Shown here: positions 1 to 64,000 of the stretch, one piece after another
Layout: every line of letters starts with the position of its first letter
Position numbering within the stretch: position 1 is the stretch's first letter
Origin: an uncultured Clostridia bacterium
GTDB lineage: Bacteria; Bacillota; Clostridia; Christensenellales; UBA1242
Reading direction: 5' to 3'
Assembly (NCBI GenBank): GCA_934754495.1
Contig: CAKVHW010000004.1
Location: 1,070 to 65,069, forward strand
Length of the DNA stretch: 64,000 nt
Program-made: the position numbers and the translations under genes
The notes under the pieces: model-generated
Databases searched by the model: none
Seen by the model: only the letters and a program-made list of their open reading frames with translations
Told to the model about the DNA's origin: nothing

Positions 1-1
1 T

Positions 2-886
2 ATTAATCCTGATAATATTGTTACTAATCTAAAAAGTGCTAATTTGATTTCAGTGCCTGACACATGTGGGAATATTGTTAAGATTATTAGTTTTAACGAT
101 TATTTGTATGTGTTTTGTGAATATGGAATATTTAGGCTTGTATCATATGAAAGCAAAAAGAAACAATATGTCGAACCAGTTTTTGTTGGTTCGGCTCGTA
201 TTTTCCCAAATACTATTGTATTGGCGGGTGGAAATATTATATTTACTTGTGAAGATGGTATTTATAATTTTACAGGTTTAAAAGTAAATAAATATGATGT
301 TAAAATCACAAGTTTGTTAAAAGGTGTAGACAATTCATATGCAAAAGCGGTGTTTGGAAATGGTAAATATTATTTAACATGTAAACTTAATTATGGAGAT
401 AAAAAGATTGTTGGTGCTGAAGGTGGAATGTGCCCTAATAATACACTTGTTGAACTTGATTCGAACCTTGAGGTGGTTTTAAATAGGGGAATCTGTTTGC
501 AAGATTTATCTACATTGTTTGGTTATGAAAATCATAAAGTTATGTGTATTGCAAAACAATATTCGCCGACTGTTAAGGAATTATGTGAATCTGGTGAGTA
601 TGATGACGACTATCCGCTTAAGAAAAAATGGCAATATGCAAAGTTTGATTTAGGCAAACCAGAAACCATGAAAGTGGTTAAAAGATTGTGTGTAAAAACT
701 TCAAGCGACATTACAATAACTTTTGAATGTGATGATAAGTTTAAAACTGTAAATGTAAAAGGCTCAAATATTGTTCAAAATATTCCTATCAATTTAAAAG
801 GAAAAGTCCTTGGTGTTATGGTTGAATGTGAAAAAGCTGTTGTTAAAATTGAAACAATAAAACTTTTGGTTGGTGTTTATGATTAA
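2..886 (+). CDS. Phage structural protein (hypothetical), 5'-partial
   Basis: The frame stays open from nt 2 through the listed TTG at 44. It has an 8-nt ATGATTAA overlap with the next ORF and lies upstream of the holin pair. No enzyme motif recognised. Confidence 0.55.
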   Translation: MNPDNIVTNLKSANLISVPDTCGNIVKIISFNDYLYVFCEYGIFRLVSYESKKKQYVEPVFVGSARIFPNTIVLAGGNIIFTCEDGIYNFTGLKVNKYDVKITSLLKGVDNSYAKAVFGNGKYYLTCKLNYGDKKIVGAEGGMCPNNTLVELDSNLEVVLNRGICLQDLSTLFGYENHKVMCIAKQYSPTVKELCESGEYDDDYPLKKKWQYAKFDLGKPETMKVVKRLCVKTSSDITITFECDDKFKTVNVKGSNIVQNIPINLKGKVLGVMVECEKAVVKIETIKLLVGVYD

Positions 887-2009
887 TTCTAAACTTGATT
901 ATAGTTACGAAGAGAGTGTAAAAAACAACAGAAAAAATAACTTGCTCTCAGTAGATACTAGTGGGAAAAAAATTAATTTTCATTATAATGTTTCAAGTGG
1001 TGTTTTTTCAAAAATAATTAATTTTTCATCAGTTCAAGAAAAAATATCGCTTGGTGTTTTTGCACAAGGTGAAAGTACATGTAACGTAAAAATTAAACTT
1101 AACAATGTGCTAATTTTTGATGAAAACTTTTTAAACTACATATTTGTTAATGAATATGTTTTTGCTGATGAAAGTAATGATTTAGAAGTGGTTATTACTC
1201 CATCAAGTGGCGGTATAAAAAATATCAACATTTCATTATTTGGAAAATTGGCTATCAAAATTGATAAAAAATTAATGTTTTTTAAAGAAAATTCAGCACT
1301 TATTTTTAATGGTCAATTATTAAGTTTTAATACCTTTTCTAGTTTTTTAAGCAATGTTTGTGACATTAAACCATATATTAATGACAAATACTATGATATT
1401 TCAAGTAATTTTTCTAATGAAAATCAAAAATGCAAAAATTATATAATTTTGTTTGAAAATAATAACACATTAATATATAAAGAAATTGAAACAAATAAAA
1501 TTGTTAATGTTGCCACAGGTGTAAGTGATGCTTGTTTTGTTCCTGTTGAGGGGTATAATGGTGCAATAGTATATTTAAAAAATGGCATTGTGAATTTGAC
1601 TACTGTTTCAAGCGATTACACATTAAGCGATGTTATAGTGTTACAACAATTATCAGCACTTAATATTACTCGTCTTATTTTTATTGTTACTGAAAGTCCT
1701 TTATCTAAATTTATTGCAATTGGTGATGAAAATGTTTATCTTGTTAGTTTTGTCGGAACATCAAACACTTTTTCGGCTGTAAAAATTGACTTGCTTTTTA
1801 GCGGAGATAATGCACAGTCTTTTTATTACAACAATAGATTGTATCTATTTTCGTCAAGTATTGACGGTGTGACATTATATACTTTTTTGATTGGTGATAC
1901 TGTTAAAAAACAATCGGAAGTTTTTTATGCTAATTTTGATGATGGTTTTGTATATGGTGGTGATGTGTATTTACGACGTGGCAGTTTGGTGAGAAAACTT
2001 GACACCTAA
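879..2009 (+). CDS. Phage hypothetical protein (Asn/Ser-rich, possibly tail or fibre associated)
   Basis: In-frame ATG at 879 overlaps the upstream stop, which suggests translational coupling. Long ORF with coding-like composition. Function unknown. Confidence 0.55.
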   Translation: MINSKLDYSYEESVKNNRKNNLLSVDTSGKKINFHYNVSSGVFSKIINFSSVQEKISLGVFAQGESTCNVKIKLNNVLIFDENFLNYIFVNEYVFADESNDLEVVITPSSGGIKNINISLFGKLAIKIDKKLMFFKENSALIFNGQLLSFNTFSSFLSNVCDIKPYINDKYYDISSNFSNENQKCKNYIILFENNNTLIYKEIETNKIVNVATGVSDACFVPVEGYNGAIVYLKNGIVNLTTVSSDYTLSDVIVLQQLSALNITRLIFIVTESPLSKFIAIGDENVYLVSFVGTSNTFSAVKIDLLFSGDNAQSFYYNNRLYLFSSSIDGVTLYTFLIGDTVKKQSEVFYANFDDGFVYGGDVYLRRGSLVRKLDT

Positions 2010-2076
2010 AAAATACCTGTTGCATGAAATTGCAAAAAACAAATTAAAAAATTTTATTATCGGTGGTGGATTTAAT

Positions 2077-2700
2077 ATGGATTACAGAATGACAGAAGAG
2101 TTTAGTAAAAGTGCCCAGGCGGTTGTTGAAAAGTCAATGCTTGATGAAAGTGTTAAAAGACTAAAAAAGACAATTGAGAATCTTAAACTAAATGACTCTA
2201 CTCCTAAAATTGCAAACACATGTTTTGATGATGTTGAAAGTGAGAAAATATTAGCGGAACAGAAAAAACTTGAAGATGTAAAGGTTGGTCTTGATGCAAA
2301 ACTCGAAGCATTAAAAATTTGTAAAGAAAAATATCTAGAAAGTTTTGATATTTTTAATGCAACAAAAGTTGTTGATGAAATTGATAATGTAAACAAACTT
2401 TTAGATGACAATGCAACATCGCTTAATGCACTTAGTGATTCAATTAAGGTAAGTGAATTAAAATATCAGCAACAACTTGACCAACTTAATAGTGAGTTGG
2501 GTGGTTTTAATTTTGAAACATCGTCTCCAAATTTTGATGACAAATATTGTAAAAATGTTGTTGGTGATTTTAAAATGTCAAAAGCAAAAAGTTATGTAAA
2601 CGATTTTTTATCTAATCTTAAAAGTGAACAACGAAATATTGTTTTACAAGAGAATGAAGATTTAAAAAGGTACATAGAAAATGTGGGAGAAAATATTTAA
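2077..2700 (+). CDS. Phage coiled-coil protein (hypothetical)
   Basis: ATG at 2077 follows GGTGGTGGA. The sequence is rich in heptad-like K/E/L stretches. Confidence 0.5.
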   Translation: MDYRMTEEFSKSAQAVVEKSMLDESVKRLKKTIENLKLNDSTPKIANTCFDDVESEKILAEQKKLEDVKVGLDAKLEALKICKEKYLESFDIFNATKVVDEIDNVNKLLDDNATSLNALSDSIKVSELKYQQQLDQLNSELGGFNFETSSPNFDDKYCKNVVGDFKMSKAKSYVNDFLSNLKSEQRNIVLQENEDLKRYIENVGENI

Positions 2701-2920
2701 CCTTGCCATAAGTAATGGCATATGGGCGGTTTTATTTTTAGTGTTGTTGTTTTTCCAACTTAAAGACAGCAAACGTCGTGAAGAAAAGTATCAGCGGACT
2801 ATTGAGGCGCTTGGTACATCATTAAAGGTTGTTACCGAAATAAAAGAAGATGTTGAAGAAATTAAGGTTGAACTTAATAAACTGAAGCCTTGTGGAGAAA
2901 ATGATGAACCTAAAAAATAG
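2681..2920 (+). CDS. BhlA/UviB-family holin-like peptide
   Basis: 79 aa with one N-terminal TM (GIWAVLFLVLLFFQL) followed by KDSKRREEKYQ and a charged coiled tail. This matches the BhlA/UviB pattern (xQGxFAxLFxxLLFY..KExxxRExK). Confidence 0.7.
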   Translation: MWEKIFNLAISNGIWAVLFLVLLFFQLKDSKRREEKYQRTIEALGTSLKVVTEIKEDVEEIKVELNKLKPCGENDEPKK

Positions 2921-3227
2921 AGTGAAAACTTATGCGTTTTGGGTTGCACTAAGTAGTGCAGTGGTTGTGCTTGTGCAAAGTCTTGGAAAATTATTCGGCT
3001 TTGAAATAGAAAGTTCGACAATCGAAAATGTAATAATGTCGATATGCGGAGTATTGATTGTGCTGGGAATTGTAACAAATTCTACAGACTCTAAGACTGA
3101 TGATGGGGTGGATTATGATAAAACCCAAGATGAAATATCGGATAGTTTGAGTGACGAAAACCATGATGATGCAAGTGCTGCTACTAGTCTTAAACAGCAT
3201 GATGAAAATAATGACACTAAAAAATAA
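2901..3227 (+). CDS. Phage holin, family 1 (phi-LC3/LL-H type)
   Basis: The N-terminus NLKNRVKTYAFWVALSSAVVVLVQSLGKLFGF..ICGVLIVLGIV matches the KxRxKNKxFWVALxSAxLLLxQ two-TM holin pattern. Acidic C-terminal tail. Confidence 0.7.
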   Translation: MMNLKNRVKTYAFWVALSSAVVVLVQSLGKLFGFEIESSTIENVIMSICGVLIVLGIVTNSTDSKTDDGVDYDKTQDEISDSLSDENHDDASAATSLKQHDENNDTKK

Positions 3228-3246
3228 AATACTGTATTTAAATAAA

Positions 3247-3293
3247 AAGTATGGGGTGAACAAAATACTTCACTTATTCCCATACTTTTTTTT
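3247..3293 (+). terminator. Rho-independent terminator after the holin
   Basis: AAGTATGGG(GTGAA)...(TTCAC)...CCCATACTT stem followed by a T-run. Confidence 0.75.
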
Positions 3294-3457
3294 GTGCTAA
3301 AAATAGTGTTATAAAATAGTAGTGTAAAATGTTGTTTAGGGTTAAATAATAAGCAAAAGATGTTATCTTATTGCTATTTTTATTGATTTTTGGTTGTTTT
3401 TAATATATAATAAACTAAGTTTATGTGGTTTGGTCGCACGTATGTAAGGAGCAAAGA

Positions 3458-4408
3458 ATGTTATACAAAAACACTTTTAGGTTAATGTTTTCTAATAGTC
3501 ACTTAATTTTTAAAATAATGTTGTACCTTGTTGTTGCATTGTTGGTTATTGGTGGGCTATCGTTTGTTGTTGCCATTCCAATTTTTAATTTGCTTATAAA
3601 CGAAAGGTTTTTTATAAAAATTGGCGAAGTTTACTCCAATTTCTTAAGCAATCTTGACCTTAAAGCATTGATAATGGAAATTGGTATTTTGTCTGAAAAA
3701 TTAATTTTAATTTTAAACGAAAATTTCACATCTATTATGTTTTCAGCATTTGCTGTTGGGCTTATAACTTTTGTATTAGGTCATATTGTAATGAATTTTT
3801 ACACAATGCCAACTTCAACTGTTGTTGATATGTATATGAGTAGCAATGTAAAACAAAAAATGTCTACCGCATTTACTCAAAGTTTTAAGAAAAATATCTC
3901 GTACCAACTTGTTTCGCTTTTGATATTATTCCCATTAAATGTTGGTATTGCATACTTGTTTTTGTATTCGCTAAGGCTATTTAAGTTGGGTGGGGCATTT
4001 ATAATATTCTCACCATTCATTATCTTAATTGGCTTTGCACTTATAAACTCGCTAAAACACACATTGTTCTGCGGTTGGATTCCGTCTATTATTGTTAGAA
4101 ATAATGGTGTGTTTAGGGGCTTAAAAGATGGCTTTGTTGTTTCAAAACGTAGATTTTGGCAAACATTTGCAAATTGTTTTGCAATAGAACTTACACTAAT
4201 TTTTATTAATGTTTTTGGCAGTGTATTTACTTATGGTGTGGGCTTAATAATAACTGTTCCAGTAACGGCGCTTGTTCTTAACATCTTTGGTTTAGTTGCT
4301 TACTATAGTGCTAATGGTCAAAAATATTACCTTGATCCATACAATGTTATGGCACCAAAAACACAAGAATATACAGATAAATTCCGTGACCAACGTTATA
4401 TTGTTTAG
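3458..4408 (+). CDS. Polytopic membrane protein, unknown function
   Basis: ATG at 3458 lies 6 nt after AAGGAG. Multiple hydrophobic helices. Terminator follows at 4426-4457. Confidence 0.7.
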   Translation: MLYKNTFRLMFSNSHLIFKIMLYLVVALLVIGGLSFVVAIPIFNLLINERFFIKIGEVYSNFLSNLDLKALIMEIGILSEKLILILNENFTSIMFSAFAVGLITFVLGHIVMNFYTMPTSTVVDMYMSSNVKQKMSTAFTQSFKKNISYQLVSLLILFPLNVGIAYLFLYSLRLFKLGGAFIIFSPFIILIGFALINSLKHTLFCGWIPSIIVRNNGVFRGLKDGFVVSKRRFWQTFANCFAIELTLIFINVFGSVFTYGVGLIITVPVTALVLNIFGLVAYYSANGQKYYLDPYNVMAPKTQEYTDKFRDQRYIV

Positions 4409-4425
4409 TTTTAAACGATTTTAAA

Positions 4426-4457
4426 GCAACTCCTAAAAAATAGGAGTTGTTTTTTTG
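4426..4457 (+). terminator. Rho-independent terminator
   Basis: GCAACTCCT / AGGAGTTG stem plus T-run. Confidence 0.75.
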
Positions 4458-4687
4458 TTTTCCAAAATAAGTCAAAATTTTTGTTGCAATTTAATCTTAA
4501 GTGGTGTATTATATTACTTAGTTACAAAAATATTCCTTTTTGTGGTTATTCAAGGAATATTGTCATAATCAAAAAACTATGTAAAGGCATATAAAAAGGG
4601 CTTAATATTTTTTTGGGCTGATTTTTTTGCTTTTATTTTAAGTTATATATTTTGTAATAAATGTTTAGAAAATAAAAGGAGAAAAAA

Positions 4688-6349
4688 ATGAAACAAGCAA
4701 ATTTAAAAATGTCGTTTTTGGGTGGTGTAGGCGAAGTTGGCAAAAACATGATGGCACTAGAATACCAAAACGATATTATCATTATTGATGCGGGGCTAGC
4801 ATTCCCATCAGACGAAATGATGGGTGTTGACTTAGTAATTCCTGACATCACTTATCTAATTGCCAACAAAAATAAAATTAGAGCCATTATTTTAACTCAC
4901 GGTCACGAAGACCATATTGGTGCACTTCCATACGTGTTGCAAGATATTAAGGCTCCTATTTATGGTAGCAAACTAACTTGTGCTTTGGTTGAAAATAAGT
5001 TTAGAGAACATAAAAAAGTGGCTTGCAAACTTAATGTTGTAAAACCAAAACAAGTAATTAAAGCAGGTTGTTTTCAAATAGAATTTTTAAAAGTAACCCA
5101 TAGTATTAGTGGGGCTATGGCATTATGCATAACAACCCCAATTGGTGTGTATATTCACACAGGTGACTTTAAAATAGACTATACACCAATTGATGGTGAC
5201 CCTATGGACTTAGTTAGACTAGCTGAATTAAGTAAAAAGGGTGTGCTTCTAATGACATCTGATAGTACTAATGCAGAACGTCCAGGCTACAGTATGAGTG
5301 AAGCAAAAGTTGGTTTGACACTAGACGGATTATTTGCACAAAACAAAGAAAAACGTATTATTATAGCCACTTTTGCATCTAATATTCACCGTATCCAACA
5401 AGTACTAGACCTTTGCGAAAAGTATGGTAGAAAAGTTGTGTTTACAGGTAGAAGTATGCTAAATGTCTGCGAAACAGCAAGTAAAATTGGCGAACTAAAA
5501 TTCAATAGAGAACTACTTGGTGATGTAAACAATGTAGATAAAATGGACGATGATAAAACACTTATTTTGTGTACAGGTAGCCAGGGTGAAGCAAATAGTG
5601 CTTTGGCAAGAATGGCAGATGGTCAATTTAACAAAATTGAAATTAATGAAAATGACTATGTAATTTTCAGTTCGTCTTCAATTCCTGGAAACGAAAAGAA
5701 TATTAACGATGTTATAAATCAATTATATCGCCGTGGTGCAAGTGTAATATACGAAGGTCTTGCTGCAGTTCATGTGTCAGGACACGCATATCAAGAAGAA
5801 CTAAAAACAATGTTAAGTCTTGTTAGACCAAAGTTTTTCGTTCCATGCCATGGTGAATTCCGTCACCTTAAAGCACACGCAAAACTTGCAGAAGAAATTG
5901 GAATTAATCAAAGAAACATCATCATTCCAGACCTTGGCGATAGTATTTCTATTAGTCGTAACGTTATTAAGAAAATTGGTACTGTTCCAGCAGGAATTAG
6001 GCTTGTAGATGGCTTTGATGTAAGCGAAGCAGGTGGCGCTGTTCAACGTGATAGAGCATTGCTAGCCGAAGAAGGTGTGTGTGTTGTTGCACTTACCGTA
6101 AACAAAACAACAGGAAGTTTGTCTTCAAAACCAGAACTTATCTCACGTGGATTTATCTACATTAAAGATAATGCCGAAGTTATTGAAGAAGCAAAAGATT
6201 TAATTATTAATACAATATTAAATTGCAACTTTAAAACACAGGATTGGAATATGATTAAAGCCAACTTGAAAAAGGTTTTGTCAAACTTCTTCTATAAGAG
6301 AATGAAACGTAAACCAATGATTGTTCCTGTAATTATGGAAACTAAATAA
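4688..6349 (+). CDS. rnj: Ribonuclease J (beta-CASP metallo-beta-lactamase RNase)
   Basis: N-terminus FLGGVGEVGKNM, motif HGHEDHIGALPY and ~550 aa length. Strong AAGGAG RBS. Confidence 0.93.
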   Translation: MKQANLKMSFLGGVGEVGKNMMALEYQNDIIIIDAGLAFPSDEMMGVDLVIPDITYLIANKNKIRAIILTHGHEDHIGALPYVLQDIKAPIYGSKLTCALVENKFREHKKVACKLNVVKPKQVIKAGCFQIEFLKVTHSISGAMALCITTPIGVYIHTGDFKIDYTPIDGDPMDLVRLAELSKKGVLLMTSDSTNAERPGYSMSEAKVGLTLDGLFAQNKEKRIIIATFASNIHRIQQVLDLCEKYGRKVVFTGRSMLNVCETASKIGELKFNRELLGDVNNVDKMDDDKTLILCTGSQGEANSALARMADGQFNKIEINENDYVIFSSSSIPGNEKNINDVINQLYRRGASVIYEGLAAVHVSGHAYQEELKTMLSLVRPKFFVPCHGEFRHLKAHAKLAEEIGINQRNIIIPDLGDSISISRNVIKKIGTVPAGIRLVDGFDVSEAGGAVQRDRALLAEEGVCVVALTVNKTTGSLSSKPELISRGFIYIKDNAEVIEEAKDLIINTILNCNFKTQDWNMIKANLKKVLSNFFYKRMKRKPMIVPVIMETK

Positions 6350-6359
6350 GGTAGAATTA

Positions 6360-6938
6360 ATGGAAGATATTATAAAAGAAGCTAAGGAATTTCACATTCC
6401 TATAGTACGACCAAAAACCCTAGAACTGCTTTTAAAAACAATAAAAGAAGCTAATCCTAGCACTATTTTGGAAGTTGGCACCGCAACAGGTTATTCGGCA
6501 TGTAATATGCTAAGTGTGTGCGATGCTTTGCTTACAACAATAGAACTTAATCCCGACAACCAAGAAAAAGCAAAGTCAAATGTTGAAAGGCTAGGATTTA
6601 GTAATAGGGTGGAGTTTATATTAGGCGATGCAAAACAAGTGCTAAAAGACCTTGTAGAACAAAATAGAAAATACGATTTTGTGTTTTTGGATGGCCCAAA
6701 AGGTCAGTATATTAACTACTTGCCAGACATTACAAAAATACTTAATGTTGGCGGAATTTTGTTTGCCGATGACGTACTTTTTTATGGTCTTGTTAAGGGC
6801 GATGAATTTGTTCCGCACCGCAAACGCACAATAGTTGTAAACTTAAGAAAATACTTAAAAGAAGTAGAAAATAAGCCATTTTCTAGCACTTTAATTGATA
6901 TGGAAGATGGTGTATGTATTTCTAAAAAAGTGGAGTAA
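6360..6938 (+). CDS. Class I SAM-dependent O-methyltransferase (YrrM/TrmR-like)
   Basis: ILEVGTATGYS SAM motif and DFVFLDGPK. Sits directly upstream of a U32 peptidase gene, as in B. subtilis yrrM-yrrN-yrrO. Confidence 0.8.
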   Translation: MEDIIKEAKEFHIPIVRPKTLELLLKTIKEANPSTILEVGTATGYSACNMLSVCDALLTTIELNPDNQEKAKSNVERLGFSNRVEFILGDAKQVLKDLVEQNRKYDFVFLDGPKGQYINYLPDITKILNVGGILFADDVLFYGLVKGDEFVPHRKRTIVVNLRKYLKEVENKPFSSTLIDMEDGVCISKKVE

Positions 6939-6941
6939 AAT

Positions 6942-8156
6942 ATGATAGAGTTGTTAGCCCCAGCGGGCAATATGGAAAAATTAAAAACCGCATTTTATTT
7001 TGGTGCTGATGCATGCTATTTTGCTGGCAAACAATACGGTCTTCGTACATTTGCTGATAACTTTGATTTACCAGAACTTGAAGAGAGTGTAAAGTTTTGC
7101 CATAAGATGGGCAAAAAAGCATATATTACAATTAATGTTTTGGCTCACAATGGCGACTTTGCTGGGCTACCAGAATACTTGCAGTTTTTAAACAAAATTA
7201 AGGTAGATGCTGTAATTGTAAGCGATATTGGTGTTATGAGTTTTGTAAAACAATATGCACCTAGTGTAGATATTCACGTTAGCACCCAAGCAAGTGTAAC
7301 TAATAAATACACCGCAAAACAATTTGTTGATATGGGGGCAAAACGTATTATTTTAGCAAGAGAACTTAGTATTGACGAAATTAAGGAAATTCGAGATTAT
7401 CTTCCTAAAGATATTGAAATAGAAACATTTGTTCATGGTGCAATGTGTATTTCTTATTCTGGTAGATGTTTGCTTTCTAATTATCTTACAGGTCGTGATA
7501 GTAATCGTGGTGCTTGTGTACAAGCTTGCCGTTGGGAATACTGCATTCGTGAGAAAAACCGCAAGGGTGAGTACCTAGAAATGCAAGAAGACGAACGTGG
7601 CACATATATTTTAAATAGTAAAGACCTTAATATGATTGAATACATTGACAAACTTCGTGATGCTGGAGTTACTAGTTTTAAAATAGAAGGCAGAATGAAA
7701 AGCCCTTATTATGTGGCAACCGTTGTTAATGCTTACCGCCGTGCAATAGACATAATGGAAAAAGGCGGAGAATATCATTGCCCAGAGAGCTTGGTGGCAG
7801 AACTAGAAAAAGCCAGCCACCGCCGTTATACAACAGGGTTTTATTTTGGCTCTTATGATAAGGAATGTTTGGAAAGTAGTATGCCTGTTCAAACACACGA
7901 ATTTATGGCAATAGTGCTAGACGACCAGAAAGACGGCAAGGTTTTAATTGAAATGCGAAACCGCTTTAAGGTAGGCGAAACACTAGAAGTTCTTTCACCA
8001 AATAGCACATTTAACGAGCAAATTCTTGTAGAAAAAATGACCGATGAAAAAGGTCAAGAAGTACTTGATGCTAATCAAGTTCAACAAAATTTGTGGTTGT
8101 ACACAAATGTTAACCTTAAAAAGGGCGATATATTAAGAAAAAAAGTGATAAAATAA
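6942..8156 (+). CDS. Peptidase U32 family protein (YrrO/TrhP-like, tRNA ho5U synthesis candidate)
   Basis: MIELLAPAGN start, ARELS, and the Cys-rich segment GAMCISYSGRCLLSNY..RDSNRGACVQACRW typical of U32. Confidence 0.85.
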   Translation: MIELLAPAGNMEKLKTAFYFGADACYFAGKQYGLRTFADNFDLPELEESVKFCHKMGKKAYITINVLAHNGDFAGLPEYLQFLNKIKVDAVIVSDIGVMSFVKQYAPSVDIHVSTQASVTNKYTAKQFVDMGAKRIILARELSIDEIKEIRDYLPKDIEIETFVHGAMCISYSGRCLLSNYLTGRDSNRGACVQACRWEYCIREKNRKGEYLEMQEDERGTYILNSKDLNMIEYIDKLRDAGVTSFKIEGRMKSPYYVATVVNAYRRAIDIMEKGGEYHCPESLVAELEKASHRRYTTGFYFGSYDKECLESSMPVQTHEFMAIVLDDQKDGKVLIEMRNRFKVGETLEVLSPNSTFNEQILVEKMTDEKGQEVLDANQVQQNLWLYTNVNLKKGDILRKKVIK

Positions 8157-8164
8157 ATTTTTAA

Positions 8165-8194
8165 AACACCGGTTGTAACATGCCGGTGTTTTTT
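8165..8194 (+). terminator. Rho-independent terminator
   Basis: AACACCGG / CCGGTGTT stem plus T-run. Confidence 0.75.
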
Positions 8195-8266
8195 ATGTCA
8201 TAAAAAGCATTCCGTACAAGCAAATTTCGACATCTTTCGCATATATTTATATGAAAAGGGGTGTGT

Positions 8267-8968
8267 ATGATTTTTGAAAGTTTTAGTTCGTTTTTACGAA
8301 AAATTATGTTTTTTACGGCATATGTTAATAAGACATCATCGTTTCCAAAACCGCTATCTAGCGAACAGGAAGCGGAATATTTAAAAAAGTTTCATGATAA
8401 TGGCGACCAAGAAGCCAAAGATATTTTAATTCACCATAATTTGCGACTTGTGGCACATATAGTAAAAAAGTATGGCGGAACAGAAGAAGCCGATGACCTA
8501 ATAAGTGCAGGAAGTCTTGGACTAATTAAGGCTATAAACTCATATCAATATGGCCATAATACGCAATTTTCAACATATGCCGCAAGGTGTATTGAAAACG
8601 AAATTTTAATGCTACTAAGGGTGAATAAAAAGCATAAAAATTGTGTTAGCATTGAAGACACATTGCTTAACGACATAGACGACAATGAGATAACGGTGCT
8701 TGATATTGTTGAAGCCCCAGATAGCGATGTTGAAGGGCTTGTTGGTGGAATGTTGATTAGTAAAAAACTTGAAGAAGTTCTGACAAAAAATCTTTCAAAA
8801 CGAGAGTATTTAATTATGAGCCTTAGATATGGGCTTAATGGAAATCCAGCGCTTACTCAAAGGGAAGTTGCGCTTAAACTCAATATTAGCCGTAGTTATG
8901 TGAGCAGACTTGAGAAAAAATCACTTGAAATACTGCAAAATGTGGTAAAAAAAGAAGACTATAGATAA
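8267..8968 (+). CDS. sigK: RNA polymerase sporulation sigma factor, pro-sigma-K type
   Basis: The pro-sequence junction FFTAYVNKTSSFPKPLSSEQE matches B. subtilis LVSYVKNNAFPQPLSS. HHNLRLVAHIVKKY, ATYAARCIENEILM and ISRSYVSRLEKK are also present. Uninterrupted. Confidence 0.85.
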   Translation: MIFESFSSFLRKIMFFTAYVNKTSSFPKPLSSEQEAEYLKKFHDNGDQEAKDILIHHNLRLVAHIVKKYGGTEEADDLISAGSLGLIKAINSYQYGHNTQFSTYAARCIENEILMLLRVNKKHKNCVSIEDTLLNDIDDNEITVLDIVEAPDSDVEGLVGGMLISKKLEEVLTKNLSKREYLIMSLRYGLNGNPALTQREVALKLNISRSYVSRLEKKSLEILQNVVKKEDYR

Positions 8969-9053
8969 CAAATTTTACACAAAATAAGGTATCTAAATTA
9001 TTTTGATAATTTACATATTTGTGGTATCATTATTTTGAAATTTGGAGAAACGA

Positions 9054-10145
9054 ATGAAAAAGTTAGGAAAAGTTGCATTAATAATATCGTGCTTTGTGCT
9101 TATGCTCACGGCTTTTACAGCTTGTAGTTTTGGCGGAAAAGACAACTCATCAGATAACGACACAACACCATCTACACCTTCAAAGCCACAACAAGTTGAG
9201 CTTTCATTAAGTGGATATAATGAAGAAATTACAGTTGGTGACGAACTTTATTCAAAGCTAAAAGTTCAAAAAAAAGTGGGAGGAAATTGGGAAGAAGTTG
9301 TTAAAGCGGATTATACAATCTCCACCGATTACGACAAAACTGCATACGGCACTTTTACTCTTACAGTGACTTTAAAAGACGGCACTGGTGAAACTAGTGT
9401 TGATATTAAAGTAAAACCGCTTAAGGTTAAACTTCCAACTTATACAACCGTGTATACTGGTGAACTTGTTGATGTTAAGACAGCACTTGAAAAAAACTCA
9501 ACCCCAGTAGGCACTTTTGTAAAACTTTATGATGTTACAACTTACGAAAATAAAACAAATGTTGGTGTTTACACGGCAAAAGTAAAACTAACAAATCCTA
9601 AAAAATATGTGTGGGTTGATGTGGACGGAACCGAATTAAAAGGTGCAACCCAAGTTGTAAATTGGAGCATAACGTTAGCCCCACGAAAAACCACCTATAA
9701 TAATAGCCTAAGCCTTACGGTGTACTATGGCGACACACTTAGACAAGTGGTTGAAGATAACAAATTAAATTATGATAATCACGACATTATAGATTTTGCG
9801 TTTATTAACGAAACCGGAGAACAACTTGACGAAATGACCCTTATAACCAACCAAATAAGACTTTATGCTAAGTTTAGACCAAATGCAAACTATGAGTACA
9901 ATGAAAACCTAGTGTTTAATGTTACTGTTGTTACAACTGCCGAGTATAAGGTTGAACATTATAAAAAACAGGGTGATACATATGTTTTGGCTGATACAGA
10001 AACTTTAAGCGGTCAAATTACATCGGTTGTTTCGGCTACGGCAAAAACGTATGATGGCTTTACCCTTAATGACACCCTTAGTGATAAGGTTGGCAGGATA
10101 ACAAAAGATGGATTACTTGTTATAAAAATGTATTATGACAATTAA
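9054..10145 (+). CDS. Surface lipoprotein with Ig-like/MBG-like repeats
   Basis: Signal peptide with lipobox LTAFTAC, an S/T/P linker, and repeated ...VG.Y...V.L......Y.W motifs. Terminator at 10150-10178. Confidence 0.8.
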   Translation: MKKLGKVALIISCFVLMLTAFTACSFGGKDNSSDNDTTPSTPSKPQQVELSLSGYNEEITVGDELYSKLKVQKKVGGNWEEVVKADYTISTDYDKTAYGTFTLTVTLKDGTGETSVDIKVKPLKVKLPTYTTVYTGELVDVKTALEKNSTPVGTFVKLYDVTTYENKTNVGVYTAKVKLTNPKKYVWVDVDGTELKGATQVVNWSITLAPRKTTYNNSLSLTVYYGDTLRQVVEDNKLNYDNHDIIDFAFINETGEQLDEMTLITNQIRLYAKFRPNANYEYNENLVFNVTVVTTAEYKVEHYKKQGDTYVLADTETLSGQITSVVSATAKTYDGFTLNDTLSDKVGRITKDGLLVIKMYYDN

Positions 10146-10243
10146 TAAAAAAGAGCATTAAATATTTGCTCTTTTTTTGTTGGTTACTATTGAAAAGCAT
10201 AATTTGATGTGCTATACTTTTATAAATTGAAAAGAGGTGAATT

Positions 10244-11350
10244 ATGAATCGAGCAACTAAAGATTATTATAATAACAAGCAAATACTAACAATTGAAGCA
10301 TTACTAGATGACATTGAAATGAACGAGATAAACTATGCTGAAGTGTTGGTAAAACGTATTAATGAAGAAAAGGCAGACAATAATTTTTCATTGGAAAAAT
10401 TTTTGTACGGCAAATCAAAAGTAAGATATTCGGCACGTGAATATTACAAAAATGAAAACGGCATTATGGATTCTCGCTTTGTAACAAAAACACGTACTGC
10501 ATATACTTCTAATGCTACAGAAAAACTATTAAAAATTGTTGACCTTTGCAATAAATATGATTGCCCAGACCTAAATAAATTTTTAAGCGAAGCAATTAAA
10601 TATGCCGTTGAAAATGAAGGCGAATATGTTAATGTATCTGCCAACAATGAAGTTAAAGATGGTCCATTTGTATTGGATACCGATTTTGACACAATTTTAG
10701 CAAAATACCTTCGTATTTCAGACGAAAAACAAGACAAAGATACATTACTTTCATTCTTTAAAAAGTACGAAAAAATTGACGAACAATGTTATGATGAGTT
10801 AGATGATATTACATTTAAGGAACTTAACTATCTTGGCGATTCAGGCTATAAGGCAGTTATGAAATTGTTCTCTTATTATAAGGACGAACTTACGGTTTCT
10901 GATATGTCAAAAATAGGTCATTATGTAAACTTCCGTTTAAGAAGAATGGAAAATGTTATGTCAAACTTTGGTAAAAATGAAGTTGCAAATAAAGCAATTA
11001 ATATTATCAAACGTAATAACAGTGGCAATGTTCCATCATACAAAGAAGTTGATGAAGTCATTAATGCACTTGAAAAAGTAGATAGAAATCGTTTTGACGA
11101 ACTTAGAGCAAAATACAATCACGAACTAAGCAAATACTTAGTTGTTGTTAGAAAAATTAAAGGCTTGTATGATTCTGCAAATCCTAAGGGAAATAGATCA
11201 ATTGATGCTCTTCTTCGTTCTATTCGTACTACAAGAATTATTATTAATGAAAGCGATTTATACAAGAAAAATGCCGTTAAAAACGATGAATATAAAGACA
11301 TGCTTTTAGATATTCCTGTAAAAAGACCATCAAGAACTCGTACAATCTAA
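10244..11350 (+). CDS. Hypothetical protein (soluble, Lys/Asn/Glu-rich)
   Basis: GAGGTG RBS and a long uninterrupted ORF. No motif recognised. Confidence 0.65.
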   Translation: MNRATKDYYNNKQILTIEALLDDIEMNEINYAEVLVKRINEEKADNNFSLEKFLYGKSKVRYSAREYYKNENGIMDSRFVTKTRTAYTSNATEKLLKIVDLCNKYDCPDLNKFLSEAIKYAVENEGEYVNVSANNEVKDGPFVLDTDFDTILAKYLRISDEKQDKDTLLSFFKKYEKIDEQCYDELDDITFKELNYLGDSGYKAVMKLFSYYKDELTVSDMSKIGHYVNFRLRRMENVMSNFGKNEVANKAINIIKRNNSGNVPSYKEVDEVINALEKVDRNRFDELRAKYNHELSKYLVVVRKIKGLYDSANPKGNRSIDALLRSIRTTRIIINESDLYKKNAVKNDEYKDMLLDIPVKRPSRTRTI

Positions 11351-11351
11351 T

Positions 11352-11380
11352 TTGACATTTTATTTGAAAAATGATATACT
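11352..11380 (+). promoter_or_regulatory. Sigma-A promoter of rnpB
   Basis: TTGACA, 17-nt spacer, TG-n-TATACT. Confidence 0.7.
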
Positions 11381-11387
11381 ATTTATA

Positions 11388-11718
11388 TTAGATAGACATG
11401 CAATCGCGGGGAGTATTCCCTGAGGAAAGTCGGAGCACCACAGAGCAGTAGTGCCAGCTAACGGCTGGTGGGGGCAACCCTAAGGAAAGTGCAACAGAAA
11501 ATATACCGCCAAGGCAACTTGGTAAGGGCGAAAAGGCGTGGTAAGAGCACACCAGCATTATGGGTAACCATAGTGTTTGTAAACCCCACTTGGTGCAAGG
11601 TTGAGAATCGTTATAACCCTGCTCGGCAGATTCTCGTTACACCGCTTGAGATTGATGGTGACACCAATACTAGATAGATGATTGCTTAATACAGAACTCC
11701 GCTTACGGCTATTCTAAT
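11388..11718 (+). ncRNA. rnpB: RNase P RNA, bacterial type A
   Basis: GAGGAAAGTCGGAGC, GTGCAACAGAAAATATACCGCC, GGTAAGGGCGAAAAGGCGTGGTAAGAGCACACC, GTAAACCCCACTTGGTGCAAG, AGATAGATGATTGC and ACAGAACTCCGCTTAC appear in the E. coli M1 order. Ends are approximate. Confidence 0.9.
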
Positions 11719-11724
11719 AAAAAG

Positions 11725-11757
11725 TTCCACTCTAAATTAGGGTGGTTCTTTTTTTTG
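11725..11757 (+). terminator. Terminator after rnpB
   Basis: CCACTCT / AGGGTGG stem plus T-run. Confidence 0.6.
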
Positions 11758-11830
11758 CCAAATTATTTTACAATTTTGAACATATATGGTATAGTATGAT
11801 AAATATTTATACAATATAGGAGAAAAAGTT

Positions 11831-12715
11831 TTGGAAAACGAAAAACTAAACAACGGCAATCTAGATGATATAAAAGATGCCTCCAAAGTAGAACCAAATA
11901 GTTTAGACGCCCAGAAACTTAATCAAAACAAAGAAATTACACAATATAATAATTTAGATTATGCTAATCAAGCAAAACAAAGTAGTGATGCTGTTTTGAA
12001 AGAAAATGAAGCACAGGTGGCAGAACAGCAAAAACCCATGAATGAAGTAGAAAGACTTACTCAGTATTATAATACAAAACAAGATAAACCACGTGTTAAT
12101 GCAATTATTATGATGACACTATCAATTGTGGCAATGATATTTGCAATTGTAGTAGGGGTATTTATAACAGTAAGTTTTTCTGTTTCGATGTTTGGGGTTG
12201 ACGGAAACAAGTTTTTCGACCAAAATGCTAATGTGTTAACATTTGGTATTGCTGGGCTTAGTGGTGCCATTTTCTATATAGTGAGTGGTGCAGTAATTAT
12301 TTTATTGCTTGGGCTTACATATTGTGTTGCATACAGTTATTTTAAGCTGTTTAAAAACCTTAAAAAAACCAAACAACAACCTTACTACATTGCCACTTAC
12401 AATGGTACAATTAAATTATACTTCTTAGTTAACATAATTTACCTAATAGCATTTGTTGCAATTACAGTAATCAACTACCAAAACAATATTAAGGGTGCTA
12501 TTCCTATATTGCTTATTGTAATGACTGTTTTGAGTGCTGTGTTGGCAATTGACACTCTTGTTGAAATTATAATAGCTAGAATTAGTTACTCAAAATGCCC
12601 AGATGAAAAACTAAAACATGAAGTAAAAAAAGAAGCACATGAAAGATTTAAACTATATATAACTAATAGAGGCAGAGATATTGAACGTGCAAAAAATAGA
12701 AAAAGGTGGTTTTAA
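11831..12715 (+). CDS. Membrane protein with ~95-aa polar N-terminal region, unknown function
   Basis: TTG start 6 nt after GGAGAA, with no in-frame ATG nearby. Several TM helices and a basic C-terminus. Confidence 0.65.
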   Translation: MENEKLNNGNLDDIKDASKVEPNSLDAQKLNQNKEITQYNNLDYANQAKQSSDAVLKENEAQVAEQQKPMNEVERLTQYYNTKQDKPRVNAIIMMTLSIVAMIFAIVVGVFITVSFSVSMFGVDGNKFFDQNANVLTFGIAGLSGAIFYIVSGAVIILLLGLTYCVAYSYFKLFKNLKKTKQQPYYIATYNGTIKLYFLVNIIYLIAFVAITVINYQNNIKGAIPILLIVMTVLSAVLAIDTLVEIIIARISYSKCPDEKLKHEVKKEAHERFKLYITNRGRDIERAKNRKRWF

Positions 12716-12717
12716 TT

Positions 12718-13131
12718 ATGAGTAATATTTTAAATTTAATTTTTCCGTTACTTGCTAAAAAGGATCGCAACCAAAAACTTTATGAAGACTTTAAACAAGA
12801 AAGACCAGAAGAAATTCCAAAAATAAAACAATTTGGGGTAAAATCCTTAATTTATTCATGTTTAAGTGTAGTAATAGGTGTATTATGTATACTTGGTGTT
12901 GTATTATGTATTAGAAGTTTAAATCCTTTCTTTATGATTTTTGGTACAATATTTATGATTTACTTGTTTTTTTCACTTGGTATTGTAATTAATATCATGT
13001 CAATAAAACTTTGGGTGTTACAACTTAAATGCAATAAAAAAGCAATAGGTTGGGTTGCTATGTCAATATGGATTTTGTGTACCATTCTAACAATAGTAGT
13101 TCCACTTCTTATTGCTACATTATTTAAATAA
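12718..13131 (+). CDS. Small membrane protein (about 4 TM), unknown function
   Basis: ATG follows AAAGGTGG and lies 2 nt after the upstream stop. Terminator at 13137-13168. Confidence 0.65.
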   Translation: MSNILNLIFPLLAKKDRNQKLYEDFKQERPEEIPKIKQFGVKSLIYSCLSVVIGVLCILGVVLCIRSLNPFFMIFGTIFMIYLFFSLGIVINIMSIKLWVLQLKCNKKAIGWVAMSIWILCTILTIVVPLLIATLFK

Positions 13132-13312
13132 TACTAATCATTCCCAAATTTGGGGGTGATTTTTTTTAACAATATAATTTAAAAATAAAGATTTTTTAAA
13201 TAAGAAACAATAACAATTTTAAAACATTTGTTCGAATAACTTATATTAAAATGATTGACAATATTTACCTTATTTGTTACAATACACATGATAATTTTTA
13301 AGGGCATAATAT

Positions 13313-14608
13313 ATGGATTTATTTGACGATAACATTAAAAAGTTTGCACCACTTGCCGATAGGTTAAGACCAACCGAATTAAAGGATTTTATTGGACAAG
13401 AGCATTTGGTGTATGATAATAGTTTGCTTGTAAGAGCAATTAAGGCTAGCACAATTGGTAGTTGTATTTTTTGGGGGCCACCAGGCACTGGTAAAACAAC
13501 TATTGCTAATATTATAGCCAATTCTTGTAATGGCATTTTTAAAAAACTTAATGCCGTAAGTTCGGGAGTAGGCGATGCAAAAGAAATAATCGCTCAGGCT
13601 AAAAGCACATTGCAGTTGTATGGCAAAAAAACATTTTTACTATTAGATGAATGCCATAGATGGAGTAAGGCTCAATCCGATTGTGTGCTAGAAGCAATCG
13701 AAACAGGTTGTATTGTTTTCATAGGTAGCACAACAGAAAACCCATATATTAACATGACAAGGGCTATTGTAAGCCGTTGTCAAGTATTTGAGTTTAAACC
13801 ATTATCTAAAGAAAATGTAATTAAAGCACTTAATAATGCTGTGGAAAACAAAGAAAAAGGGTACGGAAATATTAACGTAAAACTTCTACCAGAAGCCAGC
13901 GAACACCTTGCATGGGCAAGTGCAGGCGACTTAAGAAGTGCATATAATGCTTTAGAACTTGCAGTAAAAACAACTCCAGCCAATGTAAAAGGTGAAATTG
14001 TAATAGATAAAAAAGTCGCCGAAGAATGCATTCAAAAACGTGAAATTAGTCTAGATGAAAATACAAGTTTTGATATGCTTAGTGCATTTTGTAAATCTCT
14101 TCGTGGCAGTGATGCCGATGCTGCTTTGTTTTGGGCTCAAAAACTTTTGCTAAGTGGTTTTGACCCACTAATTCTTGCTCGTAGGCTTGTTGCTCATGCA
14201 AGCGAAGATGTTGGAATGGCAGATAGCAATGCGGTTCTTTTAGCATTATCTGCACTACAATCATGCGAAAAACTTGGTATGCCAGAATGTAATCTTACTT
14301 TGTGTCATGCAATTATTTACATTTGTGAAGCGGAAAAAAGCAACAGTGTATGTGTTGCCATGAACGAAGCAATGGCTGATGCGGAAAATTACAAAGATGC
14401 AGTTGTTCCTAATCACCTTAAAAATCACCCAACAGGTTATAGCGATGGACATGGTAAATATAAGTACCCGCATGATTTTGGCGGATATGTAAAACAACAA
14501 TACTTGCCAGATGTGTTGAAAGATAAAATTTATTATAAGCCACTTAATAATGGTAGGGAAAAGGGAATGTTAAGAAAAAAATTTGATTCCAGAGCAAAAA
14601 AAGGTTAA
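13313..14608 (+). CDS. rarA: Replication-associated recombination protein A (AAA+ ATPase)
   Basis: LADRLRPTELKDFIGQEHL, Walker A GPPGTGKTT, LLLDECHRWSK, and the MgsA C-terminal HLKNHPT..YKYPHD. Confidence 0.93.
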   Translation: MDLFDDNIKKFAPLADRLRPTELKDFIGQEHLVYDNSLLVRAIKASTIGSCIFWGPPGTGKTTIANIIANSCNGIFKKLNAVSSGVGDAKEIIAQAKSTLQLYGKKTFLLLDECHRWSKAQSDCVLEAIETGCIVFIGSTTENPYINMTRAIVSRCQVFEFKPLSKENVIKALNNAVENKEKGYGNINVKLLPEASEHLAWASAGDLRSAYNALELAVKTTPANVKGEIVIDKKVAEECIQKREISLDENTSFDMLSAFCKSLRGSDADAALFWAQKLLLSGFDPLILARRLVAHASEDVGMADSNAVLLALSALQSCEKLGMPECNLTLCHAIIYICEAEKSNSVCVAMNEAMADAENYKDAVVPNHLKNHPTGYSDGHGKYKYPHDFGGYVKQQYLPDVLKDKIYYKPLNNGREKGMLRKKFDSRAKKG

Positions 14609-14644
14609 AAACTGAGTAGTTTTATTATATATTTAAAAGCAAAA

Positions 14645-14680
14645 AAAGAACCCACTTTTAAATCATTGGGTTCTTTTTAT
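14645..14680 (+). terminator. Rho-independent terminator after rarA
   Basis: AGAACCCA / TGGGTTCT stem plus T-run. Confidence 0.75.
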
Positions 14681-14867
14681 TGTTACAGAAAACGAAAGTG
14701 TGTTATGCTATGTCAAAACTTTCGTTTTTCTTTAATTTATTAATTCATTGTAACTTTAGCGTTCCGCCGACTTGTATCAAGACAAGCACACGTTTAAATG
14801 CAAATTATTTTGCAGATAGCAAAAAATATGTTATATTATCTAATAAATAAATGTTGGAGAGTACTGA

Positions 14868-15260
14868 ATGTTTTGCACGTTTAAAAACATGAAAGAAGGT
14901 AAATTAAGTTGTGGAGCACCATTTATTGAATTACAATATTGCAAATTAAAAACAAAATCTAAAACAAAAAAAATAGTTTCCGTAAATAAACTCGACTTTA
15001 GTAAAGAAGATTCTTTGTATCTTAGTATAAACGACACTGAAAAGTTTGATGTTAATTATGGCAATATAATTTGTGGTGGAACTTACAACAATTTGAAAAG
15101 CGGTAAAATTGATTGGTTTGGAATAAATTATTTTTCCATACAACAATTAGTTGACATAATTGATAAAATTGAAAAATATAAACCTTTGGACTATGAGATT
15201 CTGCTTGGTTGGTTAAAACAAGGTCTTAATTATAATGGTTTTTACATTTTAGGTATATAA
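14868..15260 (+). CDS. Hypothetical small protein (130 aa)
   Basis: GGAGAG RBS 6 nt upstream, a TTGCAG-16-TG-n-TATATT promoter at ~14810, and its own terminator. No family recognised. Confidence 0.6.
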   Translation: MFCTFKNMKEGKLSCGAPFIELQYCKLKTKSKTKKIVSVNKLDFSKEDSLYLSINDTEKFDVNYGNIICGGTYNNLKSGKIDWFGINYFSIQQLVDIIDKIEKYKPLDYEILLGWLKQGLNYNGFYILGI

Positions 15261-15278
15261 AAGGAAAATTGTATGAAT

Positions 15279-15315
15279 AAAAAATACTATATTATGAAAA
15301 ATATAGTATTTTTTG
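15279..15315. terminator. Bidirectional terminator between the 14868 ORF and folD
   Basis: Perfect 10-bp stem AATACTATAT / ATATAGTATT flanked by an A-run and a T-run. Confidence 0.75.
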
Positions 15316-15372
15316 TCAGTTTTAAAATCTATGACCCTTAGTCACTTTTTTTGTTTTTTTGATTTGATTTTT

Positions 15373-16269
15373 TTATTTTTCTCTTTCTTGGCTGATTTTT
15401 CTGTTTTTTTTAAAGTCGTTTAGCATCTTTTTTTCAGCAATACGTTCTGCCGATGTAACTGTTTGTGACATTAGTGATGCAATTGTCATTGGTCCAACTC
15501 CGCCAGGAACAGGAGTGTAGGCGCTTGCTTTTGATTGGCATGCTGGGTCAATGTCGCCCACATTTCCTGCGTTGTAGCCAGCATCAACTAGTACAACCCC
15601 GTCTTTTACCCATTCAGGTTTTACAAAGTTAGGTTTTCCAACAGCACCCACAACAATGTCTGCAGTTTTAATAATGTCAGGCAAGTTGTTTGTCTTGCTG
15701 TGACAAGTAGTAACAGTACAATTTTCGTTTAGAAGTAACATTGCCACAGGTTTTCCAAGTATTGCACTACGTCCCACAACAACTGCATGTTTTCCAGCAA
15801 GGTCAACATTGTTGCGTTTTAGCAGTGTGATAATTCCAAGTGGAGTAGCACTTTTGTAGTAATCAAGCCCCATGCTCATTCCGCCAAAAGATGCAGTATT
15901 TACACCGTCAACATCTTTTTCTGTTGCAATTGCATTAAAGCATTTTTGCTCGTCAATGTGCTTAGGAACAGGGTGTTGAAGAAGTATTCCGCACACTGTT
16001 TCGTCATTGTTTAGTTTGTTTATTTTGTTAAGTAGCTCTTCGGTTGTTGTTTCTTCTGGCATCTCAACAACAATGCTGTCAAGACCAACACGTTCGCATG
16101 CTTTTCTTTTCATTCTTACGTATGTCACCGATGGTGCAAATTCACCAACAATTATTGTTGCTAGTTTTGGCACGAAATTAAGTTTGCCTTTTAAATTATT
16201 TACTCTTTCTTGAAGTTCCGCTTCAATTTGTTTTGATAATAGTTTTCCGTCTAAAATTTTTGCGTCCAT
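15373..16269 (-). CDS. folD: Bifunctional methylenetetrahydrofolate dehydrogenase/cyclohydrolase
   Basis: MDAKILDGK start 8 nt after GGAG, YVRMKRKACE, VVGRSAILGKP, PVPGGVGPMT. Has an extra Lys-rich C-terminal tail. Confidence 0.92.
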   Translation of the reverse strand: MDAKILDGKLLSKQIEAELQERVNNLKGKLNFVPKLATIIVGEFAPSVTYVRMKRKACERVGLDSIVVEMPEETTTEELLNKINKLNNDETVCGILLQHPVPKHIDEQKCFNAIATEKDVDGVNTASFGGMSMGLDYYKSATPLGIITLLKRNNVDLAGKHAVVVGRSAILGKPVAMLLLNENCTVTTCHSKTNNLPDIIKTADIVVGAVGKPNFVKPEWVKDGVVLVDAGYNAGNVGDIDPACQSKASAYTPVPGGVGPMTIASLMSQTVTSAERIAEKKMLNDFKKNRKISQEREK

Positions 16270-16431
16270 TTCGTCACTCCTTTTAATTTCGGTTACCATT
16301 ATATCAGTTTTGGCAAAATATGTAAATATAATAATGTAAAAGTATCGTATATCACTTTTTTATATTTTCCATAACTTATTTTTATGATAAAAAAAAGACC
16401 ACCTATAAAAAGTGGTCTAAAATACAAATTA

Positions 16432-17319
16432 CTAAATAGTAGGTTCAAATCCAGTAAATACAATGTTGTCGCAGTGTTTTGCAACGTCCATATATTCTTG
16501 TTGGTTTCTTACATTGTATGCAATCACACACACAGGCTTAACATGTTTTACATGGCGGTTAGGTAAATCTTTAGCATTGTAACAAATAAAATCAGGTAGG
16601 GCAATCTTGAAGTATTTTAATTTTGTAAGATGTTTTGCTTTTATTGAACCATACATTTTAACTTTAAATTTTCCGCTTCTAAGAATACGTGGAAACCAAG
16701 GTGCTTGTTCTAAAAACCATTCAAGAGTGTAAGGGTTTAGGCTCATTACAGCAACACTATCAAATAGGTTGTGTTTTACAATGTACTCATCAAGGATGTC
16801 GGAGACCTTCTGTTCAAACTTTCCTACAGTGCCATCGTTGTTGATGTCAATAATAACAGGAACTTTTCCAGCAATAGCATTAAGTGCTTCTTCTAGGGTA
16901 GGGATTGTCTCGTTGGTGTCGCCAATTTTAATTTCTTTTAATTCGTCAATAGTAAGTTTGCTAATATAACCGCTTGCTTTGGTTGTTGTGCTTAGCACTT
17001 TGCCATTAAAACATACAATTTCTCCGTCATCAAGCATTTGTACTTGAATCAAAATAGGGTAACCCTTTTTTACAGCATTTTTGTAAGCCTTTATTGTGTT
17101 TTCAGGAGCATTTTCGTCAACAAATCCAAATTTTGCTATGTAATTGTCAATTAGCCAAGCATGTTGTAAAACATTGTCAACATAATCGTTTTTTAATCTT
17201 AATTCGCAAAGTTCGTTGTTTTTGCAAAGTCTTTTAAACTTTGTTTTGCGGTCATCATATTTGGTAGGTATGCTTTTTAAAATCGGTTTTTCATCAACAA
17301 TCTTATCAGTTTTTTTCAT
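16432..17319 (-). CDS. GDPD-fold (glycerophosphodiester phosphodiesterase-like) protein, catalytic residues apparently substituted
   Basis: The APENTIKAYKNAVKKG...DDGEIVCF segment aligns to the GDPD N-terminal signature, but the HR, E-x-D and HD positions read KF, Q-x-Q and FN. Confidence 0.6.
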   Translation of the reverse strand: MKKTDKIVDEKPILKSIPTKYDDRKTKFKRLCKNNELCELRLKNDYVDNVLQHAWLIDNYIAKFGFVDENAPENTIKAYKNAVKKGYPILIQVQMLDDGEIVCFNGKVLSTTTKASGYISKLTIDELKEIKIGDTNETIPTLEEALNAIAGKVPVIIDINNDGTVGKFEQKVSDILDEYIVKHNLFDSVAVMSLNPYTLEWFLEQAPWFPRILRSGKFKVKMYGSIKAKHLTKLKYFKIALPDFICYNAKDLPNRHVKHVKPVCVIAYNVRNQQEYMDVAKHCDNIVFTGFEPTI

Positions 17320-17599
17320 AATATATCCTTAAAATTCAAAGGGGACTTTGAATACAATTTTACTTAGTTACTGCATTAGTATAGCATAAGTAAAATATTT
17401 TTTACTAGTAAAATTAACCAAAATTGTTAAAATAGTCTAAAATTTTGTTCTAAAAAACAATTTAAAAGATTTTTATTGCTTTAACTTTATGTTTAGTATA
17501 TTATATTTAGTGTAAAAAATATAATATTCGCCTAGTGTTTTACTTTGTAGACATATTTCAGTAATTTAAAATAATTTGGCGAAACAAATGGAGAGCATT

Positions 17600-19399
17600 A
17601 TGACCCACAGACAAAACCATATTCGCAATTTTTGTATAGTTGCTCATATAGACCACGGAAAAAGTACACTTGCCGATAGACTTTTGGAATTTACAGGCAC
17701 TGTAGCAAAACGTGACCTAACAGACCAAATTCTAGATAGTATGGAAATTGAAAAAGAACGTGGCATAACAATAAAACTAACCCCAAGCAGAATGAAGTAC
17801 ACTTATAACGGTGAAGAGTATATTCTAAACCTTATTGACACTCCAGGTCACGTGGACTTTACATACGAAGTATCACGTTCGCTTGCTGCTTGCGAAGGTG
17901 CAATTTTGATTGTTGACGCAACTCAAGGTGTAGAAGCACAAACTCTTGCTAATGCATATTTGGCTGTTGAAAACGATTTGGAGATTTTGCCAGTCATTAA
18001 TAAAATTGACCTTCCTAGTGCAAACATAGAAGAAACACGTAAGGAAATAGAAGATATTATTGGTTTGCCTGCCGATGATTGCCCAGCCGTAAGTGCTAAG
18101 GACGGAACAAACATTGAACAAGTACTTAAGTCAATTGTAGAACAAGTCCCAGCACCAAAGGGCGACGAAGACGCTCCACTTAAAGCACTAATTTTTGATA
18201 GTTATTATGACAACTTTAAAGGTGCAGTATGCTTGGTTAGAATTGTTGATGGTAAGGTAAACAAAAACGACAAAATTAAGTTTTTCAATACAGGTAAGGT
18301 TTATGACGTAACCGAAATTGGTTATTTTAGTCCAAGCCCCAAAGAAACAAACATGCTAGAAGCGGGTGATGTTGGTTATATTTGTGCAAGCATTAAGACC
18401 GTAAGTGAAACCAAAGTTGGTGACACAATCACTAATGCCGAAAATCCAGCAAAAGAACCACTTCCAGGTTATAAGGAAGTTCAACCAGTTGTGTTTAGTG
18501 GGATATTCTGCGTTGATGGTTCTAGATACAATGACCTTAAAGATGCATTAGAAAAACTAAAACTTAACGACTATTCGCTTGAGTATGAGCCAGAAGTGTC
18601 ACAAGCCCTTGGTTTTGGTTTTAGATGTGGCTTCTTAGGACTTCTTCATATGGAGATTATTCAAGAAAGGTTGGAAAGAGAGTTTGACCTAGACCTAATT
18701 ACAACCGCACCAACCGTAAGTTATTTGGTACACAAAACAAATGGTGAAGTGCTAAATATCTCTAACCCTAGTGACTTGCCAGAACCACAAAGCATTTCGT
18801 ATATGGAAGAGCCAATGGTTAAGGTTAATATTTTTACTCCACCAGAGTATGTGGGTGCATTAATGGAACTTAGCCAAGAAAAACGTGGTATTCATCTGGA
18901 CTTACAATACATTGACCCTCATCGTTGTCAATTGGTATATAAAATGCCTTTAAATGAAATTATTTTTGACTACTTTGACCAATTAAAAAGCCGTAGTAAA
19001 GGTTACGCAAGCCTAGACTATGAAATTATTGGTTATGAGCAAAGCGACCTTGTAAAACTTGATATTTTGTTAAATGGTGAAGTTTGCGATGCGCTTTCGC
19101 TTATTGTGCACAAAGATAAAGCATATCAACGTGGCAGAGCAATTGCCGAAAAACTAAAAGAAGTAATTCCACGTCAGTTGTTTGAAATTCCAATACAGGC
19201 ATCAATAGGTAATAAGGTTATCGCTCGTGAAACAATTAAAGCACTAAGAAAAGATGTGCTTGCTAAGTGTTACGGCGGTGACATTACTCGTAAGAAAAAA
19301 CTTCTAGAAAAGCAGAAAAAAGGTAAAAAACGTATGCGTCAAATAGGCTCAGTCGAAATTCCAAGCGAAGCCTTTATGAGCATACTAAAGGTTGATTAA
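17600..19399 (+). CDS. lepA: Elongation factor 4
   Basis: [35 protein letters not shown], and the C-terminal LepA domain. The start may instead be the ATG at 17588. Confidence 0.93.
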
Positions 19400-19400
19400 C

Positions 19401-20537
19401 ATGAAAGAATTAGGAATATATGTTCATATTCCGTTTTGTAAAAGTAAGTGCTATTACTGCAACTTTAATTCCTATGCCGGTTGTGATACGTTACAGCCTG
19501 ATTACCTTAAAGCACTGCTTCTGGAAATAGACCATTATGCGAGCGACTGCAAAAATTATATTGTTTCAACAATCTATATTGGTGGAGGGACTCCTAGCAA
19601 TTTTATTAGTGGGGGCATTGTAACAATTTTAGATGAAATAAGGTCTAAATATAATGTTTCGCAAAATGCCGAAATATCAATAGAAGCAAATCCTAATACA
19701 ATCACTTATGATAAGATTGTTGAGTGGAAAACTGCTGGTGTAAATAGGGTAAGTGTTGGGCTACAGACCGACAACTCAAAACTTTTAAGGGTTATTAATC
19801 GGACACATACAAAAGCTGATTTTTTAAATGCAATTAGCCTATTAAAAAACAATGGATTTTATAATATCAATGCCGACATAATGATTGGACTACCATTACA
19901 AAAACTAAGTGACGTAAAAAGGACGCTAAAAACCTTAAAAAAGTGTGATATTCCCCATATTAGTGCATATAGCCTAATAGTAGAAGAAGGGACACCAATT
20001 AGCGAAATGATTAAGTCTGGAAAGTTGAAAGAACCAAACGAACTACGAGTTATTAAAATGTACGACTTTGTGAAGGACGACTTACTTAAACTTGGACTTA
20101 ATAGATATGAAGTAAGCAATTTTGCTAAAACTGGTTATGAGTGTAAGCACAACCTAAATTGTTGGAAAATGGTGGAATATATAGGCTTTGGGGCTGGTGC
20201 TCATAGTTTTTTAAACAATGTTAGGCATTATAATTACAGCCAAGTTAATGATTATATTAATAAAGTTACTGCTGGTGGCAGTGCTGTTGATGTAAGTGAA
20301 AATCAAACCAACAACGACCTTTTCGAAGAATATGTAATGCTAAAACTTCGCACAACAGAAGGAATAAATTTAAAACACATTAATGACGAATACAATATTG
20401 ATTTAATGGCAATAAAGAAAAATAAAATTGAAGAGTTTAAAAAGGCAAATATCGTTGAGATAAATGGCGACTTTTTAAGGCTAACAGATTTGGGTTTTCA
20501 TGTCTTAAATAGGGTTGTTTTGGAACTTGTTTGCTAA
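19401..20537 (+). CDS. hemW: Radical SAM heme chaperone HemW (HemN-like, oxygen-independent coproporphyrinogen oxidase family)
   Basis: YVHIPFCKSKCYYCNF CxxxCxxC motif, ~380 aa, classic position after lepA. Confidence 0.88.
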   Translation: MKELGIYVHIPFCKSKCYYCNFNSYAGCDTLQPDYLKALLLEIDHYASDCKNYIVSTIYIGGGTPSNFISGGIVTILDEIRSKYNVSQNAEISIEANPNTITYDKIVEWKTAGVNRVSVGLQTDNSKLLRVINRTHTKADFLNAISLLKNNGFYNINADIMIGLPLQKLSDVKRTLKTLKKCDIPHISAYSLIVEEGTPISEMIKSGKLKEPNELRVIKMYDFVKDDLLKLGLNRYEVSNFAKTGYECKHNLNCWKMVEYIGFGAGAHSFLNNVRHYNYSQVNDYINKVTAGGSAVDVSENQTNNDLFEEYVMLKLRTTEGINLKHINDEYNIDLMAIKKNKIEEFKKANIVEINGDFLRLTDLGFHVLNRVVLELVC

Positions 20538-20553
20538 AAATTATGTGTTGTTT

Positions 20554-20582
20554 TTGACAAAACCTAATCTTTGTGTTATATA
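20554..20582 (+). promoter_or_regulatory. Sigma-A-like promoter of paralogue A
   Basis: TTGACA, 17-nt spacer, TATATA preceded by TGTG. Confidence 0.5.
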
Positions 20583-20613
20583 TATAATATATTTTAATAG
20601 GAGGGCAATGCCA

Positions 20614-20922
20614 ATGGATAACTATGAAAAGCTAGAATTCAGGCTATATATGGGTGATATGGATTTTGGTTTGGCCGAAGCGAGCGAACACCGCAGAGCA
20701 TATCGTGATGCATTTACATACTATCAATCGGCAAAAAATTCTTACGAAAAAGCAAAGATCTGTGCAATTGCTGTTAAAGACGATGCCAAACATAGCTATG
20801 CAAAATCTCGCATTACAATTTGCAATAACAAAATATCAGAAAATATGTCACATTATAATGCGGTTAAGTCTGACGAACCAGGTTTTAAACAAAAAGACAA
20901 TTATATCGAATATACAAAATAA
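20614..20922 (+). CDS. Small TPR-like Cys/Tyr-rich protein, paralogue A (102 aa)
   Basis: ATG lies 9 nt after GGAGG. Contains AFTYYQSAKNSY ... CNNK. Hairpin terminator AAGGAA..TTCCTT plus T-run at ~20922-20950. Confidence 0.65.
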   Translation: MDNYEKLEFRLYMGDMDFGLAEASEHRRAYRDAFTYYQSAKNSYEKAKICAIAVKDDAKHSYAKSRITICNNKISENMSHYNAVKSDEPGFKQKDNYIEYTK

Positions 20923-21118
20923 GGAATTTTAAGTTCCTTATTTTTTTTGTCTTTTAAGGTCGTTATTTCTAAACAAATTAAAAAAATAACGTTTTTAAAT
21001 TTAATATGAAATCACTTAAATTAGAGTTGTTTACAATGTTTTAAATTGACGGGACCTTATTTAATAATAAAATATAATATAATAATAAAAATTCATTATT
21101 ATTTGTCAAAACACCCCC

Positions 21119-21147
21119 TTGACAGTGTTATTTATTCGTGTTAAACT
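21119..21147 (+). promoter_or_regulatory. Sigma-A promoter of the paralogue B-E operon
   Basis: TTGACA, 17-nt spacer, TG-n-TAAACT. Confidence 0.6.
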
Positions 21148-21172
21148 TTTTGTAAAGTTATAGGGTGGTGTG

Positions 21173-21511
21173 ATGATTATGTTTGGTAAAGAAGAATTAC
21201 GTAGAAATGTAAATGTAGCCGATGGATACATGACTTTGGCTGAAAAATACGAAAATGAAGCAAGAAAATATTATAATAGCGTTACAAGGCGAGAAAAAGA
21301 ACAAAAGGATAAAAATTTGTTGCAAGCGTCAAAGTTTTATACTGTTGCTAAGGAAAAATATTTTAATATTTTACAACCACTCAAAGAGAATCCTTGCGAA
21401 CTTGACAGAGTTTCTAAAGATTTAATTAAACATTGCAAGAAAAACTACAGAACATGTCGAGAAAGAGCTGATGCAATTAATCGTAACCTTATTGTTAGAG
21501 TTTTGGTGTAA
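21173..21511 (+). CDS. Small TPR-like Cys/Tyr-rich protein, paralogue B
   Basis: GGGTGGTG RBS; start is ambiguous (GTG 21170, ATG 21173 or 21179). Contains ASKFYTVAKEKY ... CKKN. Confidence 0.65.
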   Translation: MIMFGKEELRRNVNVADGYMTLAEKYENEARKYYNSVTRREKEQKDKNLLQASKFYTVAKEKYFNILQPLKENPCELDRVSKDLIKHCKKNYRTCRERADAINRNLIVRVLV

Positions 21512-21513
21512 TT

Positions 21514-21762
21514 ATGGATACAGTAAAATTTAATAATACCATGCACCAAGGCACTGTTTTTGAAAACATGGGCAACAATAACTTAAATAAAAACAAACCA
21601 GCCCAAGCCCTAAAATGCTACACAGTTGCACTTACATTTTATAAAAGAGCATCAAAACTTGCTAAAAATAACGAACAAAAAAACAAATCAAGCATAGCAA
21701 TAAATTCTTGCGAAAAATTAATACATTCTGTTGAAACAAAAAAGGACATTCATATTAAATAA
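21514..21762 (+). CDS. Small TPR-like protein, paralogue C (82 aa)
   Basis: ATG lies 2 nt after the stop of B. Contains FENMGNNNLNKNKPAQALKCYTVALTFYKRA ... CEKL. Confidence 0.65.
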   Translation: MDTVKFNNTMHQGTVFENMGNNNLNKNKPAQALKCYTVALTFYKRASKLAKNNEQKNKSSIAINSCEKLIHSVETKKDIHIK

Positions 21763-21772
21763 GGGGAATTTT

Positions 21773-22144
21773 ATGGATATTACAACACTATATTATAAGA
21801 AAAAAAGTATTGAAGCGCTTGAAAAAACGGCATCTCAAAACAAGGCGAGTGCTATAGACATGCAAAAAACTGGCGATTTAGTTTTGGCAAATAATCATAC
21901 TGAAGACCGCTTTAATGAGGCTAAGGTCTACTTTAATCTAGCTATCGATTTTTATAATGTTGCACTTTACGATTACATGAAAGCATATGCTTGTGCATAC
22001 GAACTTGATAATTTGGTGGATAAGGCTAGTTATATGGCAGAATGTGTTGAGTGTAAAAAGGGTATTGAAGTGTTAAATCGTGCTGTAAGATTTTGTGACG
22101 ATACCCTTAAAGCAAGACATGAAGATTTTTTAAAAACAAAATAA
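21773..22144 (+). CDS. Small TPR-like Cys/Tyr-rich protein, paralogue D
   Basis: ATG follows AAGGGGA. Contains AKVYFNLAIDFY ... CKKG. Confidence 0.65.
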   Translation: MDITTLYYKKKSIEALEKTASQNKASAIDMQKTGDLVLANNHTEDRFNEAKVYFNLAIDFYNVALYDYMKAYACAYELDNLVDKASYMAECVECKKGIEVLNRAVRFCDDTLKARHEDFLKTK

Positions 22145-22162
22145 AAAAAGGAAGAAACAATA

Positions 22163-22564
22163 ATGACTATTACACAATATTACGAAATAAAAAAAGAACT
22201 TAAAAAAACATTAAGGGATGCTAAAGCATATAAAAAATTAGCAACACATAATGAATTGTGTGGAATAGATGAATATGTTGATGCAAGCCTTAAATGCAAA
22301 AATGTTGCAAATAAGAAAGCCTACATGGATAGTATTAAATACTTGATTAACGAAAAATGCATTTCTAATGCCGAATTGTATTACACATATGCAGCCGAAG
22401 AATATCATTATGCAGTTTTAGATTCTAGAAATTTAAAACAAAAACCTGCAATAACTCAAAAATATATTGATGCTGAAGTATATTGTAATACCAAAGCGCA
22501 CGAAATGAAGGTATTACTTGCTGAGACTTTATATACTCGTGTTCCAGAAAAAACTACAAAGTAA
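22163..22564 (+). CDS. Small TPR-like Cys/Tyr-rich protein, paralogue E
   Basis: AAGGAAGA RBS. Contains AELYYTYAAEEY ... CNTK. Terminator ACACAAGGAAGAATTCTTGTGT plus T-run at ~22583-22612. Confidence 0.65.
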   Translation: MTITQYYEIKKELKKTLRDAKAYKKLATHNELCGIDEYVDASLKCKNVANKKAYMDSIKYLINEKCISNAELYYTYAAEEYHYAVLDSRNLKQKPAITQKYIDAEVYCNTKAHEMKVLLAETLYTRVPEKTTK

Positions 22565-22658
22565 TTTAATTATAAATTTAAAAACACAAGGAAGAATTCT
22601 TGTGTTTTTTTGTTGTAAAAAATTCTACAAAATTTTTAAAAATTTTTGACATAAACAC

Positions 22659-22688
22659 TTGACAACTACATATAATAGGTACTAGAAT
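22659..22688 (+). promoter_or_regulatory. Sigma-A promoter of the hrcA-grpE-dnaK-dnaJ operon
   Basis: TTGACA (22659-22664), 18-nt spacer, TAGAAT. An alternative is TTGACA at 22646 with TATAAT at 22671. Confidence 0.55.
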
Positions 22689-22692
22689 AGTG

Positions 22693-22719
22693 CTAGCAGT
22701 CTAGAAAGTAGAGTGCTAA
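22693..22719 (+). promoter_or_regulatory. CIRCE operator (HrcA binding site)
   Basis: CTAGCAGTC-N9-GAGTGCTAA versus the consensus TTAGCACTC-N9-GAGTGCTAA. Lies directly between the promoter and hrcA. Confidence 0.8.
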
Positions 22720-22752
22720 CAGATAAAACAACAAACTGCTAAAAGGAGGCTT

Positions 22753-23820
22753 ATGAAAAGTACAGAACGTGATAGTTTTGAACTAAGCGACCGAAAAAAG
22801 TCACTTTTGCTTGGAGCGGTTGAAAGTTACATTGAAAATGCTCTTCCAATCACAAGTGAAAAGGTTCAAAGTAATTTGTTTACGAGCCTATCTAGTGCAA
22901 CGCTTAGAAATGAGCTTTCCACATTGGAAGAACTTGGCTACTTAAAACAACTTCACACATCTTCTGGTAGAGTACCAACAACTAAAGCTTATAGATATTA
23001 TGTTAACAACTTAATATCAAGCAAAAGTTTTGATAAAAAGATGTTAAAAAGTGTTAAGAAAAAATTTGAAGACCGTAGTTCGTTTTTGCTAGACACAATA
23101 GATTGCCTTGCTAAAAAGATTGGCGAAATTGTAGAATATCCAGTTTTTGTTTCGGCAAAAGGATATGAAGAACTTATTATTAAAGCAATCAATATAATTC
23201 CGCTTATCACAGGTCAGGCACTTGTGTTAATCCAAACAAACGAAGGTATTATTAACAACACTATTCACCTTGAAAAGGGTGTGACCGAAGAACATTGTAA
23301 AGACGCAAGCAAGTTTTTAACCAACAACTTCTACAACAAACGTGTTGCTGATATGCTAGAAAATTTTGATTATTATAACAATATGTTTAAAAATCAAATC
23401 AAGTACTTTAATGATTTGTTTACTCAACTTATTAATGTATTAAGCCAGTTTGTAGAAAATGGCACACTAACAGTTGAGAAAGGTAGCACCGATAAATTAC
23501 TTGAAAAGGCAAACATGCAAGACCTTGACAGTGCTAAAAAGTTTTTAAGAGTGGTTGAAAATGAAAACGAGATTAAGCATATCATCAACAAAATTGATGA
23601 ACAGACCGATAGCGACATAGTATTTTCAATTGGTGATGAAAACAAGGACGAAAATATTAGTGATTATAGCATAATTAAAGCAAACTACCATATGCCAAAT
23701 GGTATAACTGCCAGCATTGGTGTGGTTGGACCCGAACGTATGGATTATGCTAAAATTGCATCAGCATTAAAGTATGTTGTTGATGAAATAACCAACACAA
23801 AAGGAGATAATGATGAGTAA
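22753..23820 (+). CDS. hrcA: Heat-inducible transcription repressor HrcA
   Basis: LSDRKKSLLLGAVESYIENALPITSE, SSATLRNELSTLEELGYL..HTSSGRVPT. CIRCE upstream and grpE downstream. Confidence 0.92.
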   Translation: MKSTERDSFELSDRKKSLLLGAVESYIENALPITSEKVQSNLFTSLSSATLRNELSTLEELGYLKQLHTSSGRVPTTKAYRYYVNNLISSKSFDKKMLKSVKKKFEDRSSFLLDTIDCLAKKIGEIVEYPVFVSAKGYEELIIKAINIIPLITGQALVLIQTNEGIINNTIHLEKGVTEEHCKDASKFLTNNFYNKRVADMLENFDYYNNMFKNQIKYFNDLFTQLINVLSQFVENGTLTVEKGSTDKLLEKANMQDLDSAKKFLRVVENENEIKHIINKIDEQTDSDIVFSIGDENKDENISDYSIIKANYHMPNGITASIGVVGPERMDYAKIASALKYVVDEITNTKGDNDE

Positions 23821-24325
23821 AGAACATAAATGCAATTGCGGTTGCGAGCACGAACATCATGATGAGCATAAGCACGATACATGCAATTGTAATTCAAATA
23901 CATGCGCAAGTAAAGAACAAGAATATCTAGAACTTGCCCAAAGAATTAAAGCAGAATTTGAAAATTACAAACGCCGTAATGCCGAAATCACATCAATAAG
24001 TTTTAATAATGGTGTTGTTTCAACAATTACAAAACTTCTTCCAGCAATAGATAGTTTTAATCAAGCAAAAGCAAATATTAAAGATGAAGATACCTTGGTT
24101 GGCTTAAACTTGATTTTAAACAATATTCTAACTGCTTTTAGCGAGCTTGGAGTAGAAAAAATAGACGCAGTTGGTAAGGAATTTGACCCCAATTTACACA
24201 ATGCAATTTTGACTGGCAAAGACGAAACAAAGCCAGAAGGAATTGTGCTTGAAGAATATCAACAAGGATTTAAACTAAGAGATAGGGTAATCCGCCATAG
24301 CGTTGTAAAAATTAATAAATATTGA
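23810..24325 (+). CDS. grpE: Nucleotide exchange factor GrpE with a Cys/His-rich N-terminal tail
   Basis: AEFENYKRRNAE, FDPNLHNAI, GFKLRDRVIRHSVVKI. The first ~33 aa are KCNCGCEHEHHDEHKHDTCNCNSNTC. Confidence 0.9.
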   Translation: MMSKEHKCNCGCEHEHHDEHKHDTCNCNSNTCASKEQEYLELAQRIKAEFENYKRRNAEITSISFNNGVVSTITKLLPAIDSFNQAKANIKDEDTLVGLNLILNNILTAFSELGVEKIDAVGKEFDPNLHNAILTGKDETKPEGIVLEEYQQGFKLRDRVIRHSVVKINKY

Positions 24326-24380
24326 TTTTTCTTGATGTTTTCTAATAAAAATATCAAATTTAAATATACAAATTAATTAA

Positions 24381-26228
<1,848 letters not shown>

Positions 26229-26246
26229 TGACTAATTAAAGTACTT

Positions 26247-26274
26247 AAAGTCGCTAATTCTAGCGACTTTAAAG
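26247..26274 (+). other. Intercistronic hairpin between dnaK and dnaJ
   Basis: AAAGTCGCTA / TAGCGACTTT perfect stem without a clear T-run. Probably a processing or partial-attenuation element. Confidence 0.5.
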
Positions 26275-26295
26275 TATTTTCTAAAAGGAATATAA

Positions 26296-27417
26296 ATGGC
26301 AAAAAATTATTATGATGTTTTGGGTGTAGATAAAAACGCAAGTGCTGATGAGATTAAAAGCGCTTACAGAAAACTTGCTAAAAAATATCACCCTGACCTA
26401 AACAAAGATAATCCCGAAGCCGCTGAAAAATTTAAGGAAGTAAACGAAGCATACGAGTGTTTGGGCGACCAACAAAAACGTAGCAACTACGACCAATTTG
26501 GCAGTGCAGATGGTAATCCAGGCGGATTTTCTGGCTTTGGCAATGGTGCTGGTGGTTTTGGCGGAAGTTTTAATATGGACGACATCTTTAATATGTTTAC
26601 AGGTTTTGGCGGTGGTCAAACTGCTAATATGGGGCTTCGTGGCGATGATTTGCAAGTTCAAATTAGTTTGACGTTTGAAGAAGCTGTTTTTGGTTGTACC
26701 AAAACTTTTAACATTAATCGTGTTGAAGCATGCAGTAAGTGTAATGGTACTGGTGCAAAAAATGGCACTGAATTTACTACATGTAGTGAGTGCGGTGGCA
26801 CAGGTATAGCTAGATATGCCGAAAACACATTGTTTGGTAGGGTAGTTAAAACTGGTCCTTGCCGTCGTTGTAATGGAACAGGTAAAATTATTAAAGAAAC
26901 ATGTAGTGAGTGTAGTGGCAGTGGTAAAAAACGTGTTAATGCACAAGTTAGTGTAAATATTCCAGCAGGTATTGATGATGGTCAAGTAATTACAATGCGT
27001 GGCAAAGGTAATGCAGGTAGTCGTGGCGGTCAAGATGGTGATTTGCATATTATTGTTAAAGTTGCTCCACACAAAATTTTGGTACGTGACGGCTATGACC
27101 TTAACCTAAAACTTTATGTACCTTTCTATACTTTGCTTTTGGGCGGAGAAGTTGAAATTCCACTTCCTAAGGGAACAACAACTTTAAAGATTCCAGAACT
27201 AACACAAAGTAATACAATATTCAAGTTAAAGGGTAAGGGTATTAAAAACCTTAACTCGTCAGCTGTTGGAAACCTTGTTGTTACGGTTGTTGCCGAAACA
27301 CCTAAAAAACTTTCTAAAGACGAAAAGGAAATGCTAGCAAAATTAAAGGATAGTCTTGGTGATGAGGATTTTGCTAGATACAAAAATTACAAAAAAGATA
27401 TCTCTAATCTAAAATAA
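26296..27417 (+). CDS. dnaJ: Co-chaperone DnaJ
   Basis: J domain with YHPD, a G/F region, and four CxxCxGxG zinc-finger repeats. Confidence 0.96.
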
Positions 27418-27564
27418 ACAAAAACCAAGAATAAGGGTGCAATAAACCCTTATTTTTTTGTTTTGTATTTTTTAAGTACAGTAGTCGAAAATTGTCGGTT
27501 TTTGAAATTAAGGTATTGTAATTAGTGGTCAAATATGGTATTATTTAACCAAGGAGAATTGAAT

Positions 27565-28257
27565 ATGAAATTTGTAAAAGCTAAAAGCGATTTTTTATTA
27601 GGAAAGTACTTAGAAAGTGCTAAAAATATTACTACTGTAGAACATGACGGCAAAACATATCTTGCATCGGAAGATTGGGGTGACAACAATATTTATATCA
27701 CTAAAAAACAACTTGCCAATCGTGAAATTTTACGTACAATTATTGGTAAGGGCTCACCTGAAATAATGAGATATGCCAGCAACTCGGTTTTAACTGACTT
27801 TAATGCAATGGAAGATTTTGTAGAACAAAACATACGTACTTTTGCATATTTTGACTACAACCATGCACGTAATTGTTCAGATGCACAGTTATTGCAGTTT
27901 GTGTTAAATAAGGTTGAAGAAGACCCAACAATTATTTTGGATAGAATGAAATATATTAACAAGTGCGAAGCCGACCGAAACTGTGATTTTGTGCTTACAA
28001 ATAATAAAATATTAGGTTGTTCTCTAAACAAACTTGTAAAAGGTTCATATCCATTTGAAATTTTAGATAATTTGAGTTATCAAAATACTTTTAAAGAAGT
28101 GTATGCAGGTTTTATGTATGATAATCCATCATATTCGATGATTGCATATGCCGAGTTAAGTAATAACAAAAAATTAGATAAAAGGTTTAATGATATAGAA
28201 AACATGAAAAACCTACTAAATGAAACCTATGCAATGGGAAAGGTAAACATTAAATAA
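27565..28257 (+). CDS. Hypothetical protein (230 aa) occupying the usual prmA position
   Basis: AAGGAG RBS and its own terminator AGCTTGA..TCAAGCT plus T-run. No SAM-binding or other motif seen. Confidence 0.65.
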   Translation: MKFVKAKSDFLLGKYLESAKNITTVEHDGKTYLASEDWGDNNIYITKKQLANREILRTIIGKGSPEIMRYASNSVLTDFNAMEDFVEQNIRTFAYFDYNHARNCSDAQLLQFVLNKVEEDPTIILDRMKYINKCEADRNCDFVLTNNKILGCSLNKLVKGSYPFEILDNLSYQNTFKEVYAGFMYDNPSYSMIAYAELSNNKKLDKRFNDIENMKNLLNETYAMGKVNIK

Positions 28258-28339
28258 GAGCTTGATTTTCAAGCTTTTATTTTTTTAATATAGTAAATTA
28301 ATTGTTGAAGAAATTTTCAAATTGATATATAATGATGCT

Positions 28340-29068
28340 ATGAAAAGATTTTATGTAGATAAGTCACAACTTAACAACAATCAAGTAGTTTTAGATGGTA
28401 GCGAACACAACCACCTAAAAAATGTTTTGCGTCTTAATGAAGGTGAAGAAGTAATTGTTGTTTGTGGTGATGAATTTGATTACATTTGTAAAATATCAAA
28501 AATTGCTAAAAATAACACCTTGTTAGAAGTTGTAAGTAAAAGCGAAAATACTTACAATCCTAAAGCCGATGTGACGGTTTTTCAAGCCCTAACAAAGTCG
28601 GAAAATATGAGCCTAATTGTACAAAAACTTAACGAACTTGGTGTGAAAACTTTTGTACCATTTGAAAGTAGATACATTACAAGCAAAGATAAGTTTAACA
28701 AACAAGACAAACTTCAAACAGTGGCAAACCAAAGTGTAAAACAATGTAAACGAAGCATTCCAATGCATGTAGAAAAAACACTTTCTTTTGCTAAGTTGGT
28801 GGAAAGTTTAAGCGGTTTTGATGTTGTGATTTTCGCAAACGAAACTGAAAAAACAAAGAATTTAAAAGACGTTAAATTTTCGCATGAAAATAAGGTTGCA
28901 ATAATTGTGGGCAGTGAAGGCGGATTTAGCGAAGACGAAATAAAAGAAATCGAAAAACAACCTAATGCAACTAGTGTTAGCCTTGGCAAACGTATTTTGC
29001 GTGCCGAAACAGCCAGCATAGCACTTACAGGGGTTGTTATGTATTTAATGGACGAGTGGAATATATGA
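28340..29068 (+). CDS. rsmE: 16S rRNA (uracil1498-N3)-methyltransferase
   Basis: MKRFYV start, IIVGSEGGFSEDEI, LGKRILRAETA. ATGA overlap with mtaB. Confidence 0.88.
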   Translation: MKRFYVDKSQLNNNQVVLDGSEHNHLKNVLRLNEGEEVIVVCGDEFDYICKISKIAKNNTLLEVVSKSENTYNPKADVTVFQALTKSENMSLIVQKLNELGVKTFVPFESRYITSKDKFNKQDKLQTVANQSVKQCKRSIPMHVEKTLSFAKLVESLSGFDVVIFANETEKTKNLKDVKFSHENKVAIIVGSEGGFSEDEIKEIEKQPNATSVSLGKRILRAETASIALTGVVMYLMDEWNI

Positions 29069-30300
29069 AATTTAAAGTAATCACCTTAGGGTGTAAAATG
29101 AATAAATACGAAAGCGATGCAATTACAAGCAAACTTATAGATAATGGTTATACGTTGTCGGACGATGATGTGGCGGACATTTACATTATAAACACATGTG
29201 CCGTAACAGCCGAAAGTGAGAAAAAAAGCCGTCAGTATGTTGCAAAATGCCTTAGTCATAATCCAAATGCTAAAATTGTCGTTTGTGGTTGTGCCAGCCA
29301 AAACAACATCGAACAATTTAAAAACAAACCAAATGTTTTTAGTGTAATTGGCACCGAAGGAAAACAAAACATTCTTGATATTATTGAAAAACCAGTGTTT
29401 ACAACATACGAATTTTCAACTTGCTATGAAAGTATAGAATCGCCAAAAGTGACTACAAATAGGGCTTTTTTGAAAATCCAAGACGGCTGTAACAACTTTT
29501 GCAACTATTGTCTTATTCCATACCTTCGTGGTAGAAGTCGTAGCCGAGATATTCCGTCAATTGTTGGCGAGGCTGAAAAACTATCACTTACTTGCAAGGA
29601 AATTGTTGTAAGCGGAATTGATATAAGCAGTTTTAGCCCATCACTTCCACAACTTATGAGAGAGCTTGCACATATTAAAAGCCGTATTAGATTAGGAAGT
29701 TTGGAAGTAAACGTTATTACAAAAGAACTTTTAGAAACTCTAAAAGCAATGCCAAACTTTTGTCCGCAATTCCATCTAAGTCTTCAAAGTGGTAGTAATA
29801 GTGTGTTAAAGCGAATGAATAGGCATTATACAGCCGAACAATTTTTAGAAAAAGTTCAACTTATTAGGTCTTATTTTCCAATTGCAAATATCACTACCGA
29901 TATTATTGTTGGTTTTGCAATGGAAACCGAAGAAGAATTTTTAGAAACAGTAAATTTTGTAAAACTTGCAAAGTTTGGTGATGCACATATCTTCCCATAT
30001 AGTGTACGAAAAGGCACTGTTGCTAGCAAGTTGTATAAGGAAGATTTACCACTAAAAGTGAAAAAACAACGTGTAAATGACCTTGAAAAAGTGGTTGAAG
30101 AATGTAAACACAACTACATAAATCAGTTTGTGGGACATAAGTTTACTGTGCTTACCGAAGATCATGAAGCAGGTTATGTTGTGGGGTATAGCGAAAATTA
30201 TATTAAGTTTTATTTGCCACAAGACACCAAAACTGATAAACTAGTAGTAGTAAAACTAGTAGAACCTTTGCTAGATGGCGCAAAAGGTGAACTTGTTTAA
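29065..30300 (+). CDS. mtaB: tRNA (N6-threonylcarbamoyladenosine-2)-methylthiotransferase MtaB
   Basis: TLGCKMN UPF0004 N-domain, radical SAM CNNFCNYCLIP, C-terminal TRAM-like domain. Synteny after rsmE. Confidence 0.88.
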   Translation: MKFKVITLGCKMNKYESDAITSKLIDNGYTLSDDDVADIYIINTCAVTAESEKKSRQYVAKCLSHNPNAKIVVCGCASQNNIEQFKNKPNVFSVIGTEGKQNILDIIEKPVFTTYEFSTCYESIESPKVTTNRAFLKIQDGCNNFCNYCLIPYLRGRSRSRDIPSIVGEAEKLSLTCKEIVVSGIDISSFSPSLPQLMRELAHIKSRIRLGSLEVNVITKELLETLKAMPNFCPQFHLSLQSGSNSVLKRMNRHYTAEQFLEKVQLIRSYFPIANITTDIIVGFAMETEEEFLETVNFVKLAKFGDAHIFPYSVRKGTVASKLYKEDLPLKVKKQRVNDLEKVVEECKHNYINQFVGHKFTVLTEDHEAGYVVGYSENYIKFYLPQDTKTDKLVVVKLVEPLLDGAKGELV

Positions 30301-30311
30301 AGGAGTATAAA

Positions 30312-30653
30312 ATGGAAGATTGTTTGTTTTGCAAAATGATAAATGGTGAAATTCAAACACAAAAAGTGTACGAAGATGATCTAATGATTATTATTAAAGA
30401 TATTGCACCAAAAGCACCCTTGCATTTTCTTGCAATTCCTAAAAAGCACTATAAATTTTTGATTGAACAACGTGATGATGATATGGTTAATTTAGGCAAA
30501 ATTCTTAACAAAATTTCAAAATTAAGCACCGAACTTGGTTTATATAACGGCTACAGGCTTATTATAAATCAGGGCGATGATGCTGGTCAAAGTGTTCCGC
30601 ATTTGCATGTTCATATTTTAGCTGGCAAGCAAATGGATTGGAATCCAGCATAA
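30312..30653 (+). CDS. HIT family nucleotide hydrolase
   Basis: CLFCKMI and the histidine triad VPHLHVHIL. Confidence 0.9.
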   Translation: MEDCLFCKMINGEIQTQKVYEDDLMIIIKDIAPKAPLHFLAIPKKHYKFLIEQRDDDMVNLGKILNKISKLSTELGLYNGYRLIINQGDDAGQSVPHLHVHILAGKQMDWNPA

Positions 30654-30668
30654 ATTTGCGATAAATGG

Positions 30669-30696
30669 TTGACAAAAGCCAATTTTTTCGTATAAT
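30669..30696 (+). promoter_or_regulatory. Sigma-A promoter of rpsU
   Basis: TTGACA, 16-nt spacer, TATAAT. Confidence 0.6.
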
Positions 30697-30735
30697 AATA
30701 CTAGTAATTTGATATAAAAGTGGGTGAATTAGGTA

Positions 30736-30918
30736 ATGTCAACAGTTAGAGTTGGTGAAACAGAAAGCGTTGAAAGCGCTATCAAACGTTTCAAACGTAA
30801 ATGTCAAAAAGACGGCATCATTGGCGATTTAAGAAAACACGAACAATACGAAAAGCCAAGTGTAAAACGTAAAAAGAAACAAAAAGCAGCTATTAAAAGA
30901 AACAAAAAAAATAGATAA
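30736..30918 (+). CDS. rpsU: 30S ribosomal protein S21
   Basis: [24 protein letters not shown]...YEKPS.KRK. Confidence 0.93.
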
Positions 30919-31049
30919 CAAAATATGATAACTATTTCAAAAAAGTGCCAATAATCGACACTTTTTTGTTTTTTTAGTATATGCATATACTATGAAAAAT
31001 CACTCCCCAAATGGTATAATTTTAATAAATACAAAAGGGAAGTGATAAT

Positions 31050-31433
31050 ATGAAAAACGATAACAATTTAAAAAGACTAGCAAGCCTTGCTAAACAACGA
31101 ATGAAAGAAGGTAATTATTCTGCCACCCAGATTAGAAATAATATAAAAACAAAACCTAGTGATTACTTTTATCAAAATGCTCTTGCACTTAAAAGACATA
31201 AGGTTAAGGCAGAGTTTGTTACAATAGACCAATTGGACGTGAAGTTTGAAAACAAGGTTATGTCATTAATTGAAAGTGGCGAAACCTTATTTAATCCTAT
31301 TGGCAAACTTGTAGATAAGAGCTATTTTAATACCCTTAATGAATATGAAAAACAACATTATATTTTGTCGCTATGTGAAAAGTACAATCGCATAAAAGAA
31401 AAGTATGATTTGTCATTACAAAAAATTAGTTAA
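31050..31433 (+). CDS. Hypothetical protein (127 aa)
   Basis: GGGAAGTG RBS. Terminator ATTTCCATA / TATGGAAAT plus T-run directly after. Confidence 0.6.
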   Translation: MKNDNNLKRLASLAKQRMKEGNYSATQIRNNIKTKPSDYFYQNALALKRHKVKAEFVTIDQLDVKFENKVMSLIESGETLFNPIGKLVDKSYFNTLNEYEKQHYILSLCEKYNRIKEKYDLSLQKIS

Positions 31434-31519
31434 TTTCCATATAATTATGGAAATTTTTTTATTATATTTTGAAAGTTACAAGCGGTGTGATATAATACTC
31501 TAGATAATTAGGAGTTAAA

Positions 31520-35819
<4,300 letters not shown>

Positions 35820-35896
35820 TATTATTAAATAATGTTGAAATTTTTGTTTTGATGTGATAAAATATTTTTGTATTAAATTTAAGGAGATGACATTTT

Positions 35897-36091
35897 ATGT
35901 TACTTGAACCACCTATTGACGAATTAGTAGAAAAAGCAGAAGGTAATCCTTACAAATTGGCTGTACTAGTTGGTAAAAGGGCTAAACAATTAGATAAAGA
36001 CCTTACTGATGAAGAAAAGGAAAAAGAAGAAGTTGTTACTCGTGCCGTTAACGAATTTTATGACGGTGAGATTGTAGAAAAAGATAATTAA
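35897..36091 (+). CDS. rpoZ: DNA-directed RNA polymerase subunit omega
   Basis: MLLEPPIDEL...NPYKLAVLVGKRAKQL. Confidence 0.88.
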   Translation: MLLEPPIDELVEKAEGNPYKLAVLVGKRAKQLDKDLTDEEKEKEEVVTRAVNEFYDGEIVEKDN

Positions 36092-36108
36092 TTATTTAAT
36101 TAGTTTTT

Positions 36109-36150
36109 AAGTTCTATTGCTTAATTTTTGTAAGGCAATAGAACTTTTTA
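36109..36150 (+). terminator. Rho-independent terminator or attenuator after rpoZ
   Basis: GTTCTATTGC / GCAATAGAAC stem plus T-run. Confidence 0.7.
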
Positions 36151-36165
36151 GTTTAAGGGGACTTT

Positions 36166-38367
36166 ATGATAGCACAAGTTATTGTGGATATTCTTAATAG
36201 CGAAGTGGATAAGGTGTTTGACTACACAATCCCAGAAGAAATGGGCGTACAAGTGGGCGACCGTGTTTTGTTGCCATTTGGCGGTAGAACAATTGAAGGC
36301 TATGTGCTTAAAACAACCGACACTTCCACTTATGACTTTTCAAAATTAAAACCAATTATTAAGCGAATGGACGAGTATCCTATTATAAAACCCGAACTTA
36401 TAAACTTGATTTTTGAATTAAAGCAAAAATTACACCTTAGGCTTGTAGATGGTGTTAGACTTGTCATTCCATCGCAAATTAGGAATGGCAAAGTTAACAA
36501 AATTGAGATTAAAATGTTGCACCTTAATACTGATGACAACATGGTAGATGAGTATTTTAGTAAAATTAGAGCCAATGCAAAAAATGAGATTTCAGCTATA
36601 AACTACATGAAAAACACAGCTGAAGCAGATTTTACAAAACTATCAAAAATGTTTTCTAATTCAACAATTAATAAACTTATTAAAAACAACATTTTACTTG
36701 TTGATATGGTGCACATAAATCGTCAAGCCTACGATATTAGCACCGAAGAAAACAAGGTAAAACTTAATGAAAAACAACAGCAAGTTGTAAACGAAGTTAC
36801 CGGTAATGTGGCTAATTACTTGTTGCACGGTGTAACAGGTAGTGGCAAAACCGAAGTGTACTTAAACATTATTGAAAACATGTTAAAGCAAAACAAAACA
36901 GCCATAATGCTAGTACCAGAAATTTCACTTACACCACAAATGATAAGAGTATTTACAGCAAGATTTGGTAATACCGTTGCCGTGTTACACAGCGGTTTAT
37001 CGGCAGGAGAAAAGTTTGACGAGTGGTACAGGCTATATAGCGGTGAAGCAAAAATTGCTATTGGTGCAAGAAGTGCAATATTTGCACCGCTAGAAAATTT
37101 GGGTGTTATCATAATTGATGAAGAGCATGATAGTTCGTATGTTAGTGACTCAAACCCACGATATAATACCTATGACATTGCAAAACTTAGGGCAAAGTAC
37201 AACAATTGCTCATTACTTCTTGGAAGTGCAACACCTAGTATTGAAACTTATCACCTTACCGAAACAGGCGAGTTAAAACTACTTGAAATGCCAGAACGAA
37301 TTAATGGCAAACCAATGCCACCAATTGAAATTGCTGACATGTGCAGTGAATTTAGAATGGGCAATAAAACACCATTTTCAAAACAACTTATGGCGGAACT
37401 AGAAAAAACCGTTGCCGAAGAAAAACAAGCAATCTTATTTATAAACCGCCGTGGTTTCAGTTCGTTTTTGATGTGTCGTGACTGCGGTTATGTGCCAAAA
37501 TGCGAAGCATGTGACGTATCGCTTACATATCACAAAGAAGATAACCAACTTAAGTGCCACTATTGTGGCAAACGATATAAAGTGCTTACTAAGTGCCCAA
37601 CATGTGGAAGCGATAATCTAAAATATGGTGGAGTTGGCACAGAACAAGTTTGCGAACAATTACGAGAAATATTCCCTAATGTAAAAGTTCTTAGAATGGA
37701 CAATGACACCACACAAAACAAAAATGCTTATGCAAAAATATTAGGTGAATTTGGTGCATCAAAACCAGCAATACTTGTGGGCACACAAATGATTGCTAAA
37801 GGGCACGACTTTCCTGAGGTAAACTTAGTGGGTATTTTGGACGCAGACTTAAGCCTTTATTTTGGTGATTTTAGGGCAAGTGAAAAAACATTCCAACTTA
37901 TCACACAAGTTGCGGGAAGGGCCGGTCGTAGTAAAATAGATGGCAAGGTTGTGCTTCAAACATATTTTCCAAAACATTATGTTTACAAACTTTGTTCGGC
38001 TTACAATTACAATAAGTTTTATGACAAGGAAATAAATTTGCGAGAAACCACACTTTTCCCACCATTTAGCGAGATTGTTAGGGTTTTGCTTACAAGCGAA
38101 CATGACGAAAAGGCACGTGATTTGACCCATAATTTGTTTTTAAGGTTAAAAGAATTAAGGGTAAAATATGGTAAAGATTTTTATTTTCTAGAAGCAATGA
38201 AATCACCTGTTACTAAAATAAAAAACAAATATAGATACCAAATTTTAATGCGATATAGTGTATCGAAAGCGGAAGAAATAAAAAACGAATTATATGACAT
38301 TTTAGACAACAACAAAAACAAACTTGTTTCGTGTTTTGTAGAGTTAAATCCTTTATCTCTAAGTTAA
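36166..38367 (+). CDS. priA: Primosomal replication restart protein PriA
   Basis: FDYTIPEE, GVTGSGKTEVY, DEEHD, the Cys-rich insert CRDCG..C..C...CHYCG..CP.CGS, and QVAGRAGR. Confidence 0.94.
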   Translation: MIAQVIVDILNSEVDKVFDYTIPEEMGVQVGDRVLLPFGGRTIEGYVLKTTDTSTYDFSKLKPIIKRMDEYPIIKPELINLIFELKQKLHLRLVDGVRLVIPSQIRNGKVNKIEIKMLHLNTDDNMVDEYFSKIRANAKNEISAINYMKNTAEADFTKLSKMFSNSTINKLIKNNILLVDMVHINRQAYDISTEENKVKLNEKQQQVVNEVTGNVANYLLHGVTGSGKTEVYLNIIENMLKQNKTAIMLVPEISLTPQMIRVFTARFGNTVAVLHSGLSAGEKFDEWYRLYSGEAKIAIGARSAIFAPLENLGVIIIDEEHDSSYVSDSNPRYNTYDIAKLRAKYNNCSLLLGSATPSIETYHLTETGELKLLEMPERINGKPMPPIEIADMCSEFRMGNKTPFSKQLMAELEKTVAEEKQAILFINRRGFSSFLMCRDCGYVPKCEACDVSLTYHKEDNQLKCHYCGKRYKVLTKCPTCGSDNLKYGGVGTEQVCEQLREIFPNVKVLRMDNDTTQNKNAYAKILGEFGASKPAILVGTQMIAKGHDFPEVNLVGILDADLSLYFGDFRASEKTFQLITQVAGRAGRSKIDGKVVLQTYFPKHYVYKLCSAYNYNKFYDKEINLRETTLFPPFSEIVRVLLTSEHDEKARDLTHNLFLRLKELRVKYGKDFYFLEAMKSPVTKIKNKYRYQILMRYSVSKAEEIKNELYDILDNNKNKLVSCFVELNPLSLS

Positions 38368-38400
38368 AATGTGGTATAATAATTATATGGAGAAAAATAT

Positions 38401-38871
38401 ATGGCAACAAGAAAAATTGTATTAAGGGGAGATGAAATCCTATCAAAAAAGTGCAAACCAGTAACAGTTTTTGATGAAAAACTTGGTGTACTTCTTGACG
38501 ATATGTACGAAACAATGCTTTTAAACAACGGCATTGGTCTTGCAGCAGACCAAATTGGTGTGTTAAAACGTGTTGTTGTGGTAGAAGTTGACGGCATAAA
38601 ACTTGATATGGTTAACCCTGAAATAACTAATAAAAAAGGTGAAGAAAGTGGTATTGAAGGTTGTTTAAGTGTTCCAAACATTCAAGGCTATGTAAATCGC
38701 CCAAAACAAATCACTGTTAAGGCATTTAATAGATATGGCGAACAATATTCGCTTACTACTACAGGCATGCTTGCAAGGTGTATTTGTCATGAGTGTGACC
38801 ACCTAGATGGTATTCTGTTTACAGATATTATGACAGGTGTTTATAACCCAGAAAAAAATAAAAACAAATAG
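38401..38871 (+). CDS. def: Peptide deformylase
   Basis: GIGLAADQIG, EGCLSVP, HECDHLDG. Confidence 0.95.
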   Translation: MATRKIVLRGDEILSKKCKPVTVFDEKLGVLLDDMYETMLLNNGIGLAADQIGVLKRVVVVEVDGIKLDMVNPEITNKKGEESGIEGCLSVPNIQGYVNRPKQITVKAFNRYGEQYSLTTTGMLARCICHECDHLDGILFTDIMTGVYNPEKNKNK

Positions 38872-38882
38872 GATAGGTTTTA

Positions 38883-39809
38883 ATGAAAGTAATATTTTTT
38901 GGAACACCAGAATTTGCTGTTCCGTCATTAAAAGCAATAAGTGAACATCACGAAGTACTTGCGGTTGTGACCCAACTTGATAAGCCGGTTGGCAGAAAAA
39001 AAACACCAGTGTTTAGCCCAGTAAAACAATTTGCAGTTGAACACGGAATAACTGTTTTGCAATTTGAAAAAGTGCGTCGTGACGGTGTTGAAGAACTTAA
39101 AAAACTTAATGCCGATATTATGATAAGTTGTGCATATGGTCAAATATTTAGTAAAGAAATTTTAGATATTACACCATACGGAATGTACAATATTCACGGT
39201 AGTATTTTGCCTAAGTATAGAGGTGCAGCACCAATCCAATGGAGTATTATTAATGGTGAGCCTACATGTGGCATAACAATTTTAAAAACCGATGTTGGAC
39301 TTGATGATGGAGATATTCTTTTAAAAAGCGAAGTCGAAATAAAAAAGTATGAAACAAGTGAAGAGTTGTTTGAGCGATTAAGTCATGTCGGGGCAGAATG
39401 TATCATTAAAGCCCTTACAATGCTTGAAAGTGGTAATTTTACACTTACACCACAAGACCCTAGTCTTGCAACAACTTGCACAATGTTAAAGCCAGAACTT
39501 TCAAAACTTGACTTTAATAAATCAGCACAGACACTTTGTAATTTAATTCACGGAATTAATCCTTGGCCAGTGGCTAAGGTCACAATAGAAGGAAACAACT
39601 TTAAAGTATATAGAGCACAAGTGGCTTCAAGTGATTATACAGGTGCTAATGGAGAAGTTGTTGTTGCAAATAATAAGACTGGACTTATAGTAAAATGCGG
39701 TGATGGTGCAATTGAATTTACCGAGATTCAGCCAGAAAATGGCAAGCGAATGACTGCAAAAAGTTATTTAAATGGCAAAAAAATTAATTTAGGAGCAATT
39801 GTTAGTTGA
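38883..39809 (+). CDS. fmt: Methionyl-tRNA formyltransferase
   Basis: KVIFFGTPEFAVPSL, HGSILPKYRGAAPIQW. Confidence 0.94.
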   Translation: MKVIFFGTPEFAVPSLKAISEHHEVLAVVTQLDKPVGRKKTPVFSPVKQFAVEHGITVLQFEKVRRDGVEELKKLNADIMISCAYGQIFSKEILDITPYGMYNIHGSILPKYRGAAPIQWSIINGEPTCGITILKTDVGLDDGDILLKSEVEIKKYETSEELFERLSHVGAECIIKALTMLESGNFTLTPQDPSLATTCTMLKPELSKLDFNKSAQTLCNLIHGINPWPVAKVTIEGNNFKVYRAQVASSDYTGANGEVVVANNKTGLIVKCGDGAIEFTEIQPENGKRMTAKSYLNGKKINLGAIVS

Positions 39810-41089
39810 ACAAGGAATTTTTAGAGTCATATGACATCTTGAAAAAAGTTTATTATGACGGAGCATATGCTAATATAGAACTTAATAGGTTTTTGAAAGA
39901 AAAAAAAGACATTAATAACAACCTTGTCACTAAGATTGTTTATGGTGTTTTGCAAAAAGACATTTATCTTGATTATGTCGTAAAAAAGCACATTAAACCA
40001 AATACAAAACCACAAGTTGTTTTGCTACTAAAAATGGGTAGATATATTTCAGAAGAAGTTAGCGGTATTCCACCTTATGCGGTTGTAAACGAACTTGTAG
40101 AAATTGCAAAAAAACAATATGATAGGTATGTTGGTGGCTTTGTAAATGCTACACTAAAAAATGTTATTAACTCACAAGTAGAACTTCCAAAGCATGGCAC
40201 AAAAGAATATTTAAGTGTTAAGTTTAGTTATCCAATGTGGGTTATCGATAAGTTTTTAAGCAATAGACCATATGATTTTGTAGAAGCATTTTTGTCAGAA
40301 CCACTTACAACTTATACTCACATTAGAATTTTGGGCAATGTAAATGTATTTATTGAAGACCTTAATAAATGCGAAATTGCTTATGAAAAAACGGTTCTTG
40401 ACTTTACACTATATGTAGATTATAATAACTTGCTAAAACATGATGATGTGTTTAAAAATAGATATGTTGTGCAAGGGCTACCAAGTTTGATTGCAAGCCT
40501 TGCACTTGGTGTTACACCTAATAGCACCGTACTTGATGCGACAAGTGCACCAGGTGGAAAAACGGCAGTTATTGCAAGCATTGACCCAAGTATCAAGGTC
40601 ACCGCTTGTGACCTACATTCTCATAGGGTACTGCTTGTAGAAAACTACATGAAAAAACTTGGCATTAAAAATGTTACTGCATTAAAACAAGATGCGACTG
40701 CTTTTAATCCAAAATTCGAAAACGCATTTGATTATGTGCTTTGTGATGTACCTTGTTCGGGGTTGGGGGTTGTAAATAAAAAACCAGACATTCTTCTAAA
40801 TCGAACAGCCGACACACTTAATGAAATAATAAAAACACAAAAAGCCATACTTGAAAACAATGCAAAGTATGTGAAAAAAGGTGGTGTATTACTATATTCA
40901 ACTTGTTCACTTTTAAAACAAGAAAACAATGATATTGTTAATGATTTCTTAAAATCACACCCTGATTTTAAACTAACACCCATTAACGCATTTGGACTTA
41001 ATGTTTTAAACGAGAATAATTGTTATACATTTTATCCACACCTTAGCAAAACAGAAGGATTTTTTATAGGAAGGTTAATAAGAAAATGA
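39806..41089 (+). CDS. rsmB: 16S rRNA (cytosine967-C5)-methyltransferase
   Basis: TTG start in a TTGA overlap with the fmt stop. NusB-like N-domain. DATSAPGGKT and DVPCSGLGV. Confidence 0.88.
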   Translation: MNKEFLESYDILKKVYYDGAYANIELNRFLKEKKDINNNLVTKIVYGVLQKDIYLDYVVKKHIKPNTKPQVVLLLKMGRYISEEVSGIPPYAVVNELVEIAKKQYDRYVGGFVNATLKNVINSQVELPKHGTKEYLSVKFSYPMWVIDKFLSNRPYDFVEAFLSEPLTTYTHIRILGNVNVFIEDLNKCEIAYEKTVLDFTLYVDYNNLLKHDDVFKNRYVVQGLPSLIASLALGVTPNSTVLDATSAPGGKTAVIASIDPSIKVTACDLHSHRVLLVENYMKKLGIKNVTALKQDATAFNPKFENAFDYVLCDVPCSGLGVVNKKPDILLNRTADTLNEIIKTQKAILENNAKYVKKGGVLLYSTCSLLKQENNDIVNDFLKSHPDFKLTPINAFGLNVLNENNCYTFYPHLSKTEGFFIGRLIRK

Positions 41090-42132
41090 AAATTTTACTT
41101 GATTACACATTAGACGAACTTAAAGGAATTATGCTTAGTTTGGGCGAACAAAAATTTCGTGCCGAACAACTTTTTAACGCTTTGCAGTCTGGCAAAGATT
41201 ATGGTGACAAACTTAACTTGCCAAAAAGTTTACTGGAAAAATTACAACAAAATGGTTTTGTTATGCAACCAGTTAAAATCACTAAAAAGCAAGTAAGTAA
41301 AGATAAAAACACAAAGTTTCTTTACACCTTACCAGACGGAAACCTTGTTGAAGGAATGCTTATGCAATATAAGTTTGGCAACACATTATGTGTAAGTACA
41401 CAAGTTGGCTGTAAGATGAACTGTGCTTTTTGTGCTAGTTCGCTAAATGGATTTGTTAGAAACCTTACAGCAGGCGAGATTTTAGGGCAAATTACGGCAG
41501 TTAATGCAAGTCTTGGTGGAAACTTAAAAGACCGCCAAATTACAAATGTTGTGCTTATGGGCTGTGGCGAACCACTTGACAACTTTGATAATGTTACTAA
41601 GTTTTTAAAGCTTGTAACTTGCGAAGAGGGGCTTAATATTAGTGTTAGAAATATTTCTGTTTCTACATGTGGTATTCCACGTAAAATTGAAGAATTAGCC
41701 GACCTAGGTTATGCTGTCACACTTTGTATTTCACTTCATGCACCAAATGACGAAATTCGCCAGCAAATTATGCCTATCGCTAAAAGATATAGCATTCACG
41801 AAGTTTTGGAAGCAGCAAAGTATTATCATACAATTACTAATCGCCGTTTTATTATTGAATACACTCTTATTGATGGTGTTAATAATAAGGTTGCACATGC
41901 TAAAGAACTTGCTATGCTTTTAAAAGATCTTCCTTGCCATGTTAATTTAATTAGACTTAATGAAGTTAAGGAACGTGGACTAAAAGCACCAAGCCTTGAT
42001 AGTTGTAATACATTTTTGACAACATTATATAAGTTTAAAATTAGTGCAACAATGCGTCGTACTATTGGTGAAGATATTGACGGTGCTTGCGGTCAACTTA
42101 GAAACAAAAATTTAAAAACGGATAAAAAGTAA
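41086..42132 (+). CDS. rlmN: 23S rRNA/tRNA (adenine-C2)-methyltransferase RlmN (radical SAM)
   Basis: FRAEQLF, CVSTQVGCKMNCAFCAS, GCGEPL, ACGQL. Confidence 0.93.
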   Translation: MKILLDYTLDELKGIMLSLGEQKFRAEQLFNALQSGKDYGDKLNLPKSLLEKLQQNGFVMQPVKITKKQVSKDKNTKFLYTLPDGNLVEGMLMQYKFGNTLCVSTQVGCKMNCAFCASSLNGFVRNLTAGEILGQITAVNASLGGNLKDRQITNVVLMGCGEPLDNFDNVTKFLKLVTCEEGLNISVRNISVSTCGIPRKIEELADLGYAVTLCISLHAPNDEIRQQIMPIAKRYSIHEVLEAAKYYHTITNRRFIIEYTLIDGVNNKVAHAKELAMLLKDLPCHVNLIRLNEVKERGLKAPSLDSCNTFLTTLYKFKISATMRRTIGEDIDGACGQLRNKNLKTDKK

Positions 42133-43001
42133 TGCAGGGTAGAGTACTAAAGGTTATGGGGGCTAATTACTTAGTGTATGAAAGTAAGCCCTACAACTGT
42201 ATTTTAAGTGGGTTAATTAAGAAAAACAATAAACCACTTGTTGGCGATATTGTAGAATTTTCGGTTAATGATTACGATAAAGACAAAAATGTAATCACTA
42301 AAATTTTGCCACGAAAAAATCAATTAGTACGTCCGTACATTTCAAATCTTGACCAACTTTTTATTGTTTTGTCTAAATCACCAAAACCAGATTATTTGCT
42401 TATAGACAAACTTATTATTTATGCCAAAATAAACAACATAACTCCAATTATTGTTATTAATAAATCCGATATTTTGTCAGAGCAAGAAATTGCAGAAATT
42501 AAGGGACAATTTCCAACATATAAAATAATCGTTGTTTCGGCTGTTAATAATGATGTCACCGAATTAAAACAATTACTTGTAAATAAAATTTCAGCATTTG
42601 CAGGACAAAGTGCAGTAGGCAAAAGTAGCCTAATTAATGCTATAAGTCCTAATTTAAATCTTCAAACAAATGGTCTTAGTTCTAAAATAGAGCGTGGTCA
42701 GCACACAACTAGACACAATGAAATATATATAATGGACAACAATATTTACATTGCCGATACTCCAGGCTTTAGTATGTTGTCACTTGACTTAAAACCAAGC
42801 GAGTTAAAAGACTATTATGATGACTTTAAAGTGTTTGAAGACAATTGTAGATATGTTGGTTGCGACCATATAAATTCTAAGGCAAAAGATTGTGGTGTAG
42901 TTAAAGCGGTGGAAGAAGGCAAAATTTGCTTGTCACGATTTGATAGATATTGTAAAATATATTCAGAATTGAAAGAAAAATGGGAGAGAAAATATGATTA
43001 A
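42132..43001 (+). CDS. rsgA: Ribosome small subunit-dependent GTPase A
   Basis: VINKSDIL, GQSAVGKSSLINA, DTPGF, and the Zn cluster CRYVGCDH...C. Confidence 0.9.
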   Translation: MQGRVLKVMGANYLVYESKPYNCILSGLIKKNNKPLVGDIVEFSVNDYDKDKNVITKILPRKNQLVRPYISNLDQLFIVLSKSPKPDYLLIDKLIIYAKINNITPIIVINKSDILSEQEIAEIKGQFPTYKIIVVSAVNNDVTELKQLLVNKISAFAGQSAVGKSSLINAISPNLNLQTNGLSSKIERGQHTTRHNEIYIMDNNIYIADTPGFSMLSLDLKPSELKDYYDDFKVFEDNCRYVGCDHINSKAKDCGVVKAVEEGKICLSRFDRYCKIYSELKEKWERKYD

Positions 43002-43650
43002 ACTATCAGCTAGTTTTAATCCATGTTCAGAAGAAAAATCGGCAGAATATTGCCGTAATCTTCAAGATATGAAGGTTGATTATGTTCATTGCGATATAAT
43101 GCGTGAAAACTTTGTTGGTCACGATGCTTTAAACCTTAACACTATTAAGGAAGTTTGGGATAATATTGTTGTTCCTCTTGATGTGCATATTATGGAAGCC
43201 GAACCCTTTTCGACACTAAAGAGTGTTGTTAAAATTAAGCCACATATCATAACAGTGCACTACGAAGCATTTAAGAATGATAAAGATTTAGTGAAAGCAT
43301 TTGATATTATTAGAAAAAGCCATATGCTTGTAGGGCTTAGTATTAAACCTAACACTTTTATCAAAGATATTAAACATTTGCTTCCTTTGGTTGATGTTGT
43401 GCTTGTAATGGGGGTGGACCCAGGTAAAAGCGGTCAAAAAATGATTAGCAATACAATTCCTAAAATTAAGGAACTACGTGGCATTATCTACGAGTACGAT
43501 TATCCTGTCAAAATTGAAGTTGACGGTGGTGTTAATGAAGATAATCTAAAAGCACTTGCCGATGCAGGTGTAGATATGGTTGTTATGGGGAGTTGCCTTT
43601 ATAATAGTTCAAGCCGAGCAAAACTAATTGAAAAAGTTCATAAGTTATAA
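42994..43650 (+). CDS. rpe: Ribulose-phosphate 3-epimerase family protein (divergent)
   Basis: HCDIM, LDVHIM, MGVDPGKSGQ and EVDGGVN are in the expected order and the synteny after rsgA fits. The substrate-loop region is atypical. Confidence 0.7.
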   Translation: MIKLSASFNPCSEEKSAEYCRNLQDMKVDYVHCDIMRENFVGHDALNLNTIKEVWDNIVVPLDVHIMEAEPFSTLKSVVKIKPHIITVHYEAFKNDKDLVKAFDIIRKSHMLVGLSIKPNTFIKDIKHLLPLVDVVLVMGVDPGKSGQKMISNTIPKIKELRGIIYEYDYPVKIEVDGGVNEDNLKALADAGVDMVVMGSCLYNSSSRAKLIEKVHKL

Positions 43651-43656
43651 AAAAAC

Positions 43657-43685
43657 ATCTAGCACAATTCTGCTAGATTTTTTTA
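43657..43685 (+). terminator. Rho-independent terminator after rpe
   Basis: ATCTAGCA / TGCTAGAT stem plus T-run. Confidence 0.8.
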
Positions 43686-43831
43686 CAATTCAATTTGTTT
43701 TATAATGAGTTTTTTTTCATTGTTAAACATACTAAAAAACAAAATAATAATAGTAATGGTAATTGTAGTAATAAGTGTGTTATAATTGACAAAAAGGTAA
43801 TTTTATGGTATTATTATAATAATAATAATTC

Positions 43832-44812
43832 ATGGAGGAAAAGAGAGTGAAAATAGAAAATTTTACAAAGAAATCATTACAAGATGCAATACAAGATGGC
43901 AAAGTTAAGATTACTGTTGCTGAAGGTGGAGATGTGCTAGTTGAAGGTGCAGAAAGTGATATTGATGAGTATGGCATGATTTCAATTCCTGAAAATGTAG
44001 TTGCTATTGGTGTTGGAGCATATGAAAAATCTAAAGCATTAAAGGCTATTAATAGTATTAATGATACTTTCTTTATTGGTGTAGAGGCATTTTATGGTTG
44101 TAAAAATCTAGAAAGTGCATTTCTTATGTCTAAAGATACTGAAGGTAATGCTAAAAGAATTATTGGACAATATGCATTTGCAAATTGCACATCGTTAAAG
44201 AGATTATTTATTGATGATTCTTTTGTTGATTTGGAAGAAGGGGCATTTGAAAATTGCGAATCACTTGATAATGTTGTATTGCCAACTAACCTTGAAAGAA
44301 TTGGTGATAGAGCATTTGCTGGTTGTAAACACCTTCAAACCATCGAAATTCCAGATGGTGTAACTGAGATTGGAGAAGAAGCATTTAAGGGTTGTAAAGC
44401 ATTACAAATGGCAGTAATTCCAGAACACTTGGTTGAAGAATGTAATGCGAAAAACGTTTTTAAAGACTGCCCAAGATTACAAATTGTTGTTAAACCTGAA
44501 AAAATGAAAGAAGATATGAAGGTTAAAACACCTGTACCTGAAGAAAAACTTAACGAAAAGGTATTATATGCTATTAAGGCGAAAAATGATAAACAAAATT
44601 TAATTAATCACTTAAATGCTGAAACTAAACTTAAATCACGAAATGATGAACGTGAAAAACAAAATATGGATAGTTTAAAGGAAGCAGCAAGTAAATTACC
44701 TGAAAAAACTGATAAAGAAGCACTTGCATCTATTATTAAGAATAATGACATTAAAGACATTCCAAACGAAATTATTAAAAAAGGCAAATACGACAACATT
44801 AGAACAAAATAG
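43832..44812 (+). CDS. BspA-type leucine-rich repeat protein without a signal peptide, Lys/Glu-rich C-terminus
   Basis: Repeats of the IP..V..IG..AF..C..L form (e.g. IGDRAFAGCKHLQTIEIPDGVTEIGEEAFKGCKAL). The true start may be GTG 43847, 8 nt after GGAGG. Confidence 0.75.
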   Translation: MEEKRVKIENFTKKSLQDAIQDGKVKITVAEGGDVLVEGAESDIDEYGMISIPENVVAIGVGAYEKSKALKAINSINDTFFIGVEAFYGCKNLESAFLMSKDTEGNAKRIIGQYAFANCTSLKRLFIDDSFVDLEEGAFENCESLDNVVLPTNLERIGDRAFAGCKHLQTIEIPDGVTEIGEEAFKGCKALQMAVIPEHLVEECNAKNVFKDCPRLQIVVKPEKMKEDMKVKTPVPEEKLNEKVLYAIKAKNDKQNLINHLNAETKLKSRNDEREKQNMDSLKEAASKLPEKTDKEALASIIKNNDIKDIPNEIIKKGKYDNIRTK

Positions 44813-44894
44813 TTGGTAGTGTTTACGTACAGTCCATTTTAAATATTTTGTATGTAAATATAATAAAGATGTTAAAAATTTATTAAATAAAAAA

Positions 44895-44921
44895 CAGTGA
44901 AGTCAAAATCACTGTTTTTTT
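44895..44921 (+). terminator. Rho-independent terminator after the LRR gene
   Basis: CAGTGA / TCACTG stem plus T-run. Confidence 0.7.
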
Positions 44922-45047
44922 ATATTTATATTTTATTAAGTATCTTATTCTCAATATCTAAAAATAAGAGAGTTAGTATTTATATTTGATGTTTAGACAC
45001 TAATAACACCAATAAATCATATATATCAAATAATAGGGAGAAAGTAT

Positions 45048-45128
45048 ATGAAAATAATTTGCATTAAGTGTCCATTTATTTTAAAACCGCTTTTAAAGTT
45101 GATATTTAGAAAGCAACTTTTAGAGTAG
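45048..45128 (+). CDS. spoVM: SpoVM-like 26-aa sporulation peptide (absent from the ORF track)
   Basis: MKIICIKCPFILKPLLKLIFRKQLLE compared with B. subtilis SpoVM MKFYTIKLPKFLGGIVRAMLGSFRKD. Same length; M1, K2, I6, K7, P9, L12 and a C-terminal FRK are shared. GGGAGA RBS. Convergent with rpmB as in B. subtilis. Confidence 0.6.
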   Translation: MKIICIKCPFILKPLLKLIFRKQLLE

Positions 45129-45202
45129 TGTGGTTTTGGGAAATAAGGATACATAAAAATAAAAAAATCCACTTCTAGTAAAGTGGATATTTTTTATACT
45201 AA

Positions 45203-45391
45203 TTATTGGTTATCTTTTTTAAGAGTTTTCAAACACTTAGTGCAGATATATTTCTTAGTAGCCTTGCCGTCAATATCAACAGGTTTCTTTTGTAGATTTG
45301 CATCAAAAGTTCTGCCTGTAGCAATATGTGAGTGGCTAACTTTATTTCCTGCCACTTTTCCTTTTCCACAAATATAACATTCTTTTGCCAT
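45203..45391 (-). CDS. rpmB: 50S ribosomal protein L28 (Zn-ribbon form)
   Basis: MAKECYICGKGKVAGNKVSHSH. Divergent from asp23/DAK2, as in B. subtilis rpmB/yloU-yloV. Confidence 0.93.
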   Translation of the reverse strand: MAKECYICGKGKVAGNKVSHSHIATGRTFDANLQKKPVDIDGKATKKYICTKCLKTLKKDNQ

Positions 45392-45651
45392 TTTGTACCC
45401 CCAAAGTAATTCGTATAATTTTCATTTGCAACTAAGTATATCAAACTTTATTGTAATTTGCAAGAAAAAAATCAAAAAATTTTTCTAAATACTATATTTC
45501 CTAACAACTTAATTAAAATCTCTTGCAAAATTATGTGAATTATTGTAAAATCTACAATGTAAGTTTAAGGCGAGAATATGTTTTTTCGCATATTAAATGA
45601 ATATTAGGTAATAAATTACTTTATGAGTAGTGATTAAAGGAGGTCTTTTTT

Positions 45652-45993
45652 ATGGCAGTAAATACAATAAATGCCTATGGAAAAATTACTATTAGCAACG
45701 AAGCTATCGCATTGGTTGCTAGTCATATTGCACGTGATTGTTATGGCATTGTTGATCTTGTTAGCCAAAAAGCATCAGACTTTTGGTCTAAGAAAAAAAG
45801 CAAAGTAAAAGGCGTTAATATAATCACTGTAAATAACAGAATTTATATCGATTTGTTTGTAATCATTAAATATGGTGTGTCTATTTCCACCGTTACTGAA
45901 AACTTAAAAAGTGCTATTAAATATGGCGTAGAAAAATTTACAGGTATGATTGCCGACTCAGTTAATATTAATGTTGTTGGGGTTAGAGTATAG
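45652..45993 (+). CDS. Asp23/Gls24 family envelope stress protein (YloU-like)
   Basis: GKITISNEAIALVASHIARDCYGIV. AAAGGAGG RBS. Synteny with the DAK2 gene. Confidence 0.85.
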   Translation: MAVNTINAYGKITISNEAIALVASHIARDCYGIVDLVSQKASDFWSKKKSKVKGVNIITVNNRIYIDLFVIIKYGVSISTVTENLKSAIKYGVEKFTGMIADSVNINVVGVRV

Positions 45994-46023
45994 CCCTTAG
46001 AGTTTATAGGAGATTATTTTAAA

Positions 46024-47670
46024 ATGCTTAAATCAATTAATACCACCACGTTTAGAAAAATGCTAAACGCAGGTGCTAAAGTTTTGGACGATAACAAAAA
46101 ATTCGTTGACTCACTAAATGTATTTCCAGTTCCAGATGGTGATACTGGTACTAACATGAGTCTTACATTAAATACAGCCGTTAAGGAACTTAACGCTTGC
46201 TTAGAAACATCTTTTAGCCCAATTGCAGATAGTGTTGCAAGAGGTGCACTTCGTGGTGCAAGAGGAAACTCTGGTGTTATTCTTTCTCAAATTTTAAAAG
46301 GTATGTGCACAGTAATTGGCAAAACCGAAAAAGACATCACAACTAAAATCTTTGCAAAGGCTTTAGTTGAAGGTGCAGGAGTTGCTTATAAGGCTGTTAC
46401 ACAACCTAAAGAAGGCACAATTCTTACAGTTATTCGTTCGCTTGGTGAATCTGCAACTCGTCATAGCAAAAAGTATGGCGACTTTGAACCTTTCTTTGAA
46501 GCAGTTTTGCAAGACGGTGAAGCAGTTCTTCAACAAACACCTGAAATGCTTCCAGTGCTTAAAAAAGCTGGGGTAGTAGATGCTGGTGGTCGTGGTTTGC
46601 TTGTAATCTTTGCTGGTATGCAACGTGTAATTATGGGCGAAGAAGATATTGAAATTAATATGGAAGAAATTAATTCTACATTAATTGCCGATAACAACGA
46701 CTTCTTTGTTAATTTGGACAACCTTGCAGATATTGAATTTGCATATTGTACTGAATTTATGGTTACCCATATGAAAAAGAAAACAACAGCAAGTGATATT
46801 GATAAACTTCGTGAAAACTTGCTTAACATTGGTGACTGTGTAGTTTGTATTGGTGACTTGGAACTTGTTAAGGTTCATGTCCACACAAACCAACCAAACC
46901 TTGCAATTGGCAATGCGCTAGAACTTGGTGAAATTATTAACATTAAAATTGAAAACATGTTGGAGCAAAACCGTGAAATGAAACGTCTTCGCACCCAACA
47001 AGAAAAAGACCTTAAAGACTTTGGTATGGTTGCAGTTGCTCCTGGTGACGGAATTGCAAATGTATTTAAAGACATTATGGTAGATAACATCATCGAAGGT
47101 GGTCAAACCATGAACCCTAGTGCCGATGATATTGCAAAAGCAGTAGATAAAGTAAATGCTAAGAATGTGTTTGTAATGCCAAACAACAAAAACATCATTT
47201 TGGCTGCCGAACAAGCAAAAGCACTTACTAAGAAGTATATTCACGTTATTCCTACTAAAAATGTTCCACAAGGCTTGGCTTCAGCACTAGCATTTAACCC
47301 AGACGGAACACTAGAAGAAAACCTAGATGCTATGCTTAATGCTAAGGATCAAGTTATGGCAGGTTCTGTTACATATGCTGTTCGTACTACAAATGTAGAC
47401 GGATTTGACCTTGAAAAGGGTGATATTATTGGTCTTGACGACAAGGCAATCTTGGCTAAAGGTCAACTTGTAAAAGACACGACACTTCAATTAATTGAAA
47501 AAATTATCAATGATAATGTTACTAATATTACATTGTTCTATGGCAAAGAAATTCCTGAAGAAGAAGCAGAAATTTTAAGGGCTGAAGTAGAACAAAAATA
47601 TCCTGCTTGCGATGTTACTTTAATCTATGGCGGACAACCTGTTTATTACTACATTATTAGTTTAGAATAA
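46024..47670 (+). CDS. DAK2 domain fusion protein (YloV-like)
   Basis: LNVFPVPDGDTGTNM, RGARGNSGVILSQ, ~550 aa with a DegV-like C-terminal half. Confidence 0.88.
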   Translation: MLKSINTTTFRKMLNAGAKVLDDNKKFVDSLNVFPVPDGDTGTNMSLTLNTAVKELNACLETSFSPIADSVARGALRGARGNSGVILSQILKGMCTVIGKTEKDITTKIFAKALVEGAGVAYKAVTQPKEGTILTVIRSLGESATRHSKKYGDFEPFFEAVLQDGEAVLQQTPEMLPVLKKAGVVDAGGRGLLVIFAGMQRVIMGEEDIEINMEEINSTLIADNNDFFVNLDNLADIEFAYCTEFMVTHMKKKTTASDIDKLRENLLNIGDCVVCIGDLELVKVHVHTNQPNLAIGNALELGEIINIKIENMLEQNREMKRLRTQQEKDLKDFGMVAVAPGDGIANVFKDIMVDNIIEGGQTMNPSADDIAKAVDKVNAKNVFVMPNNKNIILAAEQAKALTKKYIHVIPTKNVPQGLASALAFNPDGTLEENLDAMLNAKDQVMAGSVTYAVRTTNVDGFDLEKGDIIGLDDKAILAKGQLVKDTTLQLIEKIINDNVTNITLFYGKEIPEEEAEILRAEVEQKYPACDVTLIYGGQPVYYYIISLE

Positions 47671-47693
47671 TCTTATATTGATATGATTATAAT

Positions 47694-47723
47694 AAAAAAC
47701 GGCTTTAAATGGCCGTTTTTTTT
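47694..47723 (+). terminator. Rho-independent terminator
   Basis: ACGGC / GCCGT stem plus a long T-run. Confidence 0.65.
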
Positions 47724-47887
47724 GTTTACATATATTCCCAGCAATATTTCTACATTATTTGTCAAAATTCGTCAATACTATTAATAACAAAACAGATATT
47801 AAACTTTAAAAAAGATACATTCTATCATAACTTTATGAAAAACTATCTTACAAAAATATGTGTTTTGTGTATATAGGAGGTGAAATA

Positions 47888-47995
47888 ATGGCAAGAAAAA
47901 CTGAAAAAACAAGTAGAAAGCAAAAACGTACTGAATGCGGAGCTGATAACGGCAGAAAGTGCAGAAAAACTTCTACAACTAAAGATTGTCACTAA
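47888..47995 (+). CDS. Unannotated 35-aa highly basic, 3-Cys peptide (MARKTEKTSRKQKRTECGADNGRKCRKTSTTKDCH)
   Basis: TAGGAGGTG RBS 6 nt upstream, a TTACAA-16-TG-n-TATATA promoter-like element, and a strong terminator at 48037-48062. Below the ORF-track size cutoff. Confidence 0.5.
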   Translation: MARKTEKTSRKQKRTECGADNGRKCRKTSTTKDCH

Positions 47996-48036
47996 TAAGT
48001 AGTTTCAATTAGCCAAGATTTCATAAGTTTTTTAAA

Positions 48037-48062
48037 AGTAGGGTAAAAACCCTACTTTTTTT
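48037..48062 (+). terminator. Rho-independent terminator after the small peptide ORF
   Basis: AGTAGGG / CCCTACT stem plus T-run. Confidence 0.8.
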
Positions 48063-48261
48063 GTTGTAGTTTAATTTTAATAATGTAATAACATAAAATT
48101 TTTAGGTTAAAATAATGTGGAGTATATAAGTAGGGCAAAGGCATAATTTAAAGCAAAATAAAAAAAATTAAAAAATATAAAAAACTTTCAAAAAACTGTT
48201 GCAATTTTATAGAGTTTTTGGTATATTATTAGTGCGTTTCAATATGGACGTGAAATTATGT

Positions 48262-48337
48262 GGGAGTTTAGCTCAGCTGGGAGAGCATCTGCCTTACAAG
48301 CAGGAGGTCATAGGTTCGAGCCCTATAACTCCCACCA
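48262..48337 (+). tRNA. tRNA-Val (anticodon TAC)
   Basis: Cloverleaf folds by hand: acceptor GGGAGTT/AACTCCC, anticodon loop CTTACAA, T-loop GGTTCGAGCC, encoded CCA. Confidence 0.93.
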
Positions 48338-48514
48338 TTATTTTTACCGATAGCATGTTGTATTGATTGTGGTTAGATACATTACATGCGTAACCTCTTT
48401 TCTCAATTTTCCTTTCACCACAGTTTTGAATTTTTAGATGTTGTTCTAAAGCAATTTATGCTTTAGGCAACAAAATAAAGATTCCATCATAAATAAATAA
48501 TAAGTTTTAAGTAT

Positions 48515-48589
48515 GCGGGAGTGGCTCAGTGGTAGAGCGTTGCCTTGCCAAGGCAAATGTCGCGAGTTCGAATCTCGTCTTCCGCTCCA
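48515..48589 (+). tRNA. tRNA-Gly (anticodon GCC)
   Basis: Acceptor GCGGGAG/CTTCCGC, anticodon stem-loop TTGCC-TTGCCAA-GGCAA, T-loop GTTCGAATC, encoded CCA. Confidence 0.93.
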
Positions 48590-48638
48590 TTTTTTTATCT
48601 ACTGACCTTAACTTTACAGAAGATGAATATATTTTGAT

Positions 48639-48712
48639 GGCACCATAGCCAAGTGGTAAGGCTCAGGTCTGCAAAACCTTCATCCCCAGTTCGAATCTGG
48701 GTGGTGCCTCCA
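48639..48712 (+). tRNA. tRNA-Cys (anticodon GCA)
   Basis: Acceptor GGCACCA/TGGTGCC, anticodon loop CTGCAAA, encoded CCA. Close to B. subtilis tRNA-Cys. Confidence 0.92.
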
Positions 48713-48717
48713 AATTT

Positions 48718-48806
48718 GCCGAAGTGGCGGAATAGGCAGACGCACAGGACTTAAAATCCTGCGAGGGTAACTCCTCATACCGGTTCGACCCCGGTCTTCG
48801 GCACCA
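48718..48806 (+). tRNA. tRNA-Leu (anticodon TAA), long variable arm
   Basis: Acceptor GCCGAAG/CTTCGGC, anticodon stem-loop CAGGA-CTTAAAA-TCCTG, 89 nt, encoded CCA. Confidence 0.92.
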
Positions 48807-48811
48807 AGAAA

Positions 48812-48838
48812 ACTCTCTATTTTTAGAGAGTTTTTTTT
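48812..48838 (+). terminator. Terminator of the tRNA operon
   Basis: ACTCTCTA / TAGAGAGT stem plus T-run. Confidence 0.8.
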
Positions 48839-48997
48839 GTTTTTAATACATATCATTTCAATGTGACCAAATTAACTATCTAATACAATATATTGGGTTT
48901 TTACTAAATTATCTCTTACCACATATTGTAATTATATAATTGCAATTTTACTTATATTGTGATATAATATTTATATAGGATAAATGGGAGAAAATTT

Positions 48998-50143
48998 ATG
49001 AAAAGAATAGATGTTGTTATGAATATCATTAAGAGAGTTGACCCAAGAATAAGAGATATAAAAGAAGAAGATATTAATAGATTTATTGATAATTTTGTGG
49101 CGAAATATAATTCAGAATCAATGCATGATTACGTTAAGTTTATGTCTAGTTGTGAAGCCGATACACTTTCGCTTTACGAGGTTGTGGGCTCACTAGGGAA
49201 AACCGTTGATTATATTCCAAATGGTAGGCTTAGGGATATTAATTTTACAAAAGAAGATGTTCAAAAATGTATGCACGCTTTTTTTGGAAAATATCTTCCT
49301 AGAAAGGTAAATGTTGTTGATAGTATTTTAAATGGAACAGACCCATATTTTATAGACCCAGATGGAAACTCTCATGTGTATTTTAATAGTGTTCCTAAAG
49401 ACGATAGAAATTCAAGTTCAGTGGGACATAGTGATGAAAATAAATTCTTGGAATTTAATGTGTATTTGCATGGGTCTATTGAAGATTTATCAACAACAGC
49501 ACATGAACTTGGACACGCAATTTCCGCGTATCATCGAAGCTTGCTAGATAATGTTAGGGCTGGAAATAATGTCCCTAAAAGAGATCCTGCAAACGATTGT
49601 GTAGGCGAAATAGAAAGCCATATAATAGAGGGATTGTTTGTAAGATATTTAAGAGATAAAAATATGCTTACAATAGGCGATATGGAAGATTATAAAAATT
49701 GTAGTAATACTTCATTAATAAAAGAAACGACTACAATTACAGAAGAAAGAGAAATTCTAAAAGACCTTCCTAAAAATTTTACTCGTGACGATGTATTTGA
49801 TCTTATTGAAAAATATGATCAAAATAATGATTTAAATAAACTTAGAAGAGTTGAAAAAATGGCTAGTGAAAGGAGAGAAGGTCAATATCTTTTTAGATAT
49901 GTTGTAGGAAGGGTTGTTTCAGATCAATGGCTAAAGCAATATGACAATGCTGATGAAAATGCAAAACAAGGTATGCTAAATACATTCCAAGATTATTTAG
50001 ACAAAACAGATACAATCAAATTAGATGATGCTTGCGAAATGCTTATGGGACAAAATTATGCTTGTATTGTTGAAGATTTTGCAACAGATAAATTATCAGA
50101 ACGAAAAGATAGAATAAATACCACAAAAGAATTTTTTAAATAA
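48998..50143 (+). CDS. Short M3-like zinc metallopeptidase (HExxH ... ExxSxxxE)
   Basis: TAHELGHAIS followed ~33 aa later by GEIESHIIE, the gluzincin/M3 arrangement. At 381 aa it is well short of a typical PepF. Confidence 0.65.
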   Translation: MKRIDVVMNIIKRVDPRIRDIKEEDINRFIDNFVAKYNSESMHDYVKFMSSCEADTLSLYEVVGSLGKTVDYIPNGRLRDINFTKEDVQKCMHAFFGKYLPRKVNVVDSILNGTDPYFIDPDGNSHVYFNSVPKDDRNSSSVGHSDENKFLEFNVYLHGSIEDLSTTAHELGHAISAYHRSLLDNVRAGNNVPKRDPANDCVGEIESHIIEGLFVRYLRDKNMLTIGDMEDYKNCSNTSLIKETTTITEEREILKDLPKNFTRDDVFDLIEKYDQNNDLNKLRRVEKMASERREGQYLFRYVVGRVVSDQWLKQYDNADENAKQGMLNTFQDYLDKTDTIKLDDACEMLMGQNYACIVEDFATDKLSERKDRINTTKEFFK

Positions 50144-50179
50144 AAAAAAGCACTTTCTTTACTTGAAAGTGCTTTTTTA
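50142..50179. terminator. Bidirectional terminator between the peptidase gene and malQ
   Basis: AGCACTTTC / GAAAGTGCT stem flanked by an A-run and a T-run. Confidence 0.8.
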
Positions 50180-50186
50180 TTGTTAT

Positions 50187-51638
50187 TTATTTACTAATAA
50201 GTTTTAAAGTGTTTTTAACTTTAGCCTTGTAGTGTTTTGGCATTTTGTATTCCCATTGGTTATAGGCAATTCCTGGAATGTTCATTCGGTAAAATTCGTC
50301 TTGCATCAATAAGTCTTGAATTTGGAAAATGTCGTATTTTGCTTCGCTTTTTAGCATTTTTTTCATTGTTGCTATTAAAACTTTTTTCTTATCTATTTTT
50401 GCATCTAAATTAAGCAGTCTGCAAAATTCAGTTTTAGATGTGTCTTTAAGGCTGTTAAAAAATCCAATAAATGTATCGTTGTCGTGAGTACCAATATAAT
50501 AAATATTGTTTGCTTCTACGTTGTTTGGTAGGTATCTAGTGTTTTTAAGAACATCTTCAAGTAGGCACATGCCAGTAAGATTGTATTCTTTCATAACCTT
50601 ATCACATTCTGGCTTTATAAATCCAAGATTTTCAACTACAACTCTGTTTATATCAACTTCTTTGCTAAGTGTTGCGAAAAAGTCCATTCCACCAGCCTTA
50701 ACCCACTTGTTGTCACTAGTGTTGGTTGTAGAAAATTCGTAGTGTTCCACATAACCATAAAAGTGGTCTAGTCGTAAAATATCAAATTTGTCCAACAACA
50801 TTTTAATTTTGTGAATTAAGTATTGATAGTTTGTTTTCTTTAAATAATTCCAGTCGTAGACACTTGAACCCCAATTTTGTTCTATTTCGTCAGTGCTGTT
50901 TTTAGGAACACCGCCAGTACATAGCATGTTGAAACTAGTATCCAACTGATATGCATTTCTGTCACTATATACATCAAAAGACATAACATTAGGGTAGATT
51001 GGTAGGTCTCCAAGTATTTTTACACCTTTATTATTTGCATATGCTTTTAGTTTTTTCCATTGCAACCCTAGTATGTACTGATAAAAACCATATTTGTAAA
51101 TTAGCTGTTTATTATCAATTGTAAATTGTTTGTATTGCTTTGAATTAAAGTTAAGTAGGTTTTTATTGAGTTTTCTCCAGTCTAATGCATTGTTTTTTTC
51201 AAGTAGTGCTTTGTATACTGCATAATTATATATATCCTTGTTTTTGTTTAAGAAAACCTCTAATTCTTTTCCCAATTCACCACTAATGTTGTTGTAAGCT
51301 GTTTCGAAAACCTCTTTTTTTATTTTTTTTACAATAGTGTATTCAACTTTTTTTGATTTAGGTAATTTTAATAGTTTTGAAGCATCTTTTTTTGTTATTA
51401 AATCTTTTTTAACAAGGTCATCAACATCAAAAAACATTTCATCGTATGAAAAGTAACAATTAGAATAATAAGGGCAATTGGTTTCACCTGTTTGGTTTAA
51501 AGGTAGTATTTGCCATATTTTTATATTGTTTTCCGCTAAAAAATCAATAAATTCATATGCGGTTTTACCAAAGTCACCAACACCATATGGACTTGGTAGC
51601 GATGATATATGACAAAGTATTCCAATTTCTTTTTCCAT
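50187..51638 (-). CDS. malQ: 4-alpha-glucanotransferase (amylomaltase)
   Basis: GILCHISSLPSPYGVGDFG, WQILPLN, LRLDHFYG, IGTHDND. Confidence 0.92.
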   Translation of the reverse strand: MEKEIGILCHISSLPSPYGVGDFGKTAYEFIDFLAENNIKIWQILPLNQTGETNCPYYSNCYFSYDEMFFDVDDLVKKDLITKKDASKLLKLPKSKKVEYTIVKKIKKEVFETAYNNISGELGKELEVFLNKNKDIYNYAVYKALLEKNNALDWRKLNKNLLNFNSKQYKQFTIDNKQLIYKYGFYQYILGLQWKKLKAYANNKGVKILGDLPIYPNVMSFDVYSDRNAYQLDTSFNMLCTGGVPKNSTDEIEQNWGSSVYDWNYLKKTNYQYLIHKIKMLLDKFDILRLDHFYGYVEHYEFSTTNTSDNKWVKAGGMDFFATLSKEVDINRVVVENLGFIKPECDKVMKEYNLTGMCLLEDVLKNTRYLPNNVEANNIYYIGTHDNDTFIGFFNSLKDTSKTEFCRLLNLDAKIDKKKVLIATMKKMLKSEAKYDIFQIQDLLMQDEFYRMNIPGIAYNQWEYKMPKHYKAKVKNTLKLISK

Positions 51639-51826
51639 TGTTTTGCTCCAATATTAATAATTTCTATAAAAATATATCACAAAAAAATAAATGTCTACAA
51701 ATGTTAAACAAGATTTTATTAAAAACCTTATAATAACATTAAAAAATATTAATATATTAAAGAGTGTTTTGTTTTGAATAAAACTGTTATTGTGATATAC
51801 TTTTTTTTAGTACAAAGGAGAAATTG

Positions 51827-52801
51827 ATGAAAAAGGGCGGTTGGAAGTACCTAAACAAAATGTGGTGGATGGTAATTATTATTACCATTATATCAATTAC
51901 CGCAACATTACTATCACAAATGGTTTATAAGTTTATAGGATATACGATTGACTATGGACTTAATTATACCGGAAAAGATTATTCTGGTTTGTTGGGATTT
52001 TTGTTTGATGGTAGAATGGGTGATTATGGAAGCTATAAGCTTACAGTATCACTTACTCTTATTATGATTGTAATTTTAGTTATGGAAGCAATGCTTAATT
52101 ATTATTTAAGTTACCTTCAAATGAAAGCACAATATGGTAGCAGTCACAATATTAGAAAGGAAGTATTTTATAGAATAAAAAATAAAAAAGCACCTTATTC
52201 ACAGGGGAGTATGATTAATTTGTATCTTGATGACATTTATCAACATGCATCGGTTTACTTTTATCAAATTCCAGGCATTATTGTGTCAATTGTAACCATA
52301 ACTTTCTGCTTACTTCTTCTTAATCAAATTAGTCCCTTGCTTTTGATAGCACCATTAGGATTATCACCATTACTAATTTATTTTAGCATTAAGTATCACA
52401 AAGAAATTTATGATAAAAACCTTTCATACCGTGAAGTAGATGGCGAATTAAAAGAATCGGTAAACGAAACATTGTTTTCCAATGACCAAGAAAAGTACAA
52501 TAATTTTAAAAAAGTCAACAATGAACATAAGGCAGAAAGAAAAATTATTAGTCTTGTTCCTAATAAATACACTTTAATTTTAAATTCTGTAAAAATAATC
52601 ATTTACATTATATGTTGTACGCTAGCCGGTATTCTTGCAATTAAAGGAAAGGTTTTAATAGGAGAATATTTAATATTTACAAAATTTGTTAATACAATAT
52701 ACACCCAAATTATAAGCCTTATTAATTACTTTATTAATATTAGAGCTGCACTTCCAAAAATTGAAAAAGTGGACAAAATTTTGGAGGTGCCAAATGAATA
52801 A
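51827..52801 (+). CDS. ABC exporter-type transmembrane domain protein, no nucleotide-binding domain
   Basis: AAGGAG RBS. Six-helix ABC_membrane-like layout. Ends at ..RAALPKIEKVDKILEVPNE, the linker that normally precedes the NBD. No Walker A motif. Confidence 0.7.
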   Translation: MKKGGWKYLNKMWWMVIIITIISITATLLSQMVYKFIGYTIDYGLNYTGKDYSGLLGFLFDGRMGDYGSYKLTVSLTLIMIVILVMEAMLNYYLSYLQMKAQYGSSHNIRKEVFYRIKNKKAPYSQGSMINLYLDDIYQHASVYFYQIPGIIVSIVTITFCLLLLNQISPLLLIAPLGLSPLLIYFSIKYHKEIYDKNLSYREVDGELKESVNETLFSNDQEKYNNFKKVNNEHKAERKIISLVPNKYTLILNSVKIIIYIICCTLAGILAIKGKVLIGEYLIFTKFVNTIYTQIISLINYFINIRAALPKIEKVDKILEVPNE

Positions 52802-53771
52802 TAGTAAATATGTTTGGCGAATGACCAAATACTTTTTCAGAAACAAAAAAGCCACATTTTATTCAATACTAATGTGCATAATTGGACTTGCTGTTGGGCT
52901 ATTTACACCAATTGCAAACTCTTACATTCAAAATGAAATTATTCCAAACAAAAACATCTCACTTTTTGTAATATTGACAATTGTAATTTTAATCCTTAAT
53001 TTTGCTTCAATTCTATCGGCGTATTTTAACACAAAAATTATGGTTGATAATAGTGTTCCAATAACAGCAAATATTAGACGTGATATTGTTAAAATGAACA
53101 CTTTTAGCAACAAAAACAAACAAATTAGAGGTATTGTTTCAATTAGCTCAACACAATTCTTGGAAGATGCTAATAGTTACTATATTAGTTATTTAAACAC
53201 CTCATATGATAGCTTGTTAAAGTTTATGTTTTTCTTTCCCTTTTTTATTGCATCAGGAAAGAAATTGGCACTTATAATGATTGCATCACTCGCTTTTTAT
53301 TTTGCACTAGTAAATGTTATTTCTATATATTCTCAAAAATGTGCCGATAAATCTCGTGAAGCTGATAAGGTTAGATACGAATATTTACTAAAAATGACAA
53401 AAGCATTACAACAACCAGACTTTGAAGAAAATGACGAAATATCATATCTAAAATATAAGGAAGTTATTAAAAATACTGAAAAAGCATGGATTAAATACTG
53501 CCTTGTAAACAATATTTTTGACTTTACTAGATTGTTTATATGGTATGGAATGTTTGGTTTAACTTGCATATTAGCATATCATAGTATTGAAATAGGGGCA
53601 ATGAGCGTAGGGGCATTTGTTGTTTATCATTCATATTTTTCACAACTTGATTCACCTCTTTCTCAGTTTGTTAACTTTATTAAAAACTGCAACCAAAACA
53701 ATATGACATTCAAAAATATTTTCATATCATTAGATGACGAAGAACTTCTTGACCTTAAAAAAGAAAATTAA
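52794..53771 (+). CDS. Second ABC exporter-type transmembrane domain protein, no nucleotide-binding domain
   Basis: ATG follows GGAGGTG and overlaps the upstream stop by 8 nt (ATGAATAA). ABC_membrane-like helices. Ends ..NMTFKNIFISLDDEE... with no Walker A motif. Confidence 0.7.
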   Translation: MNNSKYVWRMTKYFFRNKKATFYSILMCIIGLAVGLFTPIANSYIQNEIIPNKNISLFVILTIVILILNFASILSAYFNTKIMVDNSVPITANIRRDIVKMNTFSNKNKQIRGIVSISSTQFLEDANSYYISYLNTSYDSLLKFMFFFPFFIASGKKLALIMIASLAFYFALVNVISIYSQKCADKSREADKVRYEYLLKMTKALQQPDFEENDEISYLKYKEVIKNTEKAWIKYCLVNNIFDFTRLFIWYGMFGLTCILAYHSIEIGAMSVGAFVVYHSYFSQLDSPLSQFVNFIKNCNQNNMTFKNIFISLDDEELLDLKKEN

Positions 53772-53855
53772 AAAAATGTTTTAATTGTTGAGTATTGAAA
53801 AACAACATTATTTGTGATACTATGATAGGTGTTTAATTTAAAAGAGGGAAACAAA

Positions 53856-54869
53856 ATGACAATTGCAGAAGAATTTAAAAATTTTGATAAGGACTTTTCA
53901 AATTTATTCAGAAACTGTTTGTTGTATAAACAAATTAAAAGCAATTATGATGCCAATGCCGTTAAAAAGATGATTGATTCTGTGGCTGAATTATATAGAA
54001 AAGATTATAATAATTCTTTAGAAGAATATAAAAATAATATAACAAAAAAAAGAAAAGAACTTTGTAACGCTAGAGTAATTACGTTGGAATCTTATAAAGA
54101 ATATAAAAGAGCCTATACCGATTATAAAAACACAATGCTTAATATTAATAAAATGAAAGAGCTTAATCCTGAATTATCATTTGAAAATCAAAAAGAACAA
54201 GCGAGAATATTACTTGATAGAAAAGAAAGTGGATTTAATAATGCTAAAATTCGTTATGATAATTTAAAAAATGAATACGAAAAAATTACAAGTAATTCCC
54301 AAAATGGAACTGATGATATATTGGAAAAGATAAAAAAGAAAAACATGGAAAATGAAGAAAATCTAAAATTAATTAACCATGTTTTTCGCCTAAATAAAAA
54401 GTCTTTAACCACTTTTGAAGATGTTGTTAATAGAGAAATAATAGATTTCAAAACCAAATATAATATATCAAGCAATACTTTTGTAAATAGATTGGAAAAA
54501 GCGACAAAGCAACATTGGAAAATTGTTGAATCGGATGGAATAAGCATTGGCTGTTGTTACGCAATAGTAAACGAAGATGTATTTGGTAAAGAGAAAAACA
54601 CTTTTTCTAAAGATGACATTAATGCTAATAAAGAAAATGGCAACATTTTTCTAGTTACTAATTATGAAAAATCAAAAATTAATTCTAGTTCTAAAGAAAA
54701 TCCTGATAAGCATAATTGGATAGAAGATTATTTATTGTATAAAGGTGTATATACTGACGAAAAAAAGTTAAACAAGATGCAAAACACATCAGCCAAACAA
54801 AGAGAACTAGTTTTAAGAACAGTTGATTCCTATCTTAGTTTATTGTCATACACCAGATATAAACCATAA
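53856..54869 (+). CDS. Hypothetical protein (337 aa, coiled-coil N-terminal half)
   Basis: AGAGGGAA RBS. Terminator ATAAACCC / GGGTTTAT plus T-run at 54873-54898. No NTPase motif. Confidence 0.6.
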   Translation: MTIAEEFKNFDKDFSNLFRNCLLYKQIKSNYDANAVKKMIDSVAELYRKDYNNSLEEYKNNITKKRKELCNARVITLESYKEYKRAYTDYKNTMLNINKMKELNPELSFENQKEQARILLDRKESGFNNAKIRYDNLKNEYEKITSNSQNGTDDILEKIKKKNMENEENLKLINHVFRLNKKSLTTFEDVVNREIIDFKTKYNISSNTFVNRLEKATKQHWKIVESDGISIGCCYAIVNEDVFGKEKNTFSKDDINANKENGNIFLVTNYEKSKINSSSKENPDKHNWIEDYLLYKGVYTDEKKLNKMQNTSAKQRELVLRTVDSYLSLLSYTRYKP

Positions 54870-54986
54870 AAAATAAACCCATAGCGGGTTTATTTTTTAT
54901 TGTGCTACGGCATAAAAAACAAATATGGTTGACGGTTTAACTTATGATATGATATACTTATCGCATAAATTATTAAGGATAAAATT

Positions 54987-56741
54987 ATGGACATAAAACA
55001 AATTATAACAAACGACTTAAATAATGCATTTAAAAAATGTGGTTTTAATGGTGATGCTGTTGTCACATTTTCTGCACGTCCTGAAATATGTGATTTTCAG
55101 TGTAACAATGTTTTTGCTCTTGCTAAATCTATTGGGAAAAGTCCACTTGAAGTAGCCAAAAATATTGTAGATAACATGGAAAATAATGTGCTATATGACA
55201 CAACATTCTTGCCACCTGCATTTATTAACTTTACAATAACCAAAGAGGGACTTTCAACACTTGCTAAAGATATTTATATTAATGGCAATGCTCCAAAATT
55301 TAAAGACAACAAAACTGTTTTCTTTGACTATGGTGGAGCAAATGTGGCAAAGGAATTGCACGTAGGACACTTACGTAGCCCAATCATTGGTGAAAGTTTG
55401 GCACGACTATATAGACTTCTTGGAAATAAAGTTATCACCGACACACACTTGGGCGACTGGGGACTTCAAATGGGTCTTACAATTGCACAACTTGAGGACG
55501 ATGGTTATTTGGAAGGTGCATTTGGTAGAGGCACAGATAAGGAAATTACACTTGACACCCTAAATGAAGAATATCCTAAGGCATCAAAACGTAAAAAAGA
55601 AGAACCAGAATTTCTAAAAAAAGCAGAATTGTATACGCTTTATGTTCAACATCAACAAGAGCCTTATTATGGAGTTTATAAAAAACTTAAAGCCATTTCA
55701 ATAAAACAAATTAAGTTTAACTATGACCAACTAAACTGTCATTTTGATTTATGGGAAGGCGAGAGTGATGCCGAACCATATACCGAAAAAATGCTTAAGA
55801 TGTTTGAAGATAAGCACCTTACTAAGGAAAGTGGTGGGGCAACCATTGTAGACGTTGCTATTGAAGGCGAAAATATTCCTACAGATAAGGTTGATGCTAA
55901 TGGCAACGTGTTATATAAAAACCCAATGCCACCAATTATCTTAAAGAAACATAATGGTGCCGATATTTATGCAACAACCGAACTTGCAACTATTTTAAGA
56001 CGTAACGAACTATATCACCCAGATAAGATTGTCTATATTACAGATGCACGTCAAGGTTTGCACTTCAAACAAGTGTTTAGAGCAGCAAAACTTGCTGGTA
56101 TTTCACCTGCAAACCAAGAACTTCAACATATTGTTTTTGGTACAATTAATGGTAAAGACGGCAAAGCCTTCAAAACACGTAGTGGCGAAACAATCAAACT
56201 TAGCGACATTGTAAACATGCTAAAAGAAAAAGCGAGTGAAAAACTTGCTCAAAATGGTATTGTTGGTGATGACAAACTTGCACTTCAAATTGGTGTAGGT
56301 GCTATGAAGTTTGGCGACCTTATTAATGTTGTTAATAAAGATTATGTTTTTGATATTGATAGATTTACATCATTTGAAGGCAAAACCGGACCTTACATTC
56401 AGTACACCGCTGTTAGAATTAAGTCGATATTAAATAAAGCGAATATGGCTACAAGTGGCGAGATTACCATATCAAGTGAAGAAGAAAAAAAGATTGTTTT
56501 GGCAGTGCTAAAACTTACAAGTTCTTTCCTTACTGCATATAAAGATAGTTCGCTAAATGCAATATGCTTGGGATTATATGACTTGTGTTCGGCATATTCT
56601 AATTTTTACAACAACATTAGAATTATTAGCGAAAAGGACGAAACTAAAAAGCAATCGTATTTGTCGCTAAGCAAACTTGTGTTAAATGCAATTGAAACAG
56701 GAGCAAACGTGCTTGCGATAGACATTCCAGACAAAATGTAA
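54987..56741 (+). CDS. argS: Arginine--tRNA ligase
   Basis: The class I HIGH motif appears as ELHVGHLRS. Length and C-terminal anticodon-binding domain fit (..DIPDKM end). Confidence 0.9.
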   Translation: MDIKQIITNDLNNAFKKCGFNGDAVVTFSARPEICDFQCNNVFALAKSIGKSPLEVAKNIVDNMENNVLYDTTFLPPAFINFTITKEGLSTLAKDIYINGNAPKFKDNKTVFFDYGGANVAKELHVGHLRSPIIGESLARLYRLLGNKVITDTHLGDWGLQMGLTIAQLEDDGYLEGAFGRGTDKEITLDTLNEEYPKASKRKKEEPEFLKKAELYTLYVQHQQEPYYGVYKKLKAISIKQIKFNYDQLNCHFDLWEGESDAEPYTEKMLKMFEDKHLTKESGGATIVDVAIEGENIPTDKVDANGNVLYKNPMPPIILKKHNGADIYATTELATILRRNELYHPDKIVYITDARQGLHFKQVFRAAKLAGISPANQELQHIVFGTINGKDGKAFKTRSGETIKLSDIVNMLKEKASEKLAQNGIVGDDKLALQIGVGAMKFGDLINVVNKDYVFDIDRFTSFEGKTGPYIQYTAVRIKSILNKANMATSGEITISSEEEKKIVLAVLKLTSSFLTAYKDSSLNAICLGLYDLCSAYSNFYNNIRIISEKDETKKQSYLSLSKLVLNAIETGANVLAIDIPDKM

Positions 56742-56898
56742 CAATTTAAAACACCGCAAAAAATGGGTTATTTTATACTATTTATTAAGCGGTGTTTTTT
56801 CGTGCAAAATTGGTAAAATTTTCAAGTTGTTTTTTAAATATAATTTAAAGTTGTGCATAAAATACATGTAAGAAATACTTGGAGGCAACAATATTTTT

Positions 56899-57615
56899 AT
56901 GTGGAACTTGACAGTAAAATTTTCAAAAGTTAGCCAAGCAGGAGAGTTTGTAAATAGGCTAATAAACATAAAAAAAATTGAGTACCACATTCTTTCAAAT
57001 GCCACCAGCGACATTGTTATAACTGGCGAAAATTCTTTTGCTAAAGAATTTGTTTTAGAACTTATTTCCGAAACAATCATTAATATTTTTAAAACTGAAT
57101 ATTTTGAAAAATCTATCAACTTAGGATTTCTTCGTCCTGAACAAAAAGATGCTCTAGTAAAGGCACTTGTGCTTTTTGATATTGATAGTGACATTTATTA
57201 TACACTTCTTAGTATAGAAAAACTTGACACCATTGTTGTAGATGCTGTAAACACTTTTTTATTGTCAAAACTAAAACTTAAATGGGCAGAATTTGTAACC
57301 ATTACAAACTTAAACAGCGATTATTTATTAAATTATGACGTTTTTGTTGAGTTTTTAAAATTTTTAATAAACAGTATTCAACCCAAAACTAAGGTTATTA
57401 ATTTAAAGTGCGATGTTAGAAACTTCTTGTTTTTAGACGAAAAAAATAGTGTTATTACTTCTAAGGTTAATATTGATGATGAAATGGGACTTATTACCAA
57501 CCTTGTTTTGCTTGCTCCACAAAACATTAATATTCATTGCATTGATAGGGTGAGTAATAAGACATTTAAAACCTTATATTATCTTTTTGATAAAAAAATA
57601 AACCTTTTGGTATGA
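56899..57615 (+). CDS. ytxC: Putative sporulation protein YtxC-like
   Basis: Called mainly from synteny, directly upstream of thrS as in B. subtilis, and from size. Sequence similarity could not be verified by eye. Confidence 0.45.
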   Translation: MWNLTVKFSKVSQAGEFVNRLINIKKIEYHILSNATSDIVITGENSFAKEFVLELISETIINIFKTEYFEKSINLGFLRPEQKDALVKALVLFDIDSDIYYTLLSIEKLDTIVVDAVNTFLLSKLKLKWAEFVTITNLNSDYLLNYDVFVEFLKFLINSIQPKTKVINLKCDVRNFLFLDEKNSVITSKVNIDDEMGLITNLVLLAPQNINIHCIDRVSNKTFKTLYYLFDKKINLLV

Positions 57616-57637
57616 TAAAAAAAGTTTGTTAAAATGC

Positions 57638-57665
57638 TTGATTTATTTAAGTGTTGTGATATAAT
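57638..57665 (+). promoter_or_regulatory. Sigma-A promoter of the thrS leader
   Basis: TTGATT, 16-nt spacer, TG-n-TATAAT. Confidence 0.6.
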
Positions 57666-57671
57666 TATAGT

Positions 57672-57916
57672 AGTTAAATAATTAGGTTTTAGCAGAAGAC
57701 AAGTAAGCAAGCAGTTGGTTTTTACAGAGAATTATGCATTTGCTGAGAGCATAAAAAATTACGCTTAGTCCCGAAACCACTTCTGTAACTAATCGTTTTT
57801 CTGTTTGCAGTAAAAACAGAATAAAGTGGTCTAAGTTTTTTTAGGCAAATAAGGTGGAACCACGGGTAAATAAACTCGTCCTTTGTAAATTATAACAAAG
57901 GATTTTTTTGTTTTTT
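57672..57916 (+). promoter_or_regulatory. T-box leader (threonine specifier ACC) with terminator/antiterminator
   Basis: Stem I base CAGAAG(57693)/CTTCTG(57780), AGAGA and GAGAGC motifs, specifier loop GAA-ACC-A (ACC at 57776-57778), T-box AAGGTGGAACCACGGG (57851-57866), and terminator TCCTTTGT/ACAAAGGA plus T-run (57879-57909). Confidence 0.88.
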
Positions 57917-57947
57917 ATGGCAAGAAAATCAAAAAAGGAGAAATTTT

Positions 57948-59684
57948 ATGAACGAAAACAATAACGAACTAGAAATGATGCAACGCCATGGAATGGCACA
58001 TGTGCTTGCTAAAGCACTTACAAAAATGTATAAAGGCATCAAACTTACAATCGGCCCTGCAATTGAAAATGGTTTTTATTACGATATAGACCTAGATAAA
58101 TCAATTACTCCAGACGATTTTAAGGCAATTGAAGAAAAAATGGCAGAAATCATTAAAAAAGATGAGCCATTTGTAAGAAAAGAAGTTTCTAAAAAAGAAG
58201 CCCTAGAAATATTTAAAGATAATCCATACAAATTGGAAATCATTAACGAACTTCCTGAAAACGAAACAATTTCTATATATTATCTTGGTGATGATTTTGT
58301 AGACCTTTGTCGTGGTCCACACGTAGAAAGCACAAAATATTTGCGTAGTTTTGCTTACAAGATTAACAAAGTTGCAGGTGCGTACTGGCGTGGAAACGAA
58401 AAAAATAAAATGTTGCAACGTGTGTACGTGTACGGTTTTGCAAGCAAAGATGCTTTAAAAGACTATATGCACATGATGGAAGAAGCAGCAAAACGTGATC
58501 ATCGTAAACTTGGTAAAGAACTTCAATTGTTTTTTATCTCAGAATATTCTAAGGGTATGCCAACATACATGCCAAAGGGACTTATTTTAAAAAACGAACT
58601 TATTAAATACTGGCGTGAACTTCACCAAAAAGCAGGTTATGTTGAAATAGAAACCCCAATGGCTATGAACCGTCAATTGTGGGAAATCTCAGGTCACTGG
58701 GATCACTACAAGGACAATATGTATACATTTAAATGCGAAGATGATACATTTGCAATTAAACCTATGAACTGCCCAGGTGGAATGCTATATTACATGCAAA
58801 GCAAACACTCATACAAAGAATTCCCACTAAGAGTAGGCGAACTTGGTAAGGTTCATCGTCATGAAGCAAGCGGAACACTTAGCGGATTACTACGTGTAAG
58901 ATGCTTTACTCAAGACGATGCTCACATCTTTATGCTTCCAAACCAAATTGAAAGCGAAATTAAGGGTGTAATGGCACTTGTAGATAAGGTTTATTCTACA
59001 TTTGGACTAAAATATAGTGTAGAACTTTCAACAATGCCAGACAACCACATTGGTGAAATTAGCGAATGGCAAATGGCAGAAACTGCACTAGAAAACGCAC
59101 TAAAACACATGAACCTTGATTACAAGATTAACCCAGGCGATGGTGCATTCTATGGGCCTAAGATTGATATTCACGTTAAGGACTGTATTGGCAGAGAATG
59201 GCAATGCGGAACAATCCAACTTGACATGCAACTTCCAAAACGTTTCAACCTAACTTATGTTGACGAAAATGGTGAAGAAAAAGAACCTATTATGATTCAC
59301 CGTGTTATTTATGGTTCGCTAGAAAGAATGATGTCTATTCTTATTGAAAACTTTGCAGGTGCTTTCCCAACATGGCTTGCTCCTGTTCAAGTAAAAGTAA
59401 TTAATGTGTCTGAAGCACATATTGAATATGCTAAGGCTGTTAAAGAAAACCTTGAAAATTACGGCATTAGAGTAGAACTTGATGACCGTAACGAAAGCAT
59501 GGGCAAAAAGATTAGAGAAAGTCAAATGCAAAAAATTCCTTATAGTTTGATTGTAGGCGACAAGGAAATGGAAGCCGGCACAGTATCTGTTAGAAAACGT
59601 GGCGGTGTTGATATGGGCACTCAAACTCAAGACGAATTTATTAAATTCATTTTAAAAGAAATAAAGGATAAAGTTATTAGTTAA
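57948..59684 (+). CDS. thrS: Threonine--tRNA ligase lacking the N-terminal TGS domain
   Basis: Starts at the editing-domain motif QRHGMAHVLAKAL. Class II core with HRHEASG, FTQDDAHIF, GAFYGPKID. Confidence 0.93.
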   Translation: MNENNNELEMMQRHGMAHVLAKALTKMYKGIKLTIGPAIENGFYYDIDLDKSITPDDFKAIEEKMAEIIKKDEPFVRKEVSKKEALEIFKDNPYKLEIINELPENETISIYYLGDDFVDLCRGPHVESTKYLRSFAYKINKVAGAYWRGNEKNKMLQRVYVYGFASKDALKDYMHMMEEAAKRDHRKLGKELQLFFISEYSKGMPTYMPKGLILKNELIKYWRELHQKAGYVEIETPMAMNRQLWEISGHWDHYKDNMYTFKCEDDTFAIKPMNCPGGMLYYMQSKHSYKEFPLRVGELGKVHRHEASGTLSGLLRVRCFTQDDAHIFMLPNQIESEIKGVMALVDKVYSTFGLKYSVELSTMPDNHIGEISEWQMAETALENALKHMNLDYKINPGDGAFYGPKIDIHVKDCIGREWQCGTIQLDMQLPKRFNLTYVDENGEEKEPIMIHRVIYGSLERMMSILIENFAGAFPTWLAPVQVKVINVSEAHIEYAKAVKENLENYGIRVELDDRNESMGKKIRESQMQKIPYSLIVGDKEMEAGTVSVRKRGGVDMGTQTQDEFIKFILKEIKDKVIS

Positions 59685-60148
59685 TGAAATTTATTGGAGA
59701 TAGCATAGAAACAACTAATTTAGGTTATTTTGGAATTCGCCGTTGTGAAGTGTGTGGTGACTTTAGAGATGTTGACTTAATTGAAGTAAAAAGAGTTTTT
59801 CGTTTTTGCTTTTTCAACATTAAGACCTATGGTGTTAAAAGATTTTTGTGCTGTCAAAAGTGTAATGCATGTTTTGAAATTAGCCCCGAACTTTGGAGTT
59901 ATTATCAAACATACATTCACGAACGTTTTAACAAACAAGTTACCGATGAAATTATTTCAACCCTAACAAAGATTAACAACGACTTTGTAAGTCACGGCAC
60001 AATTATTAATCTTGACGACTCAATATATCACAAGTCGCTTGATACAATTCACGAAAGTCTATCAAAAAAATATGGACACAAAGCCTATCTGGAAGAACTT
60101 ATGAGCATATTCTTTACTAGTTGCAACAAAAAAGAAGAAAGTAAATAA
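59684..60148 (+). CDS. Zinc-ribbon domain protein (154 aa)
   Basis: TAATG overlap with the thrS stop. CEVCG...CCQKC Cys pairs. Terminator at 60152-60185. Confidence 0.65.
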   Translation: MKFIGDSIETTNLGYFGIRRCEVCGDFRDVDLIEVKRVFRFCFFNIKTYGVKRFLCCQKCNACFEISPELWSYYQTYIHERFNKQVTDEIISTLTKINNDFVSHGTIINLDDSIYHKSLDTIHESLSKKYGHKAYLEELMSIFFTSCNKKEESK

Positions 60149-60490
60149 AATAAAGCCTATGGTTTAAACATGGGCTTTTTTATTTTAATAACATCTTATT
60201 TTAGTTTATTATTTTGTATATTTTACTATTGATAATTTGGTGTGTCATCATATCCTAAATATTAACTTTGTTCTATCTAGTACATATCTTTTGGTAGGAT
60301 ATAGGCATTTATAATTAGTCTTACTATTGTTTTTACGTAAAATACATGTTTTTTTTATAATATATAGGTTTTTTTTCATATTGTAATTATATTAAATAAA
60401 ATTAATAAAATCAAATATTTTACTACTATTGGTAGTATTTTATAAAAATTATTCCCGTTGGTAATACTATATATAAAAAGGGAATAACAT

Positions 60491-60691
60491 ATGACTTTTG
60501 GCGAAAACATAAGACAAATTAGAAAGATAAACGGACTAACTCAAACCGAATTTGGTAAAAAACTAAATGTAGCACAAGTGACTGTTAGTGCATGGGAAAA
60601 AGAAACAAAATTACCAGAAATTAATACTATAATTAAAATCATCAAATTATTTGATGTTACCTTTGAAGAACTTTTTGAAGATTATTTTTAA
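60491..60691 (+). CDS. XRE-family helix-turn-helix transcriptional regulator (66 aa)
   Basis: FGENIRQIRKINGLTQTEFGKKLNVAQVTVSAWEKE is a typical Cro/C1 HTH. An inverted repeat TACTAC-N5-GTAGTA lies ~60 nt upstream. Confidence 0.85.
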   Translation: MTFGENIRQIRKINGLTQTEFGKKLNVAQVTVSAWEKETKLPEINTIIKIIKLFDVTFEELFEDYF

Positions 60692-60855
60692 GGTGTAAAT
60701 AAACATTTACAAGTATAATATTATTTTCTAGTCTTATTAATAATTAGACTATTGTTTTAATTGTGTTGCATTAGGTGACGTAATGGAGTAGTGTTGTAGC
60801 CATTATGTTAAATTATAAAAAATTTGTAAAATAAGGAAATAATCGTAAAAAGTTA

Positions 60856-60884
60856 TTGACAAGACATATTCAATCATATATAAT
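60856..60884 (+). promoter_or_regulatory. Consensus sigma-A promoter of the infC-rpmI-rplT operon
   Basis: TTGACA, exactly 17 nt, TATAAT. Confidence 0.8.
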
Positions 60885-60889
60885 AAATG

Positions 60890-61020
60890 CGTAAAAAGTA
60901 GAAGATACTTACTTCTCACCCCAGAATGAAAGATTTCAAAAGGTAAATAATTAGCAAATTTCATATTTGTTTTTTATGTGAGAAGTGGGTTATAAAAGTA
61001 TCCCACTTTTTTTAGTATTT
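60890..61020 (+). promoter_or_regulatory. Candidate L20-type ribosomal protein leader (attenuator)
   Basis: CTTCTCAC (60911) can pair with GTGAGAAG (60978), which overlaps the 5' arm of the terminator AGTGGG..CCCACT plus T-run. Position matches the B. subtilis L20 leader. Confidence 0.45.
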
Positions 61021-61037
61021 TTTGGAGGTAACCCACT

Positions 61038-61550
61038 ATTAAAGAGTTATTAATCAACGAACAAATTAGAGTAAACGAAGTTAGACTTATTGGAAACGAT
61101 GGCACCGCATATGGTGTTGTTGGAATTCAAGAAGCAAGACGTATTGCTGAAGAGCAAGAGCTTGATTTAGTTTTAATTTCACCTACAGCAAATCCACCTG
61201 TATGCAAAGTTATGGACTATGGCAAATATAGGTTTGATATGCTTAAAAAAGAAAAGGAAGCCAAGAAAAAACAAAAGGTTTCCGAGGTTAAGGGTATGCA
61301 ACTTAGCATGAATATCCAAGACAATGATATGGCTTTCAAGGCTAAAAACGTACGTAAATTCCTTTTAAACGGCGACAAAGTTAAGGTTTCGCTTCGTATG
61401 TTTGGACGTCAACTTGCCAACCCTCAAATGGGTATGCCAATTATGCAAAAGTTTTACGAACAACTATCAGATGTTTGCGAAATGACATCTAAGCCAGAAA
61501 TTAATGGCCGTCAAATAGTCATGGTTTTATCACCTAAAAATACCAAATAA
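61038..61550 (+). CDS. infC: Translation initiation factor IF-3, ATT start codon
   Basis: The frame is open from ATT at 61038, 8 nt after GGAGGT, with an in-frame TAA at 61029. The N-terminus IKELLINEQIRVNEVRLIGNDG is the conserved IF-3 N-domain, which the ATG at 61212 would omit. Confidence 0.9.
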   Translation: MKELLINEQIRVNEVRLIGNDGTAYGVVGIQEARRIAEEQELDLVLISPTANPPVCKVMDYGKYRFDMLKKEKEAKKKQKVSEVKGMQLSMNIQDNDMAFKAKNVRKFLLNGDKVKVSLRMFGRQLANPQMGMPIMQKFYEQLSDVCEMTSKPEINGRQIVMVLSPKNTK

Positions 61551-61582
61551 AAAATAAGTTACAATATAAGGAGAAAATAGTT

Positions 61583-61777
61583 ATGCCAAAAATGAAAAAC
61601 AACTCTAGCGCTAAGAAAAGATTTAAACTTAAAAAATCTGGCGTTATTAAAAGAAACAAACAAAACCGTCGCCACATCTTAACAAAGAAAACACAAGATA
61701 GAAAAAGAGGCCTAAGAAAACCTACATACGTTTCTAAAGCCGACTACAAAAACATTAAAGAGTTAATCAATAACTAA
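61583..61777 (+). CDS. rpmI: 50S ribosomal protein L35
   Basis: MPKMKNNSSAKKRFK..G.IKR. Operon position. Confidence 0.93.
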   Translation: MPKMKNNSSAKKRFKLKKSGVIKRNKQNRRHILTKKTQDRKRGLRKPTYVSKADYKNIKELINN

Positions 61778-61794
61778 GAGGGAGACGAAGCACA

Positions 61795-62157
61795 ATGAGA
61801 ATTAAAAGATCAGTTAACGCATTAAAGAAAAGAAAGAAAATTTTAAAGAGTGCTAGAGGTTACTGGGGAAACCGTAGCAGAAGTTATAGAGCAGCAAATC
61901 AAGCTGTTATGAAGAGCGGTCAATACGCTTACACTGGCAGAAAACTTAAGAAAAGAGATTTCCGTCAACTATGGATTGCAAGAATTAATGCTGGTTGCCA
62001 TATGAACGACATTTCATATAGTCAATTTATGCATGGCCTAAAACTTGCTAACATCAACCTTAACCGTAAGGTTTTGGCTGACCTAGCATTAACAGACCCT
62101 AAGGCTTTTGCTAATCTTACAAACACAGCTAAAGAAGCTATCAAAAACGTTAAATAA
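61795..62157 (+). CDS. rplT: 50S ribosomal protein L20
   Basis: MRIKRSVNALKKRKKILK.ARGYWG. Operon position. Terminator AAGCCACA..TGTGGCTT follows. Confidence 0.95.
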   Translation: MRIKRSVNALKKRKKILKSARGYWGNRSRSYRAANQAVMKSGQYAYTGRKLKKRDFRQLWIARINAGCHMNDISYSQFMHGLKLANINLNRKVLADLALTDPKAFANLTNTAKEAIKNVK

Positions 62158-62211
62158 TTAAACAATTAAGCCACACTATTATTAATGTGGCTTTAATTTT
62201 TGGAGAACAAA

Positions 62212-62955
62212 ATGGTAATTTCAAGCAAACAAAACGACATAATAAAATTTGCAAAATCACTTACCGAAACTAAGGCAATCAAACAAAACAATTTGTGCCT
62301 TGTAGAAAGTAAAAAGGTTGTACTAGACCTTATTTCACAAGGTAAAATAGATACCGTGTTTTTTACAAACAAAAATGTAGATTTGTTTAAAAATTTTAAA
62401 GGTAAAAAATACGAAATATCGCTTGAAATTAGTCATTATTTAAGCGAAACAAAAACAGACGATGGAGTTTTTGGTTTGGCAAACATTGTTAATCCAAATA
62501 AGATTAAATCTAACAAGGTTTTGGTGTTAGATAATGTGCAAGATCCAAGTAATGTTGGGGCAATTATTCGCAGTGCAGTTGCGTTTAATTTTTCCGACAT
62601 TATTATGATTGGAGGTGCATACCCGTATATTCCTAAGGTAATTAGGTCTAGCATGGGTCATATTTTCAATGTTAATATTTTTTCTTTTAACTATATTAAC
62701 TTAGTTGATTTTATTAACGAAAATAAATATAATTTAATAAAAGCGGATTTGTGTGGAGAAAAACTTGGTTGTTTTAATCCAAATCTTCCACTTGCCTTGG
62801 TTATTGGCAACGAAGGGAATGGCATTAGTGACGAGATAAAAAAAGTATGCACAGGTTCGGTTAATATTCCTATGAACAATAAGGTTGAAAGCCTAAATGC
62901 AAGTGTATCAGCCGGAATATTAATGTATGAAATTAATAGCAAATTGGAGAAATAA
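62212..62955 (+). CDS. SpoU/TrmH family RNA 2'-O-methyltransferase
   Basis: DNVQDPSNVGAIIRSAVAF, VIGNEGNGIS, ESLNASVSAGILMYE. Confidence 0.88.
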   Translation: MVISSKQNDIIKFAKSLTETKAIKQNNLCLVESKKVVLDLISQGKIDTVFFTNKNVDLFKNFKGKKYEISLEISHYLSETKTDDGVFGLANIVNPNKIKSNKVLVLDNVQDPSNVGAIIRSAVAFNFSDIIMIGGAYPYIPKVIRSSMGHIFNVNIFSFNYINLVDFINENKYNLIKADLCGEKLGCFNPNLPLALVIGNEGNGISDEIKKVCTGSVNIPMNNKVESLNASVSAGILMYEINSKLEK

Positions 62956-62957
62956 AA

Positions 62958-63707
62958 ATGAGCGGACATAATAAGTGGAGCAAAATTAAAAATGTTAAGG
63001 CTAAAAACGAAGCCCAAACAAGCAAACTTTATACAAAAATCGGTCGTGAAATTGCCGTAGCTGTTAAATCTGGTGGAGCAGACCCTAATAGCAACGCAAA
63101 ATTAAAAAACATTATCATTAAGGCTCGTAGCGCAAATATGCCTAATGACAACATTACTCGTGCTATCAAAAAGGCAAGCGGAGAACTTGGTGCTGTAAAC
63201 TACGAAGCAATTACATACGAAGGATACGGACCAGCAGGCAGTGCAGTAATGGTGTATGTTCTTACCGACAACAAAAACCGTACAGCAAGTGATGTAAGAC
63301 ACTGCTTTGATAAGTTTGGTGGCTCACTTGGAGCAAATGGCTGTGTAAGCTATTTGTTTGATAGAAAGGGTCTTATTGTAGTAGAAAAAGGCATTGGCAT
63401 TAGCGATGACGATATTACAATGCACGTATTAGAAAGCGGTGCAGATGATGTTGATATTACCGATGTGGAATACGATATTTATACTAGCCCAGAAAACTTT
63501 GATGCTGTTCGCACATATTTTGAAAACAACAATATTCCAATGGTTAGTGCCGAAGTTACAATGATACCTCAAAACTATGTTACTTTGCCAGAAGATAAGG
63601 TAAGTAGTTTTACAAAACTTTATGATGCTCTTAATGACAACGATGATGTACAAGAAATTTATCACAACGTAGAAAACTTTGGTGACGAAGAAGACGAAGA
63701 AGAATAA
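62958..63707 (+). CDS. yebC: YebC/PmpR family DNA-binding regulator
   Basis: SGHNKWSKIKNVKA, ARSANMPNDNITRAIKKA, YEGYGPAG. Acidic C-terminal tail. Confidence 0.93.
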   Translation: MSGHNKWSKIKNVKAKNEAQTSKLYTKIGREIAVAVKSGGADPNSNAKLKNIIIKARSANMPNDNITRAIKKASGELGAVNYEAITYEGYGPAGSAVMVYVLTDNKNRTASDVRHCFDKFGGSLGANGCVSYLFDRKGLIVVEKGIGISDDDITMHVLESGADDVDITDVEYDIYTSPENFDAVRTYFENNNIPMVSAEVTMIPQNYVTLPEDKVSSFTKLYDALNDNDDVQEIYHNVENFGDEEDEEE

Positions 63708-63727
63708 TTGCATCGGAGAAATGGAAA

Positions 63728-64000
63728 ATGAGTGTTGAATTAGAAAAAGTTTGCAAGAAAAACTTAAATAGAGCAATTTTGCTTCAAAATTCAATTTTCC
63801 CTAAAGAAAATGGAACACGTGATATAACTAATAGTGTAACAAATGATATTGTCAGTTATTTTTCATTGCATAAACATTGGATAGTAAAGGTAGATGGTAA
63901 TGATGTTGGCATTACAGGGCTTTATGCTTACAGAGATTACCCTCAAGATGTTTGGATGGCATGGTTTGGAATTATAAAAACCGAACGGGAAAAAGGTTAC
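63728..64000 (+). CDS. GNAT-like N-acetyltransferase, 3'-partial (runs off the window)
   Basis: 91 open codons from ATG 63728 to the window end. GITGLYAYRDYPQDVWMAWFGIIKTEREKGY resembles the GNAT motif A region. Confidence 0.5.
   Translation, partial: MSVELEKVCKKNLNRAILLQNSIFPKENGTRDITNSVTNDIVSYFSLHKHWIVKVDGNDVGITGLYAYRDYPQDVWMAWFGIIKTEREKGY

Follow-up and report, generated by a model that had tools for sequence, protein, structure and literature searches.

Two adjacent genes in the 64-kb stretch of Clostridia DNA analyzed here (the window) raise the question of what the membrane domains of an ABC exporter are used for when neither of them carries an ATPase domain (NBD). Gene 1 (51827..52801, forward strand; start ATG at 51827, stop TAA at 52799-52801) and gene 2 (52794..53771, forward strand; start ATG at 52794, stop TAA at 53769-53771) encode subunits of 324 and 325 aa, respectively, each of which corresponds to the membrane domain of a type IV ABC exporter only. 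The two proteins are paralogues, neither of which detects the other by BLASTP. As the first-pass annotation had pointed out, the start of gene 2 lies over the stop of gene 1, and the 8-nt overlap ATGAATAA was read at 52794..52801 of the forward strand, where gene 1 ends with ...CCA AAT GAA TAA and gene 2 begins with ATG AAT AAT AGT. A GGAGG Shine-Dalgarno sequence is found 5 nt 5' of the gene 2 ATG, AAGGAG precedes gene 1, and the overlap in combination with the GGAGG is predicted to couple the translation of the two genes. A consensus scan gave a promoter-like site upstream of gene 1, TTGAAT-16-TATACT with a TG-extended -10 (51774..51801, forward strand), a match to the consensus pattern and no more; TG-extended -10 sites of this kind also precede gene 3, which lies downstream of gene 2, and argS. 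The proteins are currently labeled as hypothetical proteins in metagenome-assembled gut Clostridia genomes, and automated annotation would be likely to call them, misleadingly, ABC transporter permeases, implying an ATP-driven system that may not exist.

The six-helix ABC_membrane fold that had been proposed for both proteins agrees with the Pfam scan and with structure prediction. Residues 16-292 of the gene 1 protein match positions 1-271 of the 274 positions of the PF00664 ABC_membrane model with 36.2 bits, and residues 22-286 of the gene 2 protein match positions 2-271 of 274 with 41.5 bits, both above the gathering score of 28; PF00005 was matched by neither protein in the same scan. The AlphaFold2 models (pLDDT 82 for gene 1 and 75 for gene 2) consist of six long helices each, assigned by DSSP as six TM helices with cytoplasmic extensions plus a short N-terminal helix. 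Foldseek TM-scores, normalized to the query, were 0.65-0.80 against type IV exporter membrane domains with a probability of 1.00, the gene 1 model matching those of TM287/288, PCAT1, BmrCD, and TmrAB and the gene 2 model those of HlyB, MsbA, TmrAB, and TM287/288 (TMq up to 0.80). Profile searches of the PDB matched Sav1866, BmrCD (YheH), TM288, TmrAB, and ABCB6, and the alignments stop around residue 322 of Sav1866, just ahead of its NBD, in line with the earlier statement that both proteins end at the linker normally leading into the NBD. The Walker A motif GxxxxGK[ST] is absent from genes 1, 2, and 3, as had also been noted, and none of the window's ORFs of 100 aa or more has an LSGGQ-like signature. 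With five NBD queries, two of them from the sister exporters described below, tblastn gave no match at E<1 to the window or to the family loci L001-L017, a search space of 64 kb plus about 200 kb of flanking DNA from the family, to which each locus contributed up to 10 kb, and ABC_tran is absent from the Pfam lists of the genes neighboring the pair. On these grounds the pair is predicted to be incapable of binding or hydrolyzing ATP by itself. No substrate-specific exporter family of NCBIfam could be assigned because all matches were far under the cut-offs; the best one, NF045998, involved the membrane-domain part only and reached 53 bits against a cut-off of 500.

Such truncated genes might be decaying pseudogenes of a heterodimeric ABC exporter, or artefacts of assembly or gene calling, and there are indeed other loci with a lone truncated PF00664 ORF of about this length, e.g., P0139 in locus L021. 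Identical gene 1 and gene 2 proteins, however, are encoded on seven contigs from different samples, and the 90%-identity clusters contain 22 and 24 members, on contigs of up to 910 kb, which rules out an artefact of assembly or gene calling. The layout is the same in independent assemblies, and orthologues sharing 40-99% identity are all 301-347 aa long and without an NBD (30 orthologue clusters for gene 1, mostly of 324-341 aa, and 19 for gene 2, of 316-335 aa). The two genes are adjacent and overlapping in every locus seen, L013, L009, and L015 included, across at least four different gene neighborhoods: the pair sits upstream of argS in L009 and L013, lies between the genes for an ADP-ribosylglycohydrolase and PnuC in L008, and adjoins those for PlsY and TatD in L007. 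Both genes have kept an intact Shine-Dalgarno site, and the overlap is undamaged. Because dS against L013 is saturated, pN and pS are given here in place of a formal dN/dS, with argS as the control; they amount to 0.129 and 0.787 for gene 1, 0.143 and 0.818 for gene 2, and 0.151 and 0.723 for argS. Variants among strains comprise 39 synonymous and 13 non-synonymous differences. Both genes are under purifying selection as strong as that on argS, and this, together with the conserved length, rules out the pseudogene reading. The first-pass annotation, which had regarded two clean truncations at a domain boundary with preserved coupling as a designed architecture, had named orthologues that are TMD-NBD fusions, along with deletion scars at this locus, as the signs of decay; instead, the orthologues share the NBD-less layout, and tblastn of the window and L001-L017 revealed no trace of an NBD-coding remnant downstream of the pair. 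Decay or artefact is, in our estimation, extremely improbable.

The functional unit appears to be confined to these two genes. The same annotation had grouped them with gene 3 (53856..54869), which codes for a 337-aa protein belonging to no family of Pfam, NCBIfam, or PHROG, but the grouping did not hold up: gene 3 is missing from the relatives in L013 (78%) and L009 (47%) and comes with a promoter-like site and a terminator of its own. It was rejected as a third component and is a lineage-specific insert outside the gene 1/gene 2 module. The 381-aa HELGH protein and MalQ encoded upstream were also rejected as partners, being not kept beside the pair in L007, L008, and L009, and no conserved neighbor that would hint at a substrate was found across the family loci. 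A wider NBD-less class was not supported by the other short PF00664 proteins from the exhaustive profile search. The gene for P0139 has decayed, with a 116-aa ABC_tran fragment and IS transposases behind it; P0135 has no cluster mates and comes from a contig of 1.9 kb; and P0069, P0078, and P0080 are pieces that lie at a contig end or carry a frameshift and that run into NBD sequence.

In that exhaustive search the NBD-less clade comprised only two full-length representatives at 50% identity, and the next match, P0058, was a TMD-NBD fusion of 594 aa. It is encoded by the downstream member of an overlapping gene pair (590 + 594 aa) in locus L018, which has the same gene order as gene 1/gene 2 and an equal 8-nt start/stop overlap, ATGAGTAA. 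Motifs in extracellular loop 1 (ECL1) are also common to the sister and NBD-less clades, i.e., IDxGLN...FLxxGxFGxxG in subunit 1 and IIPNK in subunit 2. Six further sisters of gene 1 are 590-598 aa long, and no intermediates were found. The L018 pair is the nearest NBD-carrying relative of gene 1/gene 2. The sister NBDs themselves have conserved but non-consensus catalytic motifs: NBD1 has FDD as its Walker B motif, GNSFG.Y as its signature, and N in place of the H-loop histidine, which is also lacking in NBD2. As for the known heterodimeric type IV exporters such as BmrCD, LmrCD, EfrCD, TM287/288, and TmrAB, their membrane domains belong to the same Pfam family and fold, and they are likewise built of two diverged paralogous subunits, whereas gene 1/gene 2 lacks both NBDs.

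The pair also differs from its NBD-bearing relatives in the loops on which NBDs would dock. Compared with the L018 sister, the coupling-helix motif in intracellular loop 2 (ICL2) of gene 1 is deleted: alignments place an 8-residue deletion between T215 and L216 at the loop tip (52469..52486, forward strand), and the coupling-helix-2 motif IEGIKSFK, present in seven of the seven NBD-bearing sister proteins, is lost in every NBD-less gene 1 protein. AlphaFold2 predicts a 5-residue turn at this tip, which is the least conserved segment of the gene 1 protein (0.54). ICL1 of gene 2 is shortened; its tip (residues 99-114; 53088..53135, forward strand) shows, when aligned with four NBD-bearing relatives, a 3-residue deletion between T103 and F104, in the coupling-helix-1 region, that is common to all NBD-less gene 2 proteins, and the model has low confidence there, with a helix break of only two residues. 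The NBD-docking apparatus thus appears to be degraded in part. There may still be one docking site left for a cytoplasmic partner because ICL1 of gene 1 has kept its length, with no indel relative to the sister, and ICL2 of gene 2 has kept its canonical length and the invariant residues F210 and E212.

These retained features, and the moderate conservation of the C-terminal linker tails of both subunits (e.g., LDD.EL in gene 2), would suit a split ABC exporter, in which the pair is still driven by ATP and one or two free-standing NBDs encoded elsewhere dock on the intracellular loops. The partners of a bacterial ABC system are, however, usually encoded in one operon, and searches of at least four unrelated neighborhoods, out to 10 kb from the pair, and of the 64-kb window revealed no NBD, which makes such an arrangement less likely. 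The loss of the coupling-helix motif from ICL2 of gene 1 and the shortening of ICL1 of gene 2 also argue against it, as does the fact that the ICL tips are not preferentially conserved but are average or least conserved segments. For SbmA, missing coupling helices have already been used as an argument against orphan NBDs (PMC8442886). We therefore consider a split exporter unlikely. Of the two options left by the first-pass annotation, NBDs supplied from another place in the genome and a use of the fold that involves no ATPase, the second is favored, because the pair has lost coupling-helix segments and shows little conservation in the loops on which NBDs once docked.

A non-ATPase use might also be a non-transport use, the fold having been repurposed as a membrane scaffold, a sensor or regulator, a channel-like pore, a receptor, or an immunity protein. 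The distribution of conserved residues lends some weight to this idea. The most conserved parts of the proteins are the extracellular loops and the membrane-embedded helices (TM1-3 of gene 2 and TM4-6 of gene 1), and conservation is strongest on the extracellular side, in ECL1 of both subunits. In gene 1, ECL1 is a Gly/aromatic-rich loop of 28 residues (residues 42-69; 51950..52033, forward strand) that reads DYGLNYTG..YSG.L.FLF.G.FGDYGS, with D42, Y43, N46, F60, G62, G65, Y67, and G68 invariant and a conservation of 0.79 against a family mean of 0.72. Conservation is moreover asymmetric, concentrating on what canonical type IV architecture would make one wing (TM1-3 and TM6 of gene 2 with TM4-5 of gene 1), and a single conserved wing would fit a single binding surface. 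CFTR and SUR are known cases in which ABC folds are reused as a channel and a regulator. The conserved ECL1 motifs, however, also occur in the NBD-bearing sister exporters and so are ancestral transporter features rather than innovations; in addition, both models retain the long extensions of the helices into the cytoplasm that typify alternating-access exporters, and there is no conserved partner gene. A repurposing for functions other than transport accordingly seems improbable to us.

Our preferred explanation is that gene 1 and gene 2 encode an NBD-independent heterodimeric transporter derived from a TMD-NBD exporter and acting as a facilitator or driven by an ion gradient, a reading to which we would give about an even chance. 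The two genes would form a bicistronic, translationally coupled operon, whose products would assemble in the membrane as a domain-swapped heterodimer of the type IV ABC-exporter fold. The ancestor of the pair is a classical heterodimeric TMD-NBD exporter; within this gut Clostridia clade it would have lost the two ATPase domains by deletion at the linker between TM6 and the NBD, and coupling helices, as part of the NBD-docking apparatus, would have been lost after the NBDs. The complex would most likely still move its substrate by alternating access without an ATPase of its own, either as a facilitator or at the expense of an ion gradient, as is the case for SbmA/BacA and for engineered NBD-less LmrA and MsbA. 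As to the energy source, the invariant acidic residues are few and scattered (alignment positions D42, D136, D205, and E280 in gene 1 and E124, D139, E212, and D314 in gene 2). Judged from alignment positions alone, no ladder like that of SbmA can be recognized among them, and the residues therefore give no positive sign of proton coupling.

To our knowledge, SbmA/BacA has been the only natural NBD-less relative until now, and the best reading of the present data is that gene 1/gene 2 is a second natural case alongside it. The SbmA-like peptide transporters (SLiPTs; SbmA/BacA, PF05992) are proton-driven peptide importers derived from YddA-like type IV ABC transporters, and their proposed origin is from full-length ABC transporters that lost the NBDs and coupling helices (PMC8442886, PMC13316013). 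Like the present pair, they are natural, conserved derivatives of a type IV membrane domain with no NBD and with degraded coupling helices, and their mechanism, secondary transport, is the one that may by analogy apply to gene 1/gene 2 (PMC8442886, PMC13316013). The differences between them are nevertheless considerable. Neither protein of the pair matches PF05992 (SbmA_BacA) at E<=1 in the Pfam scan; each subunit has six helices in about 324 aa and no TM0 domain, in contrast with the eight helices, including an extra TM0, of SLiPTs; and two distinct paralogous subunits, which probably form a heterodimer, take the place of a homodimer. The hosts are Gram-positive-type Clostridia rather than Proteobacteria, and the NBD loss in the pair appears to be independent, with an extant NBD-bearing sister clade and only a partial loss of the coupling helices.

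A second comparison is offered by NBD-less MsbA-MD and LmrA-MD, for which proton- or ion-coupled transport has been reported (PMC4979069, PMC2704374). They, too, are membrane domains of type IV exporters severed at this point of the linker: the last residue of MsbA-MD is N346, and gene 1 and gene 2 end at the equivalent of about residue 322-325 of Sav1866. MsbA-MD and LmrA-MD are, however, laboratory truncations of homodimeric transporters with intact coupling helices, whereas the present pair, known here from sequences and predicted structures, is natural, maintained by selection, and presumably heterodimeric.

The evolutionary implication would be that an ATP-driven type IV exporter has turned, for the second time in nature, independently and rather recently, into a transporter that needs no ATP, ion-gradient driven or facilitative, and for the first time in a heterodimer, with a living NBD-bearing sister whose motifs are already non-consensus; we rate the chance of this full scenario as slightly below even. 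Since the reports on NBD-less LmrA and MsbA there has been debate on whether ABC exporters can transport with their membrane domains alone. If the scenario is true, gene 1/gene 2 would be nature's equivalent of the LmrA-MD and MsbA-MD experiments, so long under debate, and would provide a tractable system for understanding how primary transporters become secondary ones. SbmA/BacA is too diverged to show the steps of such a transition, whereas the gene 1/gene 2 family keeps them, in the form of a sister with full but non-consensus NBDs, a clean loss of the NBDs at the linker, and a partial deletion of the coupling helices. Because gene order and translational coupling are kept throughout, the transition from primary to secondary transport would be directly testable by comparison of the clades.

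Gene 1 (51827, ATG, to 52801, TAA; 324 aa) and gene 2 (52794, ATG, to 53771, TAA; 325 aa), both on the forward strand, have 8 nt in common at the end of the former and the start of the latter, read in the sequence as ATGAATAA. The gene 2 ATG is preceded by GGAGG at a distance of 5 nt, and gene 1 by AAGGAG. In some strains, gene 2 is called with a 22-residue N-terminal extension to give 347 aa (the database proteins P0001 and P0221 and other cluster members), possibly from an in-frame TTG at 52761 (stretch 52761-52793); this longer form probably reflects gene calling rather than the true start, since the N-terminus conserved family-wide corresponds to the GGAGG-preceded ATG at 52794. Upstream of the pair, pattern resemblance marks a promoter-like site whose −10 is TG-extended (51774-51801; TGTGATATACT), and sites of similar form precede gene 3 (53795-53823; TGTGATACTAT) and argS (54929-54958; TATGATATACT), which may reflect the preferred promoter type of the low-GC host.

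In Pfam, PF00664 (ABC_membrane) aligned over the entire model and above the gathering score with both proteins, and ABC_tran (PF00005) matched neither; NCBIfam models of full-length exporters were matched over their membrane part only, with scores far below the cut-offs. Family profiles matched Sav1866, BmrCD/YheH, TM288, TmrAB, ABCB6, and MsbA in the PDB, with alignments ending at approximately Sav1866 residue 322, directly before the NBD. The AlphaFold2 models have six long helices each (pLDDT 82 for gene 1 and 75 for gene 2) and, by Foldseek, resemble the membrane domains of HlyB, MsbA, TmrAB, TM287/288, BmrCD, and PCAT1 (query-normalised TM-score, 0.65-0.80). Gene 1, gene 2, and the 337-aa gene 3 all lack a Walker A motif, and none of the ORFs of 100 aa or longer in the 64-kb window has an LSGGQ-like signature. 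The first-pass annotation, which had proposed an overlapping pair of ABC_membrane proteins that stop at the linker into the NBD and, like gene 3, lack Walker A, was therefore correct in every detail checked. The remaining genes of the window are of the housekeeping type (RNase J, LepA, DnaK, PcrA, LigA, PriA, FakA, ArgRS, and ThrRS); amid them lies a BspA-type leucine-rich-repeat protein (43832-44812, +; LRR_5, E 6.6e-34).

That this layout is designed rather than decayed, as had been suggested, is borne out by its conservation. The exact gene 2 protein occurs on seven contigs from different samples with an identical layout on all; the 90%-identity clusters comprise 22 and 24 sequences, on contigs of up to 910 kb, and word-indexed searches added 19 (gene 2) and 33 (gene 1) clusters down to 40-45% identity, with relatives all 301-347 aa long and NBD-less. 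The two genes are adjacent and overlapping in every locus examined despite differing neighbourhoods: the pair is 5′ of argS in the window and in the loci of the 78% (L013) and 47% (L009) relatives, between ADP-ribosylglycohydrolase and PnuC transporter genes in L008 and L015, and adjoining PlsY and TatD in L007 and L016. The carriers are, by record titles, uncultured gut Clostridia, and the NCBI product name is "hypothetical protein". Against L013, pN was 0.129 for gene 1 and 0.143 for gene 2 with saturated pS values of 0.787 and 0.818, much like the neighbouring argS used as a control (0.151 and 0.723, likewise saturated), and near-identical strains differ by 39 synonymous versus 13 non-synonymous changes. 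The seven-contig identity, uniform lengths, constant overlap, and pN/pS exclude pseudogenes or artefacts as the source of the pair. True decay was seen in another locus (L021, 6001-7294), where a 328-aa PF00664 ORF (P0139) overlaps a downstream ABC_tran fragment of 116 aa, with transposase genes of the Mu and IS21 types beyond it; a pseudogenised exporter has this appearance, and the NBD-less family does not.

Gene 3 (53856-54869, +), a Lys/Glu/Asn-rich orphan protein between the pair and argS, was rejected as part of the same unit: it comes with a promoter-like site and a strong hairpin terminator (54866-54900) of its own, and neither L013 nor L009 contains it, argS lying directly 3′ of the pair in both. 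Confined to the window's own species cluster (nine members) and matching nothing in Pfam, NCBIfam, or PHROG, it is a lineage-specific insertion. On the other side of the pair, a 381-aa protein (48998-50143, +) carries a HELGH (HExxH) motif, which suggests a zinc metallopeptidase; neither Pfam (above threshold) nor PHROG gives a match for it, an ORF of 388 aa occupies the corresponding place in L013, and it may represent a peptidase family not yet described.

The origin of the pair can be considered from its closest NBD-bearing relatives. A HMMER search with the gene 2 family profile, which read all of 1.84 billion representative proteins, returned the NBD-less clade as just two full-length representatives, and the next-best match (145 bits) was P0058, a 594-aa TMD-NBD fusion encoded by the second gene of an overlapping 590 aa + 594 aa pair (L018, 8236-11785) that agrees with the NBD-less pair in gene order and in having an 8-nt overlap, ATGAGTAA. 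The gene 1 family profile found six more sisters of 590-598 aa at 28-30% identity and no intermediate architectures (sister proteins P0247-P0252 and P0058). These fusions in the same order, with no intermediates, show that the ancestor was an ordinary heterodimeric type IV exporter, and the loss of both NBDs predates diversification of the NBD-less clade. Across the seven sister sequences, NBD1 combines a normal Walker A, GGSGDGK[TS], with the signature GN[SG]FG.Y, a Walker B IFDD without the catalytic glutamate, and N in place of the H-loop histidine; NBD2 of P0058 retains Walker A, LSDGE, and DE, and again has N for the H-loop histidine. Non-consensus residues thus occur in both composite ATP sites, which may be catalytically impaired, a hint, not proof, that reliance on ATP hydrolysis was already relaxed in this lineage. 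A type II-A CRISPR adaptation module (Cas1, Cas2, Csn2) is located 7 kb away from the sister pair, and LRR_5 proteins far larger than that of the window are encoded nearby.

The NBD-docking apparatus is also degraded. All NBD-less gene 1 proteins lack eight residues, IEGIKSFK, present in all seven NBD-bearing sisters; the gap, flanked by the anchors ..KEN/..NET and LFN/LFS, is the counterpart of the conserved ICL2 coupling-helix motif (Sav1866 QGISVVKSF), and AlphaFold places a 5-residue turn there. In all NBD-less gene 2 proteins, ICL1 is three residues shorter than in P0058 and the database proteins P0061-P0063. Length is unchanged in gene 1 ICL1 and gene 2 ICL2, and F210 and E212 of gene 2 are invariant. 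With one former docking site of the two thus intact in length, an NBD supplied in trans from a distant locus keeps some plausibility, but we regard it as unlikely: five NBD queries, the two sister NBDs among them, gave no tblastn match at E<1 in the window or L001-L017 but readily picked up the NBDs of L018 and L019, and missing coupling helices were taken as an argument against orphan NBDs for the SbmA-like peptide transporters (SLiPTs) (PMC8442886, PMC13316013).

Region-by-region scoring placed the former docking loops at average conservation or the lowest of all segments (gene 1 ICL2 tip, 0.54 versus a family mean of 0.72). Conservation peaks in ECL1 of both subunits, in gene 2 TM1-3 (52794-53250), and in gene 1 TM4-6 (52340-52730), the helices scoring 0.77-0.89 in families A1/A2, in strong asymmetry to the partner helices, gene 1 TM1-3 and gene 2 TM4-5 (0.58-0.68). 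In the canonical domain-swapped type IV fold, TM4-5 of each subunit pack against TM1-3 and TM6 of its partner, so the conserved helices would form one "wing" of the predicted dimer. Such asymmetry is the pattern expected if a functional site sits in one domain-swapped wing, and supports heterodimer formation and an asymmetric functional site.

The best-supported reading is that the pair would form a functional heterodimeric membrane transporter working without NBDs, a mechanism that we infer; a non-transport role seems improbable. The proton-driven SLiPTs SbmA and BacA were proposed to descend from full-length type IV ABC transporters after losing NBDs and coupling helices (PMC8442886, PMC13316013), and laboratory truncations of MsbA and LmrA, cut at the same linker where the proteins of the pair end, retain transport coupled to protons or ions (PMC4979069, PMC2704374). 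Like the SLiPTs, the pair is a natural NBD-less type IV ABC exporter derivative, but one of independent origin that is predicted to be heterodimeric, keeps the PF00664 signature, and has a living NBD-bearing sister. No description of such a family was found in the searchable literature, itself an incomplete body. A transporter specialist would find the pair surprising, and it makes the conversion of a primary into a secondary transporter approachable by experiment.
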